From positions 57,350 to 121,349 of the forward strand of contig JBBRAY010000007.1 of NCBI GenBank assembly GCA_038206355.1: DNA of 64,000 bases, written 5' to 3'. This DNA is from Bacteroidia bacterium. GTDB lineage: Bacteria; Bacteroidota; Bacteroidia; AKYH767-A; 2013-40CM-41-45. Shown here in pieces: positions 1 to 64,000 of the stretch. Both the position numbers and the translations under genes were made by a program. Each line of letters opens with the position of its first letter. Position 1 is the first letter of the stretch. Below the pieces are notes generated by a model. That model ran no database searches and was not told where the DNA came from. It saw nothing but the letters and a program-made list of their open reading frames with translations.

Positions 1-346
1 CCTTCATCTGTGAAGACTGAGACGCCACCTTTTTATCCTTTTTGGGCTCCTCTTTTTTATCTGGTTCTTTGCCCTTCTCTGCATCAAGTAGCGGTTTATA
101 ATCTTCTCCTTCTTTACCAAGAATGGCTAGAATTCCATCTACCGGAGCCGATGCGCCCTCTTCAATACCACGGTAGAGTAGAACGCCTTCCTGATAACTT
201 TCAAATTCCATAGTGGCTTTGTCCGTTTCAATTTCAGCAACGAGCTCACCTGTTTTTATTTTATCGCCTACTTTTTTATGCCACTTCGCAATGACGCCTT
301 CTGTCATCGTATCACTCATCTTGGGCATTCTTACTATCTCAGCCAT
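1..346 (-). CDS. pdhC: Pyruvate dehydrogenase E2, dihydrolipoamide acetyltransferase (5' part; runs off window start)
   Basis: Manual translation from ATG at 346: MAEIVRMPKMSDTMTEGVIAKWHKKVGD...EIETDKATMEFES, a lipoyl domain with the ETDKA motif; lies downstream of pdhA. Confidence 0.93.
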   Translation of the reverse strand, partial: MAEIVRMPKMSDTMTEGVIAKWHKKVGDKIKTGELVAEIETDKATMEFESYQEGVLLYRGIEEGASAPVDGILAILGKEGEDYKPLLDAEKGKEPDKKEEPKKDKKVASQSSQMK

Positions 347-461
347 ATTTTAAAATTTTACTTTTTGTTTTTTATTTTTTGGTATAAGGGAGACTCATAT
401 GAATATGAACTTCTCTGGTTTTTCTAAAATCTTACGTCTTACATCCAAAATCTTACTTCTA

Positions 462-1460
462 TTATTCCTCAATAATATAAGGATAATCTTCCTGCATATA
501 AACATCCTTATAAAGTTCCGACGGATCCGGATACGGCGATTCTTCAGCAAATTTTACGGAGTCATCCACTGTATCTGTAACCTTTTTTATGATGGCATTA
601 ATGTCTTCCTGTTTTGCCATTTTATTATCCATGATCGTTTTCAAAACCATCTCAACAGGATCTTTTGCTTTGTATTGTTCCACCTCTTCCTTCGTGCGAT
701 ACTTGGCAGGATCACTCATTGAATGGCCTTTGTAACGATAGGTATTCATCTCCAGAAGAGAAGGACCTTTACCGGCACGTGCATGTGCTACCGCTTTTTC
801 AATTGCATCATGAACATCTTCAACACGCATTCCGTCAACCGGTTCTGATGGTATATCATAGGCAAGTCCGAGCTTGTAAAGATCTGTAACGTTACTTGTA
901 CGCTCCACCGATGTTCCCATGGCGTAATTATTATTTTCAATAATGAATACCACAGGAATCTTCCATGTCATGGCCATGTTCAGCGTTTCATGAAAAGCAC
1001 CCTGACGAACAGCACCATCGCCCATATAACACAGTGTAACATTTTTTGTCCCGAGATATTTTTCAGCAAATCCTATCCCTGCACCAAGCGGAATCTGTCC
1101 ACCCACAATTCCATGTCCGCCGAAAAAACGTTTGTCTGAATCAAACATGTGCATACTTCCACCCTTGCCTTTACTGCATCCTGTGGCTTTGGCGAAAAGT
1201 TCTGCCATTACAGCACGTGCGGAAACTCCTTTCCCTAAAGCATGGGCATGGTCTCGGTATGCTGTGATCATATTATCCTCCGGCTTTAATACACTCATCG
1301 CTCCTGCAACAAGTGCTTCCTGTCCGATGTAGAGGTGACAAAATCCTTTGATCTTTTGCTGGCCGTACAATTGCCCGGCCTTTTCCTCAAACCTGCGCAT
1401 GAGTAACATGTCCTCATACCATTTGATATATGTCTCTTTTGAATATTTAAGTTTAGCCAT
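462..1460 (-). CDS. pdhA: Pyruvate dehydrogenase E1 alpha subunit
   Basis: GFCHLYIGQEA, TPP motif GDGA...NN, YRYKGHSMSDP; start likely MAKLK at 1460 rather than 1478. Confidence 0.96.
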   Translation of the reverse strand: MAKLKYSKETYIKWYEDMLLMRRFEEKAGQLYGQQKIKGFCHLYIGQEALVAGAMSVLKPEDNMITAYRDHAHALGKGVSARAVMAELFAKATGCSKGKGGSMHMFDSDKRFFGGHGIVGGQIPLGAGIGFAEKYLGTKNVTLCYMGDGAVRQGAFHETLNMAMTWKIPVVFIIENNNYAMGTSVERTSNVTDLYKLGLAYDIPSEPVDGMRVEDVHDAIEKAVAHARAGKGPSLLEMNTYRYKGHSMSDPAKYRTKEEVEQYKAKDPVEMVLKTIMDNKMAKQEDINAIIKKVTDTVDDSVKFAEESPYPDPSELYKDVYMQEDYPYIIEE

Positions 1461-1507
1461 AATGAAATAAAAAATCAATTTCCCTCTCTTCTTTTTTCAG
1501 AGATTGG

Positions 1508-1515
1508 CAAAGATA
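1508..1515 (-). promoter_or_regulatory. Bacteroidota housekeeping -7 promoter element (TATCTTTG) for pdhA
   Basis: caaagata on + strand equals TAnnTTTG on - strand, about 50 bp upstream of pdhA. Confidence 0.6.
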
Positions 1516-1613
1516 GATTTACAAATTGAAAAAGATAATTGAATTTATGTATGGATTCCTGTCTTTTTCCCTCAGGTAACTGTTCTATATTTGTGGAAGG
1601 GTTAAATGTATAT

Positions 1614-2147
1614 TTATATTCCTGATTCAGGAGGCTTCATTGTAAATCTGGAAGATTCTCCCCGCGCAATCGAAAGTGTTTTAAAATCTTTACCCTTGAT
1701 CTGCTTTGCGACATAAACGATCTGTCCGCAGTGATAAGCATAATGCGCAAGTTGCCTTTGCATAGCGCGTATCACCGTATGCGCCTCTTGTCTGATGTAA
1801 ACGGTTTTCATAAGGTCATTTTCATCCAGGCTTTTTAAGGATTCTAATAATACTTTCCATCCTCGGTTCCAGTATTCCATAAGTTGCTCCCGGCTTTTGA
1901 AATCATCTTCAAATTCACCGTCTCTGTGCCGGTTTACCTTTTCTCCGTCTGTAGTCAGAAAATCTGTCCAGCGGGATATCATATTGCCGGCGAGGTGTTT
2001 CATAATGATGACAATGCTGTTTGATTCTTCGTTCAATGCCCAATGAAGTTCACTGTCACCAAGTTGCTCCAATGCTTTCTCGGCATTTGACTTTAGTCCG
2101 CGAAAACTTTTAATTGATTCTTCGAGAAATAAATTTCCTGTGTTCAT
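1614..2147 (-). CDS. DUF1572 / DinB-like family protein
   Basis: ESNSI..I.KHLAGNM.SRWTDFLT.DGEK..R.RD.EF and HYAYH.GQIV motifs. Confidence 0.85.
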   Translation of the reverse strand: MNTGNLFLEESIKSFRGLKSNAEKALEQLGDSELHWALNEESNSIVIIMKHLAGNMISRWTDFLTTDGEKVNRHRDGEFEDDFKSREQLMEYWNRGWKVLLESLKSLDENDLMKTVYIRQEAHTVIRAMQRQLAHYAYHCGQIVYVAKQIKGKDFKTLSIARGESSRFTMKPPESGI

Positions 2148-2184
2148 TTCGGTTTTGTCTTTTTCCGTTTTTAAGAATTGAATC

Positions 2185-2679
2185 TCATGACTTCGCTTTC
2201 AAATCATCACCCGTAAACTGATGTGGTAGAAAATGCTTTATGCTATCAGCCACGAGTACCTTACCCGATTCCCCGACCATTATTAACCTGATTGGGTTCT
2301 GATACCTGTGCTCATACTCTGCAATGGCCTGACGGCAGGCACCACAGGGAGTTATTGGCTTGTCAATCAGAAATTGCTTCGACAACGCTGTTATTGCTAT
2401 TGCCTTGATTTTTACCCCGGGATAATTCGCCGCCGCTGCAAAAACGGCAACCCTTTCAGCACACATGCCAATAGGATAACTGGCATTTTCCTGATTATTT
2501 CCGAGTATCACGATTCCGTTTTCCAGTAGCACAGCAGCACCAACACTAAATCTGGAATATGGCGCATAGGCACTCATCACGCTTTTTCTGGCTTGCTCAA
2601 CCAGTTTTTTATCATCCTCGGGAAGTTCATCGAGTGATGCAAATTCAATAAATTCCGATACCCATTTAGTTTTATTCAT
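2185..2679 (-). CDS. cdd: Cytidine deaminase
   Basis: AYAPYS.F.VGAA, NQENASYP, CAER and PCGACRQ zinc motifs; ATG at 2679 chosen. Confidence 0.93.
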   Translation of the reverse strand: MNKTKWVSEFIEFASLDELPEDDKKLVEQARKSVMSAYAPYSRFSVGAAVLLENGIVILGNNQENASYPIGMCAERVAVFAAAANYPGVKIKAIAITALSKQFLIDKPITPCGACRQAIAEYEHRYQNPIRLIMVGESGKVLVADSIKHFLPHQFTGDDLKAKS

Positions 2680-2865
2680 CCTTTTGATTTTCAACTGCTA
2701 AAAGTAATACAAATGGTTTTATAAGCCGGTAATGATTTTTATTCGCCTCTAACAACCTTTTGAGCAGGCTATCGTATCATCTTTTCTCATATTACTTCAG
2801 AAGTAATTCAGGTTACGGGTAAAAAAAATATTTCATCTTTGCATTCCATTTTAAATCCTTTGGAA

Positions 2866-3651
2866 ATGAAAACAAACTTTTCAACCATTTTCCTTTTAAT
2901 TGCCATCCTTTTTATTGCATCATGTAAAAAAGAAGAAGGAGAAGGCGGTACCTCAACGATCAATGGTAAAGTGATGCTTAAAAAATATAATAACAGTTTC
3001 AACGCGTTGCTCTCTCATTCTCCTGCACCTGACGAAAGTGTTTATATCATTTATGGGAATGACCATGAAACCTACGATGATAACTACAAAACATCTTACA
3101 ATGGTGAATATGAATTTAAATACCTTCAAAAAGGCACCTATAAAATTTTCGCTTATACCACTGATACTTCAGGCGTTTCAGTAACCGGATTCGTGGATGA
3201 GAATAAACCAAAGATTCCTGTTTTTGCCTCCGTTGAAATTAAGGAAAACGGATCTACTGTTGCCGTTCCCGATCTTACCATTCTGAAAAATAATAAACAG
3301 GGTTCTTCCGTGATCAGGGGAAAAGTATTTTTAGAAAAATGGGACCCTACTTTTTCATTACCGGTTGATTCCTATTATGTTCATGATCAGGATGTATTTA
3401 TTATTAATGGCGATATTCATCAAACCTATTTTGATGATTATAAAACCTCTTGGAATGGGGAATATTTTTTCAACCAGCTTCCTATGGGTGATTACCGTAT
3501 TTTTGCATATACTCCTGATACTACAGGTCTTGCGATAAATGGTATAGTTGATTTTAATTTACCTAAGGTTCCTGTCTTTATTGATGTTGTTGTTTCAGGA
3601 AATGGCATGGAGATAATATTACCGGATATTGTCATTTGGAAGTTCAACTAA
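2866..3651 (+). CDS. Lipoprotein with two tandem beta-sandwich (carboxypeptidase-regulatory-like) domains
   Basis: Lipobox FIASC; two internal repeats of I.GKV...V(Y/F)II.G..H.TY.D.YKTS.NGEY.F..L..G.Y.IFAYT.DT. Confidence 0.7.
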   Translation: MKTNFSTIFLLIAILFIASCKKEEGEGGTSTINGKVMLKKYNNSFNALLSHSPAPDESVYIIYGNDHETYDDNYKTSYNGEYEFKYLQKGTYKIFAYTTDTSGVSVTGFVDENKPKIPVFASVEIKENGSTVAVPDLTILKNNKQGSSVIRGKVFLEKWDPTFSLPVDSYYVHDQDVFIINGDIHQTYFDDYKTSWNGEYFFNQLPMGDYRIFAYTPDTTGLAINGIVDFNLPKVPVFIDVVVSGNGMEIILPDIVIWKFN

Positions 3652-3668
3652 TTTAATAGTGTTTGCCA

Positions 3669-4232
3669 ATGAAAGTAAAATATATCCTTACTGTTTGTTT
3701 TCTTTTGTCCTTCAGTGCATTCGGACAAAGTAAAAAGGACATCAAAAAAAATAAAGTAAAATCGGTTTCCGTCAGTAAAACACTCACCAGAGATGGTAAG
3801 GAAGTTACGGTTAAAGACTCTTACGATAAGTATGACAATGATGGAAATCTGATTGAAGAGATCAACTACAACGACAGTGGGAATGTTAAATTTCATGAGT
3901 CTTATCTGTATAATAAAAGTGGGGATAAAACAGAGGAGATCCATTACAACAATGAAGGAAAAATAAAAAAGAAGTTTGTAACAAAGTATAATTCCAGCGG
4001 CGATAAGATAGAAGAAGCAGAATATGACGGCAACGGATCTCTCGTTGAGAAAAACATGTACTCTTATAGCGCCAACGGCGACCGAACAGCAGAAATCACA
4101 CTTGATGCCGGAAATACAGTTACTAAAAAAGTGACTAACCTTTACGATAACAAAGGGATGAAAACCGAACGCAGGACATACGATGGAAAAAACAACCTGA
4201 TCTCCGTGCGAAAATTCACCTACGAATACTAA
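3669..4232 (+). CDS. Secreted protein with YD-like ~23-aa repeats
   Basis: Signal peptide ending AFG-Q; repeated Y(D/N)..G.(K/L).EE..Y(N/D)..G units. Confidence 0.7.
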   Translation: MKVKYILTVCFLLSFSAFGQSKKDIKKNKVKSVSVSKTLTRDGKEVTVKDSYDKYDNDGNLIEEINYNDSGNVKFHESYLYNKSGDKTEEIHYNNEGKIKKKFVTKYNSSGDKIEEAEYDGNGSLVEKNMYSYSANGDRTAEITLDAGNTVTKKVTNLYDNKGMKTERRTYDGKNNLISVRKFTYEY

Positions 4233-4235
4233 ATT

Positions 4236-4988
4236 TTGACCCCCTACGAAAATAGTTTAACCGGTTTTGATCCCATCTCACTAAAAGAGATGGATAGCGT
4301 AAAGTTGCAGGACAGGGTGGATACCAAGTTTATGTTTCATGATGCGCTTATTCCCGAAGTATTTCAGGATATGATAAAGGATTACCGCGTCCTTGAAATT
4401 GCCGATTGCAGATATAGCAACTACGAAACGTTGTATTTTGATACCGATGATTTTTCATTGTATCTCCAGCATCATAACGGAAAGCAGAACAGATTTAAAT
4501 TCCGTTCGAGGAAGTACGTGGAAAGTAACCTCCACTTTTTTGAGGTGAAGTTTAAAAGTAATAAAGGACGTACAGTAAAGGAGCGATTCAAGCACCACGA
4601 AATCGTAAAGGAACTGGAAGGGAAAGCAAAAGAATTTTTAATTGACGTAAGCGGACATGACCCCCTAAAATATAAAGCCCAAATATGGGTAAACTATCGC
4701 AGGCATACTTTCGTAAGCAAGACGACACAGGAAAGACTAACGATTGATACCAACCTCACTTTCATGGACGAAAAAAGCCGGAAAACGTACGATGGGTTGG
4801 TGATTGCCGAAGTAAAACAGGGCTCTTCACGTGATAAGAGCAGCTTTATTTCACTAATGAGAAAATACCACGTCAGAGAAAAATCAATCAGCAAATATTG
4901 CCTGGGAGTGATAAGTTTGCACCCTGAAATAAAAAAGAATCGATTTAAACCGACATTAATTTACCTAAATAAACTACTTTCTGCATGA
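4236..4988 (+). CDS. VTC / polyphosphate polymerase domain protein (CYTH-like tunnel fold)
   Basis: DRVDTKF, YETLYFDT, KFRSRKY, FFEVKFK, ERLTIDTNL, VIAEVKQ, SKYCLG motifs; TTG start. Confidence 0.85.
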   Translation: MTPYENSLTGFDPISLKEMDSVKLQDRVDTKFMFHDALIPEVFQDMIKDYRVLEIADCRYSNYETLYFDTDDFSLYLQHHNGKQNRFKFRSRKYVESNLHFFEVKFKSNKGRTVKERFKHHEIVKELEGKAKEFLIDVSGHDPLKYKAQIWVNYRRHTFVSKTTQERLTIDTNLTFMDEKSRKTYDGLVIAEVKQGSSRDKSSFISLMRKYHVREKSISKYCLGVISLHPEIKKNRFKPTLIYLNKLLSA

Positions 4989-5617
4989 GTGATATGTTTT
5001 CCAATTTAGAAATGTTTGACAAACTGAGCGACAAGTTTTTTTGGCGCTTGCTTATTGACGTAATCAGTATGATCATTCTGGTGCGGTTTATTTATTTCCG
5101 CATTTACAGAAAGAAGGATTATCTCTTTACCTTTTTTCTATTCAACATCATCATCTTTATCATTACATATCTCCTCAATAAAGTAGATATGAGTATGGGT
5201 GCGGCTTTCGGATTATTTGCCGTATTCAGTATGCTCCGCTACCGTACAGAAGGAATTTCTACAAAGGATATGACATACCTTTTCATTGTCATCGCCATGG
5301 GATTAATAACGGCCGTCAGCAAAGGCACTTATTTCGAATTGATTGTAATTGATTTTATCCTGATATCTTTTACCTACGCACTCGATGGAAACTGGCTCGT
5401 CAGAAATGAAATGGCCAAGAATGTGATCTACGAAAATATTGATATGATACGTCCGGAAAACCATGAAGCCCTGATGGCTGACTTGCGCAGGCGAACAGGT
5501 CTTGATATCCACCGGTTTTCTGTAAACCGTGTTGACTTCCTCCGCGACGTAGCCAACATCAAGATCTACTATTACGAAGATACACTTCATAAACAGGCAC
5601 CCGCCAGAGTAAAGTAA
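4985..5617 (+). CDS. DUF4956 family membrane protein
   Basis: Several TM helices; GAAFGLFAVFSMLRYRT...KDMTYLF; C-terminal L.ADL..RTGL; ATGA overlap with the VTC gene. Confidence 0.85.
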   Translation: MSDMFSNLEMFDKLSDKFFWRLLIDVISMIILVRFIYFRIYRKKDYLFTFFLFNIIIFIITYLLNKVDMSMGAAFGLFAVFSMLRYRTEGISTKDMTYLFIVIAMGLITAVSKGTYFELIVIDFILISFTYALDGNWLVRNEMAKNVIYENIDMIRPENHEALMADLRRRTGLDIHRFSVNRVDFLRDVANIKIYYYEDTLHKQAPARVK

Positions 5618-5622
5618 TACCC

Positions 5623-6333
5623 ATGCGTGATGTAAAAGCAAGCGGAAAAAACAGGGGAAGTGTTTTACTTTATCTTTCCATTGTATTGGCTTGCCTTTCA
5701 TACACCCGGAATGTAGTCGCTCAGCAAAATGATTTTGGAATCTGGGGAAGCATTAACGTCAGCCATAAAATAACGAGGAACTTTTCTGCTACCGTTGAAG
5801 AGCAGTTTCGCTTTAACCGGAATGCATCAGCCGTCGCACAGTATTTTACAGATGCCGGAGTGGAATATTCCATCACTAAAAAATTAAAAGTTGCACTATG
5901 TTACAGGTTTACAAATAGCAATAAATATACTTATTACAGTAAACGTCACCGCCTATACGCTGACCTCAGCTACAAAATAAAATTTTCCCCTTTCCAGTTT
6001 TTGTTGAGAACGCGTTTGCAGGAACAGCAACAGGATATTTATTCAAGCGAGCATGGCTACATTCCTTCCTGGTACAGTCGGAATAAACTCACCGCAAAGC
6101 TTGACCTGAATAAAAAATATTCGCCTTATCTTGGAGTTGAAATGTTTTATGTTCTTTCATCACCAAATGATGACGGAAAGTATATTGACAAGTGGAGGTA
6201 TGCTGCCGGAATAGACTATGAATTCAACCGCGCCCATGGCATTGATCTTTATTATATGATTCAGCAGGATAGTAATGTAAAAGATCCCGTAACTGATTTT
6301 GTAGCCGGCATTGGATATTCCTTCAGCTTTTAA
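5623..6333 (+). CDS. DUF2490-like outer-membrane beta-barrel protein
   Basis: Signal peptide, DFGIW start of mature part, amphipathic strands, C-terminal GYSFSF. Confidence 0.7.
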   Translation: MRDVKASGKNRGSVLLYLSIVLACLSYTRNVVAQQNDFGIWGSINVSHKITRNFSATVEEQFRFNRNASAVAQYFTDAGVEYSITKKLKVALCYRFTNSNKYTYYSKRHRLYADLSYKIKFSPFQFLLRTRLQEQQQDIYSSEHGYIPSWYSRNKLTAKLDLNKKYSPYLGVEMFYVLSSPNDDGKYIDKWRYAAGIDYEFNRAHGIDLYYMIQQDSNVKDPVTDFVAGIGYSFSF

Positions 6334-6866
6334 CCGGCATTTCTAAACCAGATTTTTATTGTAACATCTTTTAGTGAATTCCGCATTTTAACGCCATGGA
6401 AATATTTCCAATACAATTAAGATGCGCAAAAACCCTTATTTACGAAAAGTGAAAAAACAGACTGCTGATGTCAGAAGCGATTTATTATGGACATTTCAAA
6501 TGCAGCCCATTTCCGACGAAGCCGACCAATTGCTGCGTAGCTGCAACGGAGCGTTACCCGGCAATAGCGGTAAATCTAGAAGGGTTAATAGAAACAGATT
6601 GATTTTAGTTTCTATTGCTCCATAAGTGCAAATGCCGGAATTTTTTTCTGCGGTTTCTTTTGCGCTGGCAAACGCAATAGAAAATTGCCTTCGTAACGCT
6701 TGATTTTTTCCACCCCTCCAACTGGCTCAAAAGCGCACCGGGCTTTCACCCCTTTTTTCTAAAAAAAGTGTCAAGGTTGAATTTTAAATAATCACATTTA
6801 ATATTCTAAGTTGTTCTAGATACAACATGGTGTTCAAAATCTATTATGGTTATGGGTAAAAAATCA

Positions 6867-7997
6867 CTAGGCCGAAATCGGAAGATTTTTCCTGTAACAC
6901 CTTTTTCTCTTGTGTTGAATATGCTCGTAATTTTTCCAGACCTGTATCGCCTTCTGATTCGTTTCAATAATTCCCGTCGTTTCCGCATACTTGGCGCCTG
7001 ACTTAAGCATGATTTGCTGCATCTCAGTTATCAGAATAGCAGGAACTCCCTGTGCCTGAAGTTTTGGATGTACCGCCGTAAGCAATATGTCAACGACCTG
7101 CGGGTGCCGCAAAGCATTCTTTATATAAGTCCATCCGAATGGCAGCAATTTTCCGTTTGCTTTTTGCATCGCCTCTGACAATGAAGGCATTGTAATAATA
7201 AATCCTGCAGGGTTTCTATCTTTATCCTCTACTACAAGTGCAAATGCAGGATTGATAAATCCCAGGTACCGATCAATATAGTATTGCTTCATTTTTTCAT
7301 TCAGCGGAATCATGCTGAAAAGATCGGAGAATGCTTCATTCAGTAAATTGAAAATTTTTTCACCGTAAGTCCTCAGTTCTTCTGATGTTTCAAATCGCTT
7401 TACACTTAATCCATATCTTTGTTTAATTGCTTCATTCAGCCGCATTGCTTTTTCCGGAACCTCTGCAAGCGTAAGCCGGAATTCAACCCAGTCCATTTCC
7501 TTTTCATATCCCAATTGCTCCAGGTGATGCTGATAATATGGTTGGTGATATTCAGAAGCAATAGATGGAAGATGATCAAAGCCCTCTACCAGTACGCCCT
7601 GATGATCCAGGTTGCTGAATCCCAACGGACCATGGATGGCAGTCATTCCGTTTTCTTTGGCCCAGCCCTCAGCTATTTTTAGCAATGCAGACGAAACGGA
7701 AATGTCATCAATGCTTTCAATGCGGGTGAAACGTGCAAATTTTTCCCCGGTTTTTTCAATTTCAAGATTATTGATGATGCCGCCTATCCTTCCTGCAACT
7801 TTTCCATCCTTATGGGCGATCCAGAATTTTGTTTTACAGAAGTCAAATGCAGGATTTGTTTTGGCCTGCAGTGCTTTTACTTCATCCTTTTTAATTGGTG
7901 GTACCCAAAAACGATTCCCTTTGTAAAGTATAAATGGAAAATTTACAAAAGTTTTTCGATCGGATAAAGTAGCTGCTTCTTTTATCTCAACAGGCAT
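6867..7997 (-). CDS. GNAT-fold acyltransferase, YghO-like / possible bacterial ceramide synthase family
   Basis: F..FP..LY....WVPP...DE...L....NPAF, GRI.GI, GPLGFSNLD..G.LVEGF, LLPFGW, ETN...WK.Y. Confidence 0.65.
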   Translation of the reverse strand: MPVEIKEAATLSDRKTFVNFPFILYKGNRFWVPPIKKDEVKALQAKTNPAFDFCKTKFWIAHKDGKVAGRIGGIINNLEIEKTGEKFARFTRIESIDDISVSSALLKIAEGWAKENGMTAIHGPLGFSNLDHQGVLVEGFDHLPSIASEYHQPYYQHHLEQLGYEKEMDWVEFRLTLAEVPEKAMRLNEAIKQRYGLSVKRFETSEELRTYGEKIFNLLNEAFSDLFSMIPLNEKMKQYYIDRYLGFINPAFALVVEDKDRNPAGFIITMPSLSEAMQKANGKLLPFGWTYIKNALRHPQVVDILLTAVHPKLQAQGVPAILITEMQQIMLKSGAKYAETTGIIETNQKAIQVWKNYEHIQHKRKRCYRKNLPISA

Positions 7998-8067
7998 TGT
8001 GTTTCGGTTTCTGATGGATAAATAACGAATAAATAAATGGCTTGCTAAAAGCCAATGTCTGACCGGC

Positions 8068-9117
8068 TTATATTTTCACCATCGATTTCAGATAATTTTC
8101 AATCAACCGCGGCACCGCAAATTTATGGATGTTATTTACTGAAACTATTTTCATGCCAACATCTTTATCTGCAGATGCACCACTGATCTCGAAAAATTTT
8201 GCAAAAATTGTTTGATGCGTAAGCTGATGTTTTATTGTTTTACTTTCAGAAATAAGAAGTTGCCCTTTTTTTGAAAAAAGTTTTTTGTACTCACTTGATT
8301 GTAACAACGTTTCTGTTGAAATGCGTTTGCCCGTTTCAATCAGCGGGAAATCATAAAGGTTCTTCCAGATATCATTCGCTGTCCGTTTCCGCAGCATGAT
8401 CTTTTTATCATGATGTATGAACAGATAATTGAAATACCTTTTCCTGATTTTAATTTTTGTTTTTTTTGCCGGTAACGCATCCACTTTATTTTTCATGAAT
8501 GCATAACAGGAACTGCTCAACGGACACTTTTCACAGGTGGGATTCTTTGGCTTGCACTGCAATGCACCGAATTCCATAATGGCCTGGTTGAAGTCATGCG
8601 GTTTATGATTGCCCATCAGCAAAAAAGCAGCATCGTAAAATTCTTTTTTCGCGGAGGAAGAATTAACAGGAGTCTTTATTCCAAGATAACGGCTCAATAC
8701 CCTGAAAACATTTCCATCAACAACAGCATATTTTTTATTGAAGGCAAATGATGCGATTGCAGCAGCAGTATATTCTCCTACTCCTTTAAGCGAAAGAATG
8801 TCCAGGTATTCCTCAGGAAATTTGGCTTTAAATCTTTTTACAACATCTTTCGCCGCATGGTGCAGGTTGCGTGCCCGGGAATAATATCCTAGCCCCTGCC
8901 ATAATTTTAAGATGTCGTCTTCTTTTGCACCGGCAAGCTCTTTTACCCCAGGATATCTTGAAACAAACCTGTTGTAATATTCAAGCCCCTGGTCAACACG
9001 CGTCTGTTGCAGGATGATTTCTGAAAGCCATATTTTATAGGGGTCTGATGTATGCCTCCACGGCAAATCCCTTTTATTTTTATGGTACCAGCCAATAATA
9101 ATTTCTCCGAATTGCAT
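8068..9117 (-). CDS. mutY: A/G-specific adenine glycosylase
   Basis: RDLPWR, LSEIILQQT, W.GLGYYSRARNL, VDGNV.RV, 4Fe-4S motif CKPKNPTCEKCPLSSSC. Confidence 0.96.
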   Translation of the reverse strand: MQFGEIIIGWYHKNKRDLPWRHTSDPYKIWLSEIILQQTRVDQGLEYYNRFVSRYPGVKELAGAKEDDILKLWQGLGYYSRARNLHHAAKDVVKRFKAKFPEEYLDILSLKGVGEYTAAAIASFAFNKKYAVVDGNVFRVLSRYLGIKTPVNSSSAKKEFYDAAFLLMGNHKPHDFNQAIMEFGALQCKPKNPTCEKCPLSSSCYAFMKNKVDALPAKKTKIKIRKRYFNYLFIHHDKKIMLRKRTANDIWKNLYDFPLIETGKRISTETLLQSSEYKKLFSKKGQLLISESKTIKHQLTHQTIFAKFFEISGASADKDVGMKIVSVNNIHKFAVPRLIENYLKSMVKI

Positions 9118-9137
9118 AATGCCTCTGTCTATATAAA

Positions 9138-9896
9138 TCAGAGGAACTTTATTTCTTTGAAAGCAAAGCGAACAATACTTCCATCCTCTTTCTTTAATAC
9201 CACACGGCCCTCATCTTCCACATCAATAATCTGAGCATTGAATATTTCACCCGAAGCTTCAAAAGAATTCATCTCGTAAAAACGATACAGTGATTGCAGA
9301 TAGTCGTTGTTGATGAGGTTAAAGTTCTGCGCTTTAATCTGAAGGTATCGCTTTTCCAGTTGCCGGCAGAGATTTACAAGGCAATCGTCAACAGAATAGG
9401 TATTCCCTGTCACCATTTTCATTGACACGGGATTCGGAATTTCCGGTGGGAAAATCTGCTGGTTGATATTTAGACCGATGCCACAAATCGATTGCAATAC
9501 CAGGCTTCCCCTCAGCGAATTTTCTATCAGCACACCACAGATCTTGTTATCGTCAACATAAATGTCATTTGGCCATTTTATTTTTGCAGGAATCCCGGCT
9601 TCATAAAGATAATCCCTCATCCCAAGCGCAATGGCTTTACTGATCAGGTATATTTTTTTTACCGGCAAAAATTCAGGCCTGAAAACCACACTCATCAACA
9701 GGTTGCTCCCCGGCTCACTGAACCATCTGGTCCCGCCAAGACCCTGCCCGGAATCCTGGTAATCCGCCGTTACCACCGTACCTTCAGGAACATTTTCCTT
9801 TAAAGTAAGGCCGCTCAGATACCGGTTGGTGCTTCCCGTTTCCTCCAGTTTGATCACCTTTCGCCCTGTAAATAATGTGGTAAGGTCCCTTTCCAT
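9138..9896 (-). CDS. birA: Biotin--[acetyl-CoA carboxylase] ligase (no HTH)
   Basis: STN, Q..G.G....W, IKWPNDI, K.CGVLIE, GIGLN motifs. Confidence 0.92.
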   Translation of the reverse strand: MERDLTTLFTGRKVIKLEETGSTNRYLSGLTLKENVPEGTVVTADYQDSGQGLGGTRWFSEPGSNLLMSVVFRPEFLPVKKIYLISKAIALGMRDYLYEAGIPAKIKWPNDIYVDDNKICGVLIENSLRGSLVLQSICGIGLNINQQIFPPEIPNPVSMKMVTGNTYSVDDCLVNLCRQLEKRYLQIKAQNFNLINNDYLQSLYRFYEMNSFEASGEIFNAQIIDVEDEGRVVLKKEDGSIVRFAFKEIKFL

Positions 9897-10017
9897 CTTG
9901 CTTATGCGAAGGTAGATGATTTTCAGCTATGGTATCAGGATTAAAATATTTTGCCCGCTTTAACGTACTTATGTTCGAAGTTGATAATTGACTGTTATAT
10001 GGTGCCCCTTTATCATG

Positions 10018-10025
10018 TATCTTTG
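10018..10025 (+). promoter_or_regulatory. -7 promoter element TATCTTTG for rsfS-ftsH
   Basis: Matches TAnnTTTG just upstream of rsfS. Confidence 0.6.
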
Positions 10026-10048
10026 GCGCGGATAATTAAAACCCCTTG

Positions 10049-10465
10049 ATGGCAAAAGCAAAAAAAACTCCTGTAAAAAAAGTTCTGAAGAAAAAAAGTA
10101 AGAAGATTAACGCTGATGAAGAGTTGAAAAATCACATCATCAGCGGCATGCAAGAAAAGAAAGCGAAGGAGATCGTTTGCATTGACCTGAGGAATATAAA
10201 AAATGCTGTCACTGATTTTTTTGTAATCTGTCATGCAGATTCAAAAACACATGTTGAAGCAATCGCTGATTCCGTAGAAGACTATGTAAAGGAACATGCC
10301 GGTGAATACCCCACTCACAAAGAGGGTGTAACCAACGCGGAATGGATACTTCTCGATTATATGAATGTTATCGTACACGTATTCAGACATGAGCAGCGCG
10401 AATTTTATGGTATTGAACGGCTTTGGGCCGATGCTGACATTCAGCAGATCGCCAATAACTTTTAA
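10049..10465 (+). CDS. rsfS: Ribosome silencing factor
   Basis: KKA..I..IDL, DFFVIC, EG...AEW.LLDY..V.VHVF....REFY..E.LW.DA. Confidence 0.94.
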   Translation: MAKAKKTPVKKVLKKKSKKINADEELKNHIISGMQEKKAKEIVCIDLRNIKNAVTDFFVICHADSKTHVEAIADSVEDYVKEHAGEYPTHKEGVTNAEWILLDYMNVIVHVFRHEQREFYGIERLWADADIQQIANNF

Positions 10466-10555
10466 TCATTAACTTTGTTGTTTCGTTTTGAGTCACAGCC
10501 GCGGGCCGTGATGATCACTTATACAGGCGTTTAAATCTATTTCTATATTTTACAA

Positions 10556-12682
10556 ATGAGCGATAATAATCAGAAGACCGGTTCAAAGGATTCCAGGCCG
10601 CAAAAAGATCCGAAGGATGGCAAGGATGGTTCCGGTTTTCCGAAACAGGGAAAGCCGAAATTCAATTTTAATTTTTACTGGATATACGGAATTATCATAG
10701 TAGCAATCATCGGAACGCAGTTCATGAACTGGGGTGGCGGTGAACGCAAGACGACACGCGACTATTTTTTAAATACCATGCTCAAAGAAGGTGACGTGGA
10801 AAAAATTGTCGTCATCAATAAATCAGTCGGTCACGTATATATCAAGCCCGACAAACTCAAACAGGACAAGTACAAGGAAATCCGTTACAAGGGTTTTGGC
10901 GGGGCAGAAAATACCGGTCCGCATTTTCAGTTTAACACGGGACCTGAAGAATCATTCAGGAAAGACTTCGACGAAATCCAGAAGGAATTTCCTAAAGACC
11001 AGATTGCCAAACTTGAATATGACGATGACCATGGCGGGTACTGGGAGTTCTTTATGAACTGGGGAATACCGATTTTACTGCTGCTCTTTTTCTGGCTCTT
11101 TGTTTTCAGAAGAATGGGTGCTGCCGGTCCGGGAAGTCAGATATTCAACATCGGAAAATCACGCGCGACTTTATTTGACAAAGACCTCGTGGTGAAAGTA
11201 ACTTTCAACGACGTTGCAGGATTGGAAGAAGCAAAAGTGGAGGTAATGGAAATCGTTGACTTCCTCAAGAACCCTAAGAAATACACAACACTCGGCGGAA
11301 AAATTCCAAGAGGCGCATTGCTCGTGGGCCCTCCGGGAACAGGTAAAACATTATTGGCAAAAGCTGTGGCAGGAGAAGCACAGGTTCCGTTCTTTTCATT
11401 GTCAGGTTCCGATTTCGTGGAGATGTTTGTAGGGGTGGGCGCATCACGCGTACGCGACTTGTTCAGACAAGCAAAGGAAAAAGCACCATGCATCATATTC
11501 ATTGATGAAGTTGACGCCATCGGTCGTGCAAGGGGCAAATCGCCTTCTTTCAGTTCCAATGATGAACGTGAGAGCACGCTGAATCAGTTGCTCACTGAAA
11601 TGGATGGATTCGGAAGCAATAGCGGAGTAATCATTCTTGCAGCTACCAACCGCGCCGACGTACTCGATAAAGCATTGCTTCGCCCGGGTCGTTTCGACAG
11701 ACAAATATTTGTTGAACTCCCTGATTTGAATGGAAGAAAGGAAATTTTTGAAGTGCATCTGAAACCGCTTAAAGTAAACGAGACCTTAGACGTCGAATTT
11801 CTCGCACGCCAGACTCCGGGATTTTCCGGTGCCGATATCGCCAATGTCTGCAATGAAGCTGCTTTGATCGCTGCCAGGAAAAATAAAACAAGCATTGACA
11901 AACAGGATTTCCTTGATGCCGTAGATCGTATCATCGGCGGACTGGAGAAGAAAAATAAAATCATCACTGTTCACGAGAAGAAAGTAATCGCATACCATGA
12001 AAGCGGACATGCAACGGTGAGCTGGTTGTTGCAGTATGCGCATCCGTTGGTGAAGGTTACCATTGTTCCCCGCGGTAATTCTCTCGGAGCTGCTTGGTAC
12101 ATGCCGGAAGAAAGACAAATTACAACAACAGAGCAGATTACTGACGAAATATGCGCTGCACTCGGCGGACGGGCAGCAGAAGAAATTGTTTTCGGACAGA
12201 TATCTACCGGAGCATTAAGCGACCTGGAAAAAATTACCAAGCAGGCTTATGCAATGGTTTCAATTTTCGGATTAAATGACAGGGTTGGTAATATCAGCTA
12301 CTATGATTCTACCGGTGGTCAGGATTTCAACTTCAATAAACCTTACAGTGAAAAAACGGCTGAGATTATTGATGAAGAAGTGAAGAAGCTTATCGATGCT
12401 GCATACAAGCGCACCAAAGATTTATTGATGGCGCACAGAGAAGAACTGAATAAACTAGCCAGTCAATTACTGGAGAAGGAAGTCATATTCCGTGAAGACC
12501 TTGAGGCTATTTTTGGCAAACGTCCATGGGATGAAAAAACCTATGAACCTATTTCTCCGTCAAAGAATGGGAACTCCAATGGTTCTACAAAAACAATCCC
12601 TGCTGATGTAAAGCCTGAAGATAATTCAGGTGCGCGCCCTGTACCTTCGGATACAGATACTCCGCCTGCTGTACTTCCGTAA
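10556..12682 (+). CDS. ftsH: ATP-dependent zinc metalloprotease FtsH
   Basis: Two TM helices, Walker [12 protein letters not shown] region, HESGH zinc motif. Confidence 0.97.
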
Positions 12683-12710
12683 AGCCGGGTTTAAAACGAA
12701 TTTAATATTG

Positions 12711-12743
12711 AGCCGCCCTGTTAATTCAGTGCGGCTTTTCTTT
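12711..12743 (+). terminator. Intrinsic terminator after ftsH
   Basis: agccgc-cctg-ttaatt-cagt-gcggct followed by tttcttt. Confidence 0.7.
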
Positions 12744-12816
12744 AGCCACCAATTTTTACCAATCATTTCCTGCAATTCCCTCATCGCTTAGTGCTAATTC
12801 GTGAAATTCGTGGCTA
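12743..12816. repeat. Degenerate inverted repeat (tagccaccaattttta ... aattcgtgaaattcgtggcta)
   Basis: Arms are imperfect reverse complements, between convergent genes. Confidence 0.55.
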
Positions 12817-12849
12817 ACTTTTTTTGTTTAAATCAGTATCCTAAAATTC

Positions 12850-14250
12850 CTACTCCCTTTTATAAAGATTATAAACCTTCATCTCCGGAATTATTTTTTT
12901 ATAACCGGTATGATCTGCATCATCATGTTCCTTCTTAATGATGAAATAATTGTAATTGCTTAAAGTATCAACGCTGATACTGTTATAGCGAATCAGGTAA
13001 CATTGCAGCGACCATTCATTCCAGTCATTGCGCGCAATCTGTATGATTTCTCCGGGTGGGATGTCATTTCCCATCAATCTGATGTCAGAAAGCAGGTCTT
13101 TATCACGACCGGTCTTTCCTATTCCGTCCATTGTTAGAGTCAGTCCGGAGATAAAAAGTAGTATCGAAAAGTATTTAAAATATTTTCTGAATCTAATTGA
13201 AGACTGATCAATTGCATGCTGAAGTCGGGGAGCGATAAGCAATGCAAATCCGATTGCGAAAAATGGCAACGACGGAACAAAATAAAATCCTTTTTGCACT
13301 TTAGTTAGCAATAATGGCATCGAACCCGCAAATCCAAGAAATATAAAAAACAAGGATAACGGTTTTGTTTTCATTTGTGTAAAACGGATCCGTAAAGCGA
13401 GCATGACAATGACTGAAATTGCAACCGGTACAATCAGCTCAAGAAATAAACGGTAGAGAATATAAAACCTGGAATCAACAGTGGGTACATCATTGATCCG
13501 TTTTAAAACGCGCTGGAATAAATAGATGGAAAGACTTTCACTGCTTTCAGGTATTTGGAATAGAATCAGGTAGATGATGAATGGAGCAGCGATTAGTAAA
13601 AATGTGTCTGTCATCATTTTTTTTACTGATGTAGTCCGCAGACATAACCAGTATAAAAACGGCATTGTCAAAGTGAAAAATCCCGGAAGTCCCTTGGTAA
13701 ACGAAGCGAGGAAAATGCTAAGTCCGGAAAGTAGAAGTAAATACAAATGATGGCGTGAAGAATATCGGACATAAAAAAATACAGAGAGCAAAACAAAAAC
13801 AGTCATCGTTACCTCAAGCATATTATTTGAATAAGCCCAGAAGCATACAGGGATGCTGATCCACAATACGACAGGCAACCATCCTGTTTGTTTGAAATTT
13901 TCTGCATTTGAAATTTCCTTCCAGATGCTGATGAGAATCCATATCGTAACGCACATCATAAATAGGGCATAGATCCTTTCCGTGTACATGGAGTTGCCCA
14001 GCATTTTGAAAAACAGTCCCTGAAGTCCAAATCCAAGCGGAGGTTGTTCATGAAAAGAAGTAAATCCCATCATGTTGCAATGGCTGAACTGTGGAAACCA
14101 GAACGTACCAAAACCGTTGGCCATGTTTTTTGCCACAGAAGTATACAGCATAGCATCCATGAACATGCCGTCGCGGATTAAATTTGGTAATACCAATATG
14201 ATTACGACTGAGAAGGCAAAGAGATAAAAAGGGTGATTTTTCCGGTCCAT
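12850..14250 (-). CDS. GT-C fold (ArnT/GT39-like) membrane glycosyltransferase
   Basis: GMFMDA.LY..VA.N, F.EQPPL.F.LQ, TKG in a polytopic membrane protein. Confidence 0.75.
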   Translation of the reverse strand: MDRKNHPFYLFAFSVVIILVLPNLIRDGMFMDAMLYTSVAKNMANGFGTFWFPQFSHCNMMGFTSFHEQPPLGFGLQGLFFKMLGNSMYTERIYALFMMCVTIWILISIWKEISNAENFKQTGWLPVVLWISIPVCFWAYSNNMLEVTMTVFVLLSVFFYVRYSSRHHLYLLLLSGLSIFLASFTKGLPGFFTLTMPFLYWLCLRTTSVKKMMTDTFLLIAAPFIIYLILFQIPESSESLSIYLFQRVLKRINDVPTVDSRFYILYRLFLELIVPVAISVIVMLALRIRFTQMKTKPLSLFFIFLGFAGSMPLLLTKVQKGFYFVPSLPFFAIGFALLIAPRLQHAIDQSSIRFRKYFKYFSILLFISGLTLTMDGIGKTGRDKDLLSDIRLMGNDIPPGEIIQIARNDWNEWSLQCYLIRYNSISVDTLSNYNYFIIKKEHDDADHTGYKKIIPEMKVYNLYKRE

Positions 14251-14311
14251 GGAATTGGTTAGCTCAAAGAAAGATAAATTCGCTTAATTTGTAAACCAAC
14301 CACAGCAAATA

Positions 14312-15052
14312 ATGATCAACAATAAAAGAGTGGCCGTTGTTCTTCCGGCATACAATGCAGCATCAACCCTTGAAAAAACATATCTGGAAATTCCATTCGA
14401 TATTGTAGATGATGTGGTGCTGGTTGATGACGCCAGCAAGGACGATACTTTTCTGGTGGCACAAAAACTAGGTATCAAACACATCATCCGCCATCCTAAA
14501 AATAAAGGTTATGGCGGCAACCAGAAAAGCTGTTACGACAAAGCAAAGGAACTCAACGCCGACATAGTCATCATGCTACATCCCGATTACCAGTACACGC
14601 CTAAGCTCATCCATGCGATGGCAAGCATCATTGCCAATGACGTGTACCCGGTGGTGCTTGGTTCACGCATTTTGGGAATGGGCGCTTTGAAAGGCGGAAT
14701 GCCTTTGTACAAATATATCTTCAACCGTTTTCTCACGCTCTCTCAAAACCTGTTGATGAATCAGAAGCTTTCCGAATACCATACCGGCTATCGTGCATTC
14801 AGCAGGACTGTTCTCGATAAAATAAACTACCACGTCAACTCCGACGATTTCGTGTTCGACAACCAGATGCTGGCCCAGGTCTTTTATGCGGGTTTTGATG
14901 TGGCTGAAGTAACGTGCCCCACCAAGTATGATGAATCCAGTTCTTCCATTAATTTTTCACGCAGCATGACGTATGGGCTTGGGGTACTTAGTACTTCGTT
15001 TCAGTATTTTTTTGCGCGCCTCGGAATATATAAAACAGGAATATTCAAGTAA
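14312..15052 (+). CDS. Glycosyltransferase family 2 (polyprenol-phosphate sugar synthase-like)
   Basis: VVLPAYNA, LVDDAS.D, N.GYG, HPDYQY, GSR, TGYRAF. Confidence 0.9.
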   Translation: MINNKRVAVVLPAYNAASTLEKTYLEIPFDIVDDVVLVDDASKDDTFLVAQKLGIKHIIRHPKNKGYGGNQKSCYDKAKELNADIVIMLHPDYQYTPKLIHAMASIIANDVYPVVLGSRILGMGALKGGMPLYKYIFNRFLTLSQNLLMNQKLSEYHTGYRAFSRTVLDKINYHVNSDDFVFDNQMLAQVFYAGFDVAEVTCPTKYDESSSSINFSRSMTYGLGVLSTSFQYFFARLGIYKTGIFK

Positions 15053-15516
15053 GGGTTAGGAAATCACTATTGTCCGGCTAAAAATAATTTTGCTTTGAAG
15101 GATTCTTCTCTGTGCTCTGAATGACAATGATATCATGTGTTTGCTTAATATATACTCTCCCAAAGCCCTGTCATTTAATGAGACTTGACTTATAGAAGTG
15201 CAAAGCACACACTAACCGCGTGCGCTAAAGCTATTGCGTTGGCGCAAAGCTTTAGTCGAATTAATTCCGAAGACAAAGTTCATCGGCCTTGCTCCGCCGA
15301 AGCTTCGCTAAGGTGATGGACTCGCAGTTCTACTGCGAAATAATAATATTCAAATTGATACCTCAAAGCGTTGCTTCGGGATCATTCTATCTGTTCAAAA
15401 CTTTTCTCTTTTTCTCCCTTTCAATAAACCCTGCCTTATTACTTCGTCATTGGATAATTCCGGGCTGCAGGAGCTGGCCGGGATAACTATAAAAAATAAA
15501 GAATAACGATTACATT

Positions 15517-16821
15517 ATGAGCAGTTTCGAAGTAACGGGAGGCGTTGAACTCAAAGGATCCATCACCCCGCAGGGCGCCAAGAATGAAGCATTGCAGATC
15601 ATTTGCGCAGTGCTCCTTACGGAAGAAAAAATCACCATCAGCAATATCCCTGATATCCGTGATGTGAATAAACTGATTGAACTACTGGCCAACATGGGCG
15701 TAAGCGTTGCCAAAAAAGCGCCCGGTGAATACGAGTTTGAGGCGAAAAATGTAAACCTCGATTTTCAGAATACCGCTGATTTTAAGAAGCAGGCTGCTGC
15801 CTTACGCGGGAGTATAATGATTGTCGGTCCTTTGCTTGCACGATTCGGCAAAGCACGCATTCCAAGGCCGGGAGGTGATAAAATCGGAAGAAGAAGACTT
15901 GACACACACTTCATCGGTTTCCAGGCGCTCGGTGCAAATTTCGATTTCGACAACAATGATAATTTTTATGAAGTAGACGGAAAACATCTGAAAGGTTGTT
16001 ATATGCTTCTCGATGAAGCCTCTGTAACAGGCACAGCCAACATAGTTATGGCTGCTGTCCTCGCTGAAGGTAAAACGACCATCTACAATGCCGCTTGCGA
16101 ACCCTATCTGCAACAGCTTTGCAATATGCTCAACCGCATGGGCGCAAACATCAGCGGCATCGGATCAAACCTGCTCGTTATTGAAGGCGTGAAAAAACTG
16201 GAAGGCACAACGCACCGAATGCTCCCCGACATGATTGAGATCGGCAGTTTCATCGGATTGGCAGCAATGACAAAATCAGAACTCACCATTAAGAATGTTG
16301 GCTACCAACACCTTGGAGTCATTCCAAAAACATTCGGTCACCTCGGCATAAAGATGGAGCAGCGTGGTGATGATATTTTTATCCCGAAGCAGGAGCAATA
16401 CGAAATCGAAACATTTATTGACGGATCTATTTTAACCATTGCCGATGCCATCTGGCCGGGATTAACACCTGACTTACTCAGTGTATTGCTCGTTACCGCA
16501 ACACAGGCCAGCGGGACGGTGCTCATCCACCAGAAAATGTTTGAGAGCCGCCTTTTCTTCGTTGACAAACTGATTGACATGGGCGCACAGATTATTTTAT
16601 GCGATCCCCACCGCGCCACTGTAATCGGACTCAATCGTAAATATCCATTGCGCGCCATTCAAATGACGTCTCCTGATATCCGGGCCGGGGTATCCCTTTT
16701 AATTGCTGCCATGTCGGCAAAAGGAAAAAGCGTCATCCACAACATCGAACAGATCGACCGTGGTTACGAGCGCATCGACGAGCGCCTGAATGCACTGGGA
16801 GCGCAGATTGTGCGGATATAG
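15517..16821 (+). CDS. murA: UDP-N-acetylglucosamine 1-carboxyvinyltransferase
   Basis: GAKN, LRGS, PGGDKIGRR (Asp at the catalytic Cys position), SVTGTAN, DIRAG, IDRGYE. Confidence 0.96.
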   Translation: MSSFEVTGGVELKGSITPQGAKNEALQIICAVLLTEEKITISNIPDIRDVNKLIELLANMGVSVAKKAPGEYEFEAKNVNLDFQNTADFKKQAAALRGSIMIVGPLLARFGKARIPRPGGDKIGRRRLDTHFIGFQALGANFDFDNNDNFYEVDGKHLKGCYMLLDEASVTGTANIVMAAVLAEGKTTIYNAACEPYLQQLCNMLNRMGANISGIGSNLLVIEGVKKLEGTTHRMLPDMIEIGSFIGLAAMTKSELTIKNVGYQHLGVIPKTFGHLGIKMEQRGDDIFIPKQEQYEIETFIDGSILTIADAIWPGLTPDLLSVLLVTATQASGTVLIHQKMFESRLFFVDKLIDMGAQIILCDPHRATVIGLNRKYPLRAIQMTSPDIRAGVSLLIAAMSAKGKSVIHNIEQIDRGYERIDERLNALGAQIVRI

Positions 16822-16908
16822 ATTTTCCGATTATTAAATTGTGGGTTATTGAAATGTAACTCACATTTTAATTAATTAAATGAATCATCATTTGTTCAGG
16901 CTTTCGAT

Positions 16909-17088
16909 AGGCCTTGTGGAAAAAGCGTAAAAATATTTTTCGGAATCCGTTAAGAAAGAAAATGGTGGGTGATTCCCAACAGTTGCCTTGTCGAAAAAAC
17001 AGTTGCAGATAAAATATTTCTTGCAATTAATGACTGGCTATTTTCTTTTAGGATGGAGAAAAATATTTTAGCTTTTTCCGCACAGCCT
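16909..17088 (+). ncRNA. Candidate ~180-nt structured RNA (or MITE-like inverted repeat)
   Basis: Hand pairing gives a long interrupted stem, 16909-16975 with 17030-17088, with several G-U pairs on the + strand. Confidence 0.35.
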
Positions 17089-17149
17089 TGACTTTTTGGT
17101 TCTTTTGCGTCATGGCAAAAGAACACAGTTAGAACTGGAAAAAGGGTTC

Positions 17150-17332
17150 TCTGATTTTTTTGTTGAAGAGAAAATTATCGTTGAAATTAAATCTCGCGGC
17201 TTTTTTACCAAAGGCGACTATGATCAGGTACTAAACTATTTGAATAAATCAAACATGAAATTGGCGCTGCTTATCGTTTTTGGTCAAAATGAAGTACGCT
17301 ACAAAAGGATAGTAAATTTCGAAGCCCATTAA
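17150..17332 (+). pseudogene. GxxExxY protein (PD-(D/E)XK-like) C-terminal remnant
   Basis: DFFVEEKIIVEIKS...Q.LNYL..S..KL.LLI.FG...V.YKRIV matches the family C-terminus; the N-terminal GxxExxY motif is absent. Confidence 0.7.
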
Positions 17333-17354
17333 CCATCTGAACCTTGCGCATCCC

Positions 17355-17411
17355 TATTCGTAGATTCGCTATTCGTACATCCGTAATTTCGCAAGCATTG
17401 GTTATTCGTAC
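17355..17411. repeat. ATTCGTA-type degenerate tandem repeat
   Basis: tattcgtagattcgctattcgtacatccgtaatttcgc...ttattcgtac. Confidence 0.7.
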
Positions 17412-17421
17412 ATTTCCTTTG

Positions 17422-17429
17422 TATATTTG
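17422..17429 (+). promoter_or_regulatory. -7 promoter element TATATTTG
   Basis: TAnnTTTG 50 bp upstream of the TlpA-like gene. Confidence 0.6.
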
Positions 17430-17478
17430 CCCGTGGCTTGGTAATTGCCAATCGGCCGAAAAAAAATTAAAATAAATT

Positions 17479-18009
17479 ATGAAAAAAGCACTCTTCGTTA
17501 TTGCAATTGCAATCGCTTCTACTTCAGTTTCATTTGCCCAAACTCCAAAACCTGTAGAAGGCCTGGAAATCGGGAATTTAGCCCCCGATCTGAAATTTAA
17601 AAGTCCTGACGGAAAGGAAATCGCACTTTCTTCACTACGTGGTAAAGTGGTTCTGCTTGATTTCTGGGCTTCATGGTGCATGCCTTGCCGGATGGAGAAT
17701 CCCAATCTGGTGGCTTCTTATAACAAATATGGCAACCTGAAATATAAAAGCGGAGCAAAAGGATTTGATATTTACAGCGTTTCTCTCGATCGCGACCAGG
17801 CCAACTGGACAAAAGCTATAGAACAAGATAAATTAGTATGGAAAAGTCACGTCAGCGATCTTAAGTTCTGGCAAAGCGATGCTGCAAGAATATACCAGGT
17901 GCAGGCAATCCCTACAAACTGGCTTATTAACGAAAAAGGAATCATTGTAGCCAAAGCCCTCCGTGGACCTGCACTGGATGCAGAACTGGATAAGCTTTTA
18001 GCAAACTAA
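17479..18009 (+). CDS. TlpA/ResA-like periplasmic thiol-disulfide oxidoreductase
   Basis: Signal peptide, LDFWASWCMPC, SVSLD, IP.N.LI...G.I. Confidence 0.9.
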   Translation: MKKALFVIAIAIASTSVSFAQTPKPVEGLEIGNLAPDLKFKSPDGKEIALSSLRGKVVLLDFWASWCMPCRMENPNLVASYNKYGNLKYKSGAKGFDIYSVSLDRDQANWTKAIEQDKLVWKSHVSDLKFWQSDAARIYQVQAIPTNWLINEKGIIVAKALRGPALDAELDKLLAN

Positions 18010-18033
18010 ATTCATAACATTTAAATACCTGAG

Positions 18034-18067
18034 AACAGAAGGGCCATCGCTCTTCTGTTTTTGTTTT
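18034..18067 (+). terminator. Intrinsic terminator
   Basis: aacagaagggc-catc-gctcttctgtt followed by a T-rich tail. Confidence 0.7.
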
Positions 18068-18138
18068 ATTTGCAGTCCCGATGCCTGTCAATTTGACGAA
18101 ATAACAACAGGTGGCAGAATGATTGAGAGGAAAGAACA

Positions 18139-18738
18139 ATGAAAATTTTCAATAAAAAGAACATGAAATCTAAAGAAGAAAACAATATTGTGGATGAATC
18201 AAAAGGCACTGAAATGGAATCCATGCAGGATGAAAACCGGGTAGATTCCCCGGTAGGAGGACTTCCTGACGCGGAAGAGCAGGAGGCAGGTCAGCTCGCT
18301 AAACTTGAACTCGAATTATCAGAGGCAAAGGATAAATACCTGCGACTCTATTCCGACTTTGACAATTACAAAAAACGCATCAGCAGAGAGCGCATTGACC
18401 TCATTAAATTTGCCGGACAGGATGTAATCACTTCCATTCTCCCGATGCTTGACGACATGGAACGCGCCATGAAAGCCATGAGCGATGCCAAAGACGTGGA
18501 AGCAGTGAAAGAAGGCATTCAACTGGTGTATCAGAAAATGAGGTCCATCATGGAAGGAAATGGATTGAAGGCCATGGATGCCGCCGGAACAGACTTTGAT
18601 GCCGACCTACACGATGCTATAGCAAATGTTCCAGTAAACGATGCAAAACAAAAAGGAAAAGTGATTGAAGAAATTGAAAGAGGTTATTACCTGAACGATA
18701 AAGTAATTCGTCACGCAAAGGTGATCGTCGGAAATTAG
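18139..18738 (+). CDS. grpE: Nucleotide exchange factor GrpE (alternative start 18163)
   Basis: YLRL..DFDNYKKR, LP.LDD.ERA, FD...H.AI, GY.LNDKVIR.AKV.V. Confidence 0.95.
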   Translation: MKIFNKKNMKSKEENNIVDESKGTEMESMQDENRVDSPVGGLPDAEEQEAGQLAKLELELSEAKDKYLRLYSDFDNYKKRISRERIDLIKFAGQDVITSILPMLDDMERAMKAMSDAKDVEAVKEGIQLVYQKMRSIMEGNGLKAMDAAGTDFDADLHDAIANVPVNDAKQKGKVIEEIERGYYLNDKVIRHAKVIVGN

Positions 18739-18763
18739 GGGGGGAGAATAACAGCAAGCACAA

Positions 18764-19912
18764 ATGAGCAAAAGAGATTATTACGAGATATTAGGTGTAC
18801 AGAAAAACGCCACGGATGTTGAATTGAAAAAGGCATACCGTCAGATGGCGATGAAGTTCCATCCTGATAAAAATCCCGGCAACCACGAGGCAGAGGAGAA
18901 ATTTAAAGAAGCTGCTGAAGCGTATGATGTTTTAAGTACCCCTGAAAAAAAGCAACGGTACGATCAGTTCGGCCACCAGGGCGTGAATGGCGGAGGCGGC
19001 TACGGTGGCGGCGGGATGAACATGGAAGATATTTTCTCCCACTTCGGAAGTGTGTTCGGAGAGGATTCTCCTTTTGAAAGTTTTTTTGGCGGAGGCGGTT
19101 CGCGTGGAGGAAGAAGGGTAAACCGGGGAAGCAACCTGCGCATCAAAGTAAAACTTACGCTCGAAGAAATTGCGCATGGCGTAGAAAAAAAATTAAAAGT
19201 CAACAAAGCGATTGCCTGCAACACCTGCAAGGGTAGTGGTGCACAGGATGGCGGAGGTTTTAATAAGTGTTCAACGTGCAGCGGCGCCGGACAGGTTCAC
19301 CGTGTCACCAATACGTTTATCGGTCAGATGCGCACCTCGTCAACGTGCCCTACCTGTCATGGCGAAGGCCAGGTGATTGCAAACAAGTGTAAAACCTGCC
19401 ATGGAAGCGGCTTGCAGCATGGAGAAGAAATTGTAACGGTAAATATTCCTGCAGGAGTAGGAGAGGGCATGCAGTTAACCGTTACCGGAAAAGGAAGTGC
19501 AGGAGAGCGTGGCGGAATCCCCGGAGATTTATTTATCGTGATTGAAGAAGTTCCTCACGAGCATCTGGTGCGCGAAGGAAACAGTTTATTATACGACCTC
19601 TACATCAACTTTGCTGATGCTGCGCTTGGTACCTCTGTAGAAATTCCAACGATAGAAGGCAAAGCAAAAATTAAAATTGATTCCGGCACACAGGCAGGGA
19701 AAGTTCTTCGTCTGAAAGGAAAAGGATTGCCATCGGTCAACAGTTATGGTCGCGGCGATTTGCTGGTCAACATCAACGTATGGACGCCGCAACATCTTTC
19801 ATCAGAAGAAAAAAAAACGCTGGAACAATTTCGCAGCTCACAAAACTTCAAGCCCAATCCCGGCAAAGGCGACAAAAGCTGGAAGGAAAAGATGCGGGAG
19901 TTTTTTAATTAA
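18764..19912 (+). CDS. dnaJ: Chaperone DnaJ
   Basis: J domain HPD, G/F-rich region, four CxxCxGxG repeats. Confidence 0.97.
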
Positions 19913-20308
19913 TTTTTTTGTGCCGTCAGGTGTTGTGTGGCAATAGTGTGGGGGAGTTGGTAATTCCCAATTATTTGCTGATTATTTTTTTGTTTTTTAA
20001 TGCTGACTGGTCTTCGAGCATGGTCTGTGTGCAAGCGAGACCTGACAGGTTATTGGAAAAATCCGGAGCAAAAATTTCCTATTCAATATTCACTTCCCGT
20101 CCCGCCATCGTGCAGAGCATCAAGCCTCCTCGCTCTACGCACAAACCTCCATTAGCTGCGGTGTCTTGCCCCTTCGGGCTTCTGTCGGGGCTATGAATTG
20201 AATTTTCTATTTTATTGTAGATTGAATTAACAGCCCCAAATAACGATGTAACTAAAATAAAGTGTATTAAATCTGCGGACATTTTGTTTTCCCAAACCAA
20301 GGGTGAAA

Positions 20309-22225
20309 TTAATTTGAAAAAATAAAATTTACACGTTCCCCGGCCTTCATATCAAACCAAAATATCAAATCACCGTCTGAAAATTTTTGCTGAATTTTTT
20401 TAGTGCTGGTGATTTGTTTAGCATCAACTGCAAATGAAATTCCATTTATAGCAGAACTACTTTCATTTATGATAACTACCGTGTTACTGTCAGTATATTC
20501 AAACCTCACATGCTCACATGTAATCCAGTAGTCTAGAAGATCGCGAACAGTTGTAAGGTTGATCAATCCCCGGTCACGGAATGATGCCAGTTGCTCCAGT
20601 GCTTTTTCAAACTGCGGATCAATCACAATTTTATTTTCATTATTTATTTTCCAGTAACCCCTCTCAGCAATACTTCCCGCAGGATAGCAATGCTCAAACT
20701 TAACGGCACGTTGCTGTACGAAGTCATTCATCCGCTCAGTGCTGAAATGAAAATTCCACGAATCAGGATTGGGCATCTCCAGTAAATCGCGCGTCATCCA
20801 CGAGTAGAAATTTCCTGTTCTTGTAGGGCTCTTCCAGTAAAGCGGTGCCGGCGCAGCATCACCAAAACCGGCGTAGGGATGCATCAGCGATCCGTTGAAA
20901 TCAAAAAATGACGAGTCTTCAGTTGCAAAATCTTCATAATAGGAATTCCAGAAATATTTCAGTCCGTTTTTTTTCCAGATGTCTTTTGCATAAGACGGTG
21001 ATGCAGGATTCAGTCCGTCACACACAAATGCCTCGCGATTATTTTTCGGCCCGTTATTATAGCCGTGATCAATCCACGTAACTGAATTGAAATTCTTTTT
21101 CATAAACGCACACGCTTCCTCTATTAGCGGACCGGCAGCAGTAAACTGATCAGGTGTATGCAGACAAATTTCATTTCCTTCTTTTTGGAGCTGCTGTAAA
21201 AATTGCAGGTAGCCCTTTGTGCCTTTAATTGATGCAATCGGCGTTGTAAAAATGCTTTGATGCCTCGACTGGCTATTCAGCACGTTTTCGGGATTCGCAT
21301 AAAAAACACTTTTTGTAACGGGGATTTTATTTTTCACAAAACCACCGGTTGATTTTTTCGCTTTTGATATTTCTTCTGATCCGAAATAAACTGCCTTGTG
21401 CGTCGGCAGATCAGTCCAATCGGCATGCTCCGTAAAAATATGTGCAGCCAAATAACCGTTTGGGTTCAGCATCAGTCTTGGGACAAAATCAATTTGTTTA
21501 CCAATATGTATAGAGAAGGAGTTGTTTCTCGCCTCACCCGCTTTATAAATGCTGCACGACACATCCACTTTCTCATTCATCATGCTATCGCGTAACGGAA
21601 AGTATTGAAAAGGGTGATCTTTATTGTAATCAAGGTTGACAACAATTTCTTTTTCCTTTGTATTCAGTTGCATCGAAGAAATGTCCGGTACATGATAAAT
21701 CAGAAATGCATTTTCATTCTTCCCAAATGAAGCACCTTCTTTGCCTAGCCAGTATTCATTTTGAAAATTCTCTTTATCGAGTAATGTATTGCGCCTGTAA
21801 ACTTCTTTAAGAGGTTGTGATATAGAGAACACAATGGCTTCTCTGATTACCTGAACATCTTTTGAAAAAACAGATTGTGTTGTGAATTTAATTTCTTCAC
21901 TCGCAGGATTAAGAATCATTACAACAGTCATCACACTATATGCATTTGAATCCCTCCAGCTAATCTCTGTTAAATCACCTGATTTTATTACGGAATAATC
22001 TGCAACAATAGATCGAAGAGTTACTGTGTCATTTGTCGCTGATTCAATAAATGAATGATAAATGGAAATAATTGACACAATTTTTTCATTTGAAATACCT
22101 GAAATCTGAAATGATTTTTCTGAACCGGTATTCACTGTAAAATATCCATTCTTGAAATAAGGTTCATCTGCGAGCGCATGCAGTGATAAGAGAATGAAAA
22201 AAGAAACTGACTTTATTAATTTCAT
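20309..22225 (-). CDS. Secreted hypothetical protein, possibly with a CE4/deacetylase-like barrel in the C-terminal half
   Basis: Signal peptide; FTEHAD, EICLHT and WIDHG His/Asp motifs. Confidence 0.5.
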   Translation of the reverse strand: MKLIKSVSFFILLSLHALADEPYFKNGYFTVNTGSEKSFQISGISNEKIVSIISIYHSFIESATNDTVTLRSIVADYSVIKSGDLTEISWRDSNAYSVMTVVMILNPASEEIKFTTQSVFSKDVQVIREAIVFSISQPLKEVYRRNTLLDKENFQNEYWLGKEGASFGKNENAFLIYHVPDISSMQLNTKEKEIVVNLDYNKDHPFQYFPLRDSMMNEKVDVSCSIYKAGEARNNSFSIHIGKQIDFVPRLMLNPNGYLAAHIFTEHADWTDLPTHKAVYFGSEEISKAKKSTGGFVKNKIPVTKSVFYANPENVLNSQSRHQSIFTTPIASIKGTKGYLQFLQQLQKEGNEICLHTPDQFTAAGPLIEEACAFMKKNFNSVTWIDHGYNNGPKNNREAFVCDGLNPASPSYAKDIWKKNGLKYFWNSYYEDFATEDSSFFDFNGSLMHPYAGFGDAAPAPLYWKSPTRTGNFYSWMTRDLLEMPNPDSWNFHFSTERMNDFVQQRAVKFEHCYPAGSIAERGYWKINNENKIVIDPQFEKALEQLASFRDRGLINLTTVRDLLDYWITCEHVRFEYTDSNTVVIINESSSAINGISFAVDAKQITSTKKIQQKFSDGDLIFWFDMKAGERVNFIFSN

Positions 22226-22776
22226 TTGGGTAGAAAAGACGGAAATTCAACTTCAGTAAAATTGATTTCGAGATCATCAACATCGGCTAATGATTTGCCA
22301 CTTGCATTCCACAAAAATATTTTCACTCGCGAATTAGCCGGAATACTCATTGGCAAAAGTGCCGAAACTTTAAACGGATTCCATATTCCCGCTTTTCCTG
22401 TTGAGTCCGGCAAGTAATCACCCTTCCAGAAAACTGCGGAGTCTGAAACGTCAATCGACAGTACCATTTGAATTCCACCATCAGTATTATTCACACGTAT
22501 CAATCCACCGGTGCTTATCCTGAAATTCTTGTGCTTCAGGTCTTCAGGAATTGCAATTTCAATCCCCGAACTGTAATGGTTGTTTTCATCTGTTCTGGAA
22601 AAATAATTCTGAACAGAAATTTCTGACGTAATGGTAGTTGGATTCATCCATTCCCGGTTGAAAACGGAGTCCTCAAAATTATTGAAGAAGTGATGAAAGT
22701 CAGATCCTCCTACTTGTGCCAGAGAATGTGAACTCACGTGAAGCATGAAAATAAAATACAATACTTGAATCCTCAT
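22222..22776 (-). CDS. Secreted hypothetical protein, possible CBM-like beta-sandwich
   Basis: Signal peptide ending SLA-Q; NNFE start and VKIFLWN...VDDLEI end; 4-bp overlap with next gene; start uncertain. Confidence 0.5.
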   Translation of the reverse strand: MRIQVLYFIFMLHVSSHSLAQVGGSDFHHFFNNFEDSVFNREWMNPTTITSEISVQNYFSRTDENNHYSSGIEIAIPEDLKHKNFRISTGGLIRVNNTDGGIQMVLSIDVSDSAVFWKGDYLPDSTGKAGIWNPFKVSALLPMSIPANSRVKIFLWNASGKSLADVDDLEINFTEVEFPSFLPK

Positions 22777-22823
22777 TCGCATATTCGCAAGCTTTCGTTA
22801 TTCGTACCATCAATTATTCGTAC
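22775..22823. repeat. ATTCGTA-type degenerate tandem repeat
   Basis: attcgcatattcgcaagctttcgttattcgtaccatcaattattcgtac. Confidence 0.65.
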
Positions 22824-22923
22824 CACCGGTAAAAATCCACTTAATTTTCGGTTTCACAAATATTCATTTTTGTTTCATTCCGTCTCTTAATGATTTCTAC
22901 TTTTGCGCCATTCTATATTATCT

Positions 22924-23862
22924 ATGTCAATCATCTCAGTACAAAATGTTGTAAAGCAATATGCCGGTCATCGCGCCATTGATGATGTGAGCATGGAAAT
23001 TCCCGAGGGAAGTGTTTTCGGTTTGCTCGGACCCAACGGTGCCGGTAAAACATCGCTGATCCGTATCATTACGCAGATCACAGCCCCTGACAGCGGCAGT
23101 ATCCTGTTCCGTGGAACTCCCATTAATCAAAAACATATTGAGAAAATGGGCTACCTGCCGGAAGAGCGGGGCTTGTATAAGAAGATGGAAGTTGGCGAAC
23201 AGGCCCTGTACCTTGCTATGCTGAAGGGGTTGAGCCGCGCTGATGCCATGAAAAAATTAAAGTACTGGTTTGAGAAATTTGAAATCCAGGCCTGGTGGAA
23301 AAAGAAGATTGAAGAGTTGAGTAAGGGCATGCAACAAAAGGTTCAGTTTGTGGTTACGATTTTGCACGAGCCGGAATTTTTAATTCTCGACGAACCATTC
23401 ACCGGATTTGATCCAATCAATGCAGAGCTGATCAAAAATGAACTGCTTGCACTCCGGGATAAAGGTACTACTATCGCTTTGTCCACCCACCGTATGGAAT
23501 CTGTGGAAGAGCTTTGTACGCACATTGCACTAATCAATCGTTCGAAAAAAATTCTGGACGGATCAGTTAAAGACATCCGCAAAAAATACAAGACCAATAC
23601 TTTTGAAATTCATTTTACCGGCGGAAATAAAATCGGTTTTACGCATGCACTGTGGACTGGTTTTGAACTGCTTGATCTGAAGGAAGACGGTGATCACAAT
23701 GTTGCCAAAGTGAAAATGGTCGGCAACCACTCTCCGAATGATTTATTATCGGTGCTGATTCCAAACGTACAGATCATTGGTTTCAGAGAAATTATTCCGG
23801 CAATGAATGATATTTTTATACAGGAAGTCGGCGAGAACCGAATCGTAGAAGTAGCAGCATAA
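22924..23862 (+). CDS. ABC transporter ATP-binding protein (NatA/YhaQ-like, DUF4162 C-terminus)
   Basis: GPNGAGKT, LSKGMQQK, ILDEPF, STH; TACTTTTG promoter at 22898-22905 favours ATG 22924. Confidence 0.9.
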   Translation: MSIISVQNVVKQYAGHRAIDDVSMEIPEGSVFGLLGPNGAGKTSLIRIITQITAPDSGSILFRGTPINQKHIEKMGYLPEERGLYKKMEVGEQALYLAMLKGLSRADAMKKLKYWFEKFEIQAWWKKKIEELSKGMQQKVQFVVTILHEPEFLILDEPFTGFDPINAELIKNELLALRDKGTTIALSTHRMESVEELCTHIALINRSKKILDGSVKDIRKKYKTNTFEIHFTGGNKIGFTHALWTGFELLDLKEDGDHNVAKVKMVGNHSPNDLLSVLIPNVQIIGFREIIPAMNDIFIQEVGENRIVEVAA

Positions 23863-23878
23863 TTAAAAATGGATTTTA

Positions 23879-23906
23879 TCACATCTCACATCTCATTTCT
23901 CACATC
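23879..23906. repeat. Heptamer tandem repeat (TCACATC)x4, degenerate
   Basis: tcacatc tcacatc tcatttc tcacatc. Confidence 0.7.
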
Positions 23907-23912
23907 TAGTTC

Positions 23913-25244
23913 ATGAGCAAAGTATCACTAATCATTAAACGCGAATACGTAACACGCGTACGCAAGAAGTCATTTATCATTATGACTATTCTCGGGCCGC
24001 TGCTTATTGCAGGGATTTTTGCAAGTGTGTTTCTGCTCAACAAAGTAGATTCTGAAAAGCACACCATTGTAATCGTTGATAACAGCCACCTCTTTGAAGG
24101 GAAGTTTAAGAGTGATAACAAGCTGAGTTTTATCTATCGGAATGAAAGTGTGGATTCTCTTCGTGCAAAAAGCAAGGACCTGGGTTATTTTGGTGTGCTA
24201 TTTATTCCGGCCAGTGATAAAATTGAATCCCTGGAAAAAGGTATTGTACTTTATTCTGAATCCCAGCCAGGGTTTGATATCATCGAGAAGATAAAATTTA
24301 CTATTGAGAAAGACATACGGAATGCAAAGATGATTGCAGCAGGAGTGGATGATAAAAAACTTGATATGATCAAGACTGACGTGGAAATCAGAACCCGCGA
24401 TCTTGAAAATAAAGAGACGAGCACAGGATTAACAACCGGTATCGGTTTTGCAAGCGGTCTACTGATTTACATGTTTATTTTCATTTACGGTGCAATGGTG
24501 ATGCGGGGTGTGATGGAAGAAAAAATGAGCCGCATTGTGGAAGTTGTTATCTCTTCTGTAAAACCATTTCAGCTCATGCTTGGGAAAATTATCGGTGTGG
24601 CACTGGTGGGACTTACCCAGTTTTTGTTGTGGGTGGTTTTAAGTACAGTTGCTGTTTCAGTTGTTTCGTCTGCATTCCTAGGTGGCAAATCTGAAAAGGA
24701 GAAAATTGAGGCGATGCAAAAAATCAGACCGGGTATGAATCAGATGAATCAGTTTAATGCTGCGCAGGAAGATCAAATCATGTCGCCGAAGGAAAAATTA
24801 AATGATGCAATTGCGTCTATCAACTTCGTAACCATCATCGGCGCATTTATATTTTATTTTCTTGGAGGCTATCTCCTTTACAGTGCATTGTTTGCAGCCA
24901 TTGGCTCGGCTGTTGACTCAGAAACAGAAACACAGCAATTCATGCTTCCTGTTACCATACCACTCATCCTTGCCTATGTGGTTTCTGCAACGGTGATGAC
25001 CAATCCGAATGGAAGTGTTGCGTTCTGGTTCTCGATGATTCCGTTTACTTCTCCTGTTGTCATGATGATGCGGATACCATTTGGCGTGCCGTATTGGGAA
25101 GTTGCATTGTCTATGGTATTTTTAATTGCAGGATTTATTTTTACGACCTGGTTAGCGGCAAAAATTTATCGTACCGGAATCCTCATGTATGGAAAAAAGG
25201 TGAGTTATGGGGAAATATGGAAGTGGATACGCTACCACAATTAG
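23913..25244 (+). CDS. ABC-2 permease (NatB/YhaP-like)
   Basis: I.REY..RVRK.SF, V.EEK.SRI.E...SSV.P..L..GKI.G, PF.SP. Confidence 0.9.
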   Translation: MSKVSLIIKREYVTRVRKKSFIIMTILGPLLIAGIFASVFLLNKVDSEKHTIVIVDNSHLFEGKFKSDNKLSFIYRNESVDSLRAKSKDLGYFGVLFIPASDKIESLEKGIVLYSESQPGFDIIEKIKFTIEKDIRNAKMIAAGVDDKKLDMIKTDVEIRTRDLENKETSTGLTTGIGFASGLLIYMFIFIYGAMVMRGVMEEKMSRIVEVVISSVKPFQLMLGKIIGVALVGLTQFLLWVVLSTVAVSVVSSAFLGGKSEKEKIEAMQKIRPGMNQMNQFNAAQEDQIMSPKEKLNDAIASINFVTIIGAFIFYFLGGYLLYSALFAAIGSAVDSETETQQFMLPVTIPLILAYVVSATVMTNPNGSVAFWFSMIPFTSPVVMMMRIPFGVPYWEVALSMVFLIAGFIFTTWLAAKIYRTGILMYGKKVSYGEIWKWIRYHN

Positions 25245-25312
25245 TATCTTGAAATCAGGAACCGGAGAAAGGTAGTTGATAGTTTGGTTCCAGTTCATCA
25301 TTTGATTCAAAT

Positions 25313-26251
25313 ATGAAAATTGCAATACTTGACCTTGGTACAAATACTTTTCATTTACTTATTGTAAAAGCAGGAAGAGATCACTCTTTTAAGAAGATTT
25401 TCAAATCAAAGATTGCCGTAAAACTTGGCGAAGGCGCCATTCATGAAAACCGTATTGGAGAGGTTCCATTCAAGCGGGGTATTGCTGCGCTGGTACATTA
25501 TCAGGATATCATTGCGGAACATAAACCGGAGAAAATATTTGCATTTGCAACGTCAGCAATACGCAGTGCAACTAACGGAGACGATTTTGTAAAAGCTGCA
25601 AGGCTTAAAGCCGGAATTAATATTCAGGTAATTCCCGGCAGCAAGGAAGCTGAGCTGATTTACTTTGGCGTTCGTCAGTGTGTAAAAATGGGTGAGCAGA
25701 AACAACTCATCATGGATATCGGTGGCGGGAGCACGGAATTTATTATTGCGAACGAGAAAAAAATATTCTGGAAACAAAGTTTTAATATCGGCGCATCACG
25801 ACTGTTGGAAATGTTTAAACCTTCTGATCCTGTTACACCTACAGAAATAGTTAAGCTGGAGGAATTTTTGGTTAGAATCCTTACTCCGCTTGATGCAGCG
25901 ATAAAGAAATATCCAGTGCATTCCCTCATCGGTTCTTCCGGATCATTTGATACGCTGGCAGAGATGATGGGTTGGAAGTTCCACAAAAAAAATGTTTTGA
26001 AGAATGTGAAGACGCTCCAATTCAATATGAATGAATATGATGAGCTTCATCGTCTGCTTCTGAAATCCACCACTGCGCAACGAATGAAAATGAAAGGCCT
26101 TGTCAGAATGCGTGCTGACATGATTGTAATTTCGAGCATTTGTACAAGCTTTATTCTTAACCGGTATCGTCTTTCAGAAATGATCCTTTCCAAGTTTGCA
26201 TTAAAGGAAGGTGCGCTTTGGCAAATTGCAGGAGGAGAGAATAAATTATAA
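25313..26251 (+). CDS. ppx: Ppx/GppA family exopolyphosphatase
   Basis: AILDLGTNT, ATSAIRSA.NG, EA.LI, DIGGGSTE, R.DMI, LKEG. Confidence 0.88.
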   Translation: MKIAILDLGTNTFHLLIVKAGRDHSFKKIFKSKIAVKLGEGAIHENRIGEVPFKRGIAALVHYQDIIAEHKPEKIFAFATSAIRSATNGDDFVKAARLKAGINIQVIPGSKEAELIYFGVRQCVKMGEQKQLIMDIGGGSTEFIIANEKKIFWKQSFNIGASRLLEMFKPSDPVTPTEIVKLEEFLVRILTPLDAAIKKYPVHSLIGSSGSFDTLAEMMGWKFHKKNVLKNVKTLQFNMNEYDELHRLLLKSTTAQRMKMKGLVRMRADMIVISSICTSFILNRYRLSEMILSKFALKEGALWQIAGGENKL

Positions 26252-26282
26252 ATACCATCTGAAATGAAAAATCTGCGCAAGC

Positions 26283-26343
26283 GTTATTTGTACATTCGTC
26301 TGCATTCGTATTTCGTACATTCGCATTGTTTCGATATTCGTAC
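26283..26343. repeat. ATTCGTA-type degenerate tandem repeat
   Basis: gttatttgtacattcgtctgcattcgtatttcgtacattcgcattgtttcgatattcgtac. Confidence 0.65.
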
Positions 26344-26348
26344 AAGCT

Positions 26349-27506
26349 ATGCCTAAAATTTTAATCATTGACGACGAACGTGCCATTCGCAGCACGTTAA
26401 ATGAAATTCTCAGCTATGAGAAATTTGAGGTTGACGAAGCCGCTGACGGAGCAGAGGGAATAAAGAAAGCAGAGTCCTCAAATTATGATCTGATCCTTTG
26501 TGATATTAAGATGCCGAAAATAGATGGCATGGAAGTCCTCAACAGGCTGATGCAAATCAATCCTGATATTCCTGTAGTAATGATCAGTGGCCACGGTACC
26601 GTCGACAATGCAGTTGAAGCGATTAAAAAAGGTGCTTATGATTTTATCTCCAAGCCTCCTGACTTGAATCGCCTGCTGGTAACGGTACGTAACGCCCTCG
26701 ACAGGAATTCTCTTGTTCAGGAAACGAAGGTGTTAAAGAAAAAAATTTCCAAAACATATGACATGATTGGCAATGATCCGTCAATCATGAAGATTAAAGA
26801 GATGATTGAACGCGTAGCACCTACTGATGCACGAGTGCTCATTACAGGTAGCAATGGAACAGGTAAGGAGCTGGTGGCGCGATGGATTCATGAAAAAAGT
26901 AACCGTTCATCCTCACCGCTGATAGAAGTAAATTGTGCAGCCATACCTTCGGAACTGATAGAAAGCGAATTGTTCGGTCATGAAAAGGGGGCATTTACTT
27001 CAGCCATAAAGCAACGTATCGGAAAATTTGAACAGGCAAACGGAGGTACACTTTTTCTTGATGAGATAGGGGACATGAGTCTGAGTGCCCAGGCAAAAGT
27101 TTTACGGGCTTTGCAGGAAAATAAAATTACACGAGTTGGAGGAGAAAAGGAAATTGCTGTTTCTCCCCGCGTTGTTGCTGCAACCAACAAGAATTTAAAA
27201 AAGGAAATTGAAAGCGGAAATTTTCGTGAAGACCTCTATCACCGGTTAAGTGTAATTGTAATCGCTGTTCCTTCATTAAATGAACGCGCCTCCGATATTC
27301 CACTGCTTGCAGAACATTTCATAAATGAAATATGCGCCGACTACGGAATGCCATTGAAGACATTAAGCCCGGATGCAATCACCGAGCTGCAAAAAATTAA
27401 CTGGACCGGAAACATCAGAGAATTACGCAATGTAATCGAACGGCTGGTGATCTTGTCAGATAAAAAAATTACGGATAAAGAAGTAAAAGCATTCGCATCC
27501 AAATAA
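26349..27506 (+). CDS. Sigma-54-dependent response regulator (NtrX-like; REC + AAA+, no C-terminal HTH)
   Basis: REC domain with DIKMP, G.NGTGKEL, ESELFGHEKGAFTSA, LFLDEIG, W.GNIREL.N. Confidence 0.9.
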   Translation: MPKILIIDDERAIRSTLNEILSYEKFEVDEAADGAEGIKKAESSNYDLILCDIKMPKIDGMEVLNRLMQINPDIPVVMISGHGTVDNAVEAIKKGAYDFISKPPDLNRLLVTVRNALDRNSLVQETKVLKKKISKTYDMIGNDPSIMKIKEMIERVAPTDARVLITGSNGTGKELVARWIHEKSNRSSSPLIEVNCAAIPSELIESELFGHEKGAFTSAIKQRIGKFEQANGGTLFLDEIGDMSLSAQAKVLRALQENKITRVGGEKEIAVSPRVVAATNKNLKKEIESGNFREDLYHRLSVIVIAVPSLNERASDIPLLAEHFINEICADYGMPLKTLSPDAITELQKINWTGNIRELRNVIERLVILSDKKITDKEVKAFASK

Positions 27507-27524
27507 TAATACTCAGATTCAGAT

Positions 27525-28433
27525 ATGGCTCAGAAAATAAAAAACATTAAACGCTACAACAGGTACTATAAGACTTTTAATTTTTCCAACACCCAGGAAA
27601 TAGCAAAGGAAGAACACATAGAATCAAATATAGAATTGAATGAGAGTGGGGACATATTACTTGAGGAAAAATATTCGGCAGACGGTGAACTTGAGGAGCG
27701 CAATTCCTATATATATAATCCTGCAGGAAAACTACTTGAGCATTCTTTGTTGTATGCTGCTGAAGATGCAACGGAGAAAAGGGTTCTAAGCCGTGACGAG
27801 GCCGGAAAACTTCTTGTTGAGACAAAATATTATGGCGGCGAACCCGGAGAACACACGGAATATGTTTACAATGATCAGGGCGAACCCATCGAACGGAAAA
27901 ATTTTGACGAAGAGGGGAAATTTATTTCAAGGGACGTTTTTACCTATGATGAAAAGGGCGGTCTTGCCGGTCAGGTTACACATGATGAACAGGATAGTAT
28001 AACCTCTAAAACAACATTTGTATCTGCCGATGATAAATCAATTGAACAATGTGAGTTCGATGCAAATGATAAACTCCTGAATAAAACAGTTGCCAGATAT
28101 AATGACGCAGGCAAGGAGATATCATCTGTTCAGACTACGCCTGACGGAAAATTAATTTCAAGTATTATTTCCACATTCGACGAAAAGGGAAATGTACTGG
28201 AGCGGCAATACAAGGATTTTTATTCCAAGACAATGCGCTATGAATATGACGAAAACAGTCGTTGCATCATGCAGGAATTATTTGACGGCAATGGTGTACT
28301 GCTCAGGAAAAATCTTTATGAATACGATGAGTCTGGAAATTTATTACTCGAGCAGACTTATGAAATGGATACAAGCAGGGGTGGAAGGGATAAGCACTTT
28401 GAGACCCGGATAGAATATGAATTTTTTAGTTAA
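27525..28433 (+). CDS. Hypothetical protein built of YD-like repeats
   Basis: About ten Y.Y(D/N)..G units; no signal peptide and no RHS core motif seen. Confidence 0.65.
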   Translation: MAQKIKNIKRYNRYYKTFNFSNTQEIAKEEHIESNIELNESGDILLEEKYSADGELEERNSYIYNPAGKLLEHSLLYAAEDATEKRVLSRDEAGKLLVETKYYGGEPGEHTEYVYNDQGEPIERKNFDEEGKFISRDVFTYDEKGGLAGQVTHDEQDSITSKTTFVSADDKSIEQCEFDANDKLLNKTVARYNDAGKEISSVQTTPDGKLISSIISTFDEKGNVLERQYKDFYSKTMRYEYDENSRCIMQELFDGNGVLLRKNLYEYDESGNLLLEQTYEMDTSRGGRDKHFETRIEYEFFS

Positions 28434-28455
28434 TTAATTTCAGATCTTTTGCCTT

Positions 28456-29754
28456 ATGAATATTGAAGCACTTTATTTCATTTATCAAAAACATTCAATT
28501 GTTTGCACAGATACAAGAAAGATCAGCAAGGGCTGTATTTTTTTCGCATTGAAGGGAGAAAATTTTAATGGAAATTCTTTTGCAGAGGAAGCACTGGGAA
28601 AGGGTGCAGCCTTTGCAGTGATTGATGAGCCCGCATTCAAGAAGGATGACAGGTATATTTTAGTTGATGATGTGTTGAGCAGCCTCCAACACCTGGCCAA
28701 CTTTCACCGACGGCAATTGAAATGTCCGGTAATTGCCATCACAGGCAGCAATGGAAAAACGACAACGAAAGAACTGATTAGCCGCGTTCTCTCTAAAAAA
28801 TTCAGGACGAATTTTACAAAAGGAAATCTCAACAATCACATCGGTGTTCCGTTAACCATTCTTTCCACTCCCCCGGATTGCGAAATGCTTATAGTTGAAA
28901 TGGGGGCCAATCATCAGAAGGAGATAGAAACGCTTTGTGCGATTGCAATGCCTGATTACGGTATTATTAGTAATGTAGGTAAGGCGCATCTTGAGGGATT
29001 TGGTGGAATGGATGGAGTAAAAAAGGGTAAAGGTGAGCTTTATGAATTCCTGTCCCTTCATCATGGATGTGCATTTGTAAATGGTGACGATGCAACACTT
29101 CTGGAAATGATGAAGGAAAGAAATGTAAAGAGCATGATAACATACGGCACAGGAAATAGATTCGATTGCAACGGAAAACTTTTATCGTTAGCTCCTTTTT
29201 TGAAAGTGGAATGGAAAGCGGGGAGAGCAGGAGGAACAATCTCATCACAACTCATAGGGGAATACAATTTTGAAAACATACTCGCTGCTGTTTGTATAGG
29301 AAATTATTTTGGCGTTGATAAAGCCGATATCAGCAATGCCATTGATGGCTATGTCCCTGATAATTCACGTTCACAAATTGTAAAACGGGGATCAAATACA
29401 ATTATCCTTGATGCATATAATGCTAACCCAGCCAGCATGAATGCAGCACTAAGGAATTTTTCGCAAATGGAAAGCAATCATAAAATTATCTTCCTCGGTG
29501 AAATGGCGGAGTTGGGAAAAGAAAGTGAAGCAGAGCACAGACAAATTTCTGAATTGCTTCAAAAAATAGACATTGAAAAAATAATATTGGTAGGAAAAAA
29601 ATTTACTGATATTTCAGCATCATTTCCTGCTGTATATTTTAATTCTTCAGCAGAAGCAACCGTTTGGGCAAAGGATCAGAAAATCGAAGATGCATTAATA
29701 CTGATCAAAGGATCACGCAGCAGTAAAATGGAAGCAGTACTCGAAGCACTGTAA
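28456..29754 (+). CDS. murF: UDP-MurNAc-tripeptide--D-Ala-D-Ala ligase
   Basis: DTR, ITGSNGKTTTKE, NLNNHIGVP.T, EMGANH, DAYNANP.SM, KGSR. Confidence 0.96.
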   Translation: MNIEALYFIYQKHSIVCTDTRKISKGCIFFALKGENFNGNSFAEEALGKGAAFAVIDEPAFKKDDRYILVDDVLSSLQHLANFHRRQLKCPVIAITGSNGKTTTKELISRVLSKKFRTNFTKGNLNNHIGVPLTILSTPPDCEMLIVEMGANHQKEIETLCAIAMPDYGIISNVGKAHLEGFGGMDGVKKGKGELYEFLSLHHGCAFVNGDDATLLEMMKERNVKSMITYGTGNRFDCNGKLLSLAPFLKVEWKAGRAGGTISSQLIGEYNFENILAAVCIGNYFGVDKADISNAIDGYVPDNSRSQIVKRGSNTIILDAYNANPASMNAALRNFSQMESNHKIIFLGEMAELGKESEAEHRQISELLQKIDIEKIILVGKKFTDISASFPAVYFNSSAEATVWAKDQKIEDALILIKGSRSSKMEAVLEAL

Positions 29755-29758
29755 CCGG

Positions 29759-32146
29759 TCAGGTTTTGGATTTTCTCAAACGGGAAAACCAGCTTTTCTT
29801 TTTTTGATCTTCGTCGTAATAACCGTATCCGCCATAACCATAACCATAGCCATAGCCATAGCCATGGCTGCGGTGAGCACCTGTATCATTGAGTAGAATG
29901 CATAGGTTTTCAACCTTACCCTGAGCATGCAGATTATTGATTGTTTTTACGTAATCCTTTCTTGAATAATTTTCACGAAGGATGAACATGTTGATGTCTG
30001 CAAGATTCATCATCATCATCGCGTCGCTTACAATTCCCACAGGAGGCGTATCAATAATAACAAAGTCATACATGCCTTTCAGTTTATTGAGGAGCTCCAC
30101 CGTTTCTTTTTTTGCAAGCAATTCGGCAGGATTTGGCGGGACAGGTCCGCTGCTGATGATGTCAAGATTTTCAACAGGCGTTTTTTGAATCACCTCAGTA
30201 AGGCTGACAGCACCGATAAGATAATTGCTTACTCCTTTGTCGTTCTTTACTCCAAGATCAGCAACCAGTTGTGGCTTTCTTAAATCCATCCCGACAATAA
30301 TTACTTTGTAATGCTGAAGTGCAAGTACAGACGCCAGGTTTAAGGTGCTGAAGGATTTCCCTTCACCTCCAACATTACTTGTTATAAGCACTACTTTTTT
30401 TGCTTCACTCAGTCCGAAATACATCAGGTTTGCCCTGATACTCCTGAAAGCTTCTGCAATGGAACTCTTGGGCTTGTTGGCAACAGCCATTCTGTTTCCC
30501 GTCGTCATGTGGCCCACAATTCCAATGATTGGAATCTTCGTCAGGCGCTCAATATCATCCCTGCTGCTGATGGTGTTCTGAATAAAGCCCTGAAGCAAAA
30601 TGATAAAAAGCGGAACCAATACAACGAGAAGCAGCGCAACAATTGCAACGGCTTTGTTATTCGGGATTACAGGCTTTTCATTTACACTTGCAAGATCAAG
30701 TACTTTATTATCGCTAACCGCCGTTGCTTTTGCTATTCCTGTTTCAGCTTTTTTCTGAAGGAGGTATAAATAAATATTTTCGTTTACACTGAAGTTTCTT
30801 TGAATTCCCAAAAGTTCGCGTTCAATGCGCGGAACTTTTTTGATCTGTGCTTCGCTCTGTGCAAGTTCTTTGGATATTCCAAGTAGTCCGACTTTAACGC
30901 CATTCCGTATCGACTGAATATTTTCTATCAATGAATTTTTTGTTGCGGCGATTTGTTCATCTATTTCCTTTACTGCAGGATTTGCATCACTTGTTCCAAA
31001 ACGAAGTGTTTTTCTTTTTGTCTGTAATCGCTGGAGATCTGCAATTAAATTTACAAGTAATGGATCAGGCGTACCCAATGAACTTGGCGCCAGTTGGGTG
31101 AGGTCTTTATTCTTTGTAACGTAATCGTAGAGATAGTCAAGCGAACTTAAATCCATTTCTGATTTTATCCTGTCAGCATCAATGGTAGTAAGCTTTTCAA
31201 GATAAGCCTGCGATTCCTGGCTAAGGTTAACCGTACCTTTTTCTTCCTTAAAATTCTGCAAGTCTTGTTCGATCCCACCCAGCGTTTTACTGATATCAGC
31301 CAACTGTTCGTCAACAAATTTCAGCGTAAGGCCTGCAACGGCTGCTTTATCACGCACATCGCGATTGATATATACTTCGCCGATCTTATTCAGAAAATCC
31401 ATGGCACGCTCTTTAATATTGTCCTGTACGCTGAGTGTGACGATTGTTGCGTCTTTGTTGAGTGGATTTACTTTTAATTTTTCATCCTTGTAGTAATTAA
31501 TCAGTGAATTGATGGAGTTGACCTTGAAATAATAATTTTTTTCTGAGGCATTTGAAAAATCAGGTTCAGTTTTTTCAATCGTAAAGCTGAATTTAGGAGT
31601 ACGGATGGTCTCACCAAAACGATGAACCTTACTATAAGTGAAATCGGCCAGTGATGAATTGTCAATTTCTGTTTCAAGTAAATAACTCCCTGTATCAATT
31701 ATTGTCAGCTCAAAATACTCACCATAAACGCCCTTGTCAACAAAAACAGTGTTGACCGAAAAAGGATTGTTTTTGTATAAAGGCTGTTTGAAGAATGTCC
31801 CGGGACTGTAATAGCTCACTTCCAGGTTGAGTTCATTAATAGTTTCTTCCAGAATAGAACGTGACTGAAGAATTCCCATCTCTGTCGCAATATTTTTTTG
31901 ATTACCGAAAACATCGCCGGCAATAAAGTCTTCAATTTTATTTGAAGAATTTTTCGAATCCTTTATAAGAACGCTGCTGCTGGCTTCGTAAATAGGTAAG
32001 GTAAACCTGATATAACTAAAAGCCGCTGCTCCGAAAAGTATTAGGGAAATAATAAAGTAATGCCATTTCCTGCGTACATTCTGAAACAATTGACGCAGGT
32101 CAATCTCATCATCATTTTTTTTAATGTTTATCGATTCGTTCTTCAT
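29759..32146 (-). CDS. wzc: Polysaccharide co-polymerase / BY tyrosine kinase
   Basis: EIDL N-terminus, two TM helices, AEAFR..R, GEGKS, DLRKP, PNPAELL, IIDTPP, C-terminal GYGYGY Tyr cluster. Confidence 0.9.
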   Translation of the reverse strand: MKNESINIKKNDDEIDLRQLFQNVRRKWHYFIISLILFGAAAFSYIRFTLPIYEASSSVLIKDSKNSSNKIEDFIAGDVFGNQKNIATEMGILQSRSILEETINELNLEVSYYSPGTFFKQPLYKNNPFSVNTVFVDKGVYGEYFELTIIDTGSYLLETEIDNSSLADFTYSKVHRFGETIRTPKFSFTIEKTEPDFSNASEKNYYFKVNSINSLINYYKDEKLKVNPLNKDATIVTLSVQDNIKERAMDFLNKIGEVYINRDVRDKAAVAGLTLKFVDEQLADISKTLGGIEQDLQNFKEEKGTVNLSQESQAYLEKLTTIDADRIKSEMDLSSLDYLYDYVTKNKDLTQLAPSSLGTPDPLLVNLIADLQRLQTKRKTLRFGTSDANPAVKEIDEQIAATKNSLIENIQSIRNGVKVGLLGISKELAQSEAQIKKVPRIERELLGIQRNFSVNENIYLYLLQKKAETGIAKATAVSDNKVLDLASVNEKPVIPNNKAVAIVALLLVVLVPLFIILLQGFIQNTISSRDDIERLTKIPIIGIVGHMTTGNRMAVANKPKSSIAEAFRSIRANLMYFGLSEAKKVVLITSNVGGEGKSFSTLNLASVLALQHYKVIIVGMDLRKPQLVADLGVKNDKGVSNYLIGAVSLTEVIQKTPVENLDIISSGPVPPNPAELLAKKETVELLNKLKGMYDFVIIDTPPVGIVSDAMMMMNLADINMFILRENYSRKDYVKTINNLHAQGKVENLCILLNDTGAHRSHGYGYGYGYGYGGYGYYDEDQKKKSWFSRLRKSKT

Positions 32147-32901
32147 TTTCTATTGGTGATGATAAAAGTGAAAACTAAAACCGCCGTCGTAATAATTGAA
32201 GTAAACACAGTAATTGTCGGGCTTGCATTTTGAAAAGCTCTTTTGCGGGTCGGTTCTACATAAATGATATCATCAGGGTGGAGATAGTAGGTTTCGGCAG
32301 AAAGCACATTGGACGAAGTGAGATCAAGATTGAATTGTTTCGACTCATTATTTTCTTCACGTATTAATTTTACATTGGTTCTGCTTCCAAACCCTGTAAG
32401 GTCCCCGGCAAGTCCAAGCACTTCAGGTAGCGTGGCGCGCTCGTTATAAATATAATATGTTCCGGGTTTATTCACCTCGCCAAGTACAGTAATTTTGAAA
32501 TTAAGTTTTCGGATTGTCACAATCGGATCTTCCATATAAACTTTAAACTTTGTTTCTATGAGTTCAGAAGCTTCCTGTATCGTGAGGCCGTTTATATTTA
32601 CACTTCCTATCAGCGGAATTTTTACTTCTCCGTTTTCGGAAACCATATAACCCCGTTCATAAGGTGACCTTGAATCGCTGATGGTTTTCTCTCCCGGTTG
32701 CGCCAGAAAAGGGAACGACTCAGCATTAATAGTGAAAACGTAAATTGATAAAATATCGCCGGGATAAATTTTTAATTTGTAAGTACTTGCCTTCAGCGAG
32801 GGAACCTGACCCTGGAAATAGACGAGTTTTTTTTGCGGGGTGCAGGAAGCGATAATACCCAGCACTGCAATGGATATAATTTTTCTGATGGAGAATTTCA
32901 T
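32143..32901 (-). CDS. wza: Polysaccharide export outer-membrane lipoprotein
   Basis: Lipobox IASC, I.PGD.LSI, G.V.IPLIG...GLT, VLGEV..PG, AGDLT, L.PDDIIYVEP. Confidence 0.88.
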   Translation of the reverse strand: MKFSIRKIISIAVLGIIASCTPQKKLVYFQGQVPSLKASTYKLKIYPGDILSIYVFTINAESFPFLAQPGEKTISDSRSPYERGYMVSENGEVKIPLIGSVNINGLTIQEASELIETKFKVYMEDPIVTIRKLNFKITVLGEVNKPGTYYIYNERATLPEVLGLAGDLTGFGSRTNVKLIREENNESKQFNLDLTSSNVLSAETYYLHPDDIIYVEPTRKRAFQNASPTITVFTSIITTAVLVFTFIITNRK

Positions 32902-32928
32902 TTCTGCCGTGGTGATTAGTTGCTGAAA

Positions 32929-34068
32929 TTAAGAAAGGATGGACCGGGAGATGACAATTTTTTGCACCTCAGAAGTGCCTTCATAGATCTGTGTAATCTT
33001 CGCATCACGCATCAGCCGTTCAACATGAAACTCTTTTACAAATCCGTATCCGCCATGTATCTGCACGGCTTCCACTGTTGTTTCCATGGCTACCCTTGAA
33101 GAGAAAAGCTTTGCCATCGACGCCGACAATCCATAGTCCATCTTTTGATCCTTCATCCATGCTGCTTTCAGGCAAAGAAGTCGCGCGGCATCAATCTCAG
33201 TAGCCATATCTGCAAGCTTGAATTGTATGGCCTGGTGCTGACTGATGGTTTTGCCAAAGGCTTTCCGTTCCTTCGAATAGGCAAGTGCAAGTTCATAGGC
33301 ACCGGATGCTATCCCGAGCGCCTGAGATGCTATCCCGATTCTTCCGCCTGTAAGTGTTTTCATCGCAAACTTAAATCCGAAACCATCTTCGCCGATGCGG
33401 TTTGCTTTTGGAACTTTTACATCGCTGAACATCAGTGAATGCGTATCGCTGCCCCTTATCCCCAACTTATTTTCCTTTGACCCGACTGTGAATCCCGGCA
33501 TTCCACGCTCAACAATAAATGCATTGATGCCTTTTGATTTTTTTTCAGGATAAGTCTGTGCCATTACAAGGTAATAGGTAGCCGTGCTTCCATTCGTGAT
33601 CCAGTTCTTGGTTCCGTTAAGAATATAATGGTCACCATTGTCAATGGCAGTCGTCTGCTGCGAAGTTGCATCGCTGCCGGCTTCCGGCTCGCTCAGACAA
33701 AATGCGCCGATGACTTCCCCTTTGGCCAGAGGCACTAAATATTTTTGCTTTTGTTCTTCATCGCCGAAAGTTTCAAGACCCCAGCAAACGAGCGAATTAT
33801 TTACGCTCATCACTACACTGGCAGAGGCATCCACTTTTGAAATTTCTTCCATGGCAAGCACGTAACTGATGGTATCCATCCCGCTACCTCCATACTTCTG
33901 ACTTACCATCATTCCAAGAAAACCCAGTTCCCCGAGTTGTTTTATTTGCGCTGCAGGGAACTTCTGATGTTCATCCCGTTCGATGACTCCCGGTTTCAAT
34001 TCATTTTGCGCAAAATCTCTTGCGGCTTTCTGGATCATTAAGTGTTCTTCGCTCAGCTCAAATTGCAT
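32929..34068 (-). CDS. Short-chain-type acyl-CoA dehydrogenase
   Basis: FCLSEPEAGSD, NG.K.WITN, KLGIR.S, GRIGIA, QIHGGYG, IYEGTSE; TATCTTTG promoter at 34093-34100. Confidence 0.93.
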   Translation of the reverse strand: MQFELSEEHLMIQKAARDFAQNELKPGVIERDEHQKFPAAQIKQLGELGFLGMMVSQKYGGSGMDTISYVLAMEEISKVDASASVVMSVNNSLVCWGLETFGDEEQKQKYLVPLAKGEVIGAFCLSEPEAGSDATSQQTTAIDNGDHYILNGTKNWITNGSTATYYLVMAQTYPEKKSKGINAFIVERGMPGFTVGSKENKLGIRGSDTHSLMFSDVKVPKANRIGEDGFGFKFAMKTLTGGRIGIASQALGIASGAYELALAYSKERKAFGKTISQHQAIQFKLADMATEIDAARLLCLKAAWMKDQKMDYGLSASMAKLFSSRVAMETTVEAVQIHGGYGFVKEFHVERLMRDAKITQIYEGTSEVQKIVISRSILS

Positions 34069-34352
34069 TTTAACTTTTTTTTACGGTGCGGGCAAAGATA
34101 CACGAATCAATCAACCACAAAAATCAAATGCCATCATCAGATTTTGTTTGTAAATACATGAAAATGACGTCGCTCCATTTATCCCGAAATAAAAACAGGA
34201 ATGGCAGCAGGGATTTTCCTGAAATCATTTTGGTGCGAAAAAAAAACGGATAAAAGGGGATGACGGAAAAAGGGATAACAGGATCAGAACGGTCCGCATA
34301 TCCTCAATAATTTTCAGTTCAGGTCCGGATAATTTTAATGCCAGTACTTTTC

Positions 34353-34775
34353 CTAACCCGCTATTGAAAGTTTATTGCTGTGTTCGTTAAACTCTTTTAT
34401 GGTAAGGTACTTCCTCTTGTTATTAATAAGATATCCAACGGAAACTTTTCCTTTATTGAATGGAAGCATTTCTTCATAACCGATATTTTTTGTTTCCCTT
34501 TCTGCTTCAAGGTAAAGTGTTTCTTTTTCTGAAAAGTACTTTGCCGTTGAAGCATTCTCTTTTTTTACCACGCGAACCTTAAACAATCGGTCTCCTACCC
34601 ACAATTCATCCAGTTTTAAAGCCACTGAATTTTTTTTTGTGAGCACTTGAATCCTGTAAGTGGTGATATCATCCTTTTTGTTTGTTACCCATTTTTTACT
34701 GGTGGCTTTTACAATATTAAAATGCCGGTATTTGAAATGATAGTAAATCAGGGAGCAGATGAATGCTATTGTCAT
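34353..34775 (-). CDS. Hypothetical membrane-anchored protein
   Basis: N-terminal hydrophobic segment and Lys-rich beta-type body; co-oriented with the PKD gene; start uncertain. Confidence 0.5.
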   Translation of the reverse strand: MTIAFICSLIYYHFKYRHFNIVKATSKKWVTNKKDDITTYRIQVLTKKNSVALKLDELWVGDRLFKVRVVKKENASTAKYFSEKETLYLEAERETKNIGYEEMLPFNKGKVSVGYLINNKRKYLTIKEFNEHSNKLSIAG

Positions 34776-34913
34776 AAGAAGGACAAGATAGGGAAGCTGA
34801 AAAATCTTGGTAGAAAAGATCTCCGGAAACCTTACAGTAACTGTAGTTTACCTCAGCGTTGAAGTATGAGATTTCCTGAAAATGGCGGGCTTGTTTCGGA
34901 ATGTAAAAGCTAT

Positions 34914-37900
34914 TTATTCCTGATAATAATAATCAGTCGCCTCGCCGGGTAATTGTTTAAGGAGTATCCAGTTTCCCAGATCGTCCTGCTTTTCGATTAT
35001 GTAGTAATCAATTCCCATTTCCCAGCCACTGTATTTAGTCCAGTTCAGATGAACAGAACGGTCTTCAAACATCTCTCCTTTAAGAATGATCGTTGACGTA
35101 TTTCCGCTGAGGTCTTCAGCAATATCGCAGGTATTGATAACAAGAATTCTGTAGTAGTAATGGTTATTCTGTACATCAACGTCATGATCCAAGTAGTCCG
35201 TCTGCAACGGTGGAAGTGATTTGATGAATGAGAAATTGGTATTGTCGGTCGAACGGTATAAATCGAACTGAACAACTTTTTCAGGATGCACCACCGGTAA
35301 TTTCCATTCTGTAAGTACGAAATCATTGGCCTCAACTGTTGACCGCACTACATCAACCACCTGATCAGCCAGTATATTCAATGGAATAGTTTGTGATGTG
35401 TCGCTGTTCGAAATGTATGGATTTCCACAAAGGTCAGTTGCCGTAATTCTGTATGCATACTCATGCGGACAATCAAAAGTCGAGTCCAGATAGGACAATG
35501 AATCAGCAGGAACAGTAACAAGGTAACTCCACGACTCTCCCGGGCGGCAACGGTAAATGATGTAACTGCTCACCGGACATCCGCCATAGGCATTCCACCT
35601 TACATCAATCCCCGTTCCCCCTGCGTCACGTTGTGATGCTACATTGATTGTAGAATGGGCTGTAAGCTGGTCGAGTGGTATCGTGTTTCCGCAAATGTCA
35701 AGCGTTTGAAGTTTATAAGAATAAACATTTGGCAGTGTATTCAAACCGCTGTCAATATAGTGCGGATTGATAGAGTAATTGGTATTGTTAATGTTTAGTT
35801 CTGAATAAATACTCTGATACAAACCGGAATTATTATTCAACCGGTAAAGTATATATCCGCCAAGATCAATGGCAGCATTGTTCTCCCATGTAATTTCAAC
35901 CGTTGTATTTGAGGTTACCGATACACTTAGAATATTTGAAACATTTGGAGGAAGGGTATCAAACACATGGATCATCGCCGGAAAATTAATGTTGTCGCTG
36001 CATCCGTTATTGTTTGTTACCGTCAGACTAACACTATAAAATCCCGGGTTGCTAAATAATATATCAGGATTTTGACTTGTAGATGTTACCCCGTTTCCGA
36101 AATCCCATAAATAACTTGCACCCTGAGACCATGTTACAGAACTTGTAAAGTGAACGAACAACGGAGCGCATCCCTGACTGGCACTTGCAGTGAATACGGG
36201 AGCAGGAGTTGCAAGTACCTGAACCGGTGTGGAAGCTCTTGCTGTATCCCGACATCCGTATTGATTGATGCTGACAAGCTGAACAGAATAATTGCCGGGG
36301 ATGTTGTAAGTGTGGGAAGCATTCGTGCCAGTGGAAGTTGATCCGTCTCCGAAAATCCATATCGAGCTGTCGGCTCCTGTTGATGCATTGATGAAATTGG
36401 TTGCATAAGGCATACAACCATTTGTATTTGGCGTGCTGAATGCAGATGCAGGAACAGGATGAACAATTACTTTCTGAGGATATTCATAATAGGATGAGCA
36501 TCCTGCTGTGTCGTGGGTTACTAGTGTAACAGTAAACGTTCCGGTGTCCAGATAATTATTGAAAGAGTTTGTCGTCTGCAATGAATTTCCGTCCCCGAAG
36601 TTCCAGCTCCAGTCAACGGCATTTTGAGATTGATCAGTAAAATCCACATGGAATGGAACGCAACCTTCTGTAGTTGTCGCAGCGAATTTTGTTATCGGAC
36701 CAAGTACAGTGATATACTGAGGAATGGTAAGCGTATCAGCACAACCAACACTTGTTGAAGCGATAAGGGTTACTGTATAAATTCCCGGCGTATTATAGAT
36801 ATGCGTAGGATTGGCATTCGTGGATGTGCTGCTGTCTCCAAAATCCCATAAGTAAGTATCTGTATCAATAGATGAATCAGTAAACTGAACAATAGACGGC
36901 GCACATGAATACAGGTCAGGAGTTGCAAACCTCGCAATGGGTTCCCTCACATGAATTCCTGCAAGCAGCTTCATCGTGTCAGTACAATTATTGTATGTCG
37001 GACCTGCATTTACCACGAGTGTTACAGTGTAATTTCCGGGAGTGGTATAAATATGGTCAGGATCTCTTAGTGTTGATGTTGTACCGTCACCAAAATCCCA
37101 ATGTTGACTCGTGGCCATCACAGAATTATTTGTGAAATGTACACTCATTGGTGTACAGCCTGAGTCCACATCAGCGCTGAAAATTGCATTGAGAGGAGAG
37201 AATGGAACACTTCTCATTGTATCCCGGCATCCATTCGCATCCACAATAGCTAACCACATGTAATGCGTAGGAATTGTATCGTATACATGTACAGGATTCT
37301 GTAAATTAGATGTATCAGAGGTGCCAAAATGCCAGTTCCATGAAACAGCATTCGCGCTCAAATCAGTAAAAGCAACTGTTATCGGAAGACAAATCCCATC
37401 AATCACATAGCTGAAATTTGCATACGCAGTATCTACACGTACCGCCTGAGGAATAGTATAAGTACTTATGCAACTGCCACGATAAACTGTTAATGAAACA
37501 TCATAAATACCTGCGACGGTATAATTATGTGCAGGGATTTCTACTGTTGAATTTATTCCATCACCAAAATCCCAGAGGTATCCGTCAGCATTTGTTGAGA
37601 GGTTGTTGAAGTTAACAAGAATTTCATCACACCTTCTTCCGGGTCCGTGCAAACTGAACATCGCTTGCGGAAGGCTGATGGCTATCGCAGGAAACACAGT
37701 AAATGTTTGTGCACAACCCGAATTATCCGTGACCGTCAGTGTTGCAGTATAATTTCCTTCGGCTGTGTATACATGGCCGGGATTGGGTTGGTTTGACGTG
37801 GTGCCATCACCGAAATCCCATAAATAGGAAGGGTAATTTTGTAAGCTCGTTGCAAAATGCACAGTATCCAACCCGCACATTTCTGTTTCGCTTGCCTGTA

Positions 37901-40718
37901 TTGGTGAAACAAAGTTTGCGAAGATGCTTGTAGATATCGAGCTTGTACAACCTGCCGTATCAGTCACTGTTAGTGATACCACATAGTTTGGCAATCCTGA
38001 TGTATAGATATGCACCGGGTTTTGTATGGTTGAACTTGTTCCGTCCCCGAAATTCCAGAACCACGTATTGGGGTTTACTGAAGAATCTAGAAGTGATATC
38101 TCTGTGCTTTGACAGGATGCATTTTGTTGAAATCCGAACTGTGCCCGTGGCCCGGATACCTGAACAATGCTGTCCATCTGGAAAACTGATACAAGTCCAA
38201 GCGTATCCCAGGTTGTCAGCGTAACATCATAAACACCGGGATTGAAATAAACGTGACTTGGAAATTGCTGACTGCTTGAATCTCCGTCACCAAAGTTCCA
38301 CGACCATGCAACTGACCCATTCACGATTTTCGAAAAAGCAACGTTGAGTGGGGCACATCCAAACTGAACTTCAGGAACTCCCGGATTTCCGGTTGGTACC
38401 GGTGTTGTATCAGGGACTCCGAAATTGAATGGAGGCGGTGCGTAAAATAGTGTGCATTGCCCGTTTGTAATAGTAAGTGTTACATTATAGGCTCCGCCAA
38501 CATTATATAAGTGCTGTGGATCTTCAAGCGTTGAACTGCCGCCATCACCGAAATCCCAGACCCATCCTGTAGCTCCTACTGAGTTGGCAAAGAAATCAAC
38601 GATCATTGGAAATGTAGTACCGTTTGGAACACCGTAAAAGTTGGCGCCAAATGGTTCAAAATACACGCTGTTACTTTGCATGGTTGTATATGAGCAACCA
38701 TCAGCAGTTGTAATGGTTAACGACACGCTGTGAAATCCTCCGACTGCATAGGTATGTTGCGGATGTTGAAGGGTTGAATATGTTCCATCCCCGAAATTCC
38801 AGAACCACGATACAGCATTGAGGGAGGTATCTTGAAATGTTGAAATATAAGGTGGGCAAGGCGTCTCTGTGTGAGTGAACCCCGCATAACCTCCCGTTAC
38901 AATAAAAGTACTGAAGTTACTTATCAATTGCTGACATCCGCCGCCGGCAGAAGTAGTGGTAAGCGCTACAACGTATGTTCCGGGTGAAGTGTATACATGA
39001 ACAGGATTCTGTAATGTAGATGTTGTTCCGTCACCGAAATCCCACAACCAGCCAATCGAACCAATTGTAGCATCAGTAAACTGAGCCGTAAGTGGCGCAC
39101 AACCCGTAGTGGGTGGAGGTGGCATGTAACCCGCCGCCGGATTGACCGTCTGAATATAGGCTTGTTTTGTAAGCGTACTCGTGCAGCCTGAAGTGTCTGT
39201 TACCACTAGTGAAACGTTAAAAGTTCCTGACGTGGTATATGTATGTGATGGTAATTGTTGTGTTGATGTTGTACCGTCACCAAAATCCCAGAAGTAAGAG
39301 AGTTGATTTCCGGTCGAGAAATTTGTAAAATTTACATTTAGTGGCGGGCATCCCACTCTCGGATTGGCAGCAAATAGTGCACGTGAATTTGAAACCTTGA
39401 CCAGACCTAACTTAATATGGCCTCTTGTACATCCGGTCGGTCCCCAGCATTTCAGCAAAACATTGTATGTTCCGTTTCCGGTATAAACATGACTTGGATT
39501 AAACAGATTTGAAGTCGTACCATCGCCAAAAGTCCATTTACAGGAATCATAATTTGTCGACAGGTTTGTAAAGTTGACTGTAAGTGGCGAACACCCGATT
39601 GTCGTTGTGTAACTGAAGTCAACCGTAGGAGTGGCACCTGCAACTATATAGTTTATTTTAGTCAGTGTATCAGAACATCCATTTGCAGTCGTAACCATAA
39701 ATGTCACGGAATAATTTCCCGGATTCTGATAGGTATGAACCGGATCCAGTTGTGTGGATGTAGTTCCGTCACCGAAAAGCCACATCACTGATGAGGCGTT
39801 CGCTGTCGTATTATAAAAATGTGTGTTAAATGGAGCGCACCCTGTATCATTGGTAGCATAGAAACCTGCCAGGAAGGCAGAGCCCACATTGATAGGAACC
39901 GGTTGATCGCTCGTATCCGTGCATCCATGATTGTCAGTTGCAATCAGCGTAACGTTATATTGCCCCGCTGAATTAAATGTATGAGACGGATTTGCAGACG
40001 TGCTGCTTTGTCCGTCACCGAAACTCCATTGATAAATGGTGAGTCCGGGTGAGTTGCAACTAAATGTGTAAACAGTACTTGGATCGCAGCTGGAAGTGTA
40101 ATTGCTTGAAATGATAATATCCGGCCGCGGATAAACAGTAATATATTGGTTTTGGATTTTCTGATCCGTGCAACCAAAGGAATTGGTAACAATCAATGTA
40201 ATGGTAAAAGTTCCGGCTAAAGTATAACTGTGCGTCGGACTGAATTGAGTAGATGTTGTTCCATCTCCAAAATCCCATAAGTAACCTGCGCCACCTGTTG
40301 AATTATTTACAAATGAAAACGTGTTATTGTCCAGACAAGACGTAGTAGTGGTTGCAGTAAAGGAGGCACTGGGTTTGGGAACTACAGTGATGAAATTCAC
40401 ATACCTCGCTGTATCTTTTGCACCACTGCCGTCAGTTGCAATAAGTGTAACAGTGTAGCTACCTGTATTGATATACAGATTACTAGGATTCGGAAGTGTG
40501 GAAGTATTTCCGTTTCCAAGCATCCAGTAATAGGAGACAGCACCCGTTGACGTGTTTGTAAACTGTACACTCAGCGGTGAACATCCCGAAGTCTGGCTTG
40601 CCGTAAACGAAGCATTCGGAGTTGCAAAACCCTTTACCTGGATCAGTATAAAGAGCAATACAAGGAGGTGCCGGATCTTCGTTTTAAGTAGTATGTGTGT
40701 TTTCTGATGTGGTTCCAT
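34914..40718 (-). CDS. Large secreted PKD-repeat protein (~19 PKD domains plus C-terminal FN3-like domains)
   Basis: Signal peptide; 19 W.FGDG-type motifs counted; C-terminal W...Y.(L/I)YR...Y.D...Y.Y.(I/L) units. Confidence 0.88.
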   Translation of the reverse strand: MEPHQKTHILLKTKIRHLLVLLFILIQVKGFATPNASFTASQTSGCSPLSVQFTNTSTGAVSYYWMLGNGNTSTLPNPSNLYINTGSYTVTLIATDGSGAKDTARYVNFITVVPKPSASFTATTTTSCLDNNTFSFVNNSTGGAGYLWDFGDGTTSTQFSPTHSYTLAGTFTITLIVTNSFGCTDQKIQNQYITVYPRPDIIISSNYTSSCDPSTVYTFSCNSPGLTIYQWSFGDGQSSTSANPSHTFNSAGQYNVTLIATDNHGCTDTSDQPVPINVGSAFLAGFYATNDTGCAPFNTHFYNTTANASSVMWLFGDGTTSTQLDPVHTYQNPGNYSVTFMVTTANGCSDTLTKINYIVAGATPTVDFSYTTTIGCSPLTVNFTNLSTNYDSCKWTFGDGTTSNLFNPSHVYTGNGTYNVLLKCWGPTGCTRGHIKLGLVKVSNSRALFAANPRVGCPPLNVNFTNFSTGNQLSYFWDFGDGTTSTQQLPSHTYTTSGTFNVSLVVTDTSGCTSTLTKQAYIQTVNPAAGYMPPPPTTGCAPLTAQFTDATIGSIGWLWDFGDGTTSTLQNPVHVYTSPGTYVVALTTTSAGGGCQQLISNFSTFIVTGGYAGFTHTETPCPPYISTFQDTSLNAVSWFWNFGDGTYSTLQHPQHTYAVGGFHSVSLTITTADGCSYTTMQSNSVYFEPFGANFYGVPNGTTFPMIVDFFANSVGATGWVWDFGDGGSSTLEDPQHLYNVGGAYNVTLTITNGQCTLFYAPPPFNFGVPDTTPVPTGNPGVPEVQFGCAPLNVAFSKIVNGSVAWSWNFGDGDSSSQQFPSHVYFNPGVYDVTLTTWDTLGLVSVFQMDSIVQVSGPRAQFGFQQNASCQSTEISLLDSSVNPNTWFWNFGDGTSSTIQNPVHIYTSGLPNYVVSLTVTDTAGCTSSISTSIFANFVSPIQASETEMCGLDTVHFATSLQNYPSYLWDFGDGTTSNQPNPGHVYTAEGNYTATLTVTDNSGCAQTFTVFPAIAISLPQAMFSLHGPGRRCDEILVNFNNLSTNADGYLWDFGDGINSTVEIPAHNYTVAGIYDVSLTVYRGSCISTYTIPQAVRVDTAYANFSYVIDGICLPITVAFTDLSANAVSWNWHFGTSDTSNLQNPVHVYDTIPTHYMWLAIVDANGCRDTMRSVPFSPLNAIFSADVDSGCTPMSVHFTNNSVMATSQHWDFGDGTTSTLRDPDHIYTTPGNYTVTLVVNAGPTYNNCTDTMKLLAGIHVREPIARFATPDLYSCAPSIVQFTDSSIDTDTYLWDFGDSSTSTNANPTHIYNTPGIYTVTLIASTSVGCADTLTIPQYITVLGPITKFAATTTEGCVPFHVDFTDQSQNAVDWSWNFGDGNSLQTTNSFNNYLDTGTFTVTLVTHDTAGCSSYYEYPQKVIVHPVPASAFSTPNTNGCMPYATNFINASTGADSSIWIFGDGSTSTGTNASHTYNIPGNYSVQLVSINQYGCRDTARASTPVQVLATPAPVFTASASQGCAPLFVHFTSSVTWSQGASYLWDFGNGVTSTSQNPDILFSNPGFYSVSLTVTNNNGCSDNINFPAMIHVFDTLPPNVSNILSVSVTSNTTVEITWENNAAIDLGGYILYRLNNNSGLYQSIYSELNINNTNYSINPHYIDSGLNTLPNVYSYKLQTLDICGNTIPLDQLTAHSTINVASQRDAGGTGIDVRWNAYGGCPVSSYIIYRCRPGESWSYLVTVPADSLSYLDSTFDCPHEYAYRITATDLCGNPYISNSDTSQTIPLNILADQVVDVVRSTVEANDFVLTEWKLPVVHPEKVVQFDLYRSTDNTNFSFIKSLPPLQTDYLDHDVDVQNNHYYYRILVINTCDIAEDLSGNTSTIILKGEMFEDRSVHLNWTKYSGWEMGIDYYIIEKQDDLGNWILLKQLPGEATDYYYQE

Positions 40719-40778
40719 TGAGGACTCACGTATCCCGTAAGTATGTTTAATTGGTTACTGCTTATAATGTCCGGTGAG

Positions 40779-41291
40779 TTATTTCACCATTACCATTCGA
40801 CTTCCCTTGTCGATGAACAATGGATTCTCAGGTGAATTGACTTCCTGGGGATCCGCCTGCGCAACGAGGTTTCCGTCATTATTAATTTGCTTTACCCTGT
40901 AATGAATGGTTCCGGTAGCAGGTTTAGTATCCACCCAGCTATAAAGAAGTTCAATCGGTGAACCAATACCTTCTTTTAAACCAACAGGCTCATATTCCAA
41001 TCCGTCCTGTGAACGCTCGATTACATATATACAATCAATTGAATTTGATTTAGCAATCCAGTTCAGATATACTTTACCTGAATTAAAGACCACTGTCTGC
41101 TTTGTAAACTCAAGTTTTCCCGGATCTCCTGAAATTGCTGCTGACTGTGCGAATGTGCTTACCGTGGCGAATACCAGGAAGAACAATACCACTAGTTCAA
41201 GTGCGTAAACAAAGATTTTGTTGGATGCTGTTTTCATTTTTAAGGATTGATAAATGTTTGTTTGCTGAATGCTGGTAAGAGTTGCTTTCAT
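40779..41291 (-). CDS. Secreted single Ig/FN3-like domain protein
   Basis: Signal peptide ending TFA-Q; V.LNW...Y.IERS.DG..Y..VG...G.G....YSW.D..P..G..YR.KQ...DG; start uncertain (41291 or 41237). Confidence 0.65.
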   Translation of the reverse strand: MKATLTSIQQTNIYQSLKMKTASNKIFVYALELVVLFFLVFATVSTFAQSAAISGDPGKLEFTKQTVVFNSGKVYLNWIAKSNSIDCIYVIERSQDGLEYEPVGLKEGIGSPIELLYSWVDTKPATGTIHYRVKQINNDGNLVAQADPQEVNSPENPLFIDKGSRMVMVK

Positions 41292-41612
41292 TTTTTTAAT
41301 AATTTGTTTATGGGAATTTATACCCTGAGAGGGTCTTGTTGTTTGCACAACCCCCATCCTGTCTTACATCTGTAAGGTTTTTGCCATTTGTTGTAAGAAT
41401 AAATCCGTAGATGCTTTACTTTTTGGAATAATTCTTACAAAAATCGGGTTGAGGAAAAATGTTACATCGGCTGTAAGAAAAATATCGCGTTTGATTGTAT
41501 TACATTTTTATTACAGAAAAATGCATACATGTGAATCTTAGCGACGAATCATCGCGTTAAAAACACAAATCGAATTGAAAAAAATCAAACGCTAAAATAT
41601 AACCAGACAATA

Positions 41613-43070
41613 ATGGAAACGCTAAACAAAACAATCAAGAAGCTTACCGAGAATGATTATCAGCAGCTTTTATCAGCTGTGGCCGGACGTAAAAACAACA
41701 AGCCTTATACAGTACTTGAATCTGCACGTCACCATGATTATGACGAAAATAAAATGATGGAGGTGCTTTCCGTAAACCCAAGCACATACTATACACTAAA
41801 AAGCCGCCTCAATGAAAAGATCGCTGCCTATCTTTCAAAGAATATGGATAATCCCATTAATGCCTTGAAAGAAAAAGTGGCCATGGTTCCTGCCATGCTT
41901 TTTGGAAATGATCGCGAAGTTTCCATCCGTGCACTGAAAAATCTCGAAAAGCAGTTGATTGAATACGATCTTTCAAACGAATTAATCACAGTTTATAAAG
42001 CCCTTGCCCGCTTAAGCATGCACAATGGCGACTACGATTTTTATGAACGTGAATACAACCGCCACGTTGCCTATTCCCTGGCTGTAGTGAAAGCTGAAGA
42101 TATGTTTTTTGAATTTACAAAACGGGCCGGCCTTTACCAGCTCACAAAAGAACAAAGTGATCTTGATGCGCTGCAAACAAACCTCAGGGAACTCACCAAT
42201 ATTTCTGAATTGTATCACGGTCACCGGTTATTTGTTATTTATAACATCGTTCACACGTATTACCTCTGCATCAACACGCAGCGTAAAGAAAATCTGCAGG
42301 CACTTGAAATTGAGATTGACAACATTCTGCAGCAAATCAGAAAACATTTTGAAACGTATGAAATGGATACCTTTTATCAGAGTATCCGCTTTATCGTGGA
42401 TTTCTTATACTTCGAATATTACACCCGCACAGGAAATATGGTGCGCGCTGAACATCATTTTCAGATGATCAATCGCCAGGTACCTGATATTTCTTTCAAA
42501 CCGGTTTTTAGTTTTTATGTCATGCAATACCTGAATGCAAGTGTTGAAAGATACCTCGCAGGCGGAGATATTTCAGGACTTACAGGAACTATCAATGAAC
42601 TGGAAACAAATTTTGATACCGAAAACAACGACCCATACCCTTTCATTCATTTCCAACGTTACCTCGCCATCAGTAAATTTTATTCAGGCGATTATTCCGG
42701 TGCTGCCAAGTGTATCAATAGCCTGAGAAACGAAATCAGTATGAAGAGATTTTTTCATACCGATGTGGAATGCAAACTTTTTCAGGCACTTAATTATTGC
42801 ATGATCGGGGAAGATGGGTTGTGTAATCAGCTACTCCAAAGTGTAAAACGTCAGGTTTCAGAAGATGAAACCAACTATGAATCTGCCAATATGTTTATCC
42901 GCATGATCAAAGCAGCATTGAAGCCGGATGAATTTCGTCGCAAAGTGAGTAAACTGAATGATGCATGGCATGCCTTTTCAAATGCCAATACCGGATCAAG
43001 AAAAATCCTCACCTTTCTCAAACTTGATGAATCAGCACTGAGAAGAATGGCGAATCCGATAAAGGATTAA
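41613..43070 (+). CDS. Hypothetical helical protein, putative regulator (N-terminal HTH-like segment plus TPR-like body)
   Basis: ENKMMEVLSVNPSTYYTLKSRLNEKI looks HTH-like; remainder alpha-helical; divergent from the PKD operon. Confidence 0.5.
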   Translation: METLNKTIKKLTENDYQQLLSAVAGRKNNKPYTVLESARHHDYDENKMMEVLSVNPSTYYTLKSRLNEKIAAYLSKNMDNPINALKEKVAMVPAMLFGNDREVSIRALKNLEKQLIEYDLSNELITVYKALARLSMHNGDYDFYEREYNRHVAYSLAVVKAEDMFFEFTKRAGLYQLTKEQSDLDALQTNLRELTNISELYHGHRLFVIYNIVHTYYLCINTQRKENLQALEIEIDNILQQIRKHFETYEMDTFYQSIRFIVDFLYFEYYTRTGNMVRAEHHFQMINRQVPDISFKPVFSFYVMQYLNASVERYLAGGDISGLTGTINELETNFDTENNDPYPFIHFQRYLAISKFYSGDYSGAAKCINSLRNEISMKRFFHTDVECKLFQALNYCMIGEDGLCNQLLQSVKRQVSEDETNYESANMFIRMIKAALKPDEFRRKVSKLNDAWHAFSNANTGSRKILTFLKLDESALRRMANPIKD

Positions 43071-43093
43071 AAATCTAAAAAGCAAACCCCAAT

Positions 43094-43127
43094 AAAAAAG
43101 CCCTTCTGAAAATTTCAGAGGGGCTTT
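43094..43127. terminator. Bidirectional intrinsic terminator
   Basis: aaaaaagcccttctgaa-aat-ttcagaggggcttt between convergent genes. Confidence 0.8.
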
Positions 43128-43148
43128 GTAATTATTTTATGGTCAATA

Positions 43149-44864
43149 TTATTTTCCGGAAATCACCAGCTGTTTGGTGATGATGGTCTTTTCTGATCTG
43201 ATCACAACCGAATAAATGCCTTGCGGATAAGAACGGAGGTCGAGTTGACTGGTTCCTTCATTTGCCGACTGAACAAAAACTGATTTTCCCAGCATATCGT
43301 AAACAGTTATTTCACTTATTTCTTTTAACCCTCTTACTGTAACCAGCCCATTTGATGGATTTGGATAAACAGATAAAGCAGCGCTATTAATTGCAGGAAG
43401 GGAATTCGGACCTGAATAATATACATTGATATCATCTATCTTAAGTGAAGTGGATGAATCCTGATTTGTAACATGCCATCCGATATAATAATTTCCTGAT
43501 GTACCGTCAGCAAGATAAATAGAGCTACTGCTGATTGTCCAGTTTGAAGTATTTACAAGCATCGTTGGTACCAATGTCGCAACTACAGTTGCAGGGTCCT
43601 GATCAGTGCAAAGGATGACTTCCATGTTGGACTGGTAAGCAGGAGAAAATGTACGGTAATAAAAGTCCAATTGGTAAACATTCGCTGCATCAAGTCCCAG
43701 GCACGTAGAGAAATAATAATCATTGGCCTGGTTGGTCGGAAGTTCATGAGAATAATCAGCACAAACTGATCCTGCATGCGGAAGTATAGTGGAAGTTCCC
43801 CAGGTTACAAAATCTGCATCTGCATCAATGTTCACCCACCCCGTTAAGTCATCTGTTGACTCAAAGCCCTGTGTATATGGCGTTACCTGATCAACAACAT
43901 GAGGTCCGCTGTAAAGGTCAAGGGAGAACTGATCATTTGAATTGTCAGCATCAGCGGATACAATTGTACTCGCAAGTATATTATGTGCACCGGGAGCGGA
44001 TAAATCTGCAGTTGCAGTAAATGTGTATGTCATCGTTCCACCGGGAGCAATCGTATCAGTAATGTGTTCTACGGGATTTGATAGTCCGTCAGAAAACGTT
44101 ACGTCAAAATCACTCATATCTGCTGAAGCGAAATTCTTAATTTCAATAGTTACAGTTTCAGTACCTGAAAGCAATGAACATGAAGAAACCGGTGAGGTAA
44201 TATTGGTAACTCCGCCGTCAGCGGCAGCTACTTCATAAAGCCCAATGTCATCTACCTCCCAGAAATATTCAGCAGTTCCAATGTATTCAAATTTGATGTA
44301 AACAGTTGACATACCTGCTGCATCAGCCGAAATGTCAATGTCAAGTGCATTTGGATTTGCTGTCGTCTGACCCGAACCAAGCCCTGCTTCTGCATGGTAT
44401 ACGTCAGTCCAGATTATACCATCATTACTAACCCATACAATACCAAGACTGGTACTCCATTGCACAAAATATTCATTGAAAGTGAGATGCACATTTGCTT
44501 TTGAAGAACAGTCAATTGCGTCTGTAATAAGTTCTGCGTCAGCGCCACCGGGGAAGGCAGAATCACTGTCCAGAATAACATAACCATTTGCAGCTGAGGT
44601 ACCTGCATTACTCAGATTGCCAAAACCGATTGATGACCCTGTGGTTGTATATCTCCACATAACACCGTCGCCGGCGTTGTCATTATTTTGCCATGTCCCG
44701 GGTATGCCACCTGAGAAATCCTGCATATAAAAAGGAACCGTCTGAACGGAATTTGGCCCGGAATGTCTGGCCGTACCGTTTTTGTTGTTTCCGGAAGGAT
44801 TTGATGCCATCACCGAAGTAATGAGCATCAAAAACACAAAAGTGTAAGTAGTGATTTTTTTCAT
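43149..44864 (-). CDS. T9SS type A cargo protein (adhesin/CBM-like and CARDB-like domains)
   Basis: Signal peptide; C-terminal VYPNPSNG...VYDMLGK...DL....GIY.V......KQLVI. Confidence 0.85.
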   Translation of the reverse strand: MKKITTYTFVFLMLITSVMASNPSGNNKNGTARHSGPNSVQTVPFYMQDFSGGIPGTWQNNDNAGDGVMWRYTTTGSSIGFGNLSNAGTSAANGYVILDSDSAFPGGADAELITDAIDCSSKANVHLTFNEYFVQWSTSLGIVWVSNDGIIWTDVYHAEAGLGSGQTTANPNALDIDISADAAGMSTVYIKFEYIGTAEYFWEVDDIGLYEVAAADGGVTNITSPVSSCSLLSGTETVTIEIKNFASADMSDFDVTFSDGLSNPVEHITDTIAPGGTMTYTFTATADLSAPGAHNILASTIVSADADNSNDQFSLDLYSGPHVVDQVTPYTQGFESTDDLTGWVNIDADADFVTWGTSTILPHAGSVCADYSHELPTNQANDYYFSTCLGLDAANVYQLDFYYRTFSPAYQSNMEVILCTDQDPATVVATLVPTMLVNTSNWTISSSSIYLADGTSGNYYIGWHVTNQDSSTSLKIDDINVYYSGPNSLPAINSAALSVYPNPSNGLVTVRGLKEISEITVYDMLGKSVFVQSANEGTSQLDLRSYPQGIYSVVIRSEKTIITKQLVISGK

Positions 44865-44954
44865 AAAATAGGAAGTTTAATATAAGGGTTTCAAATATAG
44901 AATTTATTACTGAGTGAGCAAAATCATGTTCCCCGTAATAACCTGATGTTACTG

Positions 44955-47840
44955 CTATTCAGACAGCGTTTCTGCATATTGTTCAATAGGAGGACATGCG
45001 CAAATTAAATTTCTGTCTCCATATGCGTTATCAACACGCCCAACGCTAGCCCAGAATTTTTTCTCTTTAATATATGGTAAGGCAAATGCTGCTTTGGAAC
45101 GTGAATAAGAATGATCCCATTCATCTTTTGTAATTTCATTTAATGTATGAGGCGCATTTTTGAGCACATTATCCTTTCTGTCTGCAATCCCTTTTTCAAT
45201 TTCATCAATCTCTCCACGAATGGAAATCATCGCATCACAAAAACGATCCAGTTCTGCCTTTGATTCGCTCTCTGTCGGTTCAATCATAATCGTTCCCGGC
45301 ACAGGAAACGACATCGTTGGTGCATGAAATCCGTAGTCCATTAATCGTTTCGCAATGTCTTCCACTTCTACCCCTGCAGATATTTTGAATGGCCTGCAAT
45401 CCAGTATCATTTCATGTGCACACCTGCCTTTTGTCCCCTGGTACAAAACAGGATAATGGTTTTCTAATTTCGACTTGATGTAATTTGCGTTCAATATCGC
45501 ATATTTTGTCGAATCAGTCACCCCTTCCGCCCCCAGCATTTTTACATAGGCATAACTAATAAGTAGAATACTGGCACTTCCCCATGGTGCTGCACTTACT
45601 GCATGCGTTCCGCCTCGGCCACCGGTTTTTATTAATGGATGACCGGGAAGAAATGGTTCAAGATGCTTTGCCACACAAATGGGACCCATGCCCGGGCCTC
45701 CGCCTCCATGAGGTATCGAAAACGTTTTGTGAAGATTGAGGTGACAAACGTCGGCACCAATACGGGCAGGATTCGTCAACCCAACCTGCGCATTCATATT
45801 TGCGCCATCCATATATACCTGACCTCCGCAGTCATGAATAATTTTTGTGATTTCAGAAATTCCCTCTTCAAATACGCCATGCGTGGAAGGGTATGTTACC
45901 ATCAGGCAGGAAAGATTGGCTTTGTGTTGTTCGGCCTTTGCCCTCAAATCTGCAATGTCAATATTACCTGATTCATCGGTTTTTGTAACCACTACTTTCA
46001 TTCCTGCCATCACTGCGCTTGCCGGGTTCGTTCCGTGCGCACTCTGTGGAATTAATACAACGTTGCGGTGTGCATCACCCCTGCTGAGATGATATTCACG
46101 GATCACCATCAGTCCGGCATATTCTCCTTGTGCGCCTGAGTTGGGTTGTAATGAGGTAGCCGCAAATCCGGTGATGACAGATAAATAGTTTTCAAGCTCT
46201 TTAATAATGACTGCATACCCTTCTGCCTGATCCACCGGCGCAAAAGGATGCATGTTACTCCAGTGTGCCCAGCTTAACGGAACCATTTCAGAAGTTGCAT
46301 TCAGTTTCATTGTGCAACTGCCAAGGGGTATCATCGAAAAATTCAACGAGAGGTCTTTGTTTTCCAGCGCGGTGATGTAACGCAACATTTCAGTCTCACT
46401 GTGGTGCGTGCTGAAAACCGGATGGGTAAGTATTTCTGAAGTCCTTTTCAATGAACCTGAAATAATTTCTTTTCCGGTCACTTTCATTTTTAAAAATTCT
46501 TCCCGGGTAAAGTTCTTCTTTGACTCAGTCGCAAATAAATTTACAAGCCGGAATAAATCATCTTCATCAGTCGCTTCGCTGATGCTGACTACAATCTTAT
46601 TGTTATCAACATAACGAACATTGATTCCTTCTTCAGCCGCTTCACGCACAATTTTTTTCGCATCCTTAACCTCAACAAGGAGCGTATCGAAATAACTTTT
46701 ATTCATCTGACGATAGCCAAGATGCGTCAACGCAATTTCTGTCCATCGTGTTTTATTGTGAATCGTTTCAGAAATATTCTTCATTCCCTTTGGCCCGTGA
46801 TATACAGCATACATTCCTGCCATCACAGCAAGCAGCACCTGAGCTGTACAAATATTTGAAGTGGCTTTATCGCGGCGGATGTGCTGCTCGCGGGTTTGCA
46901 ATGCCATGCGTAACGCCCTGTTCCCGTGTACGTCAACACTTACTCCTATAATGCGCCCCGGCATCTCACGTTTATAGGATTCCTTCGCTGCAAAAAAAGC
47001 TGCATGCGGACCACCATAACCGAGCAGAACACCAAACCGCTGTGAGTTTCCGAATACAATATCTGCTCCCCATTCTCCCGGAGGCGTAAGCATCACCAAT
47101 GCCATCAGGTCACTCGCTACACCAACCTGTATTCCCAAAGCGTGTGCATCTTCTGTGAATTTTTTATAATCGTGAATTTCTCCGTTCGTTGCCGGATACT
47201 GAATGATGGCTCCGAAAAATGATTCATCGGTTTTTTCTTTTGTGAAATCACCGATCACCAGTTCTATTCCAAGTGGTGCTGATCGCGTAATCAACACATC
47301 AATGGTCTGCGGAAAGCATTCATTGCTCACAAATAATTTATTGGCATTGCGTTGCTCCTGTTCACGGCTGCGTGATGCAAAAAAAACGTGCATGGCTTCA
47401 GCAGCTGCAGTAGCTTCATCAAGAAGAGACGCATTGGCAATCTGCATTCCTGTAAGGTCAATCACCATGGTCTGGTAATTCAATAACGCTTCAAGCCTCC
47501 CTTGTGAAATCTCCGCCTGGTAAGGTGTATAAGCTGTGTACCAGCCCGGGTTTTCTAAAATATTCCGTTGGATGACACCCGGAATGATGGGCTCTGAATA
47601 TCCCAGTCCAATATAGTTTTTATAAACTTTATTTTTCGATGCCGTGCTTTGTAATTCTTTGAGAAACTGACTTTCAGATTGCGCGGCCGGCAAAGCCAGT
47701 TTTTCTTTTAGCCTGATAGACGACGGAACGGTTTCATCAATCAGTTGATCCAATGATAAAGCATTTAACTCTTTCAGCATTTTTGGTAAATCATTTTCTG
47801 AGATACCGATATGCCGGCTGGCAAAATTATTTCGAAGCAT
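44955..47840 (-). CDS. gcvP: Glycine dehydrogenase (decarboxylating), P protein
   Basis: [51 protein letters not shown]. Confidence 0.97.
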
Positions 47841-48130
47841 GGAATTTTAAGGTTTGCAGTAGTTGAACAGTGGAATCACAGGTAATAGCCCTGTTACTTG
47901 GATTGTTTTTTGGACTGCGAAAGTAGGAAAAGTTGCAGGTTATTTGATATTCATATAATAGTTGGAATTACCTGAATAGTGATGAGCACGATCTTCTTTG
48001 AAAGTAGGGTTCAATATTAAAAAAGACCTGGTTTTTTCCATTAGCTGAATGGAAACCTGACCACCGATAAAATCAATTCCATTTCCCGAATGAATCATAA
48101 TCAGTATTTCCCTACTTTTGTGCTTTATCG

Positions 48131-48892
48131 ATGAAACGGCTTTCCTTATTATTAATTATTTCCACTTATTGCCTGGTAGTAAACGCGCAAGACTCTGCTG
48201 CCGTTGCCAATGACGTAACCATTCTCTTCAGAAAAGAAAGTAGCTTCGGACTTACTGCCCACAGCGGAGGTTTTGGTATTCTTTACCGCAATGCAAGGCA
48301 TGTTTCTGTATGGAGAAAACGTGTTATTGAAACTGAATTTGTAAGCATGCGTCATCCCAAGCAAACCAAGGTTATCAATGACCAGACTTCAGGCGATGCG
48401 AAGCCGTTTTTTTATGGTAAGCTCAACTATGTTTATTTAATCAGGGTAGGGTATGGTATGCAGAAAGTGATATTTGGTAAAGCAGAGCGAAGTGGAGTGG
48501 AGGTGCGTTATAATTTATTTGCCGGAGGAGTTCTTGGACTTGCAAAACCTGTGTATAATGATGTTCTGGTAGATACTGATGATCCCGGGATTAAACTGGT
48601 GGCAACAAAAAAATATGATCCGCTCGATCCTCACCAGCACGAAGTATCTGATTTTTATGGTCCGGGCAGTTATTTCAAGGGCTTCGACCAGCTCACCATT
48701 TATCCCGGCCTCTACGGAAAATTTTCTATCAGCTTCGAATACTCTACTGTTCATCAGAAAGTAGCAATCATTGAAACTGGTATTGTAGCCGATGGCTTCC
48801 TCAAGACCATACCCATCATGGCTTATACAAAGAATAATCCATATTACGTGAATTTATTTGTGTCATTGTTATGGGGAGGAAAAAGGAACTAG
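48131..48892 (+). CDS. Hypothetical outer-membrane protein
   Basis: Signal peptide, amphipathic beta strands; TACTTTTG promoter at 48113-48120. Confidence 0.55.
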   Translation: MKRLSLLLIISTYCLVVNAQDSAAVANDVTILFRKESSFGLTAHSGGFGILYRNARHVSVWRKRVIETEFVSMRHPKQTKVINDQTSGDAKPFFYGKLNYVYLIRVGYGMQKVIFGKAERSGVEVRYNLFAGGVLGLAKPVYNDVLVDTDDPGIKLVATKKYDPLDPHQHEVSDFYGPGSYFKGFDQLTIYPGLYGKFSISFEYSTVHQKVAIIETGIVADGFLKTIPIMAYTKNNPYYVNLFVSLLWGGKRN

Positions 48893-48962
48893 GTAAATGG
48901 TTGAGTAGTTTATTTGTTTAATTGTAAAAACCATAATTTTATCCCGGCTGTTCCCAATTACT

Positions 48963-49029
48963 TAGTCACTCGGTCACTTAATCACCTCGTTACCTCGTCA
49001 CCTCATCGCTCAATCACCTCATTACTTAT
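48963..49029. repeat. Degenerate octamer tandem repeat (tcacctcg-like)
   Basis: agtcactcggtcacttaatcacctcgttacctcgtcacctcatcgctcaatcacctcattacttat. Confidence 0.65.
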
Positions 49030-49035
49030 CCCCAC

Positions 49036-49890
49036 TTGGAATCACCCGCTCAAATAAAAAAACCCTCCTGGTTAAAAGTAAAACTCCCTACCGGAGAGAA
49101 CTATTCGCGTGTGCGTAATCTGGTTGATGAGCACAAACTGCACACGATTTGTCAGAGCGGAAATTGTCCGAACATGGGCGAATGTTGGGGAGCAGGAACT
49201 GCAACATTCATGATATTGGGAAACATCTGTACCCGTTCATGTGGCTTTTGTTCTGTTGCAACCGGAAGACCGGAAGCCGTTGATCCTTTTGAGCCCTTGC
49301 GCGTTGCGAAAAGCATCAAGACCATGGGAATAAAACATGGGGTAATTACATGTGTTGACAGAGATGATCTGGAAGATGGCGGTGCTGAAATCTGGGTGCA
49401 GACGATCAGAAAAATCCGTGAGCTTTCTCCGGGATCAACAATGGAAACATTGATCGGTGATTTTGCAGGCAAATGGGAAAATCTTGAGCGCGTACTCGAT
49501 GAAAAACCGGATGTACTTTCTCATAATCTGGAAACAGTAAGGCGATTAACCAAACAGGTTCGTGTGCAAGCCAAATATGACCGTAGTCTGGAAGTATTAA
49601 AGCGTGCAAGCGAAAAACTCCAGCGTGTAAAATCAGGAATGATGCTTGGACTTGGTGAAACAAAAGATGAAGTACTTGAATCAATGAATGACCTTCGGGC
49701 AAACGGAGTGAATATTCTTACACTTGGTCAATACTTACAACCCACCAAAGAACATTTACCTGTTTGTGAATTCATTACACCTGAAACTTTTGCCGAATAC
49801 AAAACTGCAGGAATGGAAATGGGTTTCCGCTATGTTGAAAGTGGCCCGCTGGTGAGGTCGAGTTACCATGCGGAGAAGCATATTTTCTGA
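49036..49890 (+). CDS. lipA: Lipoyl synthase
   Basis: [31 protein letters not shown]; TTG start. Confidence 0.96.
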
Positions 49891-49946
49891 TAAAATATTT
49901 TCATGGATTTTACATTGATCTATTTCAAAAATTAAACCAACCACGA

Positions 49947-50584
49947 TTGAAAACGAAAATATTAATTTCTCTTGCATCATTCATTCTTTGTAGTATTTTT
50001 TCAATTGCAAAATGTGCATGTAGTTTGAACTACTCCGTTCACTCAGACGGGATGCAAACGGTTGCCTGCATGATGAACATGACAACGCAAACACAATTTT
50101 CGATCAGCATGCAGCCTGGAGATTCAATATATTTTTTTGTTGGAAGTTCCCACAATTGTTACACAAATCAACTTTATGTTGCCTTCAATAATGATACTCT
50201 TTTCTACGGACCTGCAGGGGATCCCGATCCTGGATTCTATTATTCGGCAATGGATAGCGGTCATTATCATTTCGATTATTTCTATGGTTTGGGCATGTAA
50301 TCAAAGATGTATTTGTAAACTTTGATGTGAATTTGGCAGTCGACAATAAGAAACAAAATCAAGATATTCGCTTATTACCTAGTTTTTCATACGGAATTTA
50401 TAAGATAATTCCGTACGAAACAGTAACCCGCATTTGTGTAGTCAATAGTTCGGGAATTATTATTTATGAATCCTCAAAAAGTATTTCTGAAATCAATATT
50501 GCTAAATTTCCCGCCGGCATTTATTTTTATGCAATCACAGATGAAAAGGAAAATGTTTTCAGAGGAAGAATTGTAAAAGAGTAG
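49947..50584 (+). pseudogene. Frameshifted small T9SS type A cargo gene (split into 49947-50300 and 50327-50584)
   Basis: First ORF has a signal peptide; the second frame is open upstream of its start (LWFGHVIKDVFVNFDVNLAV) and ends in a CTD-like INI...PAGIYF..I.......GRIVKE. Confidence 0.6.
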
Positions 50585-50594
50585 GCGCTTTTGA

Positions 50595-50633
50595 TATTCG
50601 TAGATTCGTAATCTTTCGCTATTCGTACCTTCG
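50595..50633. repeat. ATTCGTA-type degenerate repeat merging into a TACCTTCG promoter-like element before gap
   Basis: tattcgtagattcgtaatctttcgctattcgtaccttcg. Confidence 0.65.
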
Positions 50634-50637
50634 CGCC

Positions 50638-51642
50638 ATGAAAAAAATCCGCGTCGCCATCAACGGCTTTGGCCGTATCGGAAGAATGACTACCCGCGTC
50701 CTTCTTCAAAGAGACAATATTGAACTTGTTGCTATCAATGACCTTACAGATACCAATACCCTTGCTCATCTTTTTAAATACGATTCCATCCATCGTACTT
50801 TTAATGGAACAGTTACAGCTGAAACAGATCACTTATATATTAATGGGAAACAAATAAAAGTAATTGCAGAAAAAAATCCGGCCGATCTTCCCTGGCATAC
50901 TTTAGATATAGATGTTGTTATTGAGTGCACAGGAAAATTTACAAATGCAGAAACTGCAGGTGCTCATTTAGCCGCCGGAGCAAAAAAAGTGGTGTTGTCA
51001 TCTCCGTCAAAAGGTAAGGATGACATGAAAACAATTGTCATGGGGGTTAATGACAACACGATAACAGGAGAGGAAAAAATTATTTCAAATGCATCCTGCA
51101 CCACCAACAATGCAGCGCCGATGCTTAAAATACTGGATGATAACTGGGGAATTGAAACGGCATTTGTTACAACGATTCATTCTTATACCGGTGATCAGAA
51201 TATTCATGATGCGCCACATAAAGATTTAAGAAGAGCGAGGGCGGCTGCAGTGAGTATAATTCCAACAACCACCGGAGCTGCTAAAGCACTTGCGGAAGTC
51301 TTGCCCCATTTAAAGGGGAAACTGGGTGGTGCCGGGGTTCGGGTTCCTGTTCCCAATGGCTCCCTGACAGATATCACCTGTGTCCTCAAGAAACATCCTA
51401 CAGCCGAAGAAATTAATGCAGCCTTTAAAAAAGCCTCTGAATCGCCTGGATTAATGGAAATCATCGAATATGTGACTGATCCAATTGTATCAATTGACAT
51501 CGTGGATAATCCACATTCCTGCATTATTGACTCATTATTGACGTCTGTGCTTGAGGGAATGGTTAAAGTCGTAGGGTGGTATGACAATGAAATAGGATAC
51601 AGTAACAGGCTGGCTGATTTAGTTACGAAAATAAATTCCTGA
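50638..51642 (+). CDS. gap: Glyceraldehyde-3-phosphate dehydrogenase type I
   Basis: INGFGRIGR, ASCTTN, TTGAAKA, RVPVP.GS, WYDNE.GYS. Confidence 0.95.
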   Translation: MKKIRVAINGFGRIGRMTTRVLLQRDNIELVAINDLTDTNTLAHLFKYDSIHRTFNGTVTAETDHLYINGKQIKVIAEKNPADLPWHTLDIDVVIECTGKFTNAETAGAHLAAGAKKVVLSSPSKGKDDMKTIVMGVNDNTITGEEKIISNASCTTNNAAPMLKILDDNWGIETAFVTTIHSYTGDQNIHDAPHKDLRRARAAAVSIIPTTTGAAKALAEVLPHLKGKLGGAGVRVPVPNGSLTDITCVLKKHPTAEEINAAFKKASESPGLMEIIEYVTDPIVSIDIVDNPHSCIIDSLLTSVLEGMVKVVGWYDNEIGYSNRLADLVTKINS

Positions 51643-51952
51643 AAAAATCGAATAAAGTTGCTTTTTTGCGATAATTTCAGCCTTTCTGACATTTAATTGA
51701 TCATTTCTCAACGTTCTTCACAAAAATTTTTTTTGCAGGAGATATTTTTTGTCTACTGTTGTCCCACATTACGGAACATTTTGTCAGTTCTATTTGTTGT
51801 TTAGCGGAAATATATACCCAAAACGTTAATTGGGGGTTAAATTTCAGTCAGTAGTCAAAGTTAATATTGACAATTGCGTTTGATAACTTAATGGTATGGT
51901 AATTGAAAATCGACACGCCACGCCAAATAAATGACCTTATTTGTTCCGAATT

Positions 51953-52144
51953 ATGATAACCAGTATGATTAAAAGATTAGACAGAAGAAGAGACCGCAGC
52001 CGCAGAAAAAAAGTAAAAGGCGAACATGATGCAAGCACACGCATCAAGGTTCAGCTTGATCACAAAACGATGATGATCGTACATAGCATGAGCGCTTTTA
52101 AAATGTGGAAAAAGCGTTACCCTCTGGCTAGGGTTATTGCGTAA
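51953..52144 (+). CDS. Small basic hypothetical protein
   Basis: Only plausible ORF in the gap-tRNA interval; Arg/Lys-rich N-terminus and KVQLDHKT...FKMWKKRYP.A.VI; start 51953 or 51965. Confidence 0.55.
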   Translation: MITSMIKRLDRRRDRSRRKKVKGEHDASTRIKVQLDHKTMMIVHSMSAFKMWKKRYPLARVIA

Positions 52145-52225
52145 GAATCCGCAATGCTTCTTCCGTGATTCAAAGTTTTTTGATGAACGGACGCATTTTT
52201 CAGCTATAAAAATTATCAACGATTA

Positions 52226-52256
52226 TTTGCACAGTAAATATTGTTGTTTACATTTG
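52226..52256 (+). promoter_or_regulatory. Bacteroidota housekeeping promoter (-33 TTTG, -7 TACATTTG) for the tRNA-tuf operon
   Basis: TTTG at 52226, 19-bp spacer, TACATTTG at 52249-52256. Confidence 0.75.
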
Positions 52257-52382
52257 CGTCCCCAAAAAAATGGGGGTGTATTTTCCTTGAAAATATATTG
52301 AAAATTGCCGATGACCAGCAATTCAGATGGTAAATGAGATTATTACGCCTGAGTTGAGTGAAGTAGGTAAGTATTGATAAAA

Positions 52383-52456
52383 GCCGATGTAGCTCAGTTG
52401 GTCAGAGCTACTGATTTGTAATCAGTAGGTCGGGGGTTCGAATCCCTCCATCGGCT
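52383..52456 (+). tRNA. tRNA-Thr(TGT)
   Basis: Acceptor gccgatg/catcggc, anticodon arm ctgat-ttgtaa-tcag, GTTCGAATC. Confidence 0.96.
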
Positions 52457-52459
52457 CAT

Positions 52460-52518
52460 AATCACCGAAGCTTTAGCGAAGGTGATTCATAATCACCGGA
52501 GTAACAACAAAGGTGATT
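52460..52518. repeat. Two tandem AATCACC...GGTGATT hairpins (REP-like)
   Basis: aatcaccgaagctttagcgaaggtgatt and aatcaccggagtaacaacaaaggtgatt. Confidence 0.65.
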
Positions 52519-52580
52519 CTTATAAGTAGTTGCTTAATCGAAGGCGACTCAGGTTCTTTGAATATCAGAATGAATTGGAA

Positions 52581-52663
52581 GGGGCGATACCAGAGTGGCC
52601 AAATGGGGCAGACTGTAAATCTGCTGGCTTACGCCTACGGAGGTTCGAATCCTCCTCGCCCCA
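52581..52663 (+). tRNA. tRNA-Tyr(GTA)
   Basis: ggggcga/tcgcccc acceptor, gcaga-ctgtaaa-tctgc, long variable arm. Confidence 0.96.
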
Positions 52664-52716
52664 CATGGTCACAAGCGATGGATATGATTTCCGTATTCAG
52701 GAATGAAAATAATTAA

Positions 52717-52789
52717 GCGGAAGTAGCTCATTTGGTAGAGCGATAGCCTTCCAAGCTATAGGTGGCGGGTTCGAGCCCCGTCTTCCGCT
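52717..52789 (+). tRNA. tRNA-Gly(TCC)
   Basis: gcggaag/cttccgc acceptor, tagc-cttccaa-gcta. Confidence 0.96.
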
Positions 52790-52870
52790 CAAAGTGGTAA
52801 TAGGAAATGGAAAAATAGTAAAAGGTGTTTAGCCTCAAACTTTAAGACCTCAAACCTCAAAACCAGAAAA

Positions 52871-52943
52871 GCCAATGTAGCTCAGTTGGTAGAGCACATC
52901 CTTGGTAGGGATGAGGTCACCGGTTCGATCCTGGTCATTGGCT
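52871..52943 (+). tRNA. tRNA-Thr(GGT)
   Basis: gccaatg/cattggc acceptor, atcc-ttggtag-ggat. Confidence 0.95.
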
Positions 52944-53033
52944 CAGAAGAAAGAAGAAGAAGGAAAACAAATAGTTTAGAAGAATAATTTGACCCGTGGA
53001 ATTGATAAAATAGAAAACCCGTCAGGGGAGTGT

Positions 53034-53082
53034 GTCACCGGTTCGTCCCGATAGCTATCGGGACTGGTCATTGGCTCAGAAG
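53034..53082 (+). pseudogene. 3' half copy of tRNA-Thr(GGT) with an 18-bp palindrome in the T-loop
   Basis: gtcaccggttcg[tcccgatagctatcggga]ctggtcattggctcagaag versus intact gtcaccggttcg-atc-ctggtcattggctcagaag. Confidence 0.9.
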
Positions 53083-53132
53083 TAAAAATTAGAGAAGAAT
53101 ATAAATAGAGAGTAATTTGAGTTCAGAATAGA

Positions 53133-53210
53133 TTTGGTAGGTTATCCGCAACGGCGGAAGATCACCGGTTCGTCCCGATAGCTATCGGGACTGGTCATTG
53201 GCTCAGAAGA
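53133..53210 (+). pseudogene. Second partial copy of tRNA-Thr(GGT) with two inserted palindromes
   Basis: tttggtagg-tta[tccgcaacggcgga]agatcaccggttcg[tcccgatagctatcggga]ctggtcattggctcagaaga. Confidence 0.88.
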
Positions 53211-53335
53211 CAGAAGAAGAAAGTAAATTGAAGAGAATTGCATTCATTAATTACATCACAGATTATTTAACTTAACCGGCTTCCTTAAAATCAAAATAAA
53301 TCAATCGTTTTAACAACATTTAATCATTAAATAAA

Positions 53336-54523
53336 ATGGCAAAAGCAAAATTCGAACGTAACAAACCCCATGTGAATATTGGTACCATCGGTCACGTTGA
53401 CCACGGTAAAACAACCCTTACAGCTGCAATCACTGCTGTTCTTTCTGAAAAAGGATTTGCAGAAGTTCGTTCATTCGACTCAATTGATAATGCTCCTGAA
53501 GAAAAAGAGCGTGGTATTACTATTAATACTGCACACGTAGAATACCAAACAGAGAAGCGTCACTATGCGCACGTTGACTGTCCGGGCCACGCTGACTATG
53601 TAAAAAACATGGTTACCGGTGCTGCCCAGATGGACGGAGCTATTCTTGTAGTTGCTGCTACTGACGGACCGATGCCACAAACACGGGAACATATCCTTCT
53701 TGCACGTCAGGTTGGAGTTCCTAAGATTGTGGTTTTCATGAATAAGGCCGACATGGTTGACGATCCGGAACTTCTTGACCTCGTTGAGATGGAAATCCGT
53801 GACCTGTTAACTTTCTATCAGTTTGATGGAAACGCTACTCCTATCATCCGTGGTTCTGCTTTGGGTGGTTTGAATAAAGATGCTAAATGGGTTCCTGCAA
53901 TTATGGAATTGATGGATGCAGTAGATACTTTCATTCCTGTTCCTCCGCGTGAAGTTGACAAGCCTTTTCTTATGCCTGTTGAGGACGTGTTCTCAATCAC
54001 AGGTCGTGGAACTGTTGCAACAGGACGTATTGAGCGTGGTGTAATTAATTCAGGAGAAGAAGTTGACATCATTGGTATGCAGGAGATTTCTTTGAAGTCA
54101 ACTGTTACCGGTGTGGAAATGTTCCGTAAAATTCTTGACAGAGGTGAAGCCGGTGATAACGTTGGTCTTCTTCTTCGCGGTATTGAAAAGGATCAGATCC
54201 GCAGAGGAATGGTGGTTGCAAAACCGGGTTCCATTACTCCGCATACTCAGTTCAAAGCTGAAATTTATGTATTGAAGAAGGAAGAAGGTGGACGCCACAC
54301 TCCTTTCCATAATAAATATCGCCCGCAGTTTTATCTCCGTACCACTGACGTTACAGGTGAAATTACTTTACCTGAAGGTCGCGAAATGGTGATGCCGGGA
54401 GATAACGTTACAATTTCTGTAAGCCTGATTCAACCTGTTGCAATGGACAAAGGTCTTCGCTTCGCTATCCGTGAAGGTGGACGTACCGTTGGTGCAGGAC
54501 AGGTAATTGAGATCGTAAAATAA
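53336..54523 (+). CDS. tuf: Elongation factor Tu
   Basis: [37 protein letters not shown]. Confidence 0.99.
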
Positions 54524-54606
54524 GTTGGCAATAGGCAGTTGGCAGTGTGCAAACACAAACGAAATCGTGTTCAAATTGCCAATTGCCAACTGCTTACTGC
54601 CAATTG
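54524..54606. repeat. Inverted heptamer arrays (ttggcag-type / ctgccaa-type)
   Basis: gttggcaataggcagttggcagtgtgcaaac...attgccaattgccaactgcttactgccaattg. Confidence 0.75.
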
Positions 54607-54610
54607 AATT

Positions 54611-54671
54611 ACGGGTGTAGCTCATCCCGATAGCTATCGGGAGGTAGAGTAGTCCGCCTCGGCGGATTGGC
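54611..54671 (+). pseudogene. 5' partial copy of tRNA-Trp with a palindrome in the D-loop and a replaced anticodon arm
   Basis: acgggtgtagctca[tcccgatagctatcggga]ggtagagtag[tccgcctcggcgga]ttggc. Confidence 0.9.
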
Positions 54672-54698
54672 AGAAGAGTTTGAGCTAGTTAAAATTGA

Positions 54699-54771
54699 AC
54701 GGGTGTAGCTCAATTGGTAGAGTAGCGGTCTCCAAAACCGTTGGCTGGGAGTTCGAGTCTCTCCACCCGTG
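54699..54771 (+). tRNA. tRNA-Trp(CCA)
   Basis: acgggtg/cacccgt acceptor, gcggt-ctccaaa-accgt; canonical tuf-trpT-secE position. Confidence 0.96.
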
Positions 54772-54804
54772 CGAAAGAAGAAAGTGGAAAATTGATAATT
54801 GTCA

Positions 54805-54841
54805 GGGAGTTCGTCCCGATAGCTATCGGGACTCTCCACCC
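54805..54841 (+). pseudogene. 3' partial copy of tRNA-Trp with a palindrome in the T-loop
   Basis: gggagttcg[tcccgatagctatcggga]ctctccaccc versus intact gggagttcg-agt-ctctccaccc. Confidence 0.9.
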
Positions 54842-54939
54842 AAACGAAGGAAATTAGTTAATGATCATTCTTTATTAGCTGAGTGAAATAGAATTTAAAA
54901 TAGAATGTTTTTCGAATAACAAATAACGGTAAAGCAACA

Positions 54940-55134
54940 ATGAGCAAAGTAACCGCATATATAAAAGAAAGCTACGTTGAACTGGTAGAAAAAGTATCGT
55001 GGCCTACGTGGAGCGAACTTCAAGACAGTGTGGTTGTTGTGATGATCGCATCGCTCATCATTGCATTTATTATTTTCGTTATGGACTTTGGTATTCAGAG
55101 CCTGATGAATCTGTTTTATAAAATGGTAGGATAA
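54940..55134 (+). CDS. secE: Preprotein translocase subunit SecE
   Basis: EL..KVSWP.W.EL plus one TM helix; synteny. Confidence 0.95.
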   Translation: MSKVTAYIKESYVELVEKVSWPTWSELQDSVVVVMIASLIIAFIIFVMDFGIQSLMNLFYKMVG

Positions 55135-55139
55135 CTGTT

Positions 55140-55718
55140 ATGGTAAAAGCACCTGTGAAAAAAGAAATTGTTAAGCCTGATCTTACACTGAAATGGTACG
55201 TTGTGCGTGCAATCAGTGGAAAGGAAAAGAAGGTGAAGCAATATATTGAGTCAGAGATCAGCCGTTTGAAGATGGGTGATTATGTAAAGCAGGTACTTGT
55301 TCCGACTGAGAAAATCTATCAGATCAGAAACGGGAAAAAGACAAGCAAAGAACGTCAGATGCTTCCCGGTTATGTATTTATTGAAGCACTATTGACCGGC
55401 GAAATACCACACATTATTCAAAACATTTCAGGTGTGATTAATTTTCTGGGACCCAAAGGTGAAGCGCCGGCTCCGTTGCGTCAGAGTGAGATCAACAGGA
55501 TCATGGGCAAGATGGACGAGGCGGCTGACAGCGAAGCGGTGATGAATGTGCCTTATGTAGTTGGTGAATCAGTAAAAGTGATTGATGGCCCGTTCAACAG
55601 TTTTACCGGAGTAATTGAAGAAATTAATGAAGAGAAAAAGAAACTCAAGGTTATGGTTAAAATCTTCGGACGTAAAACTCCGCTTGAGTTGAGTTATATG
55701 CAGGTTGAGAAGGAATAA
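55140..55718 (+). CDS. nusG: Transcription termination/antitermination factor NusG
   Basis: WYVV...SG.E, PGYV, KOW motif GPF..F.G, IFGRKTP.EL. Confidence 0.97.
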   Translation: MVKAPVKKEIVKPDLTLKWYVVRAISGKEKKVKQYIESEISRLKMGDYVKQVLVPTEKIYQIRNGKKTSKERQMLPGYVFIEALLTGEIPHIIQNISGVINFLGPKGEAPAPLRQSEINRIMGKMDEAADSEAVMNVPYVVGESVKVIDGPFNSFTGVIEEINEEKKKLKVMVKIFGRKTPLELSYMQVEKE

Positions 55719-55719
55719 T

Positions 55720-55790
55720 TGAAATCAGAAATGAGATATCAGATATGAGAAGCTTCCACCTCAGATCTTAAATCTCAGATCTCAAATCTT
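55720..55790. repeat. Inverted heptamer arrays (atgagat-type / atctcag-type)
   Basis: gaaatcagaaatgagatatcagatatgagaag...cctcagatcttaaatctcagatctcaaatctt. Confidence 0.7.
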
Positions 55791-55797
55791 ATTAAAA

Positions 55798-56235
55798 ATG
55801 GCAAAAGAAATAGCAACATTTATAAAACTCCAGGTTAAAGGCGGTGCAGCGAATCCTGCTCCACCAATCGGACCGGCACTCGGTGCAAAGGGCGTTAACA
55901 TCATGGAGTTCTGCAAGCAGTTCAATGCACGCACCCAACAGGATGCCGGCAAGGTACTTCCTGTAACCATCACCGTTTATACCGATAAGTCGTTTGAGTT
56001 TGTAATTAAAACTCCTCCGGCAGCAATTCAGCTTCTTGATTTTGCTAAAATCAAAAGCGGTTCAAAGGAATCAAACAGAAATAAAGTTGGTTCTGTAAGC
56101 TGGGATCAGGTACGCACAGTGGCTGAAATTAAAATGCCGGATCTTAATTGCTTTACAATTGAGTCGGCAATGAGTATGGTAGCAGGTACCGCACGCAGTA
56201 TGGGTATTGAAGTTAAAGGTGTAAAACCTTTTTAA
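55798..56235 (+). CDS. rplK: 50S ribosomal protein L11
   Basis: [26 protein letters not shown]. Confidence 0.98.
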
Positions 56236-56305
56236 TAATTGGTTTACTGATCCGGTACTGCAAACTCCCGAATCAAATAAATCAACAGTAATCAGTTCAT
56301 TAACA

Positions 56306-56343
56306 GAAGGAGGGTAAGATTGCATCAACCCCGCTTGCACTTC
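56306..56343 (+). promoter_or_regulatory. Putative L1-binding autoregulatory mRNA site upstream of rplA
   Basis: gaag-GAG-ggt...acc-c-CG-cttgca-cttc resembles the L1 asymmetric-loop operator architecture. Confidence 0.4.
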
Positions 56344-56357
56344 ATAAATTTATATCA

Positions 56358-57050
56358 ATGGCAAAAGTCACAAAGAAGAGGAAACAAGCCCTCTTAAAAG
56401 TAGATCGCACCAAGCACTACTCGTTAGCAGAAGCTACAAAACTTGTTAAAGAAATTTCCAACACTAAATTTGATTCATCAGTTGACCTGAGTGTTTTCCT
56501 CGGAGTTGACCCCCGTAAGGCAAACCAAATGGTTCGCGGAATTGTTACGCTTCCGCACGGAACAGGTAAAACAAAAAAAGTACTTGTGCTTTGCACTCCT
56601 GACAAAGAGCAGGAAGCAAAGGATGCCGGTGCTGACTATGTCGGGATGGACGAATATATCACCAAGATCGAGCAGGGTTGGGTGGATATTGATGTTGTAA
56701 TCACCATGCCTGCAGCAATGGGTAAGGTTGGTCGCCTTGGTAAAGTTTTAGGTCCAAGAAACCTGATGCCGAATCCAAAAACAGGAACTGTTACCAATGA
56801 CATCGGCAAAGCCGTGAAAGAGGTTAAGGCCGGTAAAATTGATTTCAAAGTTGACAAGCAATCTCACATTCATACTTCTGTCGGCAAAGCTTCCTTCGAT
56901 GCACAGAAACTGGAAGAGAATGCGCGTGAACTCATCAACAGCATTGTCAAGTTGAAACCTTCTTCAGCAAAGGGAACTTATCTGAGGAGTGTTTACATTT
57001 CAAGCACCATGAGTCCTTCTGTACAGATAGACACCAAGGAGCTTAGCTAA
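56358..57050 (+). CDS. rplA: 50S ribosomal protein L1
   Basis: KFD.SVD, LGVDPRK, LPHGTGK, LGPR.LMPNPK.GTV. Confidence 0.98.
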
Positions 57051-57089
57051 GATTTGATATTGTTTTTATTACCCGTTAAAAACCAAACA

Positions 57090-57617
57090 ATGAAAAAAGA
57101 AGAAAAAAATATTATCATAGATGACCTGGCCGGGATGCTCAGTCAGTATCCTACAGTGTACATCACTGACACCTCTTCGCTCACTGTTGCAAAGACAAGT
57201 CAGTTAAGACGTCTTTGCTTTAACAAAGGCGTGAAGATGATCGTTGCAAAAAACAAGCTCATCCGCAAAGCGATGGAGCGTACCAATAAAGAGGCTTACG
57301 AACCAATCTTCGTTTCCCTGAAAGGCACGAGTGCCATCATGTTCAGCGAAGCAGGAAATGCTCCTGCAAAACTGATCAAGGAATTCCGTAAGGGCGGTGG
57401 TGAAAAGCCTGCAATTAAAGGCGCCTTCATTGATCAAAGTGTTTTCCTGGGAGATAACCAACTGGATATACTTGCGGCATTGAAGAGTAAAAATGAATTG
57501 ATCGGCGATATCATTGGCTTGTTGCAATCACCTGCACAAAATGTGATCAGTGCCCTTCAGAGTAGTGGCGGTAAACTGGCAGGAATTGTAAAAACCTTGT
57601 CAGAACGCCCTGAATAA
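57090..57617 (+). CDS. rplJ: 50S ribosomal protein L10
   Basis: Start MKKEEK at 57090; LRR, V.KN.L, L.SK.ELIG.IIGLLQSPA. Confidence 0.96.
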   Translation: MKKEEKNIIIDDLAGMLSQYPTVYITDTSSLTVAKTSQLRRLCFNKGVKMIVAKNKLIRKAMERTNKEAYEPIFVSLKGTSAIMFSEAGNAPAKLIKEFRKGGGEKPAIKGAFIDQSVFLGDNQLDILAALKSKNELIGDIIGLLQSPAQNVISALQSSGGKLAGIVKTLSERPE

Positions 57618-57679
57618 TTTCGGCTTCCTTTCCAAATAAATATAAATTAAAAATTCTTAATCCTTAAACAACAAATATC

Positions 57680-58054
57680 ATGGCAGATTTAAAAGCATTC
57701 GCTGATCAGTTAGTAAACCTGACAGTGAAAGAAGTAAATGAACTTGCAAAAATTTTAAAAGATGAGTACGGTATCGAGCCGGCTGCTGCTGCAGTTGCTG
57801 TAGCTGCATCAGGTGATGGTGGTGGTGGAGCTGCTGCTGAGAAAACATCTTTTGACGTAATCCTTAAAGCACCGGGCGGAGCAAAATTAGCTATCGTTAA
57901 ACTTGTAAAAGAACTTACAGGCCTTGGACTTAAAGAAGCGAAAGATCTGGTTGACGGAGCTCCAAAAGCAGTAAAAGAAGGTGTTACTAAAGAAGAAGCA
58001 AATTCTATTAAGCAACAGTTAGAAGAAGCAGGCGCTGAAGTTGAAGTTAAGTAA
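57680..58054 (+). CDS. rplL: 50S ribosomal protein L7/L12
   Basis: Ala/Gly hinge, [20 protein letters not shown]. Confidence 0.98.
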
Positions 58055-58109
58055 GTTGTTTCTTCTGTTGAAGAGTTCATCCCGGATCCTTCCGGAAAAG
58101 GGATGTAGC

Positions 58110-58169
58110 GTTTAGGTTTAAAGTTTAAGATTCGGAATATTCCGGACTTAAACTTTAAGCATTAAACTT
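58110..58169. repeat. Inverted heptamer-like hairpin between rplL and rpoB
   Basis: gtttaggtttaaagtttaag-attcggaatattccgga-cttaaactttaagcattaaactt. Confidence 0.6.
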
Positions 58170-58206
58170 TATACAGTTTTAGTCAATTACTTAAATTCCG
58201 ATCAAC

Positions 58207-61200
58207 GTGTCAGCAACTCTCAGCCCCAAAAGAATAAACTTCTCAACCAGCAAACACGGAATAGAATATCCTGACTTCCTCGACATTCAGTTGAAGTCGT
58301 TTCAGGATTTCTTCCAACTGGAAACCACTTCTGACAATCGCCAGAATGAAGGTTTGTACAAAGTATTCAGCGAGAATTTTCCGATTACGGACTCGCGCAA
58401 TAACTTCGTACTTGAATTCCTCGATTACTTTATTGATCCCCCACGTTATTCGATCGATGAATGTATCGAGCGCGGACTAACGCACAGCGTTCCGCTCAAA
58501 GCGAAATTAAAATTATATTGTACAGATCCCGAGCACGAGGATTTTGAAACCATTGTGCAGGATGTGTATCTAGGTACCATTCCGTACATGACACCGAAAG
58601 GTACCTTCGTGATCAATGGAGCAGAACGCGTTGTCGTGTCGCAGCTCCACCGTTCACCGGGAGTATTCTTCGGACAAAGCCGTCATGCCAATGGAACAAA
58701 ATTGTATTCAGCCCGCGTAATTCCGTTTAAGGGATCATGGATCGAGTTTGCGACGGACATCAACAGTGTCATGTATGCTTACATTGATCGCAAGAAAAAA
58801 TTCCCGGTTACCACTTTGCTTCGTGCAATTGGTTACCAGTTTGACAAAGACATCCTGGAAATCTTCGGCCTGGCAGATGAAGTGAAAGTCAGTAAGGCTG
58901 CACTTAAAACCAGTATCGGTAGAAAACTCGCTGCACGTGTTTTGAAAACATGGGTGGAGGACTTCGTTGATGAAGATACAGGTGAGGTGGTTTCTATCGA
59001 GCGTAATGAAGTAGTCATCGAGCGTGAGACGATCATCGAAGATCATCACGTTGATTTGATACTTGATGCCGGATCAAAGGCAATCATTCTTCACAAAGCA
59101 GAAATCAATGCAGGTGATTATGCAATCATCTATAACACCATGCAGAAAGACACTTCCAATTCAGAAAAGGAAGCTGTCGAATATATTTACCGTCAGTTGC
59201 GTAATGCGGAACCACCGGATTATGAAACTGCCCGCGGTATCATTGACAAATTATTTTTCTCTGATAAGAGGTATGACCTCGGTGATGTAGGCCGTTACCG
59301 TATCAACAAAAAGTTGGGATTACAAATCCCTTCAGATACACGCGTGCTTACCAAGGAAGATATTATCATGATCATAAAAAATCTGATTCAGCTGGTGAAT
59401 TCCAAAGCTGAAGTAGATGATATCGATCACTTATCTAACAGGCGTGTGCGAACTGTCGGAGAGCAATTGTATACGCAGTTCGGAATTGGTTTGGCCCGTA
59501 TGGCGCGTACCATCCGTGAGCGTATGAACGTTCGCGACAATGAAGTTTTCACACCTGCTGACCTGATCAATGCGAAGACACTTTCTTCCGTGATCAATTC
59601 ATTCTTCGGTACCAATCAGCTTTCTCAGTTTATGGATCAAACCAATCCACTCGCTGAGATCACGCATAAGAGAAGGTTGTCAGCCCTCGGGCCCGGCGGT
59701 CTTTCAAGAGAGCGTGCAGGATTTGAAGTACGTGACGTTCACTATACGCACTACGGACGTCTTTGCACAATTGAAACTCCTGAAGGTCCGAATATCGGTT
59801 TGATCTCCTCTCTCTGTGTATATGCCAAGATCAATAACCTTGGATTCATCGAGACGCCATACCGTACACTTACCAATGGTAAAGTAGACGTTGATAAACC
59901 GGTAATCTATCTTACTGCTGAAGAAGAAGATAATAAGGTAATCGCGCAGGCGAATGCAAATATTGATGAGCATGGAAAGTTTAAGGATCAGAAAGTAAAG
60001 GCACGTTACCTCGGTGATTTTCCTTTGCTGGAGCCGGAGAAAATTAATCTGATGGACGTAGCTCCAAACCAGATTGCATCAATCGCCGCATCCATGATTC
60101 CTTTCCTTGAGCATGATGACGCCAACCGTGCATTGATGGGATCAAACATGCAACGCCAGGCAGTTCCATTGCTTCGTGCTGAAGCGCCGATTGTAGGAAC
60201 GGGACTTGAAGGCCGCATTGCACAAGACTCTCGTGTACTGATCAACGCTGAAGGCGAAGGTGTGGTTGAATACGTTGACTCAAATGAAATAACAATTCGT
60301 TATTCACGTAAGGAAAATGAGAAGCTCGTAAGTTTTGAAGACGATGTTAAAACATACAAGCTTACCAAATTTCATAAAACAAATCAGAGTACCTGTATCA
60401 ATCTGAAACCGATTGTACGCAAAGGCCAGAAGGTGAAAAAAGGACAGGTACTTTCTGAAGGATATGCAACTCAGGATGGTGAACTGGCACTCGGCCGTAA
60501 CCTGAAAGTGGCTTTCATGCCATGGAAAGGTTACAACTTTGAAGATGCCATTGTAATCTCTGAGCGTGTATTGCGAGAAGATATTTTCACATCAATTCAC
60601 ATTGATGAATATTCACTTGAAGTTCGTGATACCAAACGCGGTATGGAAGAACTCACTGCTGATATTCCGAATGTGAGTGAAGATGCAACCAAGGATCTTG
60701 ATGCAAACGGAATTATCCGCATCGGTGCTGAAGTTGCAGAAGGAGATATCCTCATCGGAAAGATCACACCGAAAGGTGAAACAGATCCTTCCCCGGAAGA
60801 AAAATTATTGCGCGCCATTTTCGGTGACAAAGCCGGTGACGTGAAAGACGCTTCTTTGAAAGTTCCCCCTTCTGTAAAAGGTGTGGTAATTGAAAAGCGT
60901 TTGTTCTCCCGTATTCTGATGAAAGATAAAACAGCTAAGAGTGATGAGAAAGTTCTTGTTGAAAAGCTGGATAAAGAATACAATGCAGTTGTCAATGACC
61001 TCAAAGAAAAACTCATTGATAAATTGTTTGTACTGGTAAGCGGAAAAACTTCCCAGGGTGTTGTAGATATTTTCAAAGAAGTGGTTGTTCCGAAAGGAGC
61101 AAAGTTTACACAGAAAATGCTCGCTGATATGAACTACGAGACTGTGAATCCGAACAAATGGACCACAGATAAGGAGAAGAATGATCAGATCAAGCAGTTG

Positions 61201-62019
61201 CTGCACAACTTCACCATTAAGTTTAATGATGTTACCGGTATTTATAAACGCAGAAAATTCTCCCTCACAGTTGGAGACGAATTACCAGCCGGAATCATGC
61301 AGCTTGCAAAAGTTTACATCGCCAAAAAGCGTAAGCTGAAGGTGGGTGATAAGATGGCAGGCCGTCACGGTAACAAGGGTATCGTTGCGAAGATTGTTCG
61401 TGACGAAGACATGCCGTATCTTGAAGACGGAACTCCTGTTGACATTGTGCTCAATCCGCTTGGTGTACCATCACGTATGAACCTTGGTCAGATTTATGAG
61501 ACCATTCTCGGATGGGCAGGAATGAAGCTGGGTGTAAAATTCGCTACGCCGATTTTCGACGGAGCTACCTATGATCAGATTGACGAGTGGGTTACCAAAG
61601 CAAGTCTGCCGAAATTCGGAAGTACATACCTTCATGACGGTGGCACCGGAGAGCAGTTTGACCAGCCTGCTACAGTGGGTGTAATCTACATGCTGAAACT
61701 CGGACACATGGTTGATGATAAGATGCATGCCCGTTCCATCGGTCCATACTCTCTTATCACGCAGCAGCCGCTTGGTGGTAAAGCACAGTTCGGAGGTCAG
61801 CGTTTCGGAGAAATGGAAGTTTGGGCACTCGAAGCATTCGGTGCAGCGAACATCCTCCAGGAAATTCTAACTGTGAAATCCGATGACGTAATCGGCAGGG
61901 CGAAAGCTTATGAGACAATGGTGAAAGGTGATGTGATGCCGACGCCGGGAATTCCGGAATCATTCAACGTATTGTTGCATGAATTGCGCGGACTCGGATT
62001 GAAGATCACGCTTGATTGA
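58207..62019 (+). CDS. rpoB: RNA polymerase beta subunit
   Basis: GTG start; [47 protein letters not shown]. Confidence 0.99.
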
Positions 62020-62020
62020 T

Positions 62021-62094
62021 AAAGGTTTTGCGTTTGAAGTTTGAGGTTGAAAAAACTTCAGACTTCAAACTTTTTAAAACTTCAAATTTCAAAC
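62021..62094. repeat. Inverted heptamer arrays (gtttgaa-type / cttcaaa-type)
   Basis: aaggttttgcgtttgaagtttgaggttg-aaaaaa-cttcagacttcaaactttttaaaacttcaaatttcaaac. Confidence 0.7.
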
Positions 62095-62103
62095 AAAAAG
62101 AAA

Positions 62104-64000
62104 ATGGCAACCAGAAAAGAAATAAAAATCAAATCCAACTTCACAAAGATTATTATCTCACTTGCTTCTCCTGAGCACATACTGGAGCAAAGCAGTGGTG
62201 AAGTATTAAAGCCTGAAACCATCAATTACCGGACGTATAAACCGGAGCGCGACGGATTATTCTGTGAGCGTATATTCGGACCGGTAAAGGATTGGGAATG
62301 TCATTGCGGAAAATACAAACGCATCCGCTACAAAGGAATTGTATGCGACCGTTGCGGTGTTGAAGTAACTGAGAAGAAAGTAAGAAGGGAACGCATGGGA
62401 CATATCCAGTTGACTGTTCCTGTTGCTCACATCTGGTATTTCCGTTCACTGCCAAATAAAATCGGATACCTGCTCGGACTTCCAACGAAGAAGCTTGACA
62501 TGATTATTTATTACGAGCGCTATGTCGTAATTAATGCCGGTGTGAAAGCAGCCGATGGTGTGAACTACCTTGACTTCTTAACTGAAGACGAGTACTTGCA
62601 GATTCTTGATACCTTACCAAAAGACAACCAGCATCTTGATGACATGGACCCGAATAAGTTCATCGCGCAGATGGGTGCTGAGGCATTGTATAATTTGCTC
62701 GCAAGACTGAAACTGGATGAACTTTCATTCTCTCTTCGTCACCAGGCAAATAATGAAACATCACAACAACGGAAGAATGAAGCATTGAAACGCCTTAGCG
62801 TTGTTGAAGCTTTCCGTTCTGCGAATCTGAATATTGAAAACCGTCCGGAGTGGATGATTGTAAAAGTAGTTCCTGTTATACCACCGGAATTGCGTCCTCT
62901 TGTACCTCTGGATGGCGGTCGTTTTGCTACCTCTGACCTCAATGATTTATACAGACGCGTGATCATCCGTAACAACCGTTTGAAACGTCTTTTGGAAATC
63001 AAAGCGCCTGATGTAATTCTCCGCAATGAAAAACGGATGTTGCAGGAAGCGGTGGATTCTCTTTTTGATAATTCAAGAAAAGTAAATGCAGTGAAAACTG
63101 AGAGCAACCGTGCGTTGAAATCTCTTTCTGATTCACTGAAAGGTAAGCAAGGTCGTTTCCGTCAGAACCTCCTCGGAAAACGTGTTGACTATTCTGCACG
63201 TTCCGTAATTGTCGTAGGTCCTGATATGAAATTGCATGAGTGCGGACTTCCTAAAGATATGGCTGCAGAGCTTTTCAAACCGTTTATCATCCGTAAGATG
63301 ATTGAGCGCGGAGTTGTAAAGACTGTAAAGAGTGCGAAGAAAATAGTTGACCGTAAAGATCCTATTGTATGGGATATCCTTGAAAATGTGTTGAAGGGAC
63401 ATCCTGTTCTCCTCAACCGTGCTCCGACCCTTCACAGGTTAGGTATTCAGGCCTTCCAGCCAAAGTTGGTAGAAGGAAAAGCTATTCAGTTGCACCCGTT
63501 GGTATGTACTGCATTCAACGCTGACTTTGACGGTGACCAGATGGCTGTGCACGTTCCACTTGGACATGCTGCGGTTCTTGAAGCTCAAATGCTGATGCTT
63601 GCATCACATAACATTCTGAATCCTGCAAATGGCGCTCCTATTACCGTTCCTTCTCAGGACATGGTACTCGGCCTTTATTATACCACCAAAGGAAGAAAGA
63701 CAGAAGGCAAGATGAAGGTGAAGGGCCAGGGCTCAACTTTTTATTCTCCTGAAGAAGTGATCATCGCATTTAACGAAGGAAGAGTTGACCTTCATGCATG
63801 GATTAAAGTAAGGATTGACAATGCTGTCGAGGGAGATAATCTGGTTGCTAAATTAATTGAGACAACAGTTGGTCGTGTTCTTTTCAATCAGGTAGTACCT
63901 AAGGAAAACGGATACATCAATGAGTTGCTTACCAAGAAGTCACTTCGTGATATCATTGGTGAGGTGCTGAAGAAATGCGGCACATCTAAGACGGCTAAGT
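62104..64000 (+). CDS. rpoC: RNA polymerase beta' subunit (partial; runs off window end)
   Basis: Manual translation MATRKEIK...LASPE...[25 protein letters not shown]; catalytic NADFDGD encoded near 63517. Confidence 0.98.

Follow-up and report, generated by a model that had tools for sequence, protein, structure and literature searches.

An 18-bp palindrome that replaces three nucleotides in tRNA pieces around tuf and recurs in many Bacteroidota genomes

Around the tuf gene of a Bacteroidia genome, partial copies of two tRNA genes are interrupted by one and the same short palindrome, which raises the question of how it came to be there and whether it is bound to tRNA loops, as the initial annotation had proposed. 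The palindrome, TCCCGATAGCTATCGGGA (hereafter PAL), is perfect over its 18 bp and has four matches, with 0 expected, in the window, i.e., the whole 64-kb stretch of DNA that was analyzed (Table 1). It had been described as occurring nowhere else in the window, and this held in a pattern search allowing up to 3 mismatches, in which no further PAL-like site was found; 100 dinucleotide shuffles of the window gave no match either. As DNA, copy 1 folds into a 7-bp stem with a 4-nt loop (−5.9 kcal/mol).

ARAGORN and exact string look-up place each copy in a partial duplicate of a tRNA gene with the intact gene adjoining, as first described, and the look-up against the intact genes likewise bore out that exactly 3 loop nucleotides are gone at 4/4 copies, with no target-site duplication at any of them. 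The two Thr pieces have 6–7 nt of 3′ trailer in common with the intact tRNA-Thr gene and are therefore DNA-level copies, not copies of the mature tRNA. The fragment read as a 5′ part of tRNA-Trp is indeed a partial copy with PAL in its D-loop, to which we add that a foreign hairpin replaces its anticodon arm and is followed by ttggc; the native upstream flank is retained, and the substitute hairpin at the same place reads tctcgcctaaggcgaga in one congener (G002) and tccgccacggcgga in another (G003). When the pieces were searched against Rfam, none was called a tRNA; only the true tRNAs matched, and no Rfam family was found for PAL. In the one RNA run used (X4, Logan contigs, share 0.09) there was no depth over 52998–53342 and next to none over 54585–54653, which speaks neither for nor against the suggested tRNA-like decoys or processing signals.

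Table 1. Features of the tuf locus (positions are those of the window)
Feature	Coordinates	Strand	Description
Intact tRNA-Thr(GGT)	52871..52944	+	PAL-free; ARAGORN; Rfam tRNA, 64 bits
tRNA-Thr 3′ piece 1	53034..53082	+	positions 46–57, PAL, 19 nt from position 61 on, reaching the 3′ trailer
PAL copy 1	53046..53063	.	replaces T-loop 58–60 (atc) of tRNA-Thr piece
Hairpin tccgcaacggcgga	53141–53154		precedes tRNA-Thr piece 2, at the expected place of the anticodon arm
tRNA-Thr 3′ piece 2	53162..53209	+	positions 47–57, PAL, same 19 nt as piece 1
PAL copy 2	53173..53190	.	replaces T-loop 58–60 (atc) of tRNA-Thr piece
tuf CDS (context)	53336..54523	+	pieces in its 5′ and 3′ flanks; by reading and comparison, no protein-family scan
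tRNA-Trp 5′ piece	54611..54671	+	positions 1–14, PAL, 18–27, foreign hairpin, variable-loop ttggc
PAL copy 3	54625..54642	.	replaces D-loop 15–17 (att) of tRNA-Trp 5′ piece
Hairpin tccgcctcggcgga	54653..54666	+	second type (TCCGCC-NN-GGCGGA); substitutes the anticodon arm of the tRNA-Trp 5′ piece
Intact tRNA-Trp(CCA)	54699..54772	+	PAL-free; between the two Trp pieces; ARAGORN, Rfam
tRNA-Trp 3′ piece	54805..54841	+	positions 49–57, PAL, 61–70; native downstream flank retained
PAL copy 4	54814..54831	.	replaces T-loop 58–60 (agt) of tRNA-Trp 3′ piece

In the genome to which the window belongs (G000), PAL occurs in 90 copies at ≤ 2 mismatches, 31 of them exact, 44 with one and 15 with two mismatches, and it is the only high-copy perfect palindrome there; half-sites are seldom found alone, with few outside PAL. 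At ≤ 1 mismatch, the counts are 75 in this genome, 2, 68, 66, and 86 in its congeners G001, G002, G003, and G004, respectively, and 20 in the related genome G015. At least one copy (≤ 1 mismatch) is present in 20 of 41 related genomes, the reversed-pattern control being 0 (the 41-genome tallies of PAL, GIY-YIG, TnpB, and reverse transcriptase include one genome, G038, that is marked as unpublished and on which no conclusion rests). The exact 18-mer was found in at least 120 genome stretches, where the titles among the matches listed name Bacteroidota taxa, with isolates of, e.g., Flavobacterium, Aequorivita, and Algoriphagus, as well as in 46 viral contigs. Since many Bacteroidota lineages carry this very 18-mer, PAL is neither a local nor a genus-level oddity. 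Its copies decay like neutral DNA, and a compensatory change was seen in 1 of the 15 two-mismatch copies.

The genome-wide count that had been suggested as a check shows a strong enrichment in tRNA loops without specificity for them. A tRNA-like flank was found at 10/90 PAL sites compared with 24/3000 random positions in G000, and at 8/196 PAL sites compared with 1/996 controls in other genomes, whereas at least 80 of the 90 copies have none and lie in intergenic arrays with a 7-nt period, hairpins, other PAL copies, or coding sequence. ORFs of ≥ 150 aa span 19% of the 90 sites (81% are not spanned) as against 85% of 2000 random positions; PAL is mostly intergenic, and the genic copies are in frame, encoding PIAIG or PDSYR, with PAL lying within the T9SS C-terminal domain in 3/3 of the PAL-bearing proteins tested. 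As a separate observation, some copies cap terminator-like stems that are followed by T runs (e.g., loci L051, L056, L132, and L148).

The tRNA positions hit are D-loop 14–16 or 15–17, T-loop 57–59 or 58–60, and the 5′ edge of the anticodon loop. The 3-nt replacement recurs in the D-loop, at the anticodon edge and in the T-loop of Leu(CAA), in the T-loop of Leu(TAA), twice in the D-loop of Asp, and elsewhere at, e.g., L194 and L065, which read positions 1–13, PAL, 17 onward; where PAL is nested in PAL, CTA is replaced. The replaced length is not always 3, being 4 at the His anticodon edge and perhaps at two other sites (the Leu(TAA) anticodon edge loses 4 nt), and 5 in L166. Complementary flanks were seen at about one fifth to one quarter of the PAL sites, most sites being without them, and at 19% of 179 sites the flanks pair with ≤ −8 kcal/mol, compared with 7% and 5% in the controls. 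Repeats of 4 nt with a 7-nt period abut PAL at 14/89 sites (1.7 expected) and at 10/179 sites (1.1 expected), and empty alleles already hold both copies of these repeats. The earlier view of a non-autonomous mini-element that targets structures is upheld as far as the discrete replacement of about 3 nt and the tRNA-loop enrichment are concerned, but most copies fall outside tRNA-like sequence, and structural targeting is only a tendency.

Alignment with close relatives, also suggested at the outset, revealed empty alleles at three places. The tuf terminator reads aggca-gtt-ggcagt in G001 and G000 and aggca-PAL-ggcagt in G002, the nusG–rplK spacer has aaa(t) in G002 and PAL in G004, and the D-loop of the Trp 5′ piece has att in G003 and PAL in G000 and G002. 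Neither pieces nor PAL are present at the tuf locus of the congeners G001 and G004 and of the related G015. Within the Trp pieces, G000 and G002 agree in every letter that stems from the tRNA, although the two genomes differ by ~ 15% there. A 16-kb stretch of G000 with seven PAL sites gave no new clean filled/empty pair against the four congeners, since these are only 70–80% identical and their intergenic DNA is not alignable; among paralogue pairs of G015, one fits a gain of 30 nt (double PAL) and others a gain of 9 nt, and they were judged too diverged for use.

The Trp piece and PAL are separable, as G003 has the same 5′ piece without PAL together with a small GIY-YIG gene. The layout of an intact tRNA, a GIY-YIG ORF, and tRNA pieces (hereafter cassette) was found at this Trp locus and, in G000, at Leu(CAA), Leu(TAA), and Val(TAC), with three, two, and no PAL copies in the respective pieces; GIY-YIG ORFs are placed in this way at 6/166 PAL loci of other genomes, too. 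The C4 ORF of G000 (94 aa, C4:28691–28972) encodes a predicted nuclease by its match to PF01541 (47.9 bits vs. a cut-off of 22.6), and the GIY-YIG genome scan recovered the C6 and C4 ORFs as well as the C203 ORF of G003. It had been assumed that local duplication preserves function after a hit, which is probably the wrong order of events: given the PAL-free piece in G003 and the pieces beside GIY-YIG genes at three other tRNAs of G000, it would seem that some other element gave rise to the duplicates as by-products and that PAL survives only in dead tRNA copies. The PAL-free piece could, in turn, represent a loss by gene conversion from the adjoining intact gene. The spacers of the window pieces did not match the 3′ end of the G003 GIY-YIG ORF significantly better than shuffled sequence (fraction of shuffles reaching the score: 0.10–0.17), and a cassette origin of the Thr pieces is therefore proposed by analogy only.

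The reading we prefer, with a probability of roughly one half, is that PAL is a mini insertion element, mobilized in trans, which accumulates in dead tRNA pieces. It would be a self-contained 18-bp insertion of Bacteroidota that enters as one unit in place of ~ 3 nt; with ~ 3 nt out and 18 in, the net gain of 15 nt preserves the reading frame. As PAL holds no gene of its own, its movement or copying would depend on a trans-acting factor, and it appears to have been recently active in this genus. Preferred landing places would be those where DNA folds or slips, i.e., the loop and stem edges of tRNA arms, hairpins, its own apex, and arrays with a 7-nt period. The tRNA pieces would have arisen separately, most likely as by-products of small GIY-YIG cassettes, which would settle in or next to a tRNA gene and copy part of it. 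Insertion into a working tRNA would be lethal, which would keep these genes free of PAL, and we propose that, under such purifying selection, PAL piles up in the dead copies. Counting against this reading, we know of no transposition chemistry that would take out 3 nt of target and put in 18 bp, and a purely neutral passenger would hardly be expected to keep all 18 nt exact throughout the phylum.

No mobilizing gene adjoins PAL, in agreement with what had been noted for the surroundings of the four copies. The suggestion that HUH/RAYT genes might be flanked by the palindrome found no confirmation: no PAL and no PAL-like site (≤ 4 mismatches) lies closer than 500 bp to any of the five Y1_Tnp genes of G000, and the PAL-poor G001 also has Y1 genes. 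TnpB (PF01385) was found in 0/41 genomes, and a reverse transcriptase, as a template-copying source, had no match in G004 (98% complete, 86 PAL copies). For GIY-YIG genes, flanking by the palindrome was seen in the L166 unit and the Leu cassettes, whereas the number of matches per genome (1–11, all types pooled, UvrC included) is unrelated to PAL counts, e.g., nine matches and no PAL in G008 and G020 or five matches and two PAL copies in G001. A recurrent neighbor gene was not apparent among ORF clusters within 1.5 kb of PAL, the largest covering 6/166 loci, and a search of G000 for a longer parent element bounded by PAL halves found none, where paired left and right halves enclose only 4–30 nt.

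In its boldest form, which is speculative and in our judgment somewhat unlikely, the preferred reading would make PAL the smallest bacterial mobile DNA yet: a bare 18-nt hairpin without flanking signals, moved in trans by a conserved Bacteroidota factor that cuts and replaces at single-stranded loop/stem junctions (−3, +18, so that the reading frame would always be kept), with the arms of tRNA genes, which fold when single-stranded, as hot spots and a chemistry outside the DDE, HUH, serine, and tyrosine classes.

Among the alternatives, the one that fares best, unlikely as we consider it, ties PAL to the GIY-YIG cassettes themselves. PAL would have been added during the repair of nuclease breaks in tRNA-gene loops, or kept for interrupting the direct repeats (intact tRNA vs. 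piece) through which the cassette would otherwise be lost, or for destroying the cleavage site, and the copies outside tRNAs would be spill-over. Two of the three tRNA-type cassettes of G000 have PAL in their flanking pieces; in L166, a unit of an intact tRNA-Met and a GIY-YIG gene is bounded on both sides by the identical junction gactc-PAL-caggtgg; and at the Trp locus, the 3′ piece of the G003 cassette begins at G18, which is the right-hand PAL boundary in G000. GIY-YIG relatives of the Slx1 type are, moreover, structure-specific nucleases. In other genomes, a tRNA-type GIY-YIG ORF lies ~ 300 nt or less from PAL at 6/166 loci, but the remaining 160 are without one, at least 80 of the 90 G000 sites have no tRNA-like flank, the Val(TAC) cassette and the Trp 5′ piece of G003 do without PAL, and the pooled GIY-YIG matches do not follow PAL counts.

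Less probable still is that PAL is a selected functional hairpin, either an RNA stem-loop (stabilizer, terminator cap, processing or protein-binding site) or the DNA site of a dimeric Bacteroidota protein, the pieces beside tuf being structured processing signals. The identity of the 18-mer in distant Bacteroidota lineages, the terminator-like stems capped by PAL and the flank complementarity above controls would all agree with this, and so would the Trp pieces, in which the tRNA letters are constant between G000 and G002 and the anticodon-arm substitute changes its sequence and still pairs. That letter identity can, however, be explained by gene conversion from the adjoining intact gene, stem mismatches go uncompensated in all but one of the two-mismatch copies, the gene neighborhood is not conserved, and PAL also sits in coding sequence, in other copies of itself, and in dead tRNA pieces. 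Furthermore, the tuf loci of G001, G004, and G015 do without pieces and PAL, and Rfam gave no match.

We regard as improbable an untargeted origin, in which PAL reached further tRNA pieces from one ancient hit in tRNA-derived DNA, or a few, by short-homology gene conversion through the D-arm and T-arm, with survivorship because pieces broken by PAL stop recombining with the intact gene. Different tRNAs of the genome do share 15–25 nt at 95–100% identity in the D-arm region, PAL takes nearly identical D-loop and T-loop positions in many tRNAs, and the paired Asp units, like the paired Thr pieces, seem to be local duplications that followed insertion. Yet the boundaries vary (D-loop 14–16 vs. 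15–17, T-loop 57–59 vs. 58–60), and such differences among tRNAs imply several independent events; clean fresh insertions at non-tRNA sites argue in the same direction. Misassembly of the duplicated pieces, named at the outset as a refutation and conceivable for a genome assembled from a metagenome, can for practical purposes be dismissed: the genome is in 110 contigs, with a contig break within a similar tRNA-Val repeat (C17/C6), but the independent genome of the congener G002 has both Trp pieces with PAL, the phenomenon is also found in named isolate genomes, and Logan contigs from the DNA runs X1 and X2 bridge 52931–53082, which includes Thr piece 1, with 0 differences. From X1 only, a contig spans the Trp 3′ piece (54743–54900), again with 0 differences; X1 is possibly the source sample, and the three DNA runs come from a single study.

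Several further origins were set aside by reasoning. Hairpin opening of the P-nucleotide kind or snap-back repair would yield flank-derived rather than constant sequence, a transcription-factor operator has no conserved neighbor gene to act on, and retro-copying of cleaved tRNA disagrees with the 3′ trailer of the Thr pieces; telomere-resolvase junctions were likewise discarded. In the literature searched, we found no description of PAL or of GIY-YIG cassettes in bacterial tRNA genes, and one may exist.

If PAL is truly mobile, it would set a new lower size limit for insertion elements, and its target rule, which replaces 3 nt and keeps the frame, is unusual and would call for an enzyme present across a major phylum. 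In addition, PAL serves as a marker that reveals dead tRNA pieces and small GIY-YIG cassettes nested in tRNA genes, it adds five residues (PIAIG or PDSYR) to secreted proteins, and it helps the annotation of Bacteroidota genomes by accounting for puzzling tRNA-like fragments and for short insertions that keep the frame.

Among known systems, PAL invites comparison with repeats of the REP/REPIN-RAYT type, which are likewise short, palindromic, non-autonomous, and hairpin-forming, are mostly extragenic, are present in tens to hundreds of copies, and often lie near terminators. REPs are defined as imperfect palindromes of 20–40 nt with a conserved GTAG or CGTC tetranucleotide at one end (cf. PMC3733652). 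PAL, in contrast, is a perfect palindrome of 18 nt without such a tag, has variable flanks, and does not form doublets; it is found away from Y1 genes, replaces 3 nt, occurs in frame within coding sequence, and is identical phylum-wide instead of species-specific. As to being extragenic and high-copy, there are 90 PAL copies with 81% outside ORFs of ≥ 150 aa, several being in frame in real genes. Palindrome-associated elements derived from IS200/IS605 go together with TnpA (Y1) and often TnpB, and have subterminal hairpins and a fixed target tetra- or pentanucleotide; such a derivation was rejected on the lack of TnpB in the 41 genomes and of any fixed sequence next to PAL.

Rickettsia palindromic elements (RPE), which are ~ 100–150 bp long, confined to one genus, and tolerated in frame in protein genes and also in RNA genes, resemble PAL as palindromic, in-frame tolerated insertions and differ from it in that PAL is 18 bp long, replaces 3 nt, and is found throughout a phylum. 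MITEs such as Correia and Nezha are non-autonomous and have terminal inverted repeats, and PAL could be regarded as a pair of directly joined 9-bp inverted repeats; unlike them, it has no internal sequence and loses 3 nt instead of duplicating a target site, and no full-length parent was found in G000. A DDE-dependent MITE was rejected as target-site duplications are lacking, the 4-nt repeats at the sides of PAL pre-existing in empty alleles. A tRNA intron (group I or bulge-helix-bulge) was rejected on location, since the PAL hosts are all pieces or multiply disrupted, with an intact PAL-free gene beside them. Integration by a tyrosine or serine recombinase at a tRNA gene leaves an att scar, a partial 3′ tRNA copy at the far end of the element. 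Here, no integrase was found between the intact tRNAs and the window pieces (gaps of 33–140 nt), and there are also 5′ tRNA pieces, which insertion into the 3′ end would not produce, but old, eroded events of this kind may have taken place.

For the cassettes, as distinct from PAL, the closest parallel is phage T4 SegB, a free-standing GIY-YIG homing endonuclease whose gene lies in a tRNA gene cluster (PMC2330249). The cassettes similarly have a small GIY-YIG gene among tRNA genes, but here, this gene for a putative nuclease lies inside or beside a duplicated chromosomal tRNA gene for which an intact copy is supplied. For PAL itself, a further parallel is found in fungal and algal organelle genomes, whose mobile GC clusters and small elements of palindromic or double-hairpin form occur in tRNA, rRNA, and protein genes. 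These organellar elements are longer, sequence-variable, and subject to other target rules, the yeast GC clusters duplicating a target, whereas PAL is bacterial and exact; what they have in common is that both are tiny hairpin insertions that spread within a genome.

The 18-mer perfect palindrome TCCCGATAGCTATCGGGA (PAL) was recovered four times in the window, and no further PAL-like sites at ≤ 3 mismatches were present elsewhere in it (0 matches in shuffled sequence). Exact look-up of the flanks bore out what the initial annotation had described: in 4/4 copies PAL takes the place of 3 nt of a loop (T-loop positions 58–60 in three, D-loop 15–17 in one) with no target duplication, and ARAGORN placed intact Thr and Trp tRNA genes beside the partial copies (pieces). 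Folded as single-stranded DNA, PAL gives a hairpin with 7 bp in the stem and 4 nt in the loop (−5.9 kcal/mol). The intact tRNA-Trp lies between a 5′ piece with its native upstream flank and a 3′ piece with its native downstream flank; a different hairpin, tccgcctcggcgga, replaces the anticodon arm of the 5′ piece, and a hairpin resembling it lies upstream of Thr piece 2. Both belong to a second type of hairpin, TCCGC(C)-N2-6-(G)GCGGA, which matches 30 times in the window's own genome vs. 8 for the reversed control. It stands in for entire anticodon or T arms of tRNA pieces, and in one repeat family it occupies the precise spot where other copies have PAL.

Coordinates and make-up of the features (bare coordinates, window positions; C-numbers, contigs of the genome named; L-numbers, loci; G000, the window's own genome; G003, a congener; G015, same family, another genus)
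Feature	Location	Make-up	Method
PAL, 18-mer	starts 53046, 53173, 54625, 54814		pattern search
Intact tRNA-Thr(GGT)	52871–52944		ARAGORN
Intact tRNA-Trp	54699–54772		ARAGORN
Two Thr pieces		positions 46/47–57 + PAL + 19 nt from position 61 into trailer	exact flank look-up vs. intact gene
Trp 5′ piece		positions 1–14 + PAL + positions 18–27	exact flank look-up vs. intact gene
Trp 3′ piece		positions 49–57 + PAL + positions 61–70	exact flank look-up vs. intact gene
PAL pieces at tRNA-Leu(CAA)	G000	D-loop, anticodon edge, T-loop	
PAL pieces at tRNA-Leu(TAA)	G000	anticodon edge, T-loop	
PAL pieces at tRNA-His	G000; second copy on C12	D-loop with extra nested insert, anticodon edge	
PAL pieces at tRNA-Asp	G000	two tandem 5′ pieces	
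Pseudo-tRNA-His	G000 C23:5463–5600, C12:37280–37430	nearly full-length, two copies	
Second hairpin type	54653–54666, 53141–53154; G003 L020; G000 C29:6906, C29:8249, C35:400, C68:4906		
7-nt word arrays	54524–54606 (downstream of tuf); G000 C13:44540–44640; many PAL flanks		
~100-nt repeat	G000 C2:34364, C3:94399, C8:49969, C31:42449, C12:37134 (rc), C45:30060 (rc)		
tRNA-nested GIY-YIG ORFs	G000 C4:28540–29300 (−), C94:1100–2950 (−), C6:1–560 with C17:1–200; G003 C203 (L020)	81–94 aa	
Other small GIY-YIG ORFs	G000 C2:81400–81830, C16:57300–57900, C76:1–700, C1:174300–174800, C36:37400–38000	~100–120 aa	
Secreted-protein family	G015 C76:19500–28500, C38:1–6000 (L198, L200)	~300 aa, tandem	
Inserts after tRNA-Arg(TCT) and tRNA-Cys	G000 C41:18476–18640, C45:17702–17880	~150 nt	

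The genome-wide count proposed earlier gave 90 copies at ≤ 2 mismatches in the window's own genome (4.16 Mb, 110 contigs; 31 exact, 44 with one mismatch, 15 with two), where PAL is the sole high-copy perfect palindrome and its half-sites are almost never found alone. At ≤ 1 mismatch the congeners G002, G003, G004 and G001 hold 68, 66, 86 and 2 copies, G015 holds 20, and PAL is present in 20 of 41 related genomes, vs. 0 matches to a reversed-pattern control in all 41. PAL has expanded recently and genome-wide, its copy number comes in bursts, and filled vs. empty sites are lineage-specific.

The tie between PAL and tRNA sequence is strong and general. In a BLAST test, tRNA-like sequence adjoined PAL at 10/90 sites of the window's genome vs. 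24/3000 random positions (~14–15 sites when counted by eye), and in other genomes at 8/196 sites vs. 1/996, in D-loop 14–16 or the anticodon loop; no PAL lies inside the intact tRNAs of the window's genome. The idea of an element that hits tRNA loops thus holds in its tRNA enrichment, but it is too narrow, as the enriched targets also include other hairpins, arrays with a 7-nt period and PAL copies themselves. The two pseudo-tRNA-His copies have ~35 nt upstream in common; each carries one PAL at the anticodon edge and another in the D-loop, the latter split by a 24–28-nt hairpin. The copy on C12 has no intact tRNA nearby, so the pseudogene was moved or copied as one unit.

An ORF of ≥ 150 aa spans 19% of the 90 sites of the window's genome vs. 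85% of random positions. Some copies nevertheless lie in frame within real genes, with insertions compatible with the frame: PIAIG is read inside T9SS C-terminal sorting domains (Por_Secre_tail match in 3/3 tested) and, in G015, within signal peptides of a paralogous family, PDSYR in another ORF, and the third frame holds a stop codon. Where PAL is nested in PAL, CTA is replaced, and a nested double PAL in G015 reads VPIVPIAIGIG vs. a single A in a paralogue. In the tandem family of secreted proteins of that genome, PAL occurs both within the genes, at the signal peptide and close to the C-terminus, and in the spacers between them (10 copies in 6 kb). Complementary flanks are above controls, yet at a minority of sites (duplex ≤ −6 kcal/mol at 24% vs. 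13–15% in the window's genome; ≤ −8 kcal/mol at 19% vs. 7% and 5% in other genomes). Direct repeats of 4 nt adjoin PAL at 14/89 sites (1.7 expected) and 10/179 sites (1.1 expected), and both available empty alleles already have the repeat copies 3 nt apart (ggca-gtt-ggca; ttga-aaa(t)-ttga), which argues for a preference for 7-nt periodic arrays and not for duplication upon insertion. Intergenic hairpins of such words (period ~7 nt: ttggcaa, ctcatat, ttcgtaa, gtgagat) were seen, and orthologous spacers of congeners carry other words (tagacaa, tactaat), pointing to fast turnover. A ~100-nt repeat of the window's genome (at least 6 copies) contains ...ctcagggcaa, a PAL variant with central AACT, ctgaacccaaatttccggggcaagccccgggg... 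and then another hairpin; the copy scanned (L012) had no Rfam match.

PAL is a constant 18-bp unit that replaces 3 nt (rarely 4–5) at sites otherwise unaltered. A factor acting in trans would insert it or copy it in where DNA is transiently single-stranded and folded or slipped, and hits in working tRNAs would be purged by selection, so that PAL would collect in dead pieces. The replaced letters lie at the loop 5′ edge in D-arms and anticodon arms and at the 3′ edge in T-arms, i.e., the 5′ edge on the opposite strand, which fits, but does not prove, a structure-guided cut at the loop/stem junction. The search for a co-occurring HUH/RAYT or GIY-YIG nuclease did not identify the enzyme: no Y1/RAYT genes stand beside PAL, TnpB was found in 0/41 genomes, RT presence does not track PAL, GIY-YIG counts do not track PAL counts, and no neighbour gene recurs. 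Short-homology conversion probably contributes to the spread of PAL among tRNA pieces, but PAL boundaries vary among tRNAs and clean events occur at non-tRNA sites.

PAL is separable from the tRNA pieces. When the tRNA-Trp locus was compared with relatives for empty alleles, G001, G004 and G015 had a plain tRNA-Trp, and G003 shared the 5′ piece, in which a foreign hairpin of like kind takes the anticodon-arm position but the D-loop is normal (agctcaattggtagag); this PAL-free loop could also reflect loss via conversion from the intact gene. In G003 an 81-aa GIY-YIG ORF lies between tRNA-Trp and secE, with its stop codon in D-arm letters of a 3′ piece. The layout piece, intact tRNA, GIY-YIG ORF, piece (a cassette) recurs in the window's genome at Leu(CAA) (ORF at 47.9 bits against Pfam GIY-YIG), Leu(TAA) and, without PAL, Val(TAC). 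The tRNA-nested ORFs have their stop codon within tRNA-derived D-arm or anticodon-loop letters, an intact tRNA adjacent and partial copies around; C94 has an extra ORF of ~330 aa between tRNA and GIY-YIG gene. The order proposed in the initial annotation, a hit followed by a duplication that preserves function, is probably wrong: the pieces have the look of side products left by another element. For the two Thr pieces a cassette origin may be proposed only by analogy; no significant similarity was found between their spacers and the 3′ end of the GIY-YIG ORF in G003. It is attractive to see PAL itself as a by-product or stabiliser of cassettes, given one cassette flanked on either side by the same PAL junction (L166) and the G18 boundary common to PAL and cassette at tRNA-Trp, but the majority of PAL sites lack cassette context; a GIY-YIG ORF lies within ~300 nt of PAL in 6/166 loci of other genomes (tRNA neighbours Asn, Met, Val, Leu and a Pro/Thr cluster). 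Other small GIY-YIG ORFs, not beside tRNAs, are flanked by repeats of the kind gtcattgcgaag... or gtcattccgaatgaagcggagcgtaatgaggaatc. The inserts after tRNA-Arg(TCT) and tRNA-Cys end in tgatcagcgSagcta, are followed by a repeat of the tRNA's last 16–17 nt from the T-loop onward, and look like a separate small element or integration scar.

PAL as a functional hairpin is a less likely reading: exact conservation over the phylum and copies capping terminators favour it, but the neighbourhood is not conserved, the pieces are absent from congeners (G001, G004), and copies decay neutrally. Mismatches cluster at the two central letters (22/74) and are otherwise scattered along the stem, and 1/15 two-mismatch copies carries compensatory double changes, which indicates decay without selection for pairing. 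The most frequent changes in the window's genome, C→T at position 10 and G→A at position 9 (central AGCT), are one transition read on either strand; deamination, whether within an extruded loop or of a methylated cytosine, could account for them. An assembly artefact, raised in the initial annotation, is excluded as far as tested, as the same two Trp pieces recur with PAL variants in G002 (a different species), Logan contigs of the sequencing runs X1 (possibly the source sample) and X2 bridge 52931–53082 with 0 differences (Thr piece 1), and an X1 contig covers 54743–54900 (Trp 3′ piece), the DNA runs all being from one study and the support for Thr piece 2 being depth only, possibly contributed by other PAL copies.

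PAL is spread over the phylum: the exact 18-mer was found in at least 120 stretches in a scan of one genome per species and in 46 IMG/VR contigs, with ~9 matches expected by chance in 596 Gb (arithmetic estimate). The 80 titles among the matches listed name Flavobacteriales, Chitinophagales, Cytophagales, Sphingobacteriales, Saprospiraceae, Bacteroidales or "Bacteroidetes/Bacteroidia", and one "uncultured bacterium"; the genera named are members of Bacteroidota. Five IMG/VR loci (L037, L059, L062, L063, L064) are related viral contigs with multiple PAL in arrays of AT-rich words; at a distance of a few hundred nt lies an ORF resembling a large terminase by eye. One 23-kb IMG/VR contig has at least 5 copies.

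PAL failed the defining tests of a REP/RAYT, a MITE and an IS200/605 derivative. In the literature searched, we found no account of the PAL sequence or of bacterial tRNA genes that harbour GIY-YIG cassettes. The mechanism stands a real chance of being new; in its behaviour PAL resembles REP, RPE and MITE-type passengers, as well as small hairpin elements found in organelle genomes.
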